Of a DNA stretch of 64,000 bases, positions 1 to 64,000 are shown piece after piece (position 1 is the first letter of the stretch; each line of letters opens with the position of its first letter). The notes beneath the pieces are model-generated. The model saw nothing but the letters and a program-made list of their open reading frames with translations, was not told the origin of the DNA and searched no databases. A program made the position numbers and the translations under genes. Source of the DNA: Octopus sinensis (Eukaryota); the NCBI RefSeq assembly GCF_006345805.1, contig NC_043015.1, positions 31,310,001 to 31,374,000 of the forward strand. The letters are read 5' to 3'.

Positions 1-262
1 CTCGCGGTTTTGATTCCCAGACCGGGCGTTGTGAGTGTTTATTGAGCGAAAACACCTAAAAGCTCCACGAGGCTCCGGCGGGGGGGGGGGGTGATCCCTG
101 CTGTACTCTTTCACCACTGTTTCTCCCATTCTTTCTTCTGTTGGCCTGCTCGCTTAGCCAGCGGGGTGGCGTCATTCGAAGGTTAAAACAATGCGAACGC
201 ATTGTGACCAGCGATGTGTAACTACATCTGATGGACTGGTCGGTCACGTGATCACGTGATAT
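1..262 (+). mobile_element. tRNA-derived SINE with the same head as 53799 but a different 3' tail (cut by the window edge)
   Basis: 1-125 is near-identical to 53851-53970, then diverges into a tail also seen inverted at about 10140-10255. Confidence 0.8.
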
Positions 263-935
263 ATGTATGTATATATATATATATATATATATATACCGTA
301 CCGGTGGCATGTAAGAGGCACCATTCGAGCGGGATTGTTACCGGCATCGCCTTACTGGCACCTGAGCTGTTGGCACGTGTAAAAAGATTCGAGCGAGGTT
401 GTTGCCAATAGCGCTTGACTGGCTCCCGTGCCGGTGGCATGTAAAAGCACCCACTACACTCTCGGAGTGGTTAGCATTAGGAAGGGCATCCAGCTGTAGA
501 AACTCTGCCAGATCAAGACTGGAGCCTGGCGCAGCCATCTGGTTCGCCAGCCCTCAGTCAAATCGTCCAACGCATGCTAGCATAGAAAGCGGACGTTAAA
601 CGATGATGATGAGGATATTGTAGTTTGCTTGAAGCATTATGTATTGTTTGCAAAATATGATGTCTTGAATGGCACAACAATGCATGTATGTAGAGATAAG
701 GATCTAAACATAATGACTTACATTAAGTCATCATAGCCAAAGTCCACTGACGAAATACTGAAAGGCAAGCAAGAAATGTATTTCCATTTAACAAATACTC
801 ATACCTCTACCAACAGTACTTGGCCTACCTGTATTGACGCGTATGTGAATGGATTCCTTGATAAGATGTAATATTTTGTGTTGAATAAACACTTTTGAAG
901 AATAAATTCGATTATCTTCTGTTTATCCCTCAGAG

Positions 936-1154
936 TAGTGCTTTTCAAACTTTTTGCTGGACCGGAACCCCAGGGAAACATTCCACTGGCTCGGGGAACC
1001 CCTGTGCAATAATTTAATAGTCTTCTGCACACATATCTGCACAGGAGAATTAAAAACTACTGCCGATTTTAGCAGTTTTGTAACTTCTTGCGGATTCCCT
1101 GGACTGTACTGGTGGAACCCTAAGGTTCTGTGGAACCCTGGTTGAAAACCACTG
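936..1154. mobile_element. hAT (Charlie-like) MITE inserted into the left end of a family A MITE (to 1364)
   Basis: (T/C)AGTG..TTTCAA TIRs. 8-bp TSD CCTCAGAG / CCTTAGAG. Confidence 0.85.
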
Positions 1155-1491
1155 CCTTAGAGCATTCAGATTACTTGGTCGAATGTAATGCTTATTCATT
1201 CACATTGATTTGAATTAATCATACATTATCTCATAGCTTTGAGATTTCAATGATGTGGTTGTTGATTTTTAAAATGACACTGGAGGTAAAAAGCCAGATC
1301 TGGCCAATTTGAACATAAAACAGAAAATTTGGGGCCAGACGTGGCCAGTTTAAATGCTAAAGGGTTATATCTGCTTTCCATGTCAGCATGAGTTGAGTGG
1401 GTCATCACAGTCCAAATCAGTTCTTGTTAGAAGTTTTACCACCTTAAATTGAAAGTCTTGACTGTACTAACCAGGTGATGGGCATAGAGTA

Positions 1492-2580
1492 TGTTACCTA
1501 TCAGACCTCCCATTTGTTACCTATCAGACCTCCCATTTGTTACCTATCAGACCTCTCATTTGTTACCTATCAGACCTCCCATTTGTTACCTATCAGACCT
1601 CCCATTTGTTACCTATCAGACCTCCCTTTGTTACCTATCAGACCTCCATTTGTTACCTATCAGACCTCCCATTTGTTACCTATCAGACCTCCCATTTGTT
1701 ACCTATCAGACCTCCCATTTGTTACCTATCAGACCTCCCATTTGTTACCTATCAGACCTCCCATTTGTTACCTATCAGACCTCCCATTTGTTACCTATCA
1801 GACCTCCCATTTGTTACCTATCAGGCATCACATTTGTTACCTATCAGACCTCCCATTTGTTACCTATCAGACATCCCATTTGTTACCTATCAGACCTCCC
1901 ATTTGTTACCTATCAGACCTCCCATTTGTTACCTATCAGACCTCCCATTTGTTACCTATCAGACCTCCCATTGTTACCTATCAGCCTCCCATTTGTTACC
2001 TATCAGACCTCCATTTGTTACCTATCAGACTCCCATTTGTTACCTATCAGACCTCCATTTGTTACCTATCAGACCTCCCATTTGTTACCTATCAGACCTC
2101 CCATTTGTTACCTATCAGACCTCCCATTTGTTACCTATCAGACCTCCCATTTGTTACCTATCAGACCTCCCATTTGTTACCTATCAGACCTCCCATTTGT
2201 TACCTATCAGGCATCACATTTGTACCTATCAGACTCCCATTTGTTACCTATCAGACCTCCCATTTGTTACCTATCAGACCTCCCATTTGTACCTATCAGG
2301 CATCACATTTGTTACCTATCAGACCTCCATTTGTTACCTATCAACCTCCCATTGTTACCTATCAGACCCCATTTGTTACCTATCAGACCTCCCATTTGTA
2401 CCTATCAGACCTCCCTTTGTTACCTATCAGACCTCCCATTTGTTACCTATCAGGCATCACATTTGTTACCTATCAGACCTCCCATTTGTTACCTATCAGA
2501 CCTCCCATTTGTTACCTATCAGACCTCCCATTTGTTACCTATCAGACCTCCCATTTGTTACCTATCAGGCATCACATTTG
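1492..2580. repeat. 23-bp minisatellite (TTTGTTACCTATCAGACCTCCCA)n, about 47-48 units
   Basis: Direct reading of the array. Variant unit ...TCAGGCATCACA at five positions. Confidence 0.98.
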
Positions 2581-4711
2581 ACCTAATATATGAAATACAG
2601 AGGGAACTTTATGCTGTCCCTCAACCTATTAGAAGTAACTGTAGTTTGATAAGCAGGACTACATCTCACGAGATTCATCAGAGGACTACATTTAACTTGT
2701 ATCATCTATTTTTGACAGGGTGTCTCTAGCTGTGTGCACTTCCTAATGCCAATCACTTTGCAGGGGTTTCTTCATGTATATTATTGTGACACCAGCACTA
2801 GAGAGGTTATCATGTCTTCAACAAGACAAGAGTTGTCTTGAACTTACCTGCTGTCCATTTGTTTGCCAAACACATTAAGTTCACCTGGAATTGCTTTTAT
2901 CATCATCATCATCATTTAATGTCTGTTTTGAATACTGCCACAGGTTGAACAGTTTGGCAGGAGGAGCTAGCCACCTGGAGAGCTGTCCAGGCTCCAATTA
3001 TCTGTTGTGGCGTCGTTTCTATGGCTGGATGCCCTTCCTAATGCCTACCACTTCACAGAGTGTGCCGAGTGCTTTCTACATGCCACCAACATGGGTGCAT
3101 CTACATAGCACCGGAACGAGTGCATTTCACGTGGCACCAGTGCAAGTGCATCTCATGTGACACTGACACAAGTGCATTTACGTGGCACTAGCACCTGCAA
3201 GACAGAGATCTCTCAGCTGGGAGAGGGAGTGGGGACATGGTCGTTCCACGTCGTGCATGGATGGCCATGATTTTACTTAGCTTGGCATGTCTTTTCAAGT
3301 ACAGCAAATCACCACACAGGTCTTGGTCCCTTGTTATCTCCCCAGTGAGGCCCCAGTGTCTGAAGATCTTTTCTCACCACTTCATCCAATGTCTACCTGG
3401 GTTTATCCCTTCCACAGGTTTATTAATTAGTTAACGAAGAATCAAGATATGTGATTGAGAAGTTTGCTTTCCAATTACATGGTTTCAAGTTCAGTTCCAC
3501 TGCATGGCACCTTGGGCAAGTATCTTCTACTTGTGAGAGGGTTTGTTAGATGGAAACTGAAAGATATGTATGTTTTAGTATGTCTGTGTGTGTATCCTTA
3601 AGTTCCATTGTCATACAATCAATGTCATTCATTTCCAATATTTTGCAAAAGCATGCATGACCAGGTGTAAATATCACCTTGCTTGGAAACAGGTGAGGGT
3701 TGGTGACAGGGAGGGCATCTGGCCATAAGAAAATCTTCCTCAATAAACTTCCTTCAACTTAGGCAAACATGGAAAAGTGGATGTTAGGATGTTGTTGAAT
3801 AGTCCTAGATGATCCAAGACCAAGAACACTTATGATCAAATGTGTTCCAGCCACGACACTCCTGTTTTTTTTAGAGGTATATATAGGAATAAATTTTCCA
3901 ATTTGGCCTTTTTTTATTTAATATGTTGGTGAAGGCAGTGAGTTGGCAGAAACGTTGGCACACCGGGCAAAATGCTTAGCAATATTTCATCTGTCTTTAC
4001 GTTCTGAGTTCAAATTCCACCAAGGTCGACTTTGCCTTTCATCCTTTCAGGGTCAATAAATTAAGTACCAGTTGCATACTGGGGTTGATCTTATTGACTG
4101 CCTCCCTCCCCCAAAATTTCAGGCCTTGTGCCTAGAGTAAAAATGAATATGCTAATGTGAGGAAATTTGGCTGATATTTCTAGCAAATTGAGAAATCCCT
4201 CACTAGTTTGTTGATGTTGATTAGATGAACATCAACCCTTATCAAATCCTACAAACCATTGTTGGCTCCCAAAATATCTAAGAATATATTCCACCATGTG
4301 TTTTTTGTTTTTAAAATGGTAGAATATGATTTGAGATGGATTTTGGTTGTTATTTCTAGCAGGTCCACTGACCATATAGCATCTCCTACAATTATTAAAC
4401 AACAGCTTCATAATATTGTTGTTTAGATCCAGATCAGCTCTGATCAAGTAGACTCATAAATCCAGGCGTTCCAACCATGTCCATTCCCATTTATTTTCAG
4501 ACCCTGTATCCAAGACCAAATTATCCAACGTGCCCTTCAACTTTTAACATAGTAGGGTGTGGCTTGAAGGAAATTTGACTGCTACTTTAAGCATGCCTAG
4601 CATCTATGTCAAGGTTCTCTAATTAATAATTATATGTTGGTGGCTGGGGTGGAAATGGTGTATAGAAGTTTTGGATGGATATACTTGGCAGCCTCCTAAT
4701 ACAAACAATTT

Positions 4712-4748
<37 letters not shown>

Positions 4749-4751
<3 letters not shown>

Positions 4752-4904
4752 GCTGTGTGGTAAGGAGCTTGCTAACCAACCACATGGTTCCGGGTTCAGT
4801 CCCACTGCGTGGCATCTTGGGCAAGTGTCTTCTGCTATAGCCCCGGGCCAACCAATGCCTTGTGAGTGGATTTGGTAGACGGAAACTGAAAGAAGCCTGT
4901 CGTA

Positions 4905-4953
<49 letters not shown>

Positions 4954-5180
4954 GTGTGTGTGTGTGTGTTTGTGTGTCTGTGTTTGTCCTCCTAGCATTG
5001 CTTGACAACCGATGCTGGTGTGTTTACATCTCCGTTACTTAGCGGTTTGGCAAAAGAGACCGATAGAATAAGTACTGGGCTTACAAAAAGAATAAGTCCC
5101 GGGGTCGAGTTGCTTGATTAAAGACGGTGCTCCAGCATGGTCGCAGTCAACTGACTGAAACAAATAAAAGAGTAAAGAGT
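4749..5180 (+). mobile_element. SINE family S1 (tRNA-like head, internal TA/TG microsatellite, GAGTAAAA tail)
   Basis: gtggctgtgtggtaag...ggttcagtccc head. More than a dozen copies in the window. Confidence 0.85.
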
Positions 5181-5661
5181 ATATATATATATATATATAA
5201 AAAAAAAGAAAAGAAAATCAATGCTAACTCCCTCCCACAATGGCATGCTGATCATCTTCTGCTGTTATAGCCCCACCCTTATTGACCTAACCAGTCTAGA
5301 CTACAACTGACCTAAATCAGTTGTTCTTTCTATCATCATTTTAACAAATGTCTGCTCTTGTACAACCAAATGGGTGCCAATCGTGTGAGCTGAAGTGTGA
5401 CGTTTAACACATGAAATAGGCTGAATTAAATTCAACATAAAAAGTCACTCAACACATATCCAATAACTTGTATTTCTGTGCACTTTTGTGAAGAAAAAAA
5501 TTTTTTATCGGATTCAGTTATTAAAAGTATGCTTGTTGATATGTGTGTGTGTATATATATATGTATATACATACATATATATGTACATATATTTGTATAT
5601 GCATGTATTTATATGTATGTGTGTGTGTGTGTGTATGTATATATGTGTTTATGTGTATGTA

Positions 5662-6062
5662 TACTCTTTTACTCTTTTACTTGTTTCAGTCATTTGACTG
5701 CGGCCATGCTGGAGCACCGCCTTTAGTCGAGCAAATCGACCCCAGGACTTATTCTTTGTAAGCCTAGTACTTATTCTATCAGTCTCTTTTGCTGAACCGC
5801 TAAGTGACGGGGACGTAAACACACCAGCATCGGTTGTCAAGCAATGCTAGGGGGACAAACACAGACACACAAACACATATATATATATATACATATATAC
5901 GACAGGCTTCTTACAGTTTCCGTCTACCAAATCCACTCACAAGGCATTGGTTGGCCCGGGGCTATAGCAGAAGACACTTGCCCAAGATGCCACACAGTGG
6001 GACTGAACCCGGAACCATGTGGTTGGTTAGCAAGCTACTTACCACACAGCCACTCCTGCGCC
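5662..6062 (-). mobile_element. SINE family S1
   Basis: Reverse complement of the S1 consensus. Confidence 0.85.
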
Positions 6063-6284
6063 TATATATATGTGTATGTATATATATATATATGTGTGTA
6101 TGTATATATATATGTGTGTGTGTATGTATGTATGTGTATGCATGTATATATGTGTGTGTATGTACATATGTGTGTGTATATACATGGGTATGTATATATA
6201 GAGAGAGAGAGGGGGGGAGAGTTTATGAAAAAAACAAAAGACGAAGACAGGTGGTTTACAAAACAAACAGATGTATTAGTATAA

Positions 6285-7070
6285 AAGGTGCTTTGGCTAA
6301 ATTGTTGCTATTTTATATTTTTACTTTCGCACATGCACGTTGCTTCTTTTTGATTTTGTCGACTACACTGCATAGTAGGGTCAGTTGGGCACTATCTGTG
6401 AGAAAAACAGCACCATGACGCAAATCACTCTGCCAGAAATTTGGAACATGCTGTACTGCTTGGCATTCATGCCAGAAGCTCCAATATGAAAATTTCAGAA
6501 CATTTGGGTGTCAATCTGAGGACAGTGCATGTCCCCAAAATATGTACCTAGAGTGATAAAAGATCAAACATCCAGTCAACATCATGGTGTTTGGAGTGAT
6601 CACTAGGATGGTGACATTATGCCTCTGTTCATCTTCCCACACAACCTCAGATGCAACACAAAAGCCAACATCAAGTGCCTGGAGGAGGTAGTGCTGCCCT
6701 GGGTCAAGAGGATGGCTGCTGGAAGACCCTATGTCTGGCAATAGGACTCTGCACCATGTCACACAAGCAGGAGAACCCAGTCATGGTTGTTAGGCAATTT
6801 CTGCAACCACATCACCCCTAACATCTGCCCACTTAACTCCCCAGACTGCAACCCCCTTGATTATTATATGTGGGGCACAGTTGAGCGAGAGACCAACAAA
6901 ACTCCTTGTAACACCAAAGATGAGCTGAAGTCAAAGATAATGGCAGCATTCACCAACTTAAACAAGGAGACCGTCCAGAAGAGTTGCAAAAGGTTCCAAA
7001 GTCGTTTGACGGCTGTGGTTGAAGCCAATGGCGATTTTATTGAATAAATTTACTCTTTAGTATTTCAAAA
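6285..7070 (+). mobile_element. maT/DD37D transposon, internally deleted
   Basis: IKHPVNIMVFG...WQ*DSAPCH...NSPDCNPLDYY, with 37 residues between the second and third D. ORF ends GDFIE* at 7047. N-terminal catalytic part missing. Confidence 0.85.
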
Positions 7071-7207
7071 GTACCAAAATTACACAAGGCTTTGGTCGGC
7101 CCAAGGCTATAGTAGAAGACACTTGCCCAAGGTGACATGCAGTGGGACTGAACCCGGAACCATGTGGTTCGTAAGCAAGCTACTTACCACACAGCCACTC
7201 CTGCGCC

Positions 7208-7240
<33 letters not shown>

Positions 7241-7631
7241 CGTCATAGAAAGCATTTCAAGGCAAGCACTAGGACATGATGGAGTCCTTGGACTTACTGG
7301 GTCCTGTTGAAGCATCCAACCCATGCCAGCATGGAATATGAACGTTGATGATATATGTTTGTGTCTGTATATAATTATGTGTGTGTGTGTGTGCATGTAT
7401 CATCATCACTATCATGTAATGTTCACTGTTCTATGCTTATGTAAATATATATATGTGTGTGTGTAATGTATGAAATTAAGTAAACGACAAGGGGGACATG
7501 AAATTATGCAAAGAACTTCATTAGCTATTTGTATGTGTGTATAAATGTATAAAACGTGTGTGTGTGTATATTGATGTATGTGTTAAGTGCAGGAGAAAGA
7601 ATAACATTTTTTTATTGCTCACAGCCTCATA

Positions 7632-7806
7632 GGCGCAGGAGTGGTTGTGTGGTAAGTAGCTTGCTTACCAACCACATGGTTCCGGGTTCAGTTCCACTGT
7701 GTGGCACCTTGGCCAAGTGTCTTCTACTATAGCCTCGGGCCGACCAAAGCCTTGTGAGTGGATTTGGTAGACGGAAACTGAAAGAAGCCCGTCGTATATA
7801 TGTGTA

Positions 7807-7863
<57 letters not shown>

Positions 7864-8075
7864 GTTTGTGTGTCTGTGTTTGTCCCCCTAGCATTGCTTG
7901 ACAACCGATGCTGGTGTGTTTACGTCCCCGTAACTTAGCAGTTCGGCAAAAGAGATCAATAGAATAATTACTGGGCTTAGAAAGAATAAGTCCCGGAGTC
8001 GATTTGCTCGACTAAAGGCAGTGCTCCAGCATGGCTGCAGTCAAATGACTGAAACAAGTAAAAGAGTAAAAGAGC
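7632..8075 (+). mobile_element. SINE family S1 (a head-only minus copy lies at 7078-7207)
   Basis: Full head, microsatellite and tail. Confidence 0.85.
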
Positions 8076-8376
8076 CTTTTTGATTTTAGTCATAATTTAG
8101 CCCTCACTGAGCAAACCCCCTTTTAAAGGTATTCCAACCATAAGCTTTCTGTCCTTTATTCAGGCATTGCTTATCTAGGACTACATTATCCCAAGTGTCA
8201 CCTCCCTCTTCTAACATGCTAAGATGTAATTTGATGGAACGTTGGCTGTTGTTTTTAGCTTGTCAAGTGACCACAATGAGCCTCAATGCAGTGGCTTGTT
8301 TGTGAGTTAATTAATGCATCTGTGACATTTTCTTGCTTTGTTGATCCTAACAATTATTGATTATTATAGTATATGT

Positions 8377-8410
<34 letters not shown>

Positions 8411-10878
8411 ATTGTAGGGCAAAGGGAATGGGTGCATGAATAGAGCAAAATATAAAAAAAAAAAAACATAGAAAAGGAAATGATGAACTAGTGAGGGGGT
8501 CTCTGTTCACAGTTGTTATTCAGCCTGCTAGAAATAGTACAGCTAAGAACGTGGCAACCTGGCAGAGACGTTAGCATGCCTGGCAAAGTGCTTAGCAGTA
8601 TTTTGTCTGCCACTACATTCTGAGTTCAAATTCCGCCAAGGTCGACTTTGCCTTTCATCCTTTTTGGGTCGATAAATTAAGTACCAGTTACGCACTGGAA
8701 TCGATATAATCGACTTAATCCGTTTGTCTGTCCTTGATTGTCCCTACTGTGTTTAGCCCCTTGTGTGTAGTAAAGAAATAGGTATTTCGTCTGCTGCTAC
8801 GTTCTGAGTTCAAATTCCGCCGAGGTCGACTTTGCCTTTCATCCTTTCGGGGTCGATTAAACAAGTACCAGTTATGCACTGGGGTCGATATAATCAACTT
8901 AATCCAGCCTCCCACACCTACCCTACAATGTCATTGAAAGAAAAGAACAATCGCATCATCAAGATCTCAAAGCAGCAAGATGATGCATGATTGACTCAAA
9001 TTAATCGTTATCTTTTGAGAGAGTGATCTGAATACTAAAAGCTTAAAACAACCAGAACTTATACTAGCAAGAAAATTGCAGCAAAGCTGCATGGTAGCGA
9101 TGTCAGATGTGGCATGCAGACCATCATATGACTTGTTCTATTCTTCTCTTCCATTTGACGAATTCAGTGTGCACGTGCGCATTGCATGTTCATACTTCTC
9201 TTTCTGGCTCCTGCTCAAAACAAGTTTACAGATCACAACCATCTCACGAACATGTGTTCACGAGGAGTGCTTCACGCTCTGACGGTTTTGAAATAAAGGC
9301 ACAGAATATAAGAATTGTACAAAAAATTGTATTTGTCTGATCAGTCATTAAAAATTGCCAACACGTATTGGTAGGTGACATAAGGGTGAGTGGCACTGTA
9401 AATTTGTTCAACTATTTGAATGTATATAAGGTGGTTCTATAGTTAATTTGTACATAAAACTATTCGTCTATAGGATAATGCTTGAATATATACATGTGTA
9501 TTGTATGAAATTTGTTTTGATTAGGAATTTTCTGGACAGTTTATTTAGTATTGTTGAATAAAGTCGTGCATAAGATCCAGTCAAAATGAATTTTATTATA
9601 GACTTGACTCTACATCTAGTATTGATTCTCTCCACCATTCCACCATCAGTAAATGTTCTGATATTATTTCTTAAATTAACAACCCCGTCATCATTTACCG
9701 TTCACTTTCGATGCTGGCTTGGGTGGGACGGTTTGACAGAGAGCCAGAAAGCTGCAAAGTTTTGTCAGGCTCTGATGTCTTCTATGGCTGGGTGCCTTTC
9801 CTAACACCAACCACTTTACAGAGCATACTGGGTGCTTTTGTGTGTGTGTGTATGTGAGAGAGAGAGAGAGAGAGTGTGTGTGTGTGTGAGAGAGAGAGAG
9901 TGTGTGTGTGTGTATGTTGAGGCACATGGCTTAGTGGTTAGGGTGTTGCACTTATGATGGTAAGATTCTGGTTTCAATTCCTGGACCAGGTGATTCATTG
10001 TGTTCTTGAGCAAAACACTTCATTTCACATAGTCCACTCAGATGGCAAAAATGAGTAACACTGTGATGGACTGGCATCCTATCCAAGAGGAAAACATATG
10101 CACCACAGAATCTATGGAAACTGGCAATTATATACCATGTGATCACATGGCTGACCAGATTATCAGATGTTGTTACACACCACTGGTCACAATGTGATTT
10201 GCAATGTTTTAACCTTTGGATGACACCACCCTGCTGGCAACGTGAGCAGGCCAACATTTTCCCTGATTGAAAAGGGGGACTAGGGCAACATGAAATTAAA
10301 TGTTTTGCTCAAGAACACAACTCACTACACATCAAAATTGAACTTTTAGCAGATAGAAACTTTGCTGTAGTTTTATCATTTTCTTTTTTACCTAATACTT
10401 TTATCATTTCCTGTGAGTGTGTCTCAGTTTCTGAATGTGTTCACCGTATCCCTGTCTGTATAAGAAGTGGTCAAAAGTGTTGCTGACAAGGAGAGCATCT
10501 GGCTGTAAAGCTATGCCTCAGAAAAGGTATCCAACAAATGGGAAGATGGATGTAAAAAAAAAAAAAAAAAAACGAAAAAAACGTTGATGTTTTGATATAC
10601 AAGTAGGGTACTGAAAAGTTCCTGGCTTTAAGGATTTCACAAAAGACCTGGCTGGAAGCCCAATCTTCTGGGTTCTTTTACAGGGCTTAGAAAAACTGAA
10701 GGACCACTGCAATAAGTGTGTAAGTTTGAGGGAGGAATATGTTGAATAAAATCATAATTAACTGATCCTTCTGTATTTTTGATGAGCAATTTGCTTAAAG
10801 TAATTAATATTGATTTCTCTTCAGATTTCAATTTAGTAATAGGAAACCTTTCTTCTTTTCTTTTTTCCTCATCTCCAG

Positions 10879-11003
10879 CTCCATGAAATTGTCCCTGCTG
10901 TAACGACCTGTATTGTCAGTAAACAGTTGTGTATGAAGCCCGATTTAGACAACCACTGGGCTTTGCGAGACTTTGCTGCAAGACTTATGAACAACATCTG
11001 CCG
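10879..11003 (+). CDS. TAF6: TAF6 internal exon ([42 protein letters not shown])
   Basis: Pyrimidine tract then ctccag| acceptor and CG|gtaatc donor. Translation matches the TAF6 HEAT-like C-terminal domain (human [30 protein letters not shown]). The phase-2 end joins 15015 in frame. Confidence 0.95.
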
Positions 11004-14000
11004 GTAATCTTCTATCTTTTCTCTTTTGCTTGTTTCAGTCATTGGACTGCAGCCATTGCTGGGGGCATTGCCTTGAAGGATCTAATCCAACAAATTGCCC
11101 TCACTACTTACTTTTTTTTAAAGTCTGGTATTTATTCTATTGGTCTCTTTTGCTGAACTGCTAAGTTACGTAAACACACTAACACTAGTTGTAGGGATGG
11201 GGTGGGGGGACAAATACAACAACACTAACATACATACACACACAACAGTCTTCTTTCAATTTTCAACTCCCAAATCCACTCAAAAGGTTTTGGTCAGAGC
11301 GGGGTCACAGTAGAAGACATCTGCTCAAGGTGCCCTGCATTGGAACTGGACCCAAGACCCTATCAAAAGCTCTATCTCCCTATATATGTTACCTTATTCA
11401 CCAGAGTATAATAAATGTAGTTAGAGAAGTTCCAGAAGCTGCTTTCGTCTCCAAGGTGGTGGTCGTGGTGGCAGCACTGTTGTTGTTTAACCCTAGGTCA
11501 ACCCTGATTCACAAAAGCTGTGATTAAAGGCATTACAACTGTGGTGATCCCATCTATTTTTTAAATGTAGTTTATCTAAAAAAATGTATTATTCAATACG
11601 ACCTTCCTTTTTCTAAAATATCAAAGTGTAAATGAGAGAGATTAGGCTGCTGTTTTCAGCAGGATGAGCAATTCTCTAAGCTAGTGTTCCTCAACCATTT
11701 TTTACTTATGGACCCCTTTGATTCTTATTTTCCTTAGATTGATCCTCCTAGTCATTCAGTGTTTAAAAAAGACATATTATATTGTTTATGATTAAATATT
11801 ATTAGAAATTGTGTTAAAAGAATTGTTAGAATATTTTGTGTATTATATATTTTCTTTTACTCAAAGCCAGGAATTTCTGAGCAACCCTTTGTACCTATAC
11901 ATACATACATACATATATATATATGCATACATTCATAAATATATATATATATCATCATCATCATCATTGTTTAACGTCTGTTTTCTGTGCTAGCATGGGT
12001 TGGATGGTTCAACCGGGGATCTGGGAAGCCAGAAGGCTGCACCAGGCTCCAGTCTGATCTGGCAGAGTTTCTACAGCTGGATGCCCTTCCTAACGCCAAC
12101 CACTCCATGAGTGTAGTGGGTGCTTTTTATGTGCCAGGGGAGTCTAGCAGCGGCCACAATCAGTTGGTGTTTTTAACGTGCCACCGGCACGGAAGCCAGT
12201 CAAGGCGGCGCTGGCATCAGCCACATATATATATATATATATATCATGGAGGCAATGACTCGTGCCTGAGGCGTTTGGCAATATGCCATGCCTGAAAAAT
12301 CCTGTCAAGTCAATTGAAGTAACAGCTGTAGCCATCGTCAGTATCACATAACTGAGATCTGTGCCAGTGGCATGTAAAAAGCATCTTTCATGCTTGAGAA
12401 GACCCTTCAAGCCAAGTTGTGTTCGTTGGTGTCACATTACCGGCACCCGTGCCAGTGGCACATAAAAGGCACCTTTCAAGCATTGACCCTTACGGAGGCA
12501 ATGACAAATGACTGAGACCTTTGGCAATCTGCTGTGCTTGAAGAAGACCCGTCAAGCCAAGTGATGATGATATATACTGTACGGATCGTTTGTGGATTTT
12601 CAGCTGATTGGAGCAGTAGCATCTTAAGAAAGCTTCCTGCTTGGATTATATATTCTACCCAACATCCATACTGTTTTATGTGTATGTGTATTTGAGAGGA
12701 GAGATTAGAAGAAAAATGTTTTCAGGTTGAAACGTCTCACACTCACACACATCTCCTTAGGTTAAATAATGATCTTTATAATGCGTCCGTGTCTGTAACG
12801 CGTAAAAGCACCAACGAATCGTGGCCGTTTGCCAGCCTCATCTGGCCCCTGTGCCAGTGGCACGTAAAAAGCACCCACTACACTCACGGAGTTGTGGTTA
12901 GGAAGGGCATCCAGCTGTAGAAACACTGCCAGATCAGACTGGAGCCTGCTGCAGCCTCCTGGCTTCCCAGACCCCGGTCGAACCATCCAACCCATGCTAG
13001 CATGGAAAACAGACATTAAACGATGATGATGATGAACTTGATGATAATGCCTGAATATAAAGATGATTTAATCCTTTTGATGTTGTTATTTTAGTTTCAC
13101 CTGATTTGTGAACTGATAGCATTATGATCTGGTATCAGTGTGCAGGACTGTTTTGTGTTGTCTGGGAAAGGATCACCTGCTGCTGCTTTCAAATACTTTC
13201 CATGAGAATTGGGTCAATTCAATCAATATTGTGTTCTGTTTTTGACACTATTAATTTTGAAATGTTTTAAGTACTGAAGTATTTTATGTTAATTGCTCAA
13301 TTAAAACTACTAATTATTCATTGAATTATTGACTCTGCAGAACAGCTATCAGTGTTAACCCTATTAAACACATATTGCATTATTAACTATCCTATTGACC
13401 AATCTTGCCTTTGTCTTCAGCCCTCAACTCTTTGATAGCATCATAGGGGCAACATTATGAGATTCAGCTTACTTGCTTAAGCTCTTTACTCCCTATGGAG
13501 CGTAGACCATGGACAACTTTTCTTCATTGTTCTTGACTCTAGACTGTCCCTGAAGGAAGGCCTCCCTCTCCCAGATTTTGTTGATTTTGAATTGCTATCA
13601 ATGCTTGTGTGACCCCCCCACTCCCATTTTTCTAGGTAGGGATGTTGATCCTATGCAACCCCTCTGAGAAGAGGTGGTCCATATTAGTCTGGCCTCTAAC
13701 CTTTGACCCATCAAGCACAAGAGACCCTACCAGGAACTTACACTCCAATGATATAGCTTTCAGAGTTATTGAGATATACACAAGCTACCACACCACACCA
13801 CGACAAGGACTGGACCTTGTAGTGGTTCAGTGACATCTCTGTCCCAAGCACTCAGGCCAGATCTCTGATTTGCAGATACCTTCCACCCTCTCTCTTTCCT
13901 GCTAGTCTTGTAGTTTCTTATAATCAACCACAAAGAACATCTGGTTCCAATGTTATATTTATTCTGACAATTACGACATCAATAAGTCTTTCTACCAGCC

Positions 14001-14216
14001 ACAAGGCCTGAGGTTTTTGCTGGGAGGGGCTATTTGATTACATCAACTCCAGCGCTCAACTGTTGCTTATTTTATCGATTCCAAAAGGACGAAAGGCAAA
14101 AATCAACCTTGGTAGCATTTGAACTTAAAGCATGAAGCTGGAAGAAATACTGGTAAGCATTTAGTCTGGCATCCTAATGATTCTACCAGCGCGCCACCTT
14201 CAACTTCCCTATTAAT

Positions 14217-14626
14217 CATCATCATTGTTCGACTGTAGTCGAGACAATGGAACTTACCATGCTACGCCAGACTTCATGGTCCATCATAGCATCACAGAGG
14301 TCCTGTTGCTGGATGCCTGTATCCCTGGAGATTACATCAGGGTAGGAGAGTGTGCGCCCTCTGGTATCACAAGCAGATGGCTTCCAGAGGAGAAGAGTAG
14401 AGATTACCTCATTTTCAGCTCTACAACAATGTCCAGCAAACTGTACTCTTCTACCTTTCACAAGAGATGATACAGGTGGTAATTTCCCATATATTTGTAC
14501 TTTGGTTGGATGGCGCTTCCACAAGAGATTTTGAGCTCTCATAAGGAGGCGAGTGTAAGTTCCATCCAACTGCCTCTCAAGCTTCTTTGATAACATCCAG
14601 GTTTCTGAGCCATATAGTAAAATTGG
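14217..14626 (-). mobile_element. 5'-truncated RTE-clade LINE
   Basis: Minus-strand PILLYGSETW...RRVQFAGHC...WRSMV, a (TGA)n tail and a 12-bp TSD TTCCCTATTAAT (14205-14216 / 14627-14638). Confidence 0.9.
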
Positions 14627-15014
14627 TTCCCTATTAATAATCCTTTCTACTAAAGGCACAAGGGCTGAAATTTTGTGATAGGGGGCTAGTTGATTACATC
14701 AACCCCAGTGTTTCACTGGTACTCAATTTATTGACCCTGAAAGGATGAAAGGCAAAGTCAGCATTGGTGGAATTTGAACTCAGAACGTAAAGACAGATGA
14801 AATGCCACTAAACATTTTGCCTGATGTGCTAACGATTCTGCCAGCTCTCCACCTTCTTCCTTGTTAATAATAAGAGTAATTAATAATCATAATAATTTTT
14901 GTTTATTTTAGTTATTATTTTTTTTACCTTCTTTCCAGGATTAACAGTTTTAAGACTAACATATTTTTCCGTTATATTTCATTTATCGGATAATGTTATT
15001 TTAATTACCTCTAG

Positions 15015-15147
15015 AACTTTTAATACTTGCCGAAACAACCTTCAGACAAGAGTGACAAAGCTTTTTAGTAAAGCTCTCCAAACAGAAAAGGTTCCTCTAT
15101 CTACACAATATGGTGCACTTGTTGGTCTTGGAGAGCAAGGACAAGAG
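15015..15147 (+). CDS. TAF6: TAF6 exon (TFNTCRNNLQTRVTKLFSKAL...YGALVGLGEQGQE)
   Basis: ctctag| acceptor, GAG|gtaatg donor, 133 nt. Matches TAF6 NNIQSRITKTF...YGSIAGLAELG. Confidence 0.95.
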
Positions 15148-15293
15148 GTAATGTCAGACTTTTCTAAGCTACTATCTTATTTTCGTATTTATGTTTTTGT
15201 TTTTATGCTCTTGCTAAATTTCCTCCCCCCCCCCATCTTCTCTGCTCAGTTACTGACATCTAAACAAGGAAAACACTTCTCTCTACATTACAG

Positions 15294-15419
15294 GTTGTGA
15301 AAGCTTTCATTGTACCCCATTTGAAGGTTCTTGGTGACCGGTTAAAAGCAGTTATTGACAGCCCTGTTGTGAATAGTTTGGACAAGCTTGCTGTTGATCA
15401 CGTGAAAAAGATTTTGTTG
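15294..15419 (+). CDS. TAF6: TAF6 exon (VVKAFIVPHLKVLGDRLKAVIDSPVV...DHVKKILL)
   Basis: ttacag| acceptor, TTG|gtaatt donor, 126 nt in frame. Matches TAF6 VIKTLILPRL...DHVQSLLL. Confidence 0.93.
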
Positions 15420-15538
15420 GTAATTGTTTGTTTTTTTTTCAGTTCTGTTTTATTAATAATTCAACTGTTTTGGTTTTCATAAAGTATAAGAATTTTTTTT
15501 TAATGCTAAATTTTTCATTTCTTTTTGTTTATCCTTAA

Positions 15539-15759
15539 CCCTTTAGTGTTTAAACTGGCCAAATCTGGCCCAATATATTCTACATATTTTATATTCAAAC
15601 TGGCCATATCCAGCCTCTCACACCTAACCTACATTGACAGTCTAAAAATAAACAATTACATCATTGAAACCTCAAAGCTATAAGGTAATGCATGATTAAT
15701 TAAAAACAATTTAAATAAAAAAGCATTACATTTAACAGAGTAATCTGAACACTAAAGGG
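15539..15759. mobile_element. TTAA-flanked MITE, family A
   Basis: CCCTTTAG...CTAAAGGG between TTAA sites, 221 bp. Confidence 0.8.
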
Positions 15760-16054
15760 TTAAAACATGATAAGGATAAGATGACTGTAAATTTAGTTAA
15801 AGTGGTGGAAAACCAGAATCAGCTGTGAATTCAAACCCTTGGTGCAACAATTTACATTATGCTCCAGAGAAAGACAGATAATATCATTGTGTCAGTTGCC
15901 CTGAAAGACAATATTTTACAACTGTTTCACAAATGAGTAGTTAACAATAGGGAGACTACCATCATCATCATTTAATGTCTTTGTTCTATATGGAAATAAA
16001 GTTAGCCGATATTAATTTTTTCAGCTACAACATTTGAAAGCTGCCCTTCCTTAA

Positions 16055-16274
16055 CCCTTTCGTTACCAATCTGGCTGAAGCCGGCCCTGGCTCTGAGTAC
16101 AAATGTCTTGTTTTCATAAGTTCTGAATTAAAATCTTCCACCAACCTTAGTCACAATTTATGTTTCTAACACTAGCTGAATGATAACTAAGTTATTTTAT
16201 TAAATTCTTTGTTATATTTAATATTAATTGAAAGGAACACAAAGCATCTCAAAATAAATACAGTAACAAAAGGG
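16055..16274. mobile_element. TTAA-flanked piggyBac-type MITE, family B
   Basis: CCCTTTCGTTAC...GTAACAAAAGGG between TTAA sites, 220 bp, opposite orientation to the copies at 42-58 kb. Confidence 0.85.
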
Positions 16275-17640
16275 TTAATTTCAGTCAGTCCATTAGTATA
16301 GACTCACACCACATGGCTAAGACAACTGGCACCTCTCAATCACAATATTTTCACTTAATGGCAAAAGCAAATATCTGAAGAAGCTTCAACCACAATCAGA
16401 AAGGCTTAGAAAGAAAACAATAGAATTTACTTGCTGGTTATGTGGTTAGAGTAAAACGAAACACTTTGTCTTTGTCAATGTAACAAAGCCAGTAATAATG
16501 AATTATCTTGCACAAACACACACACACACTGCTGTGATCACTGTATACACACAGTTACACTTAGACAGTGTTTCTCTTGGCTTGTAATTACAAAAGAAAA
16601 CTTTCTGGTTTTGCAATGATAAATTTTATGTGACGTTTAGGTTGCTGACAATTTTCACCTTCATATTGAAAGCTGCTCATATCAAATTATTAGCGATTAC
16701 TTTTGACGAGGAAGAGTTTCAGAGTGGGGAGAAGAAGGAAGAGAGATGGTTACAGTCAACTGAACTAAATTCCTAGTATTTTACTGGTATCGCTTATAAC
16801 AATCATCATCATCGTTTAGCGTCCGCTTTCCATGCTAGCATGGGTTGGACAGTTCAACTGGGATCTGGGAAGCCAGAAGGCTGCACCAGGCTCCAGTCTG
16901 ATCTGGCAATGTTTCTACAGCTGGATGCCCTTCTTAATGCCAACCACTCCGAGAGTGTAGTGGGTGCTTTTTATGTGCCACCGACACAGGTGCCAGACGA
17001 GGCTGGCAAACAGCCATGATCGGATGGTGCTTTTTACGTGCCATCGGCACGGAGGCCAGACGAGGCTGGCAACGGCTATGATTGGATGGTGCTTATTACG
17101 TGCCACCGGCACGGAAATAAAATGAGATATAATGTCAAAGTCAACCTTGGCAGAATTTGAACTTGGATTTGTGATTATCATTCAACAATCTGGATGAATA
17201 AATTAGTTACAAACAGACAGACGGTCATAACGTACAAACATTTCTCATGGCACCAGTTTACACTGTTTACAGATGCTTACATTTTTATGTTTTCCATGAA
17301 TTTTTCATGGGTCCAGCTCATAAGACTAATTGTTACTGCCAATGTAGCTGTATTCGTGGTTGCTGCTGCCACAGTCATCAATGATGATGATTCAAAGTGA
17401 CGAGAGTTACTGTTGGGCAAACATTTAAAGAAAATATATTGGGTTAAGTAAGGTATACTAGCCATCTCAATATGGCTAACCACTAAGGGTGGGTGTTACT
17501 GTTGCTTGTTGCCCCAGGAGATCATCATCTCCAGCTGGCTCTAGGCACACTTTCTCCTGGGGCTACAAGCTACAGTAACACCCACCCTTAGTGGTTAGCC
17601 ATATTGAGATGGCTAGTATACCTTACATTGTCGTGCAGTT

Positions 17641-17848
17641 ACTCTCTCTTTCTCTTTTACTTGTTTCAGTCATTTGACTGCGGCCATGCTGGAGCACCGC
17701 CTTTAATCAAGCAACTTGACCCCGGGACTTATTCTTTTGTAAGCCCAGTACTTATTCTATCGGTCTCTTTTGCTGAACCGCTAAGTAACGGGGAGGGACA
17801 TAAACACACCAGCATCGGTTGTCAAGCAATGCTAGGGGACAAACACAG

Positions 17849-17887
<39 letters not shown>

Positions 17888-18048
17888 CGGGCTTCTTTCA
17901 GTTTCCGTCTACCAAATCCACTCACAAGGCATTGGTCAGCCCGGGGCTATAGCAGAAGACACTTGCCCAAGATGCCACGCAGTGGGACTGAACCTGGAAC
18001 CATGTGGTTGGTAAGCAAGCTACTTACCACACAGCCACTCCTGCGCCT
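17641..18048 (-). mobile_element. SINE family S1
   Basis: Full copy. Ends about 65 nt before the TAF6 exon at 18113. Confidence 0.85.
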
Positions 18049-18112
18049 ATACTGTTTACATCTTGTTCAGAGATTTATTATTTATTGTGTTTTTTTCCTT
18101 TTTTTTTTCCAG

Positions 18113-18280
18113 AAAGTTGTGCCACCTGTCCTGAAGAATACGAAAACAGGGAATGATTCTCTGGAAGACTACATGAAAGAATACGGATATCTTGGTCAGG
18201 CTTTACATACAGCTGTTGTTCAGGAGAGACAAACACCAATAGCAACTAACATGGCATCGACCATGACTACAGGCAGTAGT
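18113..18280 (+). CDS. TAF6: TAF6 exon (KVVPPVLK...DYMKEYGYLGQALHTAVV...)
   Basis: T-tract then ccag| acceptor, AGT|gtaagt donor, 168 nt in frame. Matches TAF6 KHCAPVL...YRAEFGSLG. Confidence 0.9.
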
Positions 18281-19377
18281 GTAAGTACTAAGTATTTTGC
18301 TTTGCTTTGCTTGGAAGGAGATTTAAGGAAATGTTGATTGTCGACACGGGGTTTCTTTTAAAAAGTTCTTCTGGTAATACATTCCAGCTGTTTACATTCT
18401 GAATTCAAAACCTGTCAAGGTTAACCTTGCTTCCCTCCGACTGAGGAGCCAGAAGGATGTAATAACAGTCAAGCGCTGATGTTGATTATTTAATCAACTG
18501 ATGATGAAGCTGCTAGGATTCTTTGTGTAAGGAACTATGGCTACGAATCCTGAACAAATCCTTTTAGTACTGCTTCTATTTTAAGTGCAAATGATTGTGT
18601 AAAGGAAATATGTGCTATGTCTGTTATTGTGCCCTATAGGATTAGTTCTTTTGCTCAATATAAAAGTATAGTCCAGTGTTTCTTATAAAAGAGGGAGCAC
18701 TGTGAGGGTTCAGAAAAGGGAGCAGACAAATGTTTAATTGAATTAAGATGGTTATTTTAAGTTTATCCAACACCATAATGAAGAAACAAAGATTATATAG
18801 ATGCAAGTTCTATTTTATCTTCTTGAGGACCAAGATATGTGGTGCATTGCTGCACTGAAGAAGACCTACCCACCACGACTGAATTTATATCCTAAAACCA
18901 AAATGCCACGTAAAAAGCATTGGTGTTAGTGCCAGGTAAAAACACTGATGCTGGTGAAACTGGGTAAACAGAAACTGCCTAGAAACCCATCAGATGGATT
19001 TTACCTGTAATTTAAAGGTATAGCCTTGAGACATACACTATGTCATGCTTACTCTACATAAGGATTATATTAATTGTGCACACGTCTGTGGGATACTCAG
19101 GCATTGTCATGCTAATTCAATAAGCAGGTAATTCATTGACTGAACAACTGAATCCTCATTATTTGAAATCAATAATTTTTTTGTGTGGGAGGAGGGGCGG
19201 TGGACTGATAGCCTAGTTTTGATTCCCGGCTGTAATTGATTCACATATATTGTTAATAGTATTCTTAAAGAAAGTAGGACCATCACGATTTATTTTTTCT
19301 GAATGTGACATGGTAAATTATCTTGTATTGACTTATCTTATATGTTACTGTTTTTCATTTTCTTTCCTTTTTTACAG

Positions 19378-19827
19378 ACAAGACAACCAATTTTGATCCA
19401 TTCTGGCAGCTCCACACAAACCAACATGACCTCCAGTGGAACTAACACACGTATTGTAACCCCATCAGGTGGAATGGCTCGCACACAAGGTCCCGGTCAA
19501 AACAAACTTGTAATCGTCACTCCTCCAACCCGTCCAACAGGAATGGGTGTTCAGACGTCTTGTTTCACTAGCGGCAGCAGCAATACATCGACACCTACCA
19601 TCGTGAAATTAGTCACAGCACCAAATACCAGCTCCAACAGTTCAAAGATTGTTGTCATGTCGGTTCCTTCAGGTGCAAATTCAAACTCACAAACTTGCTC
19701 TACCATAATGCAAACGAGCAGCACAAATACAGCAGCAGTTTCCACCACAACCCATGACATGGGCATGAAAAGCATTTTCAGTGCTACACCATCGATCGCT
19801 ATCAAGAAAGACCCCAACAGCCCCTAA
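19378..19827 (+). CDS. TAF6: TAF6 terminal exon, S/T/P-rich low-complexity tail ending in TAA
   Basis: tttacag| acceptor in phase 0 with the previous exon. 149 codons open to TAA at 19825-19827. TAF6 proteins end in an S/T/P-rich disordered tail. Confidence 0.85.
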   Translation, partial: TRQPILIHSGSSTQTNMTSSGTNTRIVTPSGGMARTQGPGQNKLVIVTPPTRPTGMGVQTSCFTSGSSNTSTPTIVKLVTAPNTSSNSSKIVVMSVPSGANSNSQTCSTIMQTSSTNTAAVSTTTHDMGMKSIFSATPSIAIKKDPNSP

Positions 19828-20169
19828 GGGTTTTTATTCTTGCTGCCACAAAAAAGTTATCAAATAATTATTTTTGATTGACTGTTGTTCCTGATGCAAT
19901 TAGGACAGACTTTGGACAGTCCTGAAAGAATCTTTTCAAAGATAAGTGGAGGAAAAAAAAAATGTCCATTTTAATACCCAGTGTTTACAGACTGAGGTGC
20001 TTTGAGGTGTTGGGGATAATCTTTATCAAGCATTTATCAAGATCTGGCTTAATGACCTAACAAATGATTATTGAGGCATTCAGTCAATTCAATCATTTCA
20101 TGCTACAATTAGACAAATTAAATGGTTTCAAAGACATGTTGTAGGATAAAAGAAATTTTATGCAATCAA

Positions 20170-20175
20170 AATAAA
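20170..20175 (+). promoter_or_regulatory. Candidate poly(A) signal for TAF6
   Basis: AATAAA about 340 nt after the stop codon. Usage not verified. Confidence 0.35.
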
Positions 20176-21509
20176 AGCCATTTCCAGTCTTCAACAAATA
20201 TTTTCAGGTGTACTCTGAAAAATTTCTCTCTTTGTTGTCGTTTATTAATTATACTTCAGTAAAGCAGTTTGGTACCGCTTGGTCTTCTTTGAGATGTTTC
20301 TCTAAGATAGAATATTACAGGTCGTGCCGTTCTGTTTTTTTTTTATATACATCATGAATATTATACACACTGATATTTTAATTTAAGGCTATTTCTAATG
20401 TGTATATTAATTCAATTCTAACCTTGTTAGCTGTGTTTATCGATTTCTATATCAGAACAAGCATTTTTTTGCTTAGCTCAAACTGTCTGAGGAGACACTG
20501 TGTCTGACATTCCACCAATGTTCTGAGCAAAGCCCTGTGTTTTTTTTTAACATGAGTTTTTTTTTAGATGTTTCTGAAACAAAATTGTTTTCGTATTTAC
20601 ATTCCCAATGAATGTAAGAAAAAAATCACCTTATACTTGAAAAATAGGTAAGGGCTGGTGGCATGAAGAGTAACCAGCCACAAAATTCTGCTTAGAAAAG
20701 TGGTTATAAAATCTACCAAATTCTAATCACAAGGTATTGCTCAGGTAGATAAAATTATAGATTACTAATTCAAATATCAAATATGTATTCATACCCCACT
20801 ATATGTTTCTGAATTTATTTCAGTGTAGGAGACTTAAATTTTTATAATCTCACTTCATCCAGCTTTGAGGAGTGAGCATCACTTGCAATGGACAGGTAAC
20901 GTATCTAGAGAGTGAGAGAGGTTTATCTCTTGTCCACTTAACGTTATTTAACTTGAATCCAATATTGATTTTTAGTAACTTTTGGAGTCTTTATCCTTAT
21001 ATATATAGGGGTAGCACACACTGTAGGCCACTGCTGAATACTTTGTCCTTACAGATTTCACTTTCTTATCAGGTGGTCTTAGTGCTTGGCATCATGGCCA
21101 AGTGTCCTCTTTCATAGCTTTGGGTCAACTGCTGAGAGAAAGAGGTGGACAGAAACCATGTGGTAAGCCCATTACTGTGTCACATCTTCACCATCATCTT
21201 TCTTTCTTTTCCAACTGTGGTATCCTTGAATCTCCCCTAGAGCAAGATACCTGTTCCTGTCCTATGATACTTTAGCCTCTGATCACCTGGCTAGCATGAA
21301 GACTGCTGCCATTTTAGGGAGTAGTACTTTTATTGTAGCCCTAGGTGCCAACCAAAACCTTGTGAGCAAAACTGATTGACAGAAACTGAAAGATGCCATA
21401 TATATATAAATGTATGTGTGTGTGCATACCCTTGTCTTGATACATGGTTCAAACAAGCATTGCTGTCATATAAATGATGATGTTTGTTTCCAGTCTGTGA
21501 AAAACATGA

Positions 21510-22190
21510 CTGGCCGTGCAGTCTTTTCTATGGCCAGATGCAGTTTTGCTTTCACAGCGTCCAGCAAAGCATAAGGAGTGCTCAAGACCCTTGTCTTCAA
21601 AATGAACCAAACAGAAAAGACCAATGGGTCAAGATTGTGGCTTTTGAGGGCCATACATCCTTGCCTATGAATGATGGAATGTTTGTCTGAATCCACTGTT
21701 TTGTCTGTTTGGAGCTGTGGGATGGTGCCGAGTCCTGTTGGAGCCTCCAAGGTGTGCCTTGAAAGTGCTCATTTCCTCATGGAAGCAGTTCAGCTCCCAG
21801 AATGTTACTAATGTATAACTGAGTGCTAATTTTAACACCCAAGGGCACAAAAATGAGGGGAGACTTTCCAGTAGCTGTCACAGCTACCCAAACCATAACT
21901 GACTGTGGATTTACATCGATTTATGAATCTACCTTCGATGGAGCCTGATGCATTCCAAAGTCAATCATTCTGTTGGTTTACTGTCAAAAATGTTTGATGT
22001 CCAAATTCCTTTCATGAGGGATCACCAGGTTGGGCAGCATACCTTCAGCAATCTGACACAGAATAAGGCAACTTATCAGTCTCATGAACTTATAAACTTG
22101 CGTGAGCTCATGACAGCGGTTCATCTTGTAGGGGTGAATCCTGAGATCCTCCTTCGACATTCAATACATTGATTAGCACCCTTGATTTGC
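21510..22190 (-). mobile_element. maT/DD37D-type mariner-like transposase remnant
   Basis: Minus-strand fragments KEDLRIHPYKM, NQQND*LWNASG, GVKISTQLYISNILGAELLP, QQDSAPS and PLVFSVWFILKTRVLSTP. Several stops and frameshifts. Confidence 0.75.
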
Positions 22191-22705
22191 TCTTCACTCA
22201 AGGTATGTACTGTCACCTAGTAGCCATATCTCAAACTATTGCTTTGTTGCGAGTTCACTGTTGCGCAGAACAATGACATAACTTTGTTTGCAGAGCGGTT
22301 TGAGAGTCTACAGCCTAATGATGTTGACATAGCAATGCAACAACAACTAGAAGTGCAGATGCAGACAAATCTTCCTTTGTTTAATAGATATAGGTAGCGC
22401 CTCGCAAGGACCGAAATCACACTGTACTAAGTTTTCTCATAGCGTAAGTTGTTTTGAACAGCTCGTAGGTTAATTGATTTGTGTATTTGCAAGATTTTTT
22501 GTCCTCACAAATTCTCCTACACTCTGCTTCGTGATGTCACTTCCGGTTCACAAAACTTTCTGTTATACATCAAATAAGGTGAGAAATTCTGCTTTCTTTC
22601 TTTTTTGTTTAATGAATAATAACTCATAGCAGTTTTGTTATAGCATAACATTATTCAAATGAATAGTTTTAATGAAAATAACTGGTTTTTATCGTTCGTT
22701 CCTAG

Positions 22706-23846
22706 ATGGGCCCAAGACCTCGCATGACCTTGGAGAGACGGTACGAGGCTCTCTCGTGGCGTGGGAAGCTGTCGGAGGCTGCAATAGCCAGAAAACTTGG
22801 TGTAGCCAGGCGCAAAATTCAGTGCTTATTTAAGAAATACGAGGAAACCGGATCAGCAGCTGACAAAAAGGGTAGGGGACGGAAGAGGCTGATGACCCAG
22901 CGGGAGGACCGGATGCTGATCCAAAAGTCACTGAACAACCAAAGGGCAACGAGCCGGCAACTGGCGGAGGAGATGCAAAAGGAGACAGGGAAGCAGTTGT
23001 CTACAACCACCGTCAAGACCAGATTACTGGAAGCTGGTCTAAAATTCTGTAGAGCCGCCCGTAAGCCACTCCTTACAGCCCAAAACCGGAAGAGGCAGCT
23101 GCTCTGGGCCCGTGCCCACAAGACATGGACCGTGCAGCAGTGGCGGACAGTGATGTTCACTGACGAGTCGCGATTCAGTCTCGTCAGTGACAAGCCTGTC
23201 CATGTGTGACGCCGCAGGGGTGAGCGCTTCAACAAAGACTGCATTGCTCCCACCATGAAGCATGGTGTGGGGGGCGTTCAGCTACAGTGGTGTTGGGCGG
23301 CTCTATGCCGTCGAAGGCAACATCAACGCAGCAAAGTACGTTGAGATAGTACGGCATGCTGCCTACCCGCTGCAGGATACCTCTTTGGTGGCGAGGAGTA
23401 CGTGCTCCAGCAGGACAACGCGCTCCCCACACAGCCAAGCTCACAACCGGTTTCTTCAAGGACCATGGGGTGACGGTCATGGACTGGCCTGGCCAGTCAC
23501 CTGATCTGAACCCTATTGAGAACCTCTGGAGTCAATTGGGTAGGGATTTGAATGTGCAGCAATACAGGAACCGACACGAGCTGTTTGGGGCACTTCTTGC
23601 TGCATGGAGGGCCATCCCTGCAGGCACTCATAGACAGCATGCTGGCCCGCGTAGCAGCTGTCATTGCTGCCAAAGCAGGAGCAACAAGATATTGACTAAA
23701 TTTCAGGATTAATAACAATTATGTGGTATGCTGGGATATGTTTTAATAAATTTTTGATTAAAAACGAGTTTGTTTCTGATGATAAGCTAATTAAATTAAG
23801 AAAATGTAGAAATTTGAGAAGTGCTAATTAATTTCTGATGCAAGTG
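22706..23846 (+). mobile_element. Tc1-family (DD34E) transposon with a disrupted transposase (22706-23695)
   Basis: HTH N-terminus, VMFTDESRF, QQDNA and WPGQSPDLNPIENLW motifs, with 34 residues between D and E once one frameshift is corrected. Premature TGA at 23207 plus frameshifts. Right end ...gcaagtg|TA; no left TIR recognised. Confidence 0.92.
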
Positions 23847-23909
23847 TATATATATATATATAGAGAGAGAGAGAGTCAAAACAAACATTAAATATAATAA
23901 AAGGGTAGG

Positions 23910-23946
23910 TTTTTAATGTTACAAGCGTAGCTCTTCATCAGAAAGA
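23910..23946 (-). mobile_element. Decayed hammerhead motif of the same family as 51527-51564
   Basis: Minus strand TCTTT CTGATGA AGAGC-TAC-GCTT GTAACATT AAAAA. Confidence 0.4.
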
Positions 23947-25012
23947 GGAGAAAGGAAAGGTTTGGAGGAATTAAAAAAGTCCAGGAAAAGCGTGTGTGTG
24001 GTTACATATCTGAAATGACCAGAAGTGGAGAGAGATATGGAAAGTGGTTTATAGAACAGGAGAGTGCAAAAATGGCTAGTGTGTGTTTATGTGAGTAATA
24101 TATGTGTAAAGGAGTGGTGTTGACAAACTGGTTGGCAGCCGCTGTTCAATTCAGTGGTGAGAGTGCATGTGTATGTATATATGTGTGTATGTGGGAGCAT
24201 GTGTGGGTGTAAGTAGCAATGTGACAAGTGTCTGAGTGCATTTGTATCATTGTGTGTACATATGTTTGGTGGGGGGTGTCTATAAGTGTGTGTATACATG
24301 TGTGCATATGTATGTGTGTGTAGGGTTCTTCTTGTACGTCAAGATATGGAAATGTATGTGTGCAGTAGGTGTGTGTGTATTGTAGGAGTAGGAGTACAAG
24401 CTACGTATGCGGGTGTGTAGAAGTGTGGGGAAGAGAAATAAAAATTAAAAGTCAATACAAATTTTTACAAAAAATTTTTAAAAAGTGTGTGGAAGATGTT
24501 ACTGGAACGAGTTGATCATGTTTAGTCCAAAATGACTTTGGGTCTGTAGAGGGAAGATGTAGCACTGTTCAAGGTGAAGTCTGGCAGAGGTGAGTCTTTG
24601 GTGCAAGACAAGGCTGAAAACTGTGGTGTGGTGTGAAGTAGCCAACAGAGCTAAAATGATGGGCAACAGGGGTATTTTTCCATAGCCAGATGTCCCATAG
24701 GTGTTTGGTGAATTGATATATATCATCTGGCCCCTGTGCCGGTGGCACATAAAAAGCACCATCCGATCGTGGCCGTTTGCCAGCCTCGTCTGGCACCTGT
24801 GCAGGTGGCATGTAAAAAGCACCCACTACACTCATGGAGTGGTTGGCGTTAGGAAGGGCATCCAACTGTAGAAACACTGCCAGACCCCAGCTAAACCGTC
24901 CAACCCATGCTAGCATGGAAAACGGACGTTAAACAATGATGATGATGATATTCTTTTATTTGTTTCTGTCATTTTACTGCAGCCTTGCTAAAGAACCATC
25001 TTTATATATATA

Positions 25013-25581
25013 TTGGGTTGTCCGGAAAGTTCATGCCAATTTTTAAAAGAAAGATAAAGGTCAATAAATACTTGCCATTACATATTTAATCAACCAAATA
25101 TGAACCATTTTGCTGCACAATGCATCTCCATCTTTCCTTTAGCTTGAAAATACAATACCCGCTTCCCAGAATTGTGGGGGTTTCATGGCAAAGAATTCAT
25201 CAAGGTATCTTTTTACGTCATCCAAGGAATTGAAATTTTTACCATTAAGACTATTCTGCAGAGATCTGAATAAGTGGAAATCCAAAGGAGCAATATCTAT
25301 TGAATATGGAGGGTGGGGTAACACATCCCAGCCGAGCTGCAGCAATTTTTGTCTGGTTCCCAAAGCACCAAATGCCGAAAATGAACTTTCTTATCTTCCA
25401 TTTTAAAGGGTTACAGAATTAACACAGGTTATAAGAACATAAATCTCCTTCCACGAAAAGACAGCTTAAACTGTGCTCTAAATGGAGGTGTAGTCAAATC
25501 CTATTTTATGGACTCAACCACGTTCTAAAATAAGTCGAAAGGTAAGCTCTTATAAATCAGCACAAACTTTCTAGACAACCC

Positions 25582-25583
<2 letters not shown>
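25013..25583 (-). mobile_element. mariner (DD34D) deletion derivative
   Basis: About 30-bp TIRs (TTGGGTTGTCCGGAAAGTT / TAGGGTTGTCTAGAAAGTT) flanked by TA. N-terminal MEDKKVHFRHLVLWE is fused directly to C-terminal LGWDVLPHPPYSIDIAPLDFHLFRSLQN. Confidence 0.9.
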
Positions 25584-25622
<39 letters not shown>

Positions 25623-27295
25623 AAGTCAAATCAAACATAAAACTTCAAAAGGACATATACATGAAATGTATTTGCGTGACGTTCAGTAAAGGTGGAAAAA
25701 AGTGTGACGTGTAAAAGCGCCCATTACACTCTTGGAGTAGTTGGCATTAGGAAGGGCATCCCAATTCAGACTGGAGTCAGATGCAGCCTTCCAGTGTGCC
25801 AGCCCAGTCAAACTGTCCAACCCATGCCAGCATGGACAAGAGACGTTAAATAAAAAATGTTGTGGTCGAGGGTCACCAATTGTAATGGTTGTTGTTAAGG
25901 TGTTGGTTGCCAGTATGTCAAGATGGAAGTAGAGCAGTGATCAAAGTTGTATAGAAATATTTATTTACTGTTACTTTGTATATATCCAAAACCACAATGG
26001 GTTGGTATGTATAATTAGTAAATGGAAAAGCATGCAAAGTAAAAAGAGTTAATTTCGGCTGCTATGTGTGTATACGGTCTCATAGTAATATATATAGAGA
26101 GATATGGTAAAGTTACAGAGAAAAGAAAGTGAGAATGGTGGGATGAAACAACTGCTTCGCTAGTGAGTTACCATAGTTGTCCCTTTGTGCTTTTTCCTTT
26201 AGAGACGGTGTCTTGTTCAGCTGGTTCTCACTAACTGACTTAGGCTTACTGAGTTCTTCCTTTTATAACTATCCAAAACCAGCCAGAAGGATAGACATAT
26301 TGTTGAGAACGACAGATTTCATTGGAGGTCTGTTGTCTCTATTCTAGCTTTTGGTGGCCTGGAAGAGGTTAAAAGGGTCAAGTGGCAAAAACATTATTCT
26401 ACTTAGCGAAAGCATCTGGCTAATGTAATTGCTGTCACTCTCAGAAAAACTATTGTTTTACCATGAGAAAAGTGCTGTTGAAGTGTTAAGTGAAATTTGG
26501 CTTTCAAGGATTGAATCCACACAATGCCTGCATGAAGCCACTACAAAACCGCCAAAAGCTTGTTTATTTTTATTTATTATTAGTGTTGCTTAATATGTTT
26601 TGCTAAAATTGCTATTTCTTTTCAGCTATCAACAGAAATAATGCATGCATTATAGTGAAACAGTAAAAGGATCACGGCAGTGCCCAGTCACTAAAACTGA
26701 AAAATTTTTTTAAACCATCTAATAGGTTCATTACGTTATCGCCGTTTTGCGAGATTTGGCTGTTATTTCTAGTATGTGGATAGCCTGCTTGAAGGACAAG
26801 GCCGTAGGATGAGTAGGGGGGGGGTATGTGTGTGTGTGTGTATTTTGTTTTTGAAAAATTGAAATTTTACAAACGAACTTTTTCAGAATCCTAATCTACG
26901 TATTTCGCAAAAAAAGAATTTCCGGAAAAAGTGGAAAATGAGGAGGGGGTGGGGAAATTGAAGTTTCGAAAATGCGATTTTTGAAAAAATTTTTCAGAAT
27001 TGGAATCTCTCTAACCAAAAAAACGTGGGATTCCATAAAAAAAAAATGAATATATATCCATTTTCCCGAAAATTATGACGGAAAAATCGGATCTTGTGAA
27101 TTTTCCGAAAGTCCTCTCCCCACCTCCCAGGTTGGGTTTTTTTTTTTTGTTTTAGTTAATGGACGAAGACCTTTATATTAACCAATTATTGCTTTACCGC
27201 GAGAAAAGTGCTGTTGAACTGTTGAGCGAAATTTGGCGATCGAGGATCGAATCCACGCTATGACTGCATGAACCAACTACTACTACTACTACACA

Positions 27296-27556
27296 GGCAT
27301 GGTAAAAAGCTTGCTTACCAACCACATGATTCCGAGTATAGTCCCACTGCCTTTGTCCCCACCCCCCACTATCGCTTGGCAACCGATGTTGGTGTGTTTA
27401 TGTCCCCGTTAATAGCGGTTCGGCAAAAAGAGACCGATAGAATAAGTACTGGGCTTACAAAAACTAAGTCCTGGGGGGTCGATTTTTGTTCGACTGAAAG
27501 CGATGCTCCAGCATGGCCGCAGTCAACTGACTGAAACAAGTAAAAGAATAAAAGAA
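27296..27556 (+). mobile_element. SINE family S1, internally deleted (other diverged copies: 11030-11350 -, 28283-28657 -, 32820-33145 +)
   Basis: Head and tail similarity to S1. Confidence 0.7.
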
Positions 27557-29675
27557 TGTGTGTGTGTGAACGTGACAAAAAAAATTTGCACAAACGAACC
27601 TGGGAGGTGGGAAGAAGACTTTTGGAAAATTCACAAGATCCACATTTGCACACACACACACACATACACTTGATAGGGTTTTGTTGGGATGGAGAAAAAA
27701 AACGGAAACTAACGGTCATTGCCCCCAATTTCTCATCAGTTTTAAACTTCTGGCATCATTCTGCCATGAATGAAATTTGCTGCGCGTCTATCATATTTCA
27801 ATGCTTTTTTTTTTCACTTCATAGACAGACTTTCCTCGTAGTTCTTCAGTTCGTTTTAACCATCATAGCATAAGGATAATCGTTTTATTACACATACACG
27901 CACACACATTGAACTATAGCTGTCTTTTTTCTCTTTTACTATTATAAAATATTACCAAAGTACAGTGAAAAAATTCAGTTCTGAATCAGCTTTTATTTTT
28001 CTTTCTCCTAAAACCATTATCTCTCAATACATCGTTTGCTTAAGCGTTTATCACTCACTCACATCTTACAAATATCGAAACAACAAACGAATCTAGAAAT
28101 AGCAGCCAATTCCCCAGCAAACCATAGCTTACTGTTTAAAAGAACCCCCCCCCCCACATTAGACAATTGTTGTCCGACTTCCTCTGAAACAAAAATGATA
28201 ATAAAAAGACGGTATAGTCATGGCGAGAATATATTAGGATTGACTTAGGGTTAAATATCATCTATATTATCGACGAATCTCAGGTGACTTGAACGTTATA
28301 TCTTTTACTTGTTTCAGCTATTAGATTGCGGCCATGCTGGGATACCGCCCTGTGAAATTTTAGTCGAATTATTTAAAGGCTGGTACTTAGTCTATTTGTC
28401 TTTTTTGCTGAGCCGTTAAGTTACGAGGACGCAAACACACCAACACCGGTTGTCAAGTGGTGGTAGGGAACAAACACGCTGATATATACATACATAACAG
28501 GCTTGTTTCAATTTCTGTCTACTAAATCCACTCACGAGGTTTTGGTCGGCCCAAGGCTATTGTAGAAAGCAATTATCCAATATACCATATAGTGGGATTG
28601 AACCCAAAACTATGTGGCTGCAAAACTAACTTCTTACCACACAGCCACCCCTACACCTAGTTTAGGCGCAGTGGAATTTTACTAAGTAGGTCCCTGTTGC
28701 TTTCTTGACAAGTTTTATAAGGTTGTCATGGAGTTTTCGTGGGAGAATATAAAGGCAATTTTCCATTATTCTCATTCAACTATATACATATGGTCGCAGC
28801 AACTGCCTACGTATTCAGAATCTAATACAAATACAGCGAAGCATTTCCCCCCTAATCTATCGCACCTACACGGTACTTTATTTTGTCGACTCTGGAAAGA
28901 TTAAAAGCTAAGTTAATACTGGAGTCCAACTCAGAAATGCCGCGAAGTATTTTGTCCGGCACTCTGACAATTCCACTACTTCGTAGCCCGAGTCAAATTT
29001 ATGAATGCCACTATTTTTGTTTAGTTCTCGATTATTTTCAGCGTAAGCGACAATTATTAAAGAATACATAATTACGATTACTATGTACATTATACATTCC
29101 ACACTGCTAATATTCTGATCACCGACAGATCTAGAAAAGGCGAAAAGACTTCTGTATTAATTAACCATATTTAAATATATATTTCTTTCCTTTCTAGAAG
29201 AGCGTTAATCGTAGTAATTAGGAAGAAAAAAAAATCATTAACAGCGATTGCTCAACACTAGTTATGTAACAGAAATTTTACATAACCAATGTCGGCTATT
29301 AAAAGCAAAAAAAAAAATGTGGTGAAGATTCTCTTATTTCTAAACGTTGTACAATGTTACGCAGATGAGTTCGCTAAGATCGAATTAGACATGACGGCGA
29401 GTGATACGTGACCCGGCTTCTTAGTTTTTAGTAATTTTAATTCGTTGCTAAGTCGCGTAGGAAAAGTACAAACAGATTCTTTCCGCCTTATAAAATTTCA
29501 AGGGCGAAACCAAACGTGTAAAAGCATGAGAACAATTACGATGTAAAAAGCCATGACTTGATAAAAATCAAAAAAGAAAAAGCGGGGCGGTTACATTTAA
29601 CGAGAAAGACTCGACTAAAAGCGATTGTGAATGCATTTGGAACAGTTGCAGGTACCAGTATTTATACTCTTTATC

Positions 29676-29746
29676 CACGTGACTGCCCCCCTTGAGGCCG
29701 CCTCAACCAATGAAACGTCGCCGTTCGCCCCAACCGGAAGTCAGTT
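29676..29746 (+). promoter_or_regulatory. Putative eIF4A core promoter
   Basis: Clustered motifs: E-box CACGTG(AC) 29676-29681, CCAAT 29707-29711, ETS-type CCGGAAGT 29734-29741 overlapping initiator-like TCAGTT 29741-29746. Lies in a CpG-rich region about 70 nt before a GTGAGT donor. Confidence 0.7.
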
Positions 29747-29814
29747 ATTGTTCCACTCGGACATAACAGAAATTCTGTAATTGAGAAAAAAACAACTGAC
29801 GAAGTGTGAACAAT
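29743..29814 (+). other. EIF4A: eIF4A exon 1: 5'UTR plus the first two bases (AT, 29813-29814) of the start codon
   Basis: ATG-free leader ending ...gaacaAT|gtgagt. Splicing to tttcag|G at 43057 rebuilds ATG in frame with the helicase, with A at -3. Confidence 0.7.
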
Positions 29815-32204
29815 GTGAGTATCATTATCGATATTATTTGTCATTAGCGCCATCAATTGCCGACCAGTTTTTGTTTTTTTTGCTACGAGGATCTTCATTA
29901 CTCTAATGAGTTGAGTTTGATTTAATTAGTCGCTAATTTATCGCAGGTATTCCGTTGTTATTGTCTGGAAAAGAAGCACTTGTTTCACACACGCACACCC
30001 CACCTTCTGTTGCTCCTCATGTCGACATATTTCTCTCATTGATCAACGACTGACAGATTAACTCTATATAAAAGCTTAGCATTTACGAAATAATACAGAC
30101 ATCTATGTGTGTTTGTGTGTTCGGCAGCATTCAATTTTTTAATATTCTTTATGTCTCGTCTCAAATTATTTATTTTCTAATGTTTTTATTACCACAAGAA
30201 GTGTACTCTGAGGTCGACTTCGCCTTTTATCATCCATGCGAGGCGGGGTGGGCATCGTTAACATTAATTACTGGGGTCGATTTATATCAGCCATGTCCCT
30301 CCCCACATGTTCGTTTCGGTCTTACAAATCATTATACGTATCAATCGTGTACTGATGACTCATCCATGGTAAATTATCCCGAGTAATATTCTTTATACTC
30401 TGTCGGCATATACTAACCATAGACACACACTCTTTATATATATATTGCCGGAACGAACGCAGAAAAATCGAGAAACTCGGAGTGAACGAGCAATTAAATA
30501 CACGAAAAAAGATGTATATTTAAAAGAGTAGATTATACTCGATTGAACGGAATTGCCACCCCAGTATTTTACTACTAACTTCTACTATCGATCCTTTTTG
30601 AAAGAAATGAGCCAAGTCGTTTCCCGGTTTGTTGGAATACCGGTCCAGTTAGTCGAATAGAAACATCTGGTTCGACACTCCTCTCTGATACGACTCTGAG
30701 TTTTTTTCCCCCCTTCAAAACGTGATATTAGGTCCAAACTTCCGACCGAATAATAACTTGTGTACAAATTGTTTGTATTTAATATTTTTTTTAGACTCTG
30801 ATCTACTACATATGATCAAAAGTGTACATTTCATCCTTCTTCTCACTCCCTCAAACCTCTGAGAAGCATAATGTATCTAGGGCTACATTATCTAATAAGT
30901 CCTTATTAACGACAGTAAAGTGTTATTTAAAGGAAATTTAGCTGATACTTTTTTTTTAAAATAGTGATCGACCACTTAAGTCTCTTTCGTTGGGTATTAA
31001 TTAAGTCGATTGGTGGAGGATATAAAGAAATCATGACGATTGTGGCTATGAATTGCTGTGGGTGATTTGCAAATAACTGGCAATCATGTGTTTCCCAAAT
31101 GCAATGACATTTTACCAAGTCTTTATTAGTTATTACGATTCTGTTGGTTATTTTTAACTAGTAAGTCTGATTCTAAAAGCTGTTCTGTGTCAACAACCAG
31201 CTTGCCTTTATCCCCAAGATGGCTAATCATTCGATCATGAGATACGATTGTGCAAACCTTGTCCCGTGAATACTTACTTATTTAGCCCCAGTTACTCATT
31301 ATTTGTAATTTATTAATTTGTCATTTACGTTTTTTTTTTTTTTGTGCTAATTGAAGCTGTTAAATTGTTACTAGAGCTTAATTTCGAGAAAAGCATGAAT
31401 GCCACATATCGTTTTACATCGTCTCCCTCATATCACTCTGAAAAGCTTTCTGTGCTTTTTAATAAGGAAAGCATTTATGTAATATTGTTAGTAAAACGTA
31501 GCATTTTTATGGTATTGTCAGCCTGAGTGTCAAAGATAATTAAGTATGGAAGCAAGCCGCAAACCTACTTCGATTCTCTTCTGAAATTAATTCATTTACA
31601 CCGCTAATAGCCATATAATCACCTTTTTACGTCCGCTTTTCATGGGTGTATATAATATGTTTAATGTATATACATTTAAAAATAAAATAAACTCGAATGA
31701 TCTTGCGTGTACGAGTCGAACATTTGTAGTATATCTAATGCACTGCACTACAAACACATCGATACTTTTACCTACGCAATATACCCATTGAAACAGACAT
31801 TGATATTTTACATTTTCGTCAAGTTAATAATAACATATTGTAATTATTCGTTCTTATTCTCGGCCAAACCGGCAACATAACCCACACCCAAAGTGTATTA
31901 AGAGATAAAAGCGGGAGAGAGTCGGGCATGGCATGTACATATCGAGATTCATCAAGTTAATGGCATATTGCAATATTCGTTCTTATTCTGTGAGATATTG
32001 TCAACGTGGGGGCATGAACCGGGTAGCCAAACCGGTAACATAACCCGCCCAAGTATGTCTATTAAAACGCGGGAGAGAGGCGGGGAAGGCAAGGCAAATG
32101 TAATATTGAGAGTAAACCGCGGGAAATATCCTTTTATTGGATATGATCGTTGTATTTGTGGCCATGCTAGAACACCGCCTTCTTCGGACGTAGTTGGTAA
32201 TATC

Positions 32205-32422
32205 CACCCTGAGCTAGCAGAAACGTTAGCACGCCGGGTGAAATGCTTAGCAAGTAGTATTTCGTCTGTCTTTACGTTCTGAGTTCAAATTCTGCCGAGG
32301 TCGACTTTGCCTTTCATCCTTTCGGGGTTCGATAAATTAAGTACCAGTTGCGTACTGGGGTCGATCTAATCGACTGGCTCCCTCCCCTGAAATTTCGGGC
32401 CTTGTGCCTAAAATAGAAAAGA
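32205..32422 (+). mobile_element. SINE-like family S2 (other copies about 3930-4145 +, 8550-8905 + dimer, 13985-14200 -, 14640-14855 -, 50290-50490 +, 56570-56770 -)
   Basis: Shared gcagaaacgttagcacgccggg...gagttcaaattc...ggtcgactttgcctttcatcc body. Confidence 0.8.
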
Positions 32423-34968
32423 ATATATACATATATATTATATATATATAGTGACCGCGTAGTTAAGAAGTTCGCTTCTCGACCACGTGGTTTTCGACTT
32501 CATCCAAATGCACAGTACTGTTTGACCAATCACTTGTAGTTGGAATATCGTTGATGGAAACACTATACGGTCATTTGTACTTATGTACGTTCGGCTGTCC
32601 CTAAGCTTCAAAAGGTAGTTTTAGTCATTCGATGAACTAACTCCTAGTGTTACATATGGTGGACTAATGAAAGCTTTTAAACACGATATCCCAGTATTGG
32701 CCGCAACCCTAAGACCGAATCGGTAGAGAGAGAGAGAGAGGCTAAAGTGTATGAACAGAACTTTTGGCCCTTGGGCCACTTGGAACTTTCTGCCGATTAA
32801 AAATAAGAAAAAAAAAAAGGTGTGTTAAGACATTTACTTCCCAACCACATGGTTCCGAATTCAGTCCCGCTGCGTGACAACTAGGGCAAGTGTCTGCTTC
32901 TGTAGCTTTCGGGCCGAATAAAAAATCTAAGAGTAGATTTGGTCAGCGGAAAGAAGTCCGTCATGTGTCTGTGTGTGTCTTTATATCTGTTTAACCTACC
33001 ACCACTTGACAACCGGTGTTTGTGCGTTTACGTCGTCGTGACTTAGCGGGTCGGCACGAGAGCAATAGAATAAGTAGCAGGGGTTTTTTTACAAAATACT
33101 GGAGTCAGTTCTTCGTCTCGACTAAAATTCCTCAAGACAGTGTTCCAACGTGATGACACTTGTTTCGGCTGTCCAAGCGCGGCTCCTAGTTATAAAACAA
33201 AGACGATTCAACACTCGATCCTAACATATTTATATATGTGCGTGTAGTTATTTGTATAAAGTCCTCCCCGTTCTATTAACAAGCTAGAACGAAAAGTCTA
33301 GATGTTTCTCTGACTTACCAGGCGTAGAGAAGCAACTACACCAGTTATAATTTGCTCCAAATACAACAAAATCTTTACTTTTTCCACAAAGGAGTTAACA
33401 AAATAATTAAAATTTATGTTTTCTTTTCGGTTCCTAGTACTTTGCTTCGCTTGAAATTTTTATTTTTTTACATATTTATTCTGGGAAGTAGTTTAGTTTG
33501 TTTTTATTTTAACCCCTTGGTAAGGGCCCTGATCGAGCAGACCTTATTATCCCATGCGTTCCAGTCAATCCTTTTATTTTTATTTTCTTGGAGGATATAG
33601 GGAAAATTCGCTGCTATTTTGTATCGGGTCGTGCGACCCCACTGGCTTGGTATGGAGAGAAAGAGTTTAAGTATTTGGACGGGGTGTTTGGCTATGTCTA
33701 TTTCACCTACTCATATTTGGGGTTGGGGGTCAGTGTCTCAAGTTTCCTCTCCCTTATAATTATGAGAGAAAGTCATTAATGCTTTTTTTAATAATCTCTC
33801 AATGAGTTAAATTAACCTGTGCTAACAGAATATTTAATCATTAAGTACAAAATAAAGAAGGTGGATACGTTGACTTATTCTCTAATGGCTTTTGTCTGAT
33901 CAGTTTTGGTGGTTGTGTAGTGGTAAATTGGCTGATTCAATGGTGGGGGAAGGGATAAACTAGATTCTTAATGACTTGTCGTGTGGAACGCCTAAAATTC
34001 TGACCGACATTGTTGACCTTTCAGTGGGAAGTAATATATTTTCTTGATTAAACAGTTATAACAGAACGACTAACGTCTCTGTGAACTAATTCCATTTCGG
34101 AAAGGCATCAATGTCAAACTCCTGTATACCTCGACCCTAAATTCTCCTCGAATTGTTCTTCGCCTTTGCTAGAGAAACAGTGTAAACTAGACTGCATCTT
34201 CAACATACATGTTCCTTTGCATTCATGTATAATCGTTCGTGTAAAGAATTTACATAAATTTTTAGGCTGACAGACGAAGCTAAATGCTATTTTGTGTTAA
34301 TTAAAATTAGATTTAGGACCATTTTGCATAATATCTGAGTTTATTATTGAGTGTAAATCCTAAATTGATCCTATTTTTTTCCCCCATATATTAGTAATAT
34401 ATCGACTATGTAAGTTTTATTGGGTTTTTTTAAAACATATTAACGATTTCATAATATTTCTGAAATATTCAGGCAACTTTTTTAATATATATTCCTTCTG
34501 CCGTTTCACTCCTCGGTCTACATGTGCGACCCTTACGCGAGCGCTTGGTCTGTTAGAAAGAGCAGCTAAACATTCCACAAATTATACCCCCTCCCCCCAT
34601 CATTCGTCTTCAAAACTTTTTTTAAAAGTACACATCGGATATTGTCTTAGATACTCAGTACTTGGGGGGGGGGAAAAGGACGAGATGGCGAGGTCTGACA
34701 CGGGGGTTTAGCAGCAAACAAACCATTTATTACATATCACCCAGTTTTCACACACGTACACCAAGCTCATGATGAGAAATTAACATTTTTTTTTATCGCG
34801 TATGTGGCAGGAAATTAATGCTTACATCATGAATGTCATCTTTTCTTTCTCTCTCTCTTGACATATATATATATATTTATATATTTATATATATATACCG
34901 GAGTAAGCACATAAATGTGGAACAAGGTGGAAAAAAGAGTACTCAAATACCAGTGGTAGAGTAATATG

Positions 34969-35128
34969 CTTTATTTAAAGCAGCAGAAAATTCAACAAAA
35001 TCTGTTACTCTGAGTTTCACGTTCCCGTTCGTCGGACGGTTCTATTCTAGCAAAAACTGTCCGACGAACGGCAACGTGAAACTCAGAGTAACAGGTTTTG
35101 TTGAATTTTCTGCAGCTTTTAAATAAAG
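34969..35128. ncRNA. Palindromic element encoding minimal type-I hammerhead-like folds on both strands (+ 35051-35100; - about 35002-35041), probably Penelope-related
   Basis: + strand reads CAAAAACTGT CCGACGA ACG-GCAA-CGT GAA ACTC-A-GAGT A^ ACAGGTTTTG, with stems I, II and III all pairing. The arms (73 and 74 nt) surround a 13-nt spacer. Confidence 0.7.
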
Positions 35129-36054
35129 TATATATATATATATATATATATTATATAATATATATATATATATACATACATACACACACACACACACCAT
35201 ACATTCGTTTCTCACCCTACCAACATTATATCGATAGAATCATTAGAGTGTCGGACAAAAGTGCCTTTTGATATTTGTTCCAGCTCTTTACGATCTAAAT
35301 TCAAATTTTCCGAGGTTTGTTAGGTAATAAGTGGTCAATTTAATCGATTGCTTCTCATCTGTCAATAGGCAGTCGTCCAAATTCCTATCCAACTGTGGGT
35401 CTTTAGTGACTTGTGGAGCACACCAGTTCGTGTAAAACTGCTGTCACATTGATGATAGTTATTTGCAATACACACGATATGACTTCTAACAAAATTCATA
35501 CACACGCCGCGCATTCACCTCATCGTACCCATTCTCTCTTCTCAAAGCGGACCCCATTGAAGCAATAATGCAAAAATAGTTTTGCATCTTGATTATAAAC
35601 TATTGCTGGTGAATGTCTTCATCGTCATCATCATCATCATTTAACATCCGCTTTCCATGCTAGCATGGGTTGCACGATTTGACTGAGGACTGGCGAACCA
35701 GATGGCTGCACCAGGCTCCAATCTTGATCTGGCAGAGTTTCTACAGCTGGATGCCCTTCCTAACGCCAACCACTCCAAGAGTGTAGTGGGTGCTTTTTAC
35801 ATGCCACCGGCACGAGGGCCAGTTAGGCGGTACTGGCAATGGTCACGCTCAAATATCTTTTTATTTTTTCACTTATGTCCAAGTTTGGAATATTGCCCTT
35901 AACTCTTCATGCTCAATTCACATTCAGCACTAAGGATAAAAGAGAGCTAATAGAGTTAAGGTTTATTAGAATACAAGAAGTTGGTACATTAATGAATCAA
36001 TATATAATGCCTGACTATTAGTACTTTCTGGTGATAGTGTGGATTAGTCTAGTC

Positions 36055-36273
36055 CAGTGGTTTTCAACCAGGGTTCCGCGGAACCTTAGTGTTCTGCCAG
36101 TACAGTGCAGGGGTTCCGCAAGAAGTTACAAAACTGCTAAAATCGGCAGTAATTTTTAATTCTCCTGTGCAGATATGTGTGCATAAGACTATTAAATTAT
36201 TGCACAGAGGTTTCCCGAGCCAGTGGAATGTTTCCTTGGGGTTCCGCTCCAGCAAAAAGTTTGAAAAGCACTG
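36055..36273. mobile_element. hAT (Charlie-like) MITE, same family as 936-1154, opposite orientation
   Basis: CAGTGGTTTTCAA...TTGAAAAGCACTG with a perfect 8-bp TSD GTCTAGTC. Confidence 0.9.
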
Positions 36274-36323
36274 GTCTAGTCATTGACACTAAGTTTGTGG
36301 GATGTGGAATGGGGTATCTTTAA

Positions 36324-36543
36324 CCCTTTAGTGTTTAAACCGGCCATATCAGGCCAAAGTTGTCTTCCTGTTTTATGCTCAAACCAGCCAGCTCTGACCT
36401 CTCACACCTACCCTACAATATCATTCTAAAAATAAACAGGGACATCATCAAAATCTCAGAATTACAAGATGCTGTACAATTAATTTAAAACAATGTGATT
36501 AAACAGGCTTTACATTTGACAGATTGATCTGAATGTTAAAGGG
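36324..36543. mobile_element. TTAA-flanked MITE, family A
   Basis: TTAA flanks, same body. Another copy lies at 36740-36949. Confidence 0.8.
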
Positions 36544-37647
36544 TTAATAAAAAGAACAAGAGAATTGGCCATAATTTAGGAGGTATTTACTAATGAAAGC
36601 GCAAAGGGAAGGAAGGAAATGTCACTCACTTGACAAGATTAATTCTACCATTTTAAGATTATTATCCATTTGATGATATAGTTGACTGGTGGAACCTGAT
36701 ACCACTAACTGCCCCTGTGAAAAGTTATGGGATGTTTAACCCTTTTTAGCATTCACACCGACCAGATCCGATGGCCAAAATATTTGCCTCTCTTATGTTC
36801 AAACTGGCCAGATCCAACATTTCATACCTACCTTACAATGTTATTCTAAAGATAAACAATCACATTGGTATGAGATAATATGGGATTAATTCAAGTCAAT
36901 GGGAGTAAATAAGCTTTAGATTTGACCAAATAATCTGTATACTAAAGGGTTAAAGCAATCAGTATCATATTAAGTGATAAGAGGAATTTATAGCAGAGCT
37001 GTAAAGGAACAAAATCTGACGCCTACCAGTTACCTCAAACCATTCTTTCTCTTACCTGTTCTGGGATTAAAGCTGAGTTGTAGATTGAACCACTAAAATG
37101 CATCAAAAGCTGTTGGGAAAGTGGTGTGAATTGGTTGTACAGGTTGCTTGTACCACATAAAGAACACCCAGTGCATTCTGTGGAATGGTTGGCTTTAGGA
37201 AGAGCATTTAGCCATAGAAACCGTGCCAGAACACAGTGGGGCCTGGTGCAGTCCCTGGCCTTACCAGCTCCAGTCAAACTGCCCAACCTATGCAAGCATG
37301 GGAAACTGATGTTCAATTATGATGTAACTGTTGGTGGAGCCAGAAGACTTGGATGGTTTTTGTATATCTGTTGGCTATTTTATACACCAGTTTCTAAAGT
37401 AACCAGAAGAACAGTGCTGTAGGGATGATTGGATTATTAAAAATTGATATAATCATTTTATTCATTTATTTATTTTTTGTCTAACCTTTGTCATCATAGA
37501 GAACAAATGTCAAACTGAGGAACAAAACTGAACTATTCTCTTGTGTATTCAATTTCATTATATCTGTCACACTGATCATCCACTTCCATTATGTACATCA
37601 TTCAGATCTCTACATAGGACTGCAAATGTACTTCAGATTTTCAAACT

Positions 37648-38010
37648 TGGCACGTAAAAAGCACCATCCGATTGTGGCCGTTGCCAGCCTCGTCTGGCCC
37701 CCGTGCCAGTGGCACGTAAAGAGCACCATCCGATTGTGGCCGTTGCCAGCCTCGTCTGGCCCCCGTGCCAGTGGCACGTAAAGAGCACCATCCGATCGTG
37801 GCCGTTTGCCAGCCTCGTCTGGCACCTGTGCAGGTGGCACATAAAAAGCACCCACTACACTCTCAGAGTGGTTGGCGTTAGGAAGAGCATCCAGCTGCAG
37901 AAACACTGCCAGATCAGACTGGGCCTGGCACAGCCTTCTGGCTTCCCACACCCCAGTTGAACCGTCCAACCCATGCTAGCATGGAAAACGGACGTTAAAC
38001 GATGATGATG
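37648..38010 (+). mobile_element. Retroposon family S3 with a (GAT)n tail and internal tandem units (other copies about 300-612 +, 2899-3200 -, 11952-12220 -, 12790-13035 +, 16803-17115 -, 24722-24948 +, 35622-35845 -, 46630-46923 +, 49900-50288 +, 54534-54882 -, 61458-61600 -)
   Basis: Shared ...ggaagggcatccagctgtagaaa...CCATGCTAGCATGGaaa..cgttaaacGATGATGAT 3' end. Variable number of about 58-bp units upstream. Confidence 0.85.
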
Positions 38011-38881
38011 TTCTCTTCAAGAATTAAAACACCAGTATTAAGAATGGGGTTTAGGTGCAGGCATGCTTGTGTGGTCATGAAGTTTACTTCAGAACAATGG
38101 TTTAAGATTTGTTCCTGCTGTGAGCAGTCAGCTAATGTCTTCTGCTATAACCACGGTCAACAAGTGCCTTGGGAGTGAAGTTGGTAGAGGAGAAGATATA
38201 AGAAGCTTGTTGTGTTTGTCTCTTTCCTGTGCCTTGACAATCTTCCACAAAAACATGTCTGGCTATTGAGCATTTCATTGTTTGAAAGGCTAGCAGAAAT
38301 ATTACCTTGTTCAGAAACAGGTTGAGCAGAGGCATTCCAGCCAGAACCAACTTGCTTAGTATATTCTGTGTTAACCAAAGTATGTTTCTTTAATTATTTT
38401 TTTTTAGACAGTAAGCTGTAGCTTGAGAAAGTTTTGGCTACTATCTCTAGCAGGTCGTGTAAACACTTGGTGTCTTTGTAACTTATTCTGTTTATGGAAA
38501 CAAGCAGCAGCTTATTTAAATATATTCTAAATTAAAGACTTAATGTTGACCAAGTTTGTAGCATGCCAGACTGCTGGTTGAAGGAGCAATGGTTCAAATC
38601 CACTTATTGCACATATCTGGCAAAAAAATGTCCAGTTCAGCTTGGTGCAAACTAATAGTTGGAGAGTTTCCAATATAATATCATTATTTAGTTTCAGGTC
38701 ATCTCTGATCAAGCAGACTTCTGATTAAATGCTTTCTAGAGATAAGCATCCAGTTTTTCAGACATAATGTCACTGGTTTTGGTTTTTGTTTTTAAGAGAC
38801 TGTTGGATATGATTTGACAAGGAATTTGATATTATTTTTAGCAGTTTGAGTAGCTACCGATAGAGGTCTCTTGGGTTTTAA

Positions 38882-39749
38882 CCCTTTAGTGTTCACATTA
38901 TTCTGCCAAAATTAATGCTTCTTCATCCACATTGCCTTGAACTAATCAGGCATTATTTTGTAGTTATGAGATTTTGATGAGGTAGCTGTTGATTTTTAGA
39001 ACGATAGTGTAGGGTTGGTGTGAGAGACCAGATCTGGCCAGTTTGAACATAAAACAGGCAGAATACTTTTGGCCGGATACGGCTGGTTTAAATGCTAAAG
39101 GGTTAAAATCTTGCATTGTAAAGCTATGGATAATTGCTATTATATGAGCTGTCAGAAACTGGACAAGTTAACAGCAGAGTGCAACTTATTGCTTAACCCT
39201 TTAGCATTCAGATTTCTCTGTCAAATCTAATGCTTATTTATCCACATTGTTTTGAATTAATCAGGTATTATCTTATACTTTCAAGATTTCAGTGATATAA
39301 TTCTTTATTTTTAGAATGACATTGTAGGGTAGGTGTGAAAGGTTTACTCTGACTGGTTTAAACAAAACAGAAAATTTTGGCTGGATATGGCCAGTTTAAA
39401 TTTTGTTGTAGACCATCATCATCCTTTTTTGTCCTAAGTTAGTAGTTCTCGACTGGGGTTCACATACGATGAACCCTAATTCATATGCTAGAAAGATGGT
39501 AAATTATGGATCCACCGCAGTATTTTAACCCTTTAGTGTTCACATTATTCTGCCAAAATTAATGCTTCTTCATCTACGGTGTTTTGAATTAATCATGCAT
39601 TATCTTGTAGCTATGAGATTTTGATGAGGTAGCTGTTAATTTTTAAAACGATATTGTAGGGTTGGTGTGAAAGACTAGATCTGGCCAGTTTGAACATAAA
39701 ACAGGCAGAATACTTTTGGCCGGATATGGCCGGTTTAAATGCTAACGGG
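38882..39749. mobile_element. Cluster of three family A MITEs (38882-39102, 39197-about 39400, 39529-39749)
   Basis: TTAA|CCCTTTAG starts. The first and third copies are nearly identical over 221 bp. Confidence 0.8.
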
Positions 39750-41279
39750 TTTAGTGTGTCAGTCACAAGAAACGACTAGGTTTTGTTCTAATGTTTTACA
39801 TAGTTCAAACTACACGAGTTAATATGTGAATAATAAAATAGGAATTTTGAAAGTTTCTATAAAACCAGTTTTAAACATTGACTGGCTAAGGGGAGTTCAC
39901 CAAATAAAATAGTAATCAAAGCGGTCCGTGGTTAACTGCTCTTGTTCAAATAGAGTAACAGTTTGTTGGTTAAAGCAACTGTTCTCTGCCTGACGCTGCT
40001 CAAAAACTGACAACTATTACTAGTTGTTGTTGGGGAAGAGAGACTAAATTTACTATAGCAAGGCCTGAACTCATTGCTAGAAATAGCAACATTATTTCCC
40101 TCAAATCACACCTTAAGGTCTTATTAAATAATGTAGTCTTTGAGAGACTGGAAAATACAACTTGATATCTATAGTCTTAGAAAGATTATATTTGAGAATG
40201 AATATCAAATTATCAGTGTCCTGTTGTGTGTTATAAGGATAAATACAAAAATAGGATATAACAGTCCACTGCTGGACATACTTCCTTTCCTGTCTGAAGT
40301 TTTTTTTTGTTGTTGTTGTTGTTGTACCAATGACCTGTTAATTTGACACTGTCCAAGTACTGTCATCTGTCTTAACACTCATTTTTGCCAGCTAGGTGGA
40401 CTGTTACATTGTTTTACATAACTCCAGTCTATCCAGCTGTGTGTGCTGGTGCAGCCCTCTCTGCCTGGAGTTGTCACATGTTCTGCAAGATTATGAGTGG
40501 GAGGCCCAATAGGGGATGTCTGTTTACTCGTAGTAACATGGACACCCTGAAAATTGCAATGAATGAAAGTATGCTACCAAATCATATTTGATTGCAACAG
40601 CTGTGGTTACTTGCATATATGAAATTCAGACATTTAACATATTACACCAATTATTATTTTGTTGAAAATCACTGTAAAATACAATTATAGTTAGTGGTAC
40701 AGTTCAGTTTCTCTCTTGTGTTCCTTGCCACGTGAAAGAATGTACAAATACGGTGACAGAATGGATGCTCAGCTCCACCGCCTGTGATATTTCAATTGAT
40801 ATTTAAAATAGGAAATTTGGATGGATTTAATAATAAAGCTAACTTTCTCATTAAGAATCTGGTGTTTGGAACAACAAAATTGTATAAATATATGAAGGGG
40901 AGCTCCTATTGTAGAACCAAGGTTGGTATAAAAAAGGGATATCAGTTACAATACCCTTATGTGATCTTCAGGAAATTACAAGAGTATACTGCATTTTATC
41001 ATGGCACCAACACTAATGGGGTTGACTTGTAGCTCAGAAGATTAAAGAGTGAAAACGGCATTTTGTGTAATGCGAGTTAGTGTTCATATTATATATATAT
41101 ATATATCTGGGGGGTGACCTCCTTCAGTCATGAATGACCATGGGATTGCACCTAGAAAGTTACCCACCAAGGTACAAGTCTGGGCAAAGTTGTTTATGAA
41201 AGACCAGCAGTCACCCATGCATACCAGCCTCCCCTCTTCACGCCACCGATGTTATCCAGTTTATTAAAAGTAATGTTGG

Positions 41280-42150
41280 AAAATAAGATATTCTTTATGG
41301 AACCTGTTAGTTAAAGAACGGTCTACCTCGAGGGAGCATCTTGCTCTATCATTACTTTGCAACATTTACTACAATGTCCAACCAAAAGTGATGACATGAG
41401 CCAATTTATTTTTGCCGCTGGTCTGGATGCCACTGCACAAAATAAAATATTCTCAGTAGAGAAGAGTTGATTAATTTCCTTGATTCATTAAGACACAAGT
41501 GTGTACTTTTGATTTAAGAAAGAGCAAAACAAGTGCTACCTCCAGGGAACTTGAGCTCTTTGAATACCAATTGTACTTGATTTTCATCTTTGAATCCCAC
41601 ATCCAGAACACAAAGGACAAATGTGAGCGCTTGCAACATTATTAACAAGGTCACAAAATTAAGATGGCAGCACTCTTCAGGCTCTGTGTTTTAACTGCCC
41701 TGGCTCCCTGATTCTTCTTAAACTGGGTACACCGACCCTGTATGAGAATGATCTAGCCCTTTTTGTTGACTGAGAACATGCTCTTAAACCAATAAGCGCT
41801 GACATAATCTATATTTTGGCATGCTTAGCTCCACCAGCCATTTGGAGATTAGCAGTCAGTTTGAAGAACATCTGTGGCACCAAATAGATAAATAACTCCT
41901 CACACACTCCTCTCTGTCTTTAGGGCTAACACTACAACAAATGCCACAGGAATAACTCTGGAAAGAAAGAAACAGCAGTCTACTACACTTGGCAACAATG
42001 TAAGTGATGACAGCTGAATAACTGTCCACTTTAATGTAGGCGTAAAGTGAACAGGGAAAAAATTCTTTGAATTGAATTAGGGTTGGTGGAACACACACTC
42101 AAATAGTCACACAGTGTAATTAGAATACAGCTCCTAATTACACCATGTGT
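41280..42150 (-). mobile_element. Possible degenerate non-LTR (L1/Tx1-like) ORF2 C-terminal remnant
   Basis: Short minus-strand coding-like fragments (e.g. LDVGFKDENQVQLVFKELKFP) among many stops. Family assignment tentative. Confidence 0.25.
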
Positions 42151-42198
42151 GACTATAGCAGTCACAGACTATGGAACAACTGTTGAGGCGTTCTTTAA

Positions 42199-42416
42199 CC
42201 CTTTTGTTACTGTATTTAATTTGAGATGCTGTGTTTCTTTCAATTATTTTGAATATAACAAAGAATTTAGTAAAATAACTTAGTTATCATTCAGCTAGTG
42301 TTAGGAACGTAAATTGTGACTAAGGCTTGGTGGAATATTTTAATTCAAAACTTATGAAAACAAGACATTTTACCACAGAGCCAGAACCGGTTTTGGCCGG
42401 GTTAGTAACAAAAGGG
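42199..42416. mobile_element. piggyBac-type MITE, family B
   Basis: TTAA flanks, CCCTTT/AAAGGG termini, body shared with other family B copies. Confidence 0.85.
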
Positions 42417-43056
42417 TTAAGAATCATTAACCTCTGTTGATTTTGCCATGTACATTGAAAATGCTGAGAAATTTTGTTCAGTCAAAACTGAACCAAACCT
42501 CACTGAATATGAAGTGGACTTGAAGCTCCAAATGAAGGCATATTTATGTCAAGTGATTTTCCTCCCATTTTTGTACTCAATTGTCTACATTTGTGTGTGT
42601 TTTACAATCTCAGTATTGATTACACTTAGTGTATGTTACCTATATAGGTTATTGTGGTTGTAATAAAAGAAGTTCAGGTGCTCACAGTCATTGTGTTGGT
42701 CTCCACGAGTTAAGCATATGACCCTGCTTTTTCTAGTTAGCCAACTTGAACACAATAAATGAACAGCCACCACTACTACTATACACACACACACACGCAC
42801 ACCTTTTTTAAGAGTGAGCCAATAATTAAACATTTAATTAAATGCCTAATTTGAGGGACACCTGTGTACGCTTACCTTTTCTGAAACAAAAATATCTTAT
42901 TGAAATAATTTTAATTATTTTTAGGCAACATAAACTTAGCTTATCACAAAAGACTTTCGATGTGTATGTTGTAGCAGATTGTGAGAGACCGAAATAACTC
43001 TAATTGGAATGGTTTTCTTGTTGATTCCTTCAGCTTCTGTTTTTGTTTCTTTTCAG

Positions 43057-43114
43057 GTCTTCAGAATCATCGCAAAAGATTCCAACTCACGAAGATTGTA
43101 GCAGTGAGATTGAA
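43057..43114 (+). CDS. EIF4A: eIF4A exon 2 ((AT)G + SSESSQKIPTHEDCSSEIE)
   Basis: Pyrimidine tract then tttcag| acceptor, GAA|gtaagt donor. Ends in IE, which joins SN to give the conserved IESN. Confidence 0.85.
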
Positions 43115-43553
43115 GTAAGTTTTTATCACTTTTTATAATTTGTTTTATAGCTATATATTTATTTAAAACTTGGTGAATCATTCCAATACTATTAAAAGTT
43201 TTTTTTTTATGTGTTCGGGTGATTAAGAAAAGAGAAGCCGGACTTAATCATGAGCTTCAAACAAACAATCTATCATGTGTATCAAGTGCTTTCTTACTCA
43301 TATACCTACACACATGCTGGCATAGTAAAACAAGGCTTGTGGTTGAGAGGTTAATTTCACAACCACTTGGTTTCAGGTTCAACCCCATTGCATGGCAGCT
43401 TGGACAAATATTTTTTTGTAGTCATTGAGGGATTGGTAACGTCACTATGCAATGCTTGAACATCTTTCATAAAGTCCATTTTGTTGCAAGCATTTGAGCC
43501 AGGTCTTCTGATCTGAAGCTAAATTCATCTCACAAGCCTCAAAAGCTTTTTAA

Positions 43554-43773
43554 CCCTTTAGTGTTTAAACCGGCTGTATCCAGCCCAAATATTCTACACA
43601 TTTTATGCTCAAACTGGCCAGAACCAGCATCTCACACCTACCCTGCAATGTCATTCTAAAAATAAGCAATTACAGCTTTCCTATCTTGAAGCTGCAAAAT
43701 AATATCAGATAAATTTTTTTAAATGTGAATAAATAAGGATTGCTTTTGACAAATTAATATGAACGCTAAAGGG
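43554..43773. mobile_element. TTAA-flanked MITE, family A
   Basis: TTAA flanks, same body. Confidence 0.8.
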
Positions 43774-44359
43774 TTAAAGGCTCAAGTGGGTTTATATTTA
43801 AACCTTCAGCATTTGAAAACAGTTAAATAATATAGATATTATTAATATTGATTTTACTGGGATAGGGATCTACCTTTTTATTTAAATAAATTTTGAAGGT
43901 TTGGGTAACCCACATATGTAATAAGCCTCTCTAGGTTAGTTTTAACTGAGCTGACAATTAATCAAAGAGGTTTATATTTTTTATATTTTATTTATAACTA
44001 CACTGTTCAATATCTCCTTTTTTAAGAAGGTGATTTTAGTTTAGAGAGGGTTTTGGCTGACATATTTGTTGAGCGTCGCATGATTGAGAAGTATCCTTTG
44101 TGACCCCATTGCATTGCACAACTCCTTGGGGGAAGTGTCTTCTAACATAGCATCAGGTCAACCTAAACCTTGTGAATGAAAATGAGTTGATGGAGATTGT
44201 GAGGAAGCCCATCAAATGAACTAACTGAAAGAATTGTCATTGATATATATTATCACTGTGAGCTCTCTCAGAGTTACCTTAAAGCTGAGTGTAAAATATT
44301 CTGCCACTTCAGCTATGAAAAAATATTATTGGGATTACTAAATTCTGGAATGAACTTAA

Positions 44360-44582
44360 CCCTTTTGTTACCATATTTATTTAGAGATGCTCTGTGTTTC
44401 TTTCCATTAATTTTAAATATAACAAAGAATTTTGTAAAATAACTTAGTTATCATTAAGTTAGTGTTAGGAATACAAATTGTGACTAAGGTTTGTTGAAAG
44501 ATTTTAATTCAGAACTTTTAAAAAACAAGGCATTTGTAATACAGAGCCAAGGGCTGTTTCAGGCGGGTTGGTATCAAAAGGG
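44360..44582. mobile_element. piggyBac-type MITE, family B
   Basis: TTAA flanks. Ends 42 nt before the eIF4A exon 3 start. Confidence 0.85.
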
Positions 44583-44624
44583 TTAATAGCTCTCTGATAA
44601 TTAAATTTTGTTTAATATTTCTAG

Positions 44625-44757
44625 TCAAACTATGATGAAATTGTCTCTACATTTGATGAGATGAAACTGCGGAACTCACTGTTAAGAGGGATATATGCTT
44701 ATGGTTTTGAAAAGCCTTCTCTTATCCAGCAAAGAGCAATTGTACCTTGTATAAAAG
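44625..44757 (+). CDS. EIF4A: eIF4A exon 3 (SNYDEIV...[26 protein letters not shown]), Q motif
   Basis: ttctag| acceptor, G|gtaaat donor. eIF4A Q-motif region. Confidence 0.97.
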
Positions 44758-45102
44758 GTAAATATTAATTGGCTTTCTGGCAGTTACTTGTCAGTATCGT
44801 TGTTATCTTTTCTTTTCACAGTCTTCATACATCATTTATTATCTAAATGAATAATGTTTGCTTTATATATATATATATATATATATACATACATGATTTA
44901 CAAGATAAGGGCAAAAGAAAAATTCTAATGCCAAATATGCTGAAAAAAAGACAAATTTGTCTTTTTTTCAGCATATTTGACATTAGAATTTTTCTTTTGC
45001 CCTTATCTTGTAAATTATTTATAAATTTAACCTTTCAAGGTATTTTTTGATATGCTGGCCATTGATAAAAAAATTTTTTCCCGAAAAAAATTTTATCCTA
45101 CA

Positions 45103-45133
<31 letters not shown>

Positions 45134-45190
45134 CATGCACACACGTCTGTATCTTGCATTTTAACCCCAGAATACTTCCCAATTTTTTAG

Positions 45191-45330
45191 GTCATGATGT
45201 TATTGCCCAAGCTCAGTCGGGCACAGGAAAGACTGCCACCTTTTCTATTGCCATTTTGGAACAGTTGGATATGGATCTCCCTGAGTGTCAAGCTCTGGTC
45301 CTGGCTCCCACTAGGGAATTGGCCCAACAG
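45191..45330 (+). CDS. EIF4A: eIF4A exon 4 (AQSGTGKT motif I, PTRELA motif Ia)
   Basis: ttttag| acceptor, CAG|gtaact donor. Frame continuous. Confidence 0.98.
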
Positions 45331-45726
45331 GTAACTCATTTCTTCATTTTTAATTCTCAGCATTGTCCTACTAAAAGACATTCTACAATAGAAAGATACA
45401 AATGTTTGGGGTTTTTTTTATCACCATCAGTTAAATAAGTGAAATGAACAAAAGATAATTATACAAAAATATGAAATTTATGCTCTGTTGAACCAAAAAT
45501 TGTTATTTATAGAACTGGTGAATCTTGAAGCAAATAAAGCTATAAATAACAGTATGTAAATATTGGGTTAAAAACTGTTTGGACAGAAAAGGACTGAGCC
45601 CACCCCCATGGGGCTAAAGTAGACTGCCTATCATGTGGGTTCATGTCCTACAGGTAGCCTTCATCTTTTTCTATCCCAATGGGTTTTTTTGCCCAGACTC
45701 ATATCACTATGGAAATCTGATATTAA

Positions 45727-48587
45727 CCCTTTCGTTACTATATTTCTGACCAAAATACACCCTTCATGAGTTTCAATTAAATTCTAAAATATTCATGAAT
45801 TTAGACTAATTTCATTAAACAACTGTTAATTTTTTTTACATATCAGCATATTAATGTGATATTTGGAAGATTCTTTATCAATTCTGTTGCATAACTTTTG
45901 TCTCAAAGCAACTCTAATTACAGGTAAATACAGGTAAACTGAGCAAAATATAAAAATATAAAAATTTTATTTAACCCTTTTGTTACCATATTTCTGTTGA
46001 GATGCTCTGTGTTTCTTTCAATTTCTTTAAATATAACAAAGAATTTAGTAAAATAACTTAGTTATTATTCAGCTAGTGTTAGGAACATAAATTGTAACTA
46101 AAGTTTGGTGGAAGATTTTAATTCAAAACTTATGAAAACAAGACATTTGTACTCAAAACCAAGGCCGGTTTCAGCCGGGTTGGTAACGAAAGGGTTAAAC
46201 ATCACCATAGAAAATGAGTTATCAGCTAATATTCATTTGCGTATGCAACAAAATTTTAGTATAGAAGAATTGTGCACATCACTAGATCATCAGTTGAATT
46301 TAATGCACATAAGAACAACAGGTAATGGTAAAAAAAAAATGAAATACTGGAATTTGTTTTTGAAGAAAACTAGAAAATTAAATACATCAACTAAATGAAA
46401 TATACTCACACACATACATAAATACACAAGAACTTATATAATGAAGATTTACAGTGGAAATTAAATCAAAACTTGTCACTCACCTTACAGGTAAATTAAA
46501 ATTACAAGTAGATAAAAAGTAAATATGAAAAATATTTATACAATCTAATCTACATATATACAATATTCACACTATGAAGACCTGTTGAGGCAAGTGAAAA
46601 TCAAAATCAAAATCGATCAACATCAATGGAAATTGTAGCTGTGATACCAGTGCCGGTGGCACGTAAGAGAACCATCTGAACGTGGCATGTAAAAAGCACC
46701 ATCTGATTGTGGCCGTTGCCAGCCTCCCCTGGCACCTGTGCAGGTGGCATGTAAAAAGCACCCACTACACTCATGGAGTGGTTGGCATTAGGAAGCGCAT
46801 CCAGCTGTAGAAACACTGCCAGATCAGACTGGAGCCTGGTGCAGCCTTCTGGCTTCCCAGACCCCAGTTGAACCGTCCAACCCATGCTAGCATGGAAAGC
46901 AGACGTTAAACGATGATGATGATGGAAACTTGTAAAACATCCCACTCTACATACTGCAACTTTGCAGAACTCACATTGGAAAGAAGTTTCAACTGGCCAC
47001 TCACTGGGAGTTTTTCTTTGATGTAGACATTCACAGCACTGATTTTTTTCTAATTTATGGAGATCGGCTGAACTCAGGGGGATGTCTCTCTGGCAGATTT
47101 TGCTTTTCCTTCCTGCAGTTATTTTTTCTTTTTTCTTTTTTTTTTTTTTGGAGGAATAACCTGCCCTTAACTATGTTGCTACATCTGCTCAGAATTGCAG
47201 ATGGTCGCACTGCTTGCGAGCCCCTCCTGATTTGGTAAATAATATAAATGCATTTACAATGCTATTGTTTACTATGTACCAAACCAGGTATCACTACCAT
47301 TTATTACCCTGCCTACCAACTACCCTAACTCATCATTTGGTTCAGCCAATCCTCACCATCCATGTACCTGTTACAAACGGGGTGCCATTTTCATCTACAC
47401 ATGGTTGTGCACTGGTAGATAGAAAATTTATCTGCGTCTTATCTCTGTATGCGGTCACTAGCAGATTTCCTTTCTGCTGTTGGATTAATTCATCACTTTT
47501 TTCTTTGATTTTGCTTTTTTTATATCCAGCAGCAGCCCCTTTCTAAACTTTGATCCCCCACTTCGTGGGCTTTCCAGGCATATACTGTCGGAAGTGTGCC
47601 CTTCCTTTATACCCCACCATGCCCTCATCGACAGATAAGTATCTGTCAGAGTTACAAAGTGTTTTATATGCATTTTGAATGCTGTTGATGAGGGATTTTA
47701 TTTTAAATAAGGGATCAAAGTTTGGTATTCCACGTACTGGAGTACTGCTAGTGTCTCTCACATGTAAATACTGGTTCAATTTCATGAATCATTCATGACA
47801 TTATACTGGAAATGTACTTATCTCCAAAAGGTTCCTGATTGCTCCAGTAATTTGTAATCCTGGGTAACTCTCTTATACCCATAATAATATTTATGGCAAA
47901 AAATGCCCATATTTCATCTACGGTTGTGAGAAACCACGAACTATCTTTTTCTCAAGTTCGTTTATATTCTGCGTAACAGTTTGTTTCCGCAGTGATGACT
48001 TCAAACAAGCTTACTGGAAAAAAATAAGAAAAAAAAGTCTAACGGTTTCGCTTCCTGAGAAAGACTATGAGTAGACCCTGTCTCAGAAAAATTGCTAATA
48101 AAAATGTTTTTTAACTTTTTACTCCATTCCGGTGTAAAATCATCCTCGCTTTCGCTATCGGCACTTTCAGTTTCAGGATTGCTGCTTTCTGTTTTGGATA
48201 CAGAAATATCCGCTTCAGTCTCAAACACCACGTGCTTTTGTACTTCCTTCATTCTTTTTCTTGATATCTTCCTTTAAAAAAAAACCCTCAAATTCGGAAT
48301 CATTGCTTCATAGCATGAAACTCCTGTCCATTTTCAAAGTTGAAAAAAATTGTGGAAAAAAAATCTCCCAAAATTCACTAAGTTCAGATATCATTTCAAA
48401 CAATGTCAGATACTATAACTCAACTATTTACAAAGTGAAATCACATGTTTTCACGAATGTACTAACAGGATTTGTGTTAAAATTCACATTTAAATAATAA
48501 TGTGTACGCTTGGCTAGCCATGGCTGGGTTGGTCATTTGAACCCAAAACTTTTTCGGCCAGTTACAGCTGAGTTGGTACCAAAAGGG
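45727..48587 (-). mobile_element. piggyBac transposon remnant with nested insertions
   Basis: TTAA|CCCTTT...AAAGGG|TTAA ends. Transposase fragments DPLFKIKSLI...LSVDEGMVGYKGRAHFRQYMPGKPTKWGIKV (47543-47785), an acidic N-terminus (48001-48252) and YLVWYIVNNSIVNAF (about 47230-47290). Assigning the left end to this element is inferred. Confidence 0.8.
45975..46194. mobile_element. piggyBac-type MITE, family B (inside the piggyBac remnant)
   Basis: TTAA flanks, shared body. Confidence 0.85.
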
Positions 48588-49059
48588 TTAAAGGATGACG
48601 ATGATTTACATGCTATTATTTATAGCCTTATTTGGTTTGAGATTCATAATTTCTAAATTCTTGTGATGTCAACAACTCTCATTTATGTCTATATACTCTT
48701 CTAAATCTCTAAATATTGAATCATCCAATCAATATTAACCAAACAAGCAGAAATACCAGTTCAACATTGGGGGTCAATGTAATTGACTTATCTCTTCCCT
48801 CGATATTCCTGGCCTTGCAGCAAAATTTGAAATCAATATTAACCAAACAAGTAGTTTGTAAGGCCATAGAATGCGGCTTGAAGCATTGTACATTCTATAG
48901 ACTTCTGTGTTAATTAAGACATGTTGGTGTGATGTACAGATATGTAAGCCTACGGTTGAACGTGCTGATGTCCGAATTAGGAGAACATGTGAAATAAACA
49001 GAATAAATAAAGAATCAATGAGAATATCCCTTTGTAGTTTTTAAAGAATTTTTTGTCTT

Positions 49060-49708
49060 TTATTTGTTCCAGTCATTAGACTGTGGCCTTTTCTGGGGCA
49101 CTGCCTTGAAGAATTTTTAGGTTGAATAAATCAACCCCCCAGTACAGGGTTGTTGTTGTTGATTTTTTTTTTGTGTTTCTTTTATTGAGCTGCAAACTTA
49201 CAGGAACGTAAAGACACCAGTTGTCAAGCAGTGGTGGATGACAAACACACACACAAGATACGTACATTTGTGCACACACACACACACACACATACAAATA
49301 TATACAACAGTTTTCTTTCGGTCTCTGACTACCGAAGCTACTCCCAAGGCTTTGGTCAGCCTGAGGCTATATAAGAGGACATTTGTCCAAGGTACTACAC
49401 AGTGGGACTGAACCTAAAACCGTGTGGTTGGAAAGCAAACTTCGTATTTCTTTATTGCCCACAAGGGGCTAAACATAGAGGGGACAAACAAGGACAGACA
49501 AATGGATTAAGTCGATTATATCGACCCCAGTGCCTAACTGGTACTTAATTTATCGACCCCGAAAGGATGAAAGGCAAAGTCGACCTCGACGGAATTTGAA
49601 CTCAGAACGTAGCAGACGAAATACCGCTAAGCATTTCGCCCGGCGTGCTAACAATTCTGCCGACTCACCGCCTTAAAAAACTTCTTACCACACAGCCATG
49701 CCTGTGCT
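49060..49708 (-). mobile_element. S1 SINE interrupted by an S2 SINE (49444-49677)
   Basis: The insert is bounded by a 7-bp TSD AAACTTC. Confidence 0.8.
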
Positions 49709-50655
49709 GTCCCTTGACTTTCTGAAAATAGTAGCCAGACCCTTTAAATACATTATTGTGTTGGATAATGTAGACGATGTATCCTTAAAAATATGGAACA
49801 TTCACATTTGTAATCAATATTTCTTTCTGCTCCATTAAGAATGACTTAGAAGAAACCTATAACAGGGCAAAGTTTCGTCTTATTAAAATCAATGGAAACT
49901 GCATTTGTGATCCCTGAGCCGGTGGCACATAAACAGCACCATCTGAAGGTGGCCGATGCCAGCGCTGCCTAGACTGGCTTCCGTGTCGGTGGCACGTAAA
50001 AAGCGCTATCCGAATTGTAGCCGATGCCAGTGTCGCCTCGACTGGCTTCTGTGCCAGTGGCACGTAAAATGCACCAATCCGATCGTGGCCGTTGCCAGCC
50101 TCCCCTGGCACATAAAAAGCACCCACTACACTCACGGAGTGGTTAGTGTTAGGAAGGGCATCCAGCTTTGGAAACACTGCCAGATTAGACTGGATCCTGG
50201 TGCAGCCTTCTGGCTTCCCAGATCCCCGGTCGAACTGTCCAACCCATGCTAGCATGGAGAACAGACGTTAAATGATGATGATGATGATTAAGGCAGCGAG
50301 CTGGTTGAATTGTTAGTGCACCAGGCAAAATGCTTACATTTTCATGTTCTGAGTTCAAATTCCACCAAGGTTGACTTTGCATTTCATCCTTTTGGGTTCG
50401 ATAAAATAAGTACCAATTGAACACTGGGGTCGATGTAATTGACTTGGCCCATCCCTCAAACCTGCTAGCCTTGTGCCAAAATTTGAAACCAGGAAGAGCA
50501 TCCAGCTGTAAAAATCATGCCAAAACAGTCACAGAATTCTGGTGCAGGTTTCTGCTTGGCTGGCTCTTGTGAGACCATTCCAACCATGCTAGCATGGATG
50601 GCAGACATGAAACAACAACAATAATGATGATGATGATGATTAAGCCAAATATATT

Positions 50656-51040
50656 ACTCTTTACTCTTACTTTTTTACTTGTTTCAGTCATTTGACTGCA
50701 GCCATGCTGGAGCACTGCCTTTAATCGAGCAACTCGACCCTGGGACTTATTCTTTTGTAAGCCCAGTACTTATTCTATCGGTCTCTTTTGCCGAATCGCT
50801 AGGTAACGGGGACATAAACACACCAGCATCGGTTGTCATGCAATGCTAGGGGGACAAACACACACACGCATATATATACGACGGGCTTCTTTCAGTTTCC
50901 GTCTACCAAATCCACTCACAAGGCTTTGGTCGGCCCGAGGCTATAGAAGAAGACACTTGCCCAAGGTGCCACGCAGTGGGACTGAACCCGGGACCATGTG
51001 GTTGGTAAACAAGCTAATTACCACACAGCCACTCCTGCAC
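50656..51040 (-). mobile_element. SINE family S1
   Basis: Full copy just upstream of eIF4A exon 5. Confidence 0.85.
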
Positions 51041-51120
51041 CTTCATTTCTTCAAAAATGTATCTTTCTTTAGTTTTCTTGATCGTAACTAATCTAACAAT
51101 TTTATTCTCAAACTCCGCAG

Positions 51121-51286
51121 ATTCAGAAAGTCGTTGTGGCTCTTGGAGATTACATGGACGCAAGATGCCATGCGTGTATTGGCGGAACAAATGTTCATGA
51201 TGATAGGTTACAATTGAGTGAAGGTGTTCACACGGTTGTTGGAACTCCTGGACGTGTCAGTGATATAATCCAACGAAAATGGCTTG
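51121..51286 (+). CDS. EIF4A: eIF4A exon 5 ([12 protein letters not shown]...GG...TPGRVSDII...)
   Basis: ccgcag| acceptor, G|gtaagt donor, 166 nt. GG doublet and motif Ib. Confidence 0.97.
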
Positions 51287-51499
51287 GTAAGTTTACTTAT
51301 TATCACATCATGACTATTTTCTTCTTTAGTAAGGTGCCAATGGGTGATCTCACCAGAGCAGTCACCTTTTCTGCATGGGCCAAAGATTCTCTTAATCGAG
51401 TCATAGAATTCATATGCTTTGTTCTTGTCTGCAAAACGTGCATGTGTGTGTGTATGTGTAGAACACCATGATGGACCGTTAGCTCCTACACGCATTTTT

Positions 51500-51660
51500 T
51501 TTCTCTCCTTGTTTCTTTTCTGTGTATCTTTCTGTCGGAGAGCATAGACTCGAAACGTAAAAGACTTGTTTTTCTTCTATTCCTGAGCGCTATACTAATA
51601 CAATTGTTTGTTTGTACTCCACCTGCCTTCGTCTTTTGTTTATTTTCGTAAACCTTCCCG
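51500..51660 (+). mobile_element. Penelope-like pLTR-type repeat with a decayed hammerhead motif (51527-51564)
   Basis: TCTTT CTGTCGGA GAGC-ATAG-ACTC GAAACGTA^AAAGA. Related minus-strand fragments near 6215-6280 and 57130-57250. Confidence 0.45.
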
Positions 51661-52439
51661 TTATGTATATATATATATATATATAAGTATTTTTGATATA
51701 TAACAAAACAAAAATGACTATCCTGAGACTTTATTTTCCACAGTGTCTTTGCTTCAACACAATCTCAAATCAGCTTATCTGCCAAACAAATGCAACTCTG
51801 GAGTTTAAAAACCTAATTTCAGATATTTCACTCAGAGACTTTAGTTGCCAGTCGTAGATAGTTACAGATAAACTTTCACTGCAGTACAGTGAAAACTACC
51901 ATTTTTGGATTAAGGATTTGACTTGAATTCAGTTATTGTTTTGCCCTAGGTGGGCCCTGATCCAGATGGCTATATCAAAACATTCCTAGTGTGAGCATTC
52001 TGTCTTATTTTTAAACATAATGTATTTGGGACTAAATTATATAATGTGTCCTTTTTTATAATGGTAGGGTGTAATTGGAGGAAGATTTAGTTGGTGTTTC
52101 TAACAAGTTGAGCAACTGCATAGAGGCCTTGTTGGCTCCATCTGGATTCAGTAAAGTAAGCCGGTGACCATCCTGACTAGACCATCCTTCTCTTGCATTT
52201 CTGTTGTGACTGCTGTAGTGTTTGTACTTATGGATCCATTTTATAAGGAAGAACAAAAATGACAGGGTAACATGTTGAAAGTTTTTTTTTAACCAAGATG
52301 GTGAGTGAATATTGAGGTAATATGTTGAAATTTACTCTATAGCTAAACTACAAACTTAAGATGCTTCTTTGTCAAGTCTTAATACAGTGGATGTTTCAAT
52401 GATTTACATAACTTTTTTTCTTTTCTTATTAATTTTTAG

Positions 52440-52549
52440 TAACTTCCCATATTAAAATATTTGTCCTTGATGAAGCAGATGAGATGTTGTCTCGAGGTTT
52501 CAAAGATCAAATTTACAGTGTTTTTAGATACATGCCCCAGAATGTTCAG
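52440..52549 (+). CDS. EIF4A: eIF4A exon 6 (DEAD box: [19 protein letters not shown])
   Basis: ttttag| acceptor, CAG|gtttgt donor. GFKDQIY is the eIF4A1/2-type sequence rather than eIF4A3. Confidence 0.98.
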
Positions 52550-53798
52550 GTTTGTCAATTTATTTATTTCTAAATCTATTCATTGAAAATTTGTCCTGCT
52601 GCAGCCTCAGTCATGTCAGTTACAGTAAAGCATAAAAGTACTTGGCCATGGGTTTAGCTTTTCTAGAGGCCAAGCATTCTGCACTTACCTGAGATTTGTG
52701 AGTTAAATTCAGATAAATTAAACTTTCTGATACACTTATGCATATATGTAAGAGAAATAGACTTAAATTTTGGGGTTTTAAGTACTAATGCAAATAATGG
52801 AGAATGGGCAAAATCTGGAAGAATATGATCTTGTTAATGCAGTAAATTGGCAGAGCTGGTGAAACATTGGATAGAATGCTTTGAATTTGTTCTAAGTGTG
52901 AATTTACTTAAGGCCATCTTTACCTTTCGTTCTTTTTGGATTGAGATGAAACACTATAGGACAGAGAGTTGATGGAGTCTCCAGTGTCAGTTTCTGTTCT
53001 GACTACATTAGGAGTTCACATCTTGAACCACCACTGAAAAAAAAAAAAAAAAATTCTATTTCTATTAGGAGTTGCCACTGACAAAGTCCGCTTGGCAATT
53101 ACACGAGTCTGGCTTTGATCCCTCTGCACAAAGCCTCGAGGAAAGGCTTTCCCTGTAGTGCTTTCATTATAATCATTTTAATTGTCCACTTTCCTATGCC
53201 TGCATAGATCAAAAGATGTCTTGCAAACAACTCGCACATGCAAGTGCTACCAGTTAAAAGCTCCGTATACCGGAAGCTAGCAAGTGTATGGGGTCATCAG
53301 GAGAGAATGCACGCCGTTTCGGGGCCTACCTCTCGACGGCATCAATGCGCACCGGCCCCCCTCACTGATATGAGGCCCCGCTTGCTAGATCAGCTGGTTA
53401 TGAATAATTCAATAAGGCAGATTTTTCTACAGCCAGATGCCCTTCTTAACCCCAACCTTCACCTATTTCCAAGCATGGTTATAATCCTAGTTTATCAAGT
53501 AATGAAAAGCCCAAACATAGTTACAAGTGGGGTTTTTTTTTTTAAGATTTACTTTTCTTTTTATGATGTCCGAGTATCCTGGGAATATTGTGATGGTTTA
53601 TTATTACATGCCTTAGGCATTAGTATACCGCTGAATACTGTCTTCATGTAGTGCTCAAAAATACAATGCATTGTAGTCCTTTCATGTTGCTTTCTCCTGG
53701 CTAAAAATAGGGTTTGTGCATTTTGTTAGTATTCAGTGACATCATTTCTTGTAGAAGGCCTTTGTTTACAGCTGTGAGCACAATATTATTGGGTACCT

Positions 53799-54182
53799 GG
53801 AGGCGCAATGGCCCAGTGGTTAGGGCAGCGGACTCGCGGTCGTAGGATCGCGGTTTCGATTCCCAGACCGGGCGTTGTGAGTGTTTATTGAGCGAAAACA
53901 CCTAAAGCTCCACGAGGCTCCGGCAGGGATGGTGGTGACCCCTGCTGTACTCTTTCACCACAACTTTCTCTCACTCTTACTTCCTGTTTCTGTTGTACCT
54001 GTATTTCAAAGGGCCGGCCTTGTCACTCTCTGTCTCACGCTGAATATCCCCGAGAACTACATTAAGGGTACACGTGTCTGTGGAGTGCTCAGCCACTTGC
54101 ACGTTAATTTCACGAGCAGGCTGTTCCGTTGATTGGATCAACCGGAACCCTTGTCGTCGTAACCGACGGAGTGCTTCCATCC
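53799..54182 (+). mobile_element. Young tRNA-derived SINE
   Basis: A box TGGCCCAGTGG, B box GTTTCGATTCC, CpG-rich, 11-bp TSD ATTGGGTACCT. Confidence 0.9.
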
Positions 54183-54345
54183 ATTGGGTACCTCTACTCT
54201 GAATCTGCATATCAGAGTCAACTGAGAATTAATAGTTAACTGCTTTTTCTGGGTACCAGATGCAGTAATGTGGTTGGTAGCAGCATGTACTCTTTCAACG
54301 TTGGGTAATTATTACCATTTCTGCCTTTGTTGTTGTTTTCAACAG

Positions 54346-54489
54346 GTGATATTATTATCAGCTACTATGCCACCAGATGTCTTTGAAGTCACCAGACAAT
54401 TTATGAGGAAGCCAATTAAGATTTTAGTGAAAAAGGAAGAGTTGACTCTTGAAGGTATCAAACAATTCTTCGTTCATATTGAGAAAGAG
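54346..54489 (+). CDS. EIF4A: eIF4A exon 7 (SAT motif III; [14 protein letters not shown])
   Basis: caacag| acceptor, GAG|gtaagt donor, 144 nt. Confidence 0.98.
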
Positions 54490-55469
54490 GTAAGTCAGAT
54501 ATCAGTTTATATTTATTTCTACATTTTTAAATGCATCATCATCATCATTTAGCGTCTGCTTTCCATGCTAGCATGGGTTGGACGGTTCAACTGGGGTCTG
54601 GGAAGCCAGAAAGCTGCATCAGGCCCAGTCTGATCTGGCAGTGTTTATACAGCTGGATGCCCTTCCTAACGCCAACCACTCCGTGAGTGTAGTGGGTGCT
54701 TTTTACGTGCCACCCACACAGGTGTCAGACGGAGCTGGCAGACGGCCACGGATGGATGGTGCTTTTTACGTGCCACCGGCACGGGGGCCAGGCGAGGCTG
54801 GCAACGGCCACAATCGGATGGTGCTCTTTATGGGGGGCCAAGCGAGGCTGGCAACGGCCACGATCGGATGGTGCCACTGGCACAGGAATTGTGACAAAAG
54901 TCATAACGTAGACTGTATTTTGAACAAATCACATTAATTTTTATGTTTTACTGTTTTCTTAATATCATTTCCCATGAATGTAGATCTGGTTGATTTGTTG
55001 GCATATAAATGCTAATTACATCCTCCTCAACCATTACTACACAACTCAGCTAAACTGCAATAACACATAAACTTGCAATTATCATTTTAAAGGTAATTAA
55101 CTGTTTCCTCGAAAGAGGAAATGTGATTTGAATGTCTAACACTTTTACTATTGGTCTAAGTATAAAAATACATTCTCCATGTATTATATGAGTGTAAACT
55201 AGCTTTGCATTTGATAGTGAAATTTTTCATTTCAAAACTAGTCTAATTAGTTATAAATAATTGTAAAGTTATTTAAATTTCATTTAACCCTTTTGCTGTT
55301 GAAATACTCTTTGTTATTTTGAAAATTAATTGTTTTTATTAAGCTGTGGTTGGGACAAATTAACACGAAATTTTGATGTTTCTTACCACACAGCCACACC
55401 TGCTCCTATATATACATATAATTTCAGTTCGTGCAATTGAAAAAACCGCATTATTTATGGGATGACCCA

Positions 55470-55878
55470 GTACTCTCTCTTTACTCTTTTACTCTTTTAC
55501 TTGTTTCAGTCATTTGACTGCGGCCATGCTGGAGCACCGCCTTTAGTCGAGCAACTCGACCCCGGGACTTATTCTTTTGTAAGCCCAGTACTTATTCTTT
55601 CGGTCTCTTTTGCCGAACCGCTCAGTGACGGGGACATAAACACACCAGCATCGGTTGTCAAGCAATGCTAGGGGACAAACACATACACACACATATATAT
55701 ATATACATATATACGACAGGCTTCTTTCAGTTTCTGTCTACCAAATCCACTCACAAGGCATTGGTCGGCCCGGGGCTATAGTAGAAGACACTTGCCCAAG
55801 GTGCCACGCAGTGGGACTGAACCCAGAACCATGTGGTTGGTAAACAAGCTACTTACCACACAGCCACTCCTGCGCCCA
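55470..55878 (-). mobile_element. SINE family S1
   Basis: Full copy upstream of eIF4A exon 8. Confidence 0.85.
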
Positions 55879-55949
55879 TATATGTTTCTTTAATGTTTCA
55901 TGTTTGTTTATCATATTGCTATTTATTTATTTTTTTTCTTTAATTTCAG

Positions 55950-56087
55950 GAATGGAAACTAGACACATTAACAGATTTATATGGAACTCTGACAATCACT
56001 CAAGCCGTTATATTCTGTAATACTCGTAGGAAAGTAGATTGGCTCACCGATCGGATGTTGGCAAAAGATTTCACTGTTTCTGCTATG
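55950..56087 (+). CDS. EIF4A: eIF4A exon 8 ([32 protein letters not shown])
   Basis: tttcag| acceptor, ATG|gtaatt donor. Motif IV. Confidence 0.98.
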
Positions 56088-57585
56088 GTAATTTCACCAT
56101 TGTTTTTGTTGTTGTAATTAATATTATTATTGTATTCAACTTCGTTATGCAACCAGATGATAATTTTATAAAGCTTTGTGTTTTTTGAAAATAAGTCACT
56201 TGTCATTCCTTTTTCCCGAGACATAAGGTACAGGCATGGCTGTATGGTTAAGAAGTTTGATTCACAACTACATGGTTGTAGGTGCAATACCATTGGACAG
56301 CAACTTGAGTGACTTCTATGACTTTGGGTTAGATAGAAACTGTGCTGAAGCATGTCATAGAATGTATTTGTTTTTGGTGCAGCACCACTGGTTAAAAAAG
56401 CAGTATTGTGTTGAAATATAGACTGATAAAATGCGGTGCATGCACACACACATATTTTCGTACGGTTCACTTCACCAATTTTACAGTTAATGGCTTCAGC
56501 ACAAAAACATTTTCTAAGAATAAGACAACTTGAGACCCTGTGCTAACAGTTTATCATATTGGTTTCAAATTTTGGTACAAGGCCAGCAATTTTGAGGGCA
56601 AGGATAAATCGATTATGCCAGCCCCAGTTCTCAACTGGTACTTATTTTATAGATCTTGAAAGGATAAGAGGCAAAGTCAACCTCGGCTGCATTTGAACTC
56701 AGAATGTAAAGATGGCCGAAATGTCATTAAGCATTTTTCCTGGCTTGCTAATGATTCTGCCAGCTTGCCACCTTATAACTGTTTTATCATATTGATACTC
56801 TTTACTAAACTTATTAGATCTAGCATTTATATGAGATTTGGGCATTTTGCAGTCCCTGCAGTCGTTTCTTGAGTGTTTGTATATCTGTTCCTTACTCAAT
56901 TCTTATGCATCTATGGATGTAGAGCTGTTTTTTTTCTTTTCATTCTTCTAAGCAAGGATTAGACAGAGATATTTTTGTGGCATTGCTTCCTGTTGCTAAC
57001 CCTTGCTTGTTTTTCAACTAAAGGTTCTCTTTATTTTATCCCTCATTGAAACTGCAAACCCAGCAGGAAAATGATGCTCAGTGATTTTTAGCACTCAAAT
57101 GTTAAACATACACAGCCATATATATATATATATAGTTCAAATTTACAGAAAATAAAAGACCAAGACAGGTGAAGGAACAACACAAGCAGGTGTATTAGTT
57201 TAATCCTTGGGAAGAATGGAAGTCTTTGACAGAAAGGATTAAGTGGGGGAAAAAACAGAAAGAAAAAAGCATGTCGGGCTTAATGATTCAACATGATGAA
57301 ATGGCCCTATACATGTGCATGCACACATTGGGCTGCCTTCTACATTCATTCACTATCAAGGCATTGGTCATCTCATAGCTGTAGTTGAAACACTTGCCCC
57401 AGGTACTGAATAGTGAAATTTGACCCAAAACCACATATTTTTGTGAAGCATATTTTTTAAACTGCACAGCCATGCTTTATTAAATAAATCAGACATGCCA
57501 CAGTACTAATATTTAATGAACGTAACTTTAAACTGCTAATAAAAATGTTTCTTTTTGATTGTTTGGCAGTTCCAGGCCCTTTTAA

Positions 57586-57806
57586 CCCTTTCGTTACTGT
57601 ATTTATTTTGAGATGCTCTGTGTTTCTTTCAATTACTTTAAATATAACAAAGAATTTAGTAAAATAATTTAGTCATCATTAAGCTAGTGTTAGGAACATA
57701 AATTGTGACTAAGGAATGGTGGAAGATTTTAATTGGGAACTTATGAAAACAAGACATTTGTACTACAAAGCCAGAGCCAGTTTCAGCCGGGTTGGTAACG
57801 AAAGGG
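57586..57806. mobile_element. piggyBac-type MITE, family B
   Basis: Left TTAA intact, right flank TGAA, shared body. Confidence 0.85.
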
Positions 57807-58168
57807 TGAAACAAAAGATAATTATCTCTCTTTCTAACATGAGAAATTGCAAAATTTAAGCAAGTGCTGGCAATCTGTTGGGAATCTTAGTTTTTAAGGC
57901 TTACATATTTTTCAATGGAGTATTGATTTTTTTTTTTTTTTTTAAACTGATTCCCTCTTACCACATATCACTCAATTTGAAGTAGAATTGAATGTTTATT
58001 CCATCCTTCCAAGAAAGGCAACTCAGAAAACCAGAGTTACAAGGGCATTGGCACATTGACTGTTGTGAGCTTTGACCTTTCAAGAAATTAGTCAGAAATA
58101 ATCTAGTGTCTTTTTAACTTCATAAGTATTGTGTGTAGTTGATGAATAATTATTATATCTATTTGTAG

Positions 58169-58339
<171 letters not shown>

Positions 58340-58442
58340 TGAGTGGTAGGAGTCCTAAATCATCAGTCACTGTCAGTCGTAAGTCATCTTTCATTTAGCA
58401 CAGTATTTGATATGCTTTTCTTTTTTTTTTTGTTTTTTTCAG

Positions 58443-58587
58443 AATTGGTAGAGGAGGACGGTTTGGTCGTAAAGGTGTTGCCATCAACTTCATCACCGAG
58501 GATGATGTTCGAATACTCAATGACATAGAACAATTTTACAACACTTCCATCATAGAGATGCCAACGAATGTGGCTGACTTGATTTAA
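58443..58587 (+). CDS. EIF4A: eIF4A exon 10 ([13 protein letters not shown] motif VI ... NVADLI*)
   Basis: T-tract then tcag| acceptor, TAA at 58585-58587. The joined CDS is 401 aa without a stop. Confidence 0.98.
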
Positions 58588-59041
58588 GGTTGCCCCCCTC
58601 TTGCTGTTCGGAAAGACAACATGCATTGCTTGTCATTCAAGACATCAAATATACACCTTTCTCTCTTTCTTTTTATATTTGAAATATGTACAAACTGCTT
58701 TTCCTTTCCAACAAAGACAAGGGCCTTTTCATTTGTTGACACTGCCCATGCACGCTCAAGTTCTACGTGTATTTTTCTCCCCACTCCCATCCCTAACATG
58801 TATTAATCAACTTCTGGTTTTTTTTTTTTCTTATGTTATGGATTAAATATAGTTTAATACAGTTTAATGTTTACACTAAAACACATGGAAAGTGTGTCAG
58901 GAAACTTCGACATTCAATTAAGCTAGCATCTCCAAGATATTCGATTAAAATTTCTAATGTAAAAGGTAAATTTCCATTCATACCTCATAAGGTTATACTT
59001 GAAACATTTTTCAGAACTGAGTTCTCTAAACTGAATTCTCA

Positions 59042-59268
59042 CATGTATATAACATATATATATATATATGTATGTATATATTTATATATGTATGTATATA
59101 TGTATGTATGTATATATTTATATATGTATGTATATATGTATGTGTGTATATATATGTATGTATGTGTATGTATGTATGTGTATGTATATATGTGTATGTA
59201 TATATGTGTGTGTATATATATGTATATATATATATGTATATATATGTGTGTATATATATATATATATG

Positions 59269-59307
<39 letters not shown>

Positions 59308-59392
59308 GTATATATATATATGTGTGTATATATATGTATATATATATATGTGTGTATATATATATACATAAATATATGTAATACACACATAT
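59042..59392. repeat. Compound (TA)n/(TG)n/(TATG)n microsatellite in the probable eIF4A 3'UTR
   Basis: About 350 nt of near-pure alternating T-purine sequence. Confidence 0.95.
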
Positions 59393-59418
59393 ATGGAGAA
59401 ATCTATTTTGTTCTTTTT

Positions 59419-59424
59419 AATAAA
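59419..59424 (+). promoter_or_regulatory. Candidate poly(A) signal for eIF4A
   Basis: First AATAAA I saw after the stop, followed by T-rich sequence. Others lie near 59550 and 59740. Confidence 0.4.
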
Positions 59425-59956
59425 ATATTGCTATTTAGATTTTCTTTTGAATTTTGCTGATTCTAAAAGCTGATAGTTTTCTCTGCAAATTTAAATTAAA
59501 TGAATCGGTGATAAACCTTTTGTGTTTAAAGACTGTATCGTAATTTGTATAAATAAAGAAATTTTTATATTTGAAAGTGTCATTCAGTATTGCTGGCCAG
59601 AAATCTTCAGCTGCAGAATTATATGCGACCTCTTGAGGTCACTAAAAACACATTTTCACCCCCCCAACAACATTTTAAGTTTTTTTTTTTTTTTTACTTC
59701 AAAATTTTCTTGTAACTATTATGTCTGTGAGTCTAATTTAATAAAATCTCTTTAACTAGCATTTGAACCAATGTTGGGCAATGAACACTTTTATGATTTT
59801 TTTTTTTATTAATATTTTTATTTTTAAACTATTAAAAAGGTAACTACTGGTCGTCGGTTCTGTCTTCCCTTTATTGGTGCGTGTTGAAGAAGTAGGGTCC
59901 ACATCTTGTAGTTATAAATGTTTTAATGTCTTTAGAGGTGATTATTTTGCCAACAA

Positions 59957-60120
59957 TGGCGCAGGAGTGGCTGTGTGGTAAGTAGCTTGCTTACCAACCA
60001 CATGGTTCCGGGTTCAGTCCCACTGCGTGACACCTTGGGCAAGTGTCTTCTACTATAGCCTCGGGCCGACCAAAGCCTTGTGAGTGGATTTGGTAGACGG
60101 AAACTGAAAAGAAGCCTGTC

Positions 60121-60175
<55 letters not shown>

Positions 60176-60410
60176 TGTGTGTGTTTGTGTGTCTGTGTTT
60201 GTGTTTGTCCCCCTAGCATTGCTTGGCAACCGATGCTGGTGTGTTTATGTCCCCGTTACTTAGCGGTTTGGCAAAAAAGACCGATAGAATGAGTACTGGG
60301 CTTACAATAGAATAAGTCCCGGGGTCGAGTTGCTTGATTAAAGGCGGTGCTCCATCATGGCCGCAGCCAAAAGACTGAAACATGTAAAAGGGTAAGAGAA
60401 AGAGTAATGA
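59957..60410 (+). mobile_element. SINE family S1
   Basis: Full copy downstream of eIF4A. Confidence 0.85.
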
Positions 60411-60620
60411 ACAAGCTGCAAATATGACTCTAAAGGATTTTTTTTATTATTTAAATACCTGTGCATTTCTTGTAGAAGAGTTCCATGGCTGTTCACAGAG
60501 GTGGGCACTGTTAATTGGAAAGTTAACTTCGTTAATCTGTTAGCATTAACATTTATTGAAAAAAGACATAACTACAGTTTCAGGCCACCGCTGACTTCCA
60601 GAAAAATGGATATTTTTTAA

Positions 60621-60832
60621 ACCTTTAGTATTCAGATTATTCTGTCAAATGTCATGCTTATGTAATCAAATTGTTTTGAATTAATCATGCAAAAACATTA
60701 TAGTATTGAAATTTTGAGGATGTGATTGCTTATTCTTAGAATGACATTGTAGGATAAGCCAGATCCGGTCAGTTTGAACATAGAACAGGTAGAATATTTA
60801 GGCCGGATATGGCCGGTTTAAATGCTAAAGGG
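60621..60832. mobile_element. TTAA-flanked MITE, family A
   Basis: Same body, right end AAAGGG|TTAA. Confidence 0.75.
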
Positions 60833-61979
60833 TTAATGAAACTTTCACCAAATAATTGCTTATATCCTGTAGATTGAGTATGTGTAAAGATTTGTTGGAA
60901 ACAACTTTCCAAGATGTTGGGGAGAAGAGTTTCAGAAAATTCACAGGACACAACATTTTCTCCCTCATAACTTTCTGGGGAAATAGGTATTATTTAATGA
61001 AATTTTATACAAATACCTTTCAAACGGTGTAGATTATGATTACAAAGAAATTTGTAGGCAAAGTTTTTGGAAGGAGGTGGGGAGAGGAGTTTTGGATCAG
61101 ACGGCCCACGTGTGTTGGAATTTCTCCATTTTGACGGGGTCTCTTTTTAGTGTTTTTCACTAAATTCTTCAGAATGATGGGAAGCATCTTTTCACAAAAA
61201 AAAAAGAAAGAAAACAATTTTGGCAATTTTTGGTTTTTTTTCTCACTCTCACCACCCCAGTCTGAAACAATTTTGGCCATTGTGTGATTTAAGGGAGATC
61301 TGGTTGTTTCTAACACATCCCAAAACCTCCCTCCTCGTTTCTTTCTCACACATCTATTCATACTTTTCAATATTTTTCTCCCCATAGACAAATTTTATGG
61401 AATGATGATGTCAGAGTAACACATGTGTAGTCCCAACCGAGCGAGGCTGTGGTATGTGTCATCATCATCATCATCGTTTAGCGTCTGCTTTCCATGCTGG
61501 CATGGGTTGGACGGTGCAACTGGGGTCTGGGAAGCCAGGAGGCTGCACCAGCCCAGTCTGATCTGGCAATGTTTCTACGGCTGGATGCCCTTCCTAACAC
61601 AAGAAAAAAACATCTAAAAGCATCTTTAGTGTTCAGATTAATCTGTCAAATGTAATGCTTATTTGTTCACGTTAATTTGAATTATTCAGGTTCAAGAGGG
61701 GTGTCCACAATATTTGTGTGGTAAGTAGCTTGCTAACCAACCACATGGTTCCAGGTTCAGTCCCACTGCATGGCCTCTTGGGCAAGTGTCTTCTATAGCT
61801 TCAGGCCAACCAAAGCCTTGTAAGTGGATTTGTTATACGGAAACTGAAAGAGGCCAGTCATGTATGTATATATATATATATGTTTATCTGTGTCCCAACA
61901 TAGTTTAACAACCATTGCTGGTGTGTTTATGTCCCTGTAACTTAGCAGTTCAGCAAAAGAGACTGATAGAATAAATATA

Positions 61980-62357
61980 TACAATGAAATTATTGTATAC
62001 AGTTCTCAGGTGCACCACAACTTGTCAGAAAGTGCATATAAAGTGTATGCAGTAATGTACAAATGTCTGGAAAGCGAATAATGTATGAGTCAGATACATG
62101 CTTGCGAGTGTATGGAGGGGAGGAAATCAGGTGTAGTGTTGACGAATCTCAGGAAGCATGGAAGTTTTGAAGGATGCAGGGCTGTGACAACTAACAACTG
62201 ATGCCGGCAGTTTGTTCCATGCTCCAGCAACTCTCAGCGTGAAAAAATGTTTCCTGAAGTCATGGAAGCTGTGCTGCTTTCTGACTTTGTAAATATGTCC
62301 ACGGGTGGAGTTTGAAAAGGTGCTCAGAGTTATTGTTCGTAAGATGGTTGATAATTT
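61980..62357 (-). mobile_element. 5'-truncated CR1/L2-like LINE 3' end
   Basis: TRGHIYKV...RKHFFTLRVAGAWNKLPASVV...FK, the typical CR1-clade ORF2 C-terminus. Confidence 0.8.
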
Positions 62358-62373
62358 TACTGCTCTTACAAAG

Positions 62374-62716
62374 TGAAGGCGCATGGCTCAGTGGTTAGAG
62401 CGTCGAGCTTACGATCATGAGGTTGTTAGCTTGAATCCCGGACCGGGCTGCGTGTTGTGTTCTTGAGCAAGGCACTTTATTTCACGTTGCTCCAGTTCAC
62501 TCAGCTGTAGAAATGAGTTGCGACGTCACTGGTGCCAAGCTGTATCGACCTTTGTCTTTCCCTTGGATAACACTGGTGGCATGGAGAGGGGAGGCTGGTA
62601 TGCATGGGCGACTGCTGGTCTTCCATAAACAACCTTGCCCGGACTTGTGTCTAGGAGGGTAACTTTCTAGGTGCAATCCCATGGTCATTCATGACCGAAG
62701 GGGGTCTTTACCCCTT
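62374..62716 (+). mobile_element. tRNA-derived SINE with a central conserved-domain-like segment
   Basis: A and B boxes, ttgagcaaggcactt core, 8-bp TSD TTACAAAG. A tail fragment recurs inverted at about 41110-41250 and a related head at 9919-10140. Confidence 0.85.
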
Positions 62717-64000
62717 TTACAAAGAATAAGTCCTGGGGTCAATTTGCTCGACTAATGGTGGTGCTGCAGTCATAATGACTGAAAATCCTAAGTTTGATTT
62801 TATTACTATAATTATCCCAAATGGCAACTGGCAAATATTTTGCCTCATTTCAAGATAAGGTACATTAATTTGAATTAATTTAAATATAGATATAATTAGT
62901 ACCAGATTTTATTCTTTCGGTAAATATTTCGTACCTCAGTGTGGAATAATTTTTTCCAGGTTTTTCGGGTGCATTGGATATGTCTAACCTCCAAACCTGC
63001 CACAAGCCACTTTTTCCTGGAAAAGAAGGGTAGGAGGGGTGGTGACGACCTTGAAGTTTCCCACCAAGGGAGTTTTGTTTCGCAGTTCTTTTTGCCTTTT
63101 CTGGGTTATTTTGCATGCCTTTAATGAGTGTGGCATTGAAATCACATGTAAACAGCTCCTTTTTTCAGAAAAGGACAGATTTTGGCTGCTATTTCTAGCA
63201 TGCCCTGCTATCACGTAACAGCTATTTGTGTTCACACCGAAATATTTACCAACTTTTCCTTCCGTTTATTTTTCCACTTTATGGAAATCCATGTTTTCTC
63301 TGACATCCAGCTCAGCGAGGTCGTGGGTCAAGGGGAAACACGTCAATCACTGTTACCTCTTGACAGGACAAAGAAATTTCCTGCTGTCTTTGTAAGCAAC
63401 AAGTGGGTGGATTTAGTTTCAAATTTTGCCTATCATGGACTTTGTTGTCAAATTTCTTAATTTTTATTTAAGGAACATTTGGCTGCTATTTACAAGAGGT
63501 CAAGCAATAATGCTAAATGATTACACACTGAGGTGAGTGATGTAAATTTCTGGCAAATTAAGTGATTTGATTTCAGTCCTCACTTAGAGCAATTTCACTT
63601 CTTCTTACAACATTCACCCGGAGTGGGTTGAGCTGGCTTCATTCATCCTCAATGCTGCATCTCTCACAAACGCCAACCAGGCCTGGCAATTTGAGACTAA
63701 CGACCGCGTGATCAACTACTCATTCCAGCGGCAAACACCGTAGATATGGGAGCCTAGGTTGGGTTCACTTCACTTATATATTAATAATTTCTTTGGGAAA
63801 AGCATAAATGTTACATCACATTTTCTGCAGTTTACATATATCATCTTTGCACCTAGTCGAAAAGAAAACTATTTCACACAAGTAATGTTGACGACTTCAG
63901 TTAAGTTTGTATATCATAGGAAACCAAAAGCACTAATGTTTCGAGTAAAGCTCTTTATCAGTTATGACTTTGCTACTCGGGAACGGGAGATAGCAACAAA

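Follow-up and report, generated by a model that had tools for sequence, protein, structure and literature searches.

The window analysed here is a stretch of 64,000 nucleotides from Octopus sinensis (GCF_006345805.1, contig NC_043015.1, positions 31,310,001 to 31,374,000 of the forward strand), and coordinates refer to it unless stated otherwise. It carries, on the plus strand, a gene of the eIF4A family that we call PAR, as distinct from the canonical eIF4A copy, CAN. PAR comprises 10 exons and nine introns, all of them GT-AG, and has an intact open reading frame of 401 amino acids. Exons were found by tblastn with human eIF4A1 as the query, a sequence later borne out by alignment to PDB entry 5ZC9. 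The search returned eight collinear coding blocks on the plus strand between 44.6 and 58.6 kb, with canonical AG/GT edges, which join into an open frame that ends at TAA (58585-58587). The two remaining exons were located via the ortholog from O. bimaculoides. Exon 1 consists of 5'UTR and, at its end, the first two letters of the start codon, 'AT' (29813-29814). These are homologous to the point at which the LOC106875421 gene call of O. bimaculoides begins (positions 10001-10002 of the locus L001). Intron 1 interrupts the ATG, whose G is at 43057. The donor of exon 1, GTGAACAAT followed by GTGAGT, is conserved, and a CCAAT box and a CACGTG lie upstream. Exon 2 (43057-43114; the G plus SSESSQKIPTHEDCSSEIE) encodes the variable N-terminal tail and was assigned by tblastn with the O. 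bimaculoides protein (P0004), its AG/GT edges and the frame.

Exons 3 to 10, all on the plus strand and assigned from tblastn and reading frame, carry the helicase motifs. The Q motif (GFEKPSLIQ) lies in exon 3 (44625-44757), motifs I (AQSGTGKT) and Ia (PTRELA) in exon 4 (45191-45330), motif Ib, which reads TPGRV-S-DII, in exon 5 (51121-51286), and the DEAD box together with KDQIY-SV-F in exon 6 (52440-52549). Motif III (SAT) is encoded by exon 7 (54346-54489), motif IV (VIFCNTRR) by exon 8 (55950-56087), motif V by exon 9 (58169-58338), and motif VI (HRIGRGGR), together with the stop codon, by exon 10 (58443-58587). Motifs Q, I, Ia, Ib, II, III, IV, V and VI are all intact in the translation, and the first-pass annotation, made from the letters of the window, was right to call the catalytic motifs complete.

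The 401-residue protein is a two-domain core, in which Pfam shows DEAD (PF00270; 158 bits, residues 54-215), Helicase_C (PF00271; 116 bits, residues 254-362) and no further domain. Its best PDB matches are human eIF4A-I (670 bits), eIF4A-III (592 bits) and yeast eIF4A (555 bits), and it groups within metazoan eIF4A-I-like sequences. Because eIF4A-I scores above eIF4A-III, we assign PAR to the eIF4A1/2 type and reject an identity as eIF4A3 (DDX48). Compared with human eIF4A1 (5ZC9) it is about 75% identical over the full length, is free of indels in the pocket region and has the same DEAD-box motifs. PAR is most likely an ATP-dependent DEAD-box RNA helicase active in translation initiation; from the 75% identity and the intact motifs we infer RNA-dependent ATPase and helicase activity, binding of eIF4G and a part in cap-dependent initiation.

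The serine codon and its human counterpart

The first-pass annotation drew attention to a codon of exon 5, AGT at 51259-51261, which it read as Ser in place of the Phe163 that lines the rocaglate pocket of human eIF4A1. To the base this is correct: AGT is codon 158 of the spliced 401-residue frame and gives Ser158 in TPGRV-S-DII. In exon 6, the SV of KDQIY-SV-F is encoded by AGT GTT (52517-52522, plus strand), Ser193 by the AGT at 52517-52519 and Val194 by the GTT at 52520-52522. Chain A of 5ZC9 is human eIF4A1 in complex with RocA, polypurine RNA and AMPPNP. In the phmmer alignment to this chain, S158 of PAR stands opposite F163 ('tpgrvFdml') and S193-V194 opposite D198-I199 ('kdqiyDIf'), so the equation of these three residues with human F163, D198 and I199 is correct. 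Relative to human eIF4A1, PAR therefore has Ser for F163, Ser for D198 and Val for I199; residues of the pocket are given in human numbering below. T158, P159, F192 and Q195 are retained, and the six-residue pocket pattern of PAR is TPSFQV.

Could the serine codon be a sequencing error? A base-call error had been thought unlikely at the outset. It is now excluded, because the independently assembled O. bimaculoides ortholog has the identical AGT at the 163 position, and we reject this explanation on the agreement of the assemblies of two species. The residue is Ser in both O. sinensis and O. bimaculoides, and not F, Y or H; pi-stacking with ring C of a rocaglate is therefore not possible.

Orthologs and tandem arrangement

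The protein closest to PAR is that of O. bimaculoides LOC106875421 (XP_014779042.1), annotated as 'ATP-dependent RNA helicase eIF4A-like', which is 98% identical and also has the Ser. The second eIF4A of O. bimaculoides, LOC106875415 (P0011), is CAN. It is 80% identical to PAR and differs by one amino acid from the lone 'translation initiation factor 4A' of O. vulgaris and O. sinensis. On one strand of the O. bimaculoides genome the order is TAF6, PAR (54,419,184-54,438,468), about 11 kb of sequence, CAN (54,449,700-54,468,786) and a RING-finger gene. In O. sinensis, too, PAR and CAN stand in tandem on the same strand, with PAR upstream: the last 778 bases of the window are identical to those that open the CM016877.1 locus, and CAN starts about 9.2 kb past the window end, or about 14.6 kb past the PAR stop codon.

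From exon 3 onwards, exon sizes of PAR and CAN are identical in Octopus (133, 140, 166, 110, 144, 138, 170 and 145 nt). The first two differ, with 2 and 58 nt in PAR versus 5 and 61 nt in CAN. In both genes the start codon lies near intron 1, but only in PAR is the ATG itself split. Since exon sizes and intron positions match, PAR is a tandem duplicate made at the DNA level; an origin as a retrocopy is rejected by the intron positions common to both copies.

The same layout is seen in the cuttlefish Acanthosepion pharaonis, in which PAR (CAE1170747, 269,767-340,304; Leu at 163) and CAN (CAE1170749, 386,493-393,225; His at 163) share contig and strand. The tandem PAR-CAN order on the same strand is thus found in O. 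bimaculoides, O. sinensis and A. pharaonis, the comparison of exon structure being that of Octopus. Cuttlefish PAR occurs on several intronless Logan contigs and is therefore transcribed.

Age of the duplication

How old is the pair? The first-pass annotation had supposed a lineage-specific paralog and proposed a phylogeny to check it. In a neighbor-joining tree of few taxa (200 bootstraps, 396 ungapped columns), all cephalopod eIF4As fall together with 99% support, a CAN clade of octopods and decapods receives 98%, and a PAR clade of octopus and cuttlefish 59%. Octopus PAR is the longest branch among the cephalopod eIF4As, and the two rapidly evolving PAR copies could have been drawn together by long-branch attraction; yet the 98% CAN clade leaves both outside. 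Site patterns in the quartet point the same way: 11 sites separate PAR from CAN, two group the sequences by species and one fits the third topology. Judged against 108 outgroup sequences, the quartet sites include four PAR-derived and five CAN-derived states. Octopus and cuttlefish PAR share the synapomorphies W23Y, V26I, E263G and T378I.

Because the cuttlefish has the same layout and the tree and quartet sites agree, the duplication is older than the split of octopods and decapods. With moderate confidence, octopus and cuttlefish PAR appear to be orthologs that stem from a single duplication. The supposition of a lineage-specific paralog is borne out by tandem pair, tree and quartets, the lineage being that of coleoid cephalopods.

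Residues 163, 198 and 199 and the block 136-170

Among 116 close metazoan eIF4As, position 163 is occupied by F (56), Y (37), H (10), Q (4), S (3), M (3), N (2) and L (1). In 15 molluscs other than cephalopods the residue is Y, H, F or N. Ser is thus not what molluscs commonly have, and the objection that the first-pass annotation had itself raised on this point does not apply. In cephalopods we find Gln (CAA) in octopod CAN, His (CAT) in cuttlefish CAN, Leu (CTT) in cuttlefish PAR and Ser (AGT) in Octopus PAR, so that, by our count, 163 is non-aromatic in three of four lineage-copies. A change from Phe to Ser, as the comparison with human eIF4A1 had suggested, is therefore the wrong frame; PAR did not 'lose' F163, because CAN has Gln at this position in octopods and His in the cuttlefish. 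The codons fit a His-like ancestor, from which Gln and Leu would each be one step away and Ser two.

The two changes in exon 6 that the first-pass annotation had listed alongside are not peculiar to this gene. Val at 199 is the usual invertebrate state, present in each of the 15 non-cephalopod molluscs and in some 110 of the 116 close metazoan eIF4As; Ile is a minority, vertebrate-type state. D198 is invariant in all 108 non-cephalopod close eIF4As and replaced in all eight cephalopod sequences. The replacement is Ser, encoded by the same AGT, in both Octopus copies, Asn (AAT) in the two copies of the cuttlefish and Gly in CAN of Argonauta; all sampled cephalopod copies are thus without Asp. 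The residue at 198 follows species, not paralog, a pattern that may have arisen either by parallel change or by a short gene-conversion tract. That D198 has gone from cephalopods as a whole is arguably a greater oddity than the Ser at 163. Set out as CAN/PAR, Octopus reads Ser/Ser at 198 and Gln/Ser at 163, and the cuttlefish Asn/Asn and His/Leu.

Residues 136-170 had been described as the most divergent block and as a remodelled RNA-proximal surface. Numerically the first part stands for the core, identity in this block being 40% with human and 54% with octopus CAN. It is not special to PAR, since the same block is the least conserved of the core in 108 other metazoan eIF4As (mean column conservation of 0.79 versus 0.91) and is variable in eIF4A generally. 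The notion of a remodelled surface is overstated: the differences fall mostly in columns that vary everywhere. Of the 291 strongly conserved columns (at least 90% in other metazoans), 15 are changed in PAR versus 10 in octopus CAN, and the changes in PAR are conservative (E/D, V/I, K/R, Y/F, M/I). Derived changes of Octopus PAR near the pocket are S163 and M165I, a position at which Met is 99% conserved elsewhere; R141H is a further one.

Selection, maintenance and expression

Selection was estimated pairwise between O. sinensis and O. bimaculoides (two plus two sequences) by NG86, LWL85 and YN00. The PAR genes differ at 45 nucleotides and 10 amino acids, the CAN genes at 10 nucleotides and one amino acid. 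For PAR, dN is 0.011, dS 0.13-0.15 and dN/dS 0.07-0.08; for CAN, dN is 0.001, dS 0.03 and dN/dS 0.02-0.04. Intron divergence (K) is 0.081 in PAR and 0.085 in CAN, so that dN of PAR amounts to about 0.13 of the intron rate. PAR is clearly under purifying selection. Its protein changes about 10 times faster than that of CAN (dN of 0.011 versus 0.001), and its synonymous sites lack the strong constraint of those in CAN, with a dS that equals or exceeds the intron rate. A faster protein and weaker synonymous constraint would fit a lower-abundance or more specialised isoform.

Searches for expression and for further homologs gave little. In the protein collection, the O. bimaculoides protein alone matched PAR at 90% identity or more, with no Octopus PAR transcript contig; the missing transcript says little, because octopus CAN has no Logan source either. 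The gene sets of O. sinensis and O. vulgaris in that collection apparently do not include the PAR protein. A homolog search with a 140-residue segment of PAR (exons 4-7) returned only fragments of at most 76% identity from unrelated organisms, and a metagenome and metatranscriptome scan with cuttlefish PAR gave a best match of 82% and no cephalopod match. In the literature on cephalopod or octopus eIF4A and on LOC106875421 we found nothing relevant and no description of the pair.

Predicted response to rocaglates and pateamines

Ring C of RocA stacks on F163 (PMC11840593, PMC10187672), and its amide carbonyl bonds Q195. DMPatA contacts F163, Q195 and D198 (PMC10187672). In their survey of 365 eIF4As, Obermann et al. 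2023 (PMC10250355) classed Ser163, with the pattern TPSFQI, as resistant in Leishmania and Clavispora lusitaniae, and confirmed the rocaglate resistance of L. amazonensis in vitro. The survey holds no cephalopod, and TPSFQV is not among its 35 tabulated patterns. On the human scaffold, the silvestrol thermal shift is 9.74 °C for the wild type, 9.33 °C for I199V, 6.41 °C for F163H, 5.56 °C for F163Q, 5.40 °C for F163S, 5.02 °C for F163G, 2.12 °C for F163L and 0.91 °C for F163L/I199M (PMC10250355 Table S5), values that protein context alters according to the authors. Gln was predicted by them to be sensitive, and Gly is resistant in C. elegans. They call the rise of resistance 'serendipitous' (PMC10250355). 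D198A cuts thermal shifts by about 3-5 °C, clamping by PatA reportedly depends little on residue 163 and only mildly on D198, and F163 mutants of human eIF4A1 keep helicase activity (PMC11259845). D198 is a contact of pateamine, and a marine sponge is the source of PatA (PMC11259845, PMC10187672).

What does this predict for PAR? Since F163S (5.40 °C) and F163Q (5.56 °C) are close to each other, Ser at 163 ranks as intermediate and about equal to Gln, the state of octopus CAN; its value is also near that of F163G (5.02 °C), the form linked to resistance in C. elegans. The first-pass annotation had predicted insensitivity to rocaglates, which is too strong a word for a human F163S value about that of F163Q and far above that of F163L (2.12 °C). 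Extrapolating from human-scaffold mutants and distant organisms, reduced rocaglate clamping by PAR is plausible, and the loss would not clearly be greater than that in CAN. Rocaglates are products of the terrestrial plant Aglaia, and reduced clamping is for this reason without obvious ecological meaning.

Discussion

Ser163 itself is an already known natural pocket variant. Like LeIF of Leishmania and the protein of Clavispora lusitaniae, organisms described as rocaglate-resistant (PMC10250355, PMC11259845), PAR combines it with retained T158, P159, F192 and Q195. Unlike these proteins, which read TPSFQI and are the sole or main eIF4A, PAR reads TPSFQV, has also lost D198, belongs to an animal and is one of two paralogs. 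A non-aromatic residue at 163 further links it to the variants of Aglaia (F163L/I199M) and Ophiocordyceps, and cuttlefish PAR has exactly Leu163. In contrast to Aglaia and its parasitic fungus, which meets rocaglates from the host plant, cephalopods are without a known selective agent, and the Ser of octopus PAR, unlike the Leu of Aglaia, lowers clamping far less on the human scaffold. Another parallel is offered by 14 pairs of eIF4A isoforms in animals, with differences at 163 and 199 and including sensitive/resistant dichotomies of helminths (PMC10250355). As in those, two isoforms within one genome differ at a key pocket residue; the cephalopod pairs (Gln/Ser in Octopus, His/Leu in cuttlefish) lie outside that survey and form an ancient syntenic tandem pair. 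Two close paralogs also coexist in vertebrates, as eIF4A1 and eIF4A2. The duplication behind PAR and CAN is independent of that one, as the 99% cephalopod clade indicates, and its products are still in tandem. More unusual than Ser163 are the facts that comparison brought out: the ancient syntenic PAR-CAN pair, the loss of D198 and the Aglaia-like Leu163 of cuttlefish PAR.

How did this gene come by its pocket? We give a probability of about three in four to the reading that PAR is a functional second eIF4A1/2-type gene, a tandem duplicate from the coleoid stem in which 163 has drifted and weaker clamping is a by-product. From the observed gene structure, tandem layout, orthology, purifying selection and residue states, we infer its helicase activity, its role as an isoform and the degree of its drug insensitivity. 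The whole 10-exon eIF4A gene would have been duplicated in tandem in the stem of the coleoid cephalopods, and PAR would have been kept directly upstream of CAN on the same strand in octopus and cuttlefish. If vertebrate eIF4A1 and eIF4A2 are a guide, it is probably an isoform of lower abundance or one restricted to a tissue or stage. Position 163 would lie at the surface of the RNA-binding face and be under weak constraint in invertebrates, among which F, Y, H, Q, N, M, S and L occur. In cephalopods a probable His (CAT) would have drifted to Gln in octopod CAN, to Leu in cuttlefish PAR and to Ser in Octopus PAR. As a by-product, Octopus PAR would lack an aromatic ring for ring C of rocaglates and D198 as well, so that poorer clamping on polypurine RNA than in Phe, Tyr or His forms is expected, roughly at the level of octopus CAN with its Gln163.

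Could PAR instead be decaying toward a pseudogene, Ser163 being one of many neutral hits? The protein that changes about 10 times faster than CAN, the dS at or above the intron rate, the longest branch of the cephalopod eIF4As, and the lack of an Octopus transcript in the collection and apparently of a protein in the O. sinensis and O. vulgaris sets might be read in this way. The selection estimates (omega of 0.07-0.08, dN over intron K of about 0.13) largely refute it already. The frame and canonical splice sites are intact in two species, as are the catalytic motifs, the changes at 15 of 291 conserved columns are conservative, and the gene has been kept since before the octopod-decapod split, with a cuttlefish counterpart that is transcribed. 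We regard decay as hardly credible. A neofunctionalised helicase, in which the changes at 163 and 165 shift selectivity for RNA or partners toward a subset of mRNAs or a role outside initiation, would account for S163 and M165I clustering by the pocket in Octopus PAR, plus R141H, for the synapomorphies shared with cuttlefish at 23, 26, 263 and 378, and for a long maintenance that implies incomplete redundancy. The substitutions are, however, few and mostly conservative, and F163 is a drug contact and not an essential RNA contact in published structures, its mutants keeping helicase activity; we consider this reading unlikely.

Adaptive drug resistance would have Ser163 and the loss of D198 selected by a natural compound that clamps eIF4A on RNA, with PAR as a resistant back-up; a marine pateamine-like macrolide met by cephalopods or their prey would be a candidate agent. 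Two inhibitor-contact positions do depart from the norm, with D198 present in 108 of 108 sequences elsewhere and lost in eight of eight from cephalopods, and with 163 non-aromatic in three of four lineage-copies, one of which, cuttlefish PAR, has the Leu of Aglaia. D198 is moreover a contact of pateamine, PatA is a marine sponge product, and 198 is altered in parallel in both copies of each lineage. Yet rocaglates are terrestrial, and an exposure of cephalopods to eIF4A clamping compounds is not known. PatA clamping was reported to be independent of 163 and only mildly dependent on D198 (PMC11259845), 163 varies broadly in animals without known exposure, and the emergence of resistance has been called 'serendipitous' (PMC10250355). 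Such an origin seems to us highly improbable. A broader version, in which the whole pocket of a coleoid-wide tandem pair was remodelled by selection on the RNA-clamping surface, leaving PAR as the less clampable isoform, is very unlikely as well; the agent could be a marine natural product that targets eIF4A or a changed RNA-sequence selectivity, and A-to-I recoding of the two AGT codons to Gly might in addition modulate the pocket. Nothing that we found requires an adaptive or an RNA-selectivity reading.

The current view of how eIF4A works is left unchanged by these findings. For eIF4A pharmacology, the catalogue of pocket variants that serves the prediction of sensitivity to rocaglates and pateamines gains a new animal clade and one more natural pattern, TPSFQV combined with the loss of D198. 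Predictions drawn from human numbering alone mislead if the baseline of the lineage is ignored. For the biology of cephalopods, PAR, conserved and kept by selection beside CAN, is a candidate for a translation factor specific to certain tissues.

Species-wise variation at residue 198

Does the state of residue 198 (human eIF4A1 numbering) follow the paralog or the species? Sequence comparison shows Asp198 to be kept in 108 of 108 close non-cephalopod eIF4As, and to be substituted in all cephalopod eIF4A copies sampled. In the O. sinensis paralog the position is occupied by S193 (window 52517-52519, + strand), which was compared with the canonical eIF4A loci of O. bimaculoides (L002) and O. sinensis (L003) and with locus L008. 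Paralog and canonical gene alike carry Ser (AGT) in Octopus and Asn (AAT) in the cuttlefish Acanthosepion pharaonis, and the canonical gene of Argonauta carries Gly. The residue therefore sorts by species, not by paralog, either because the two copies changed in parallel or because gene conversion ran over a tract of exon 6.

Divergence of the canonical gene and its paralog

The canonical eIF4A of O. sinensis (L003) lies ~9.2 kb past the window end. Compared with its O. bimaculoides counterpart (L002), dS is ~0.03 versus an intron difference of 0.085, and its coding sequence is 100% identical in nucleotides to that of O. vulgaris. For the paralog, dS between O. sinensis and O. bimaculoides reaches 0.13-0.15. 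Strong synonymous-site constraint marks the canonical gene and is absent from the paralog. Across ~1 kb of intergenic DNA 5' of the canonical gene, identity of O. sinensis to O. vulgaris is only ~92%, gaps counted (window 62992-64000 against the O. vulgaris locus L004), despite the identical coding sequences.

Genomic surroundings of the paralog

TAF6 lies upstream of the paralog on the same (+) strand in O. sinensis, with exons at 14896-15297 and on to ~19.8 kb (Pfam TAF6_C, E = 1.2e-9); the order in O. bimaculoides is likewise TAF6, then paralog. Between the two genes, in intergenic DNA, sits a Tc1/mariner-type transposon remnant (22706-23709, + strand), its reading frame interrupted between the HTH_Tnp_Tc3_2 (E = 2.4e-17) and DDE_3 (E = 1.9e-8) parts. 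The window also holds a 23-bp minisatellite (1492-2580; 48 copies, 93% matches, consensus TGTTACCTATCAGACCTCCCATT) and, on both strands, 16 copies of a SINE-like repeat of ~130 bp with 77-96% identity (for example 4751-4881, 5921-6051, 7643-7773, 17906-18036, 50900-51030, 55736-55865 and 59969-60099), one of which ends ~90 bp upstream of exon 5 of the paralog.

Residue 163 in other eIF4As

P0012 and P0014 are two near-identical eIF4A-I-like proteins from JGI metatranscriptome contigs (6 differences in 389 aa), of which one has Phe at position 163 and the other has Ser. They add a further independent case of Ser163 among eIF4As close to metazoan ones.

The cuttlefish paralog (CAE1170747; loci L005 and L006, Logan cDNA contigs) encodes Leu163 (CTT), the residue of rocaglate-producing Aglaia, and the neighbouring canonical eIF4A has His at this position. 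With Leu163 in one and His163 in the other, the two cuttlefish proteins would form a 'resistant-type/sensitive-type' pair within a single genome.
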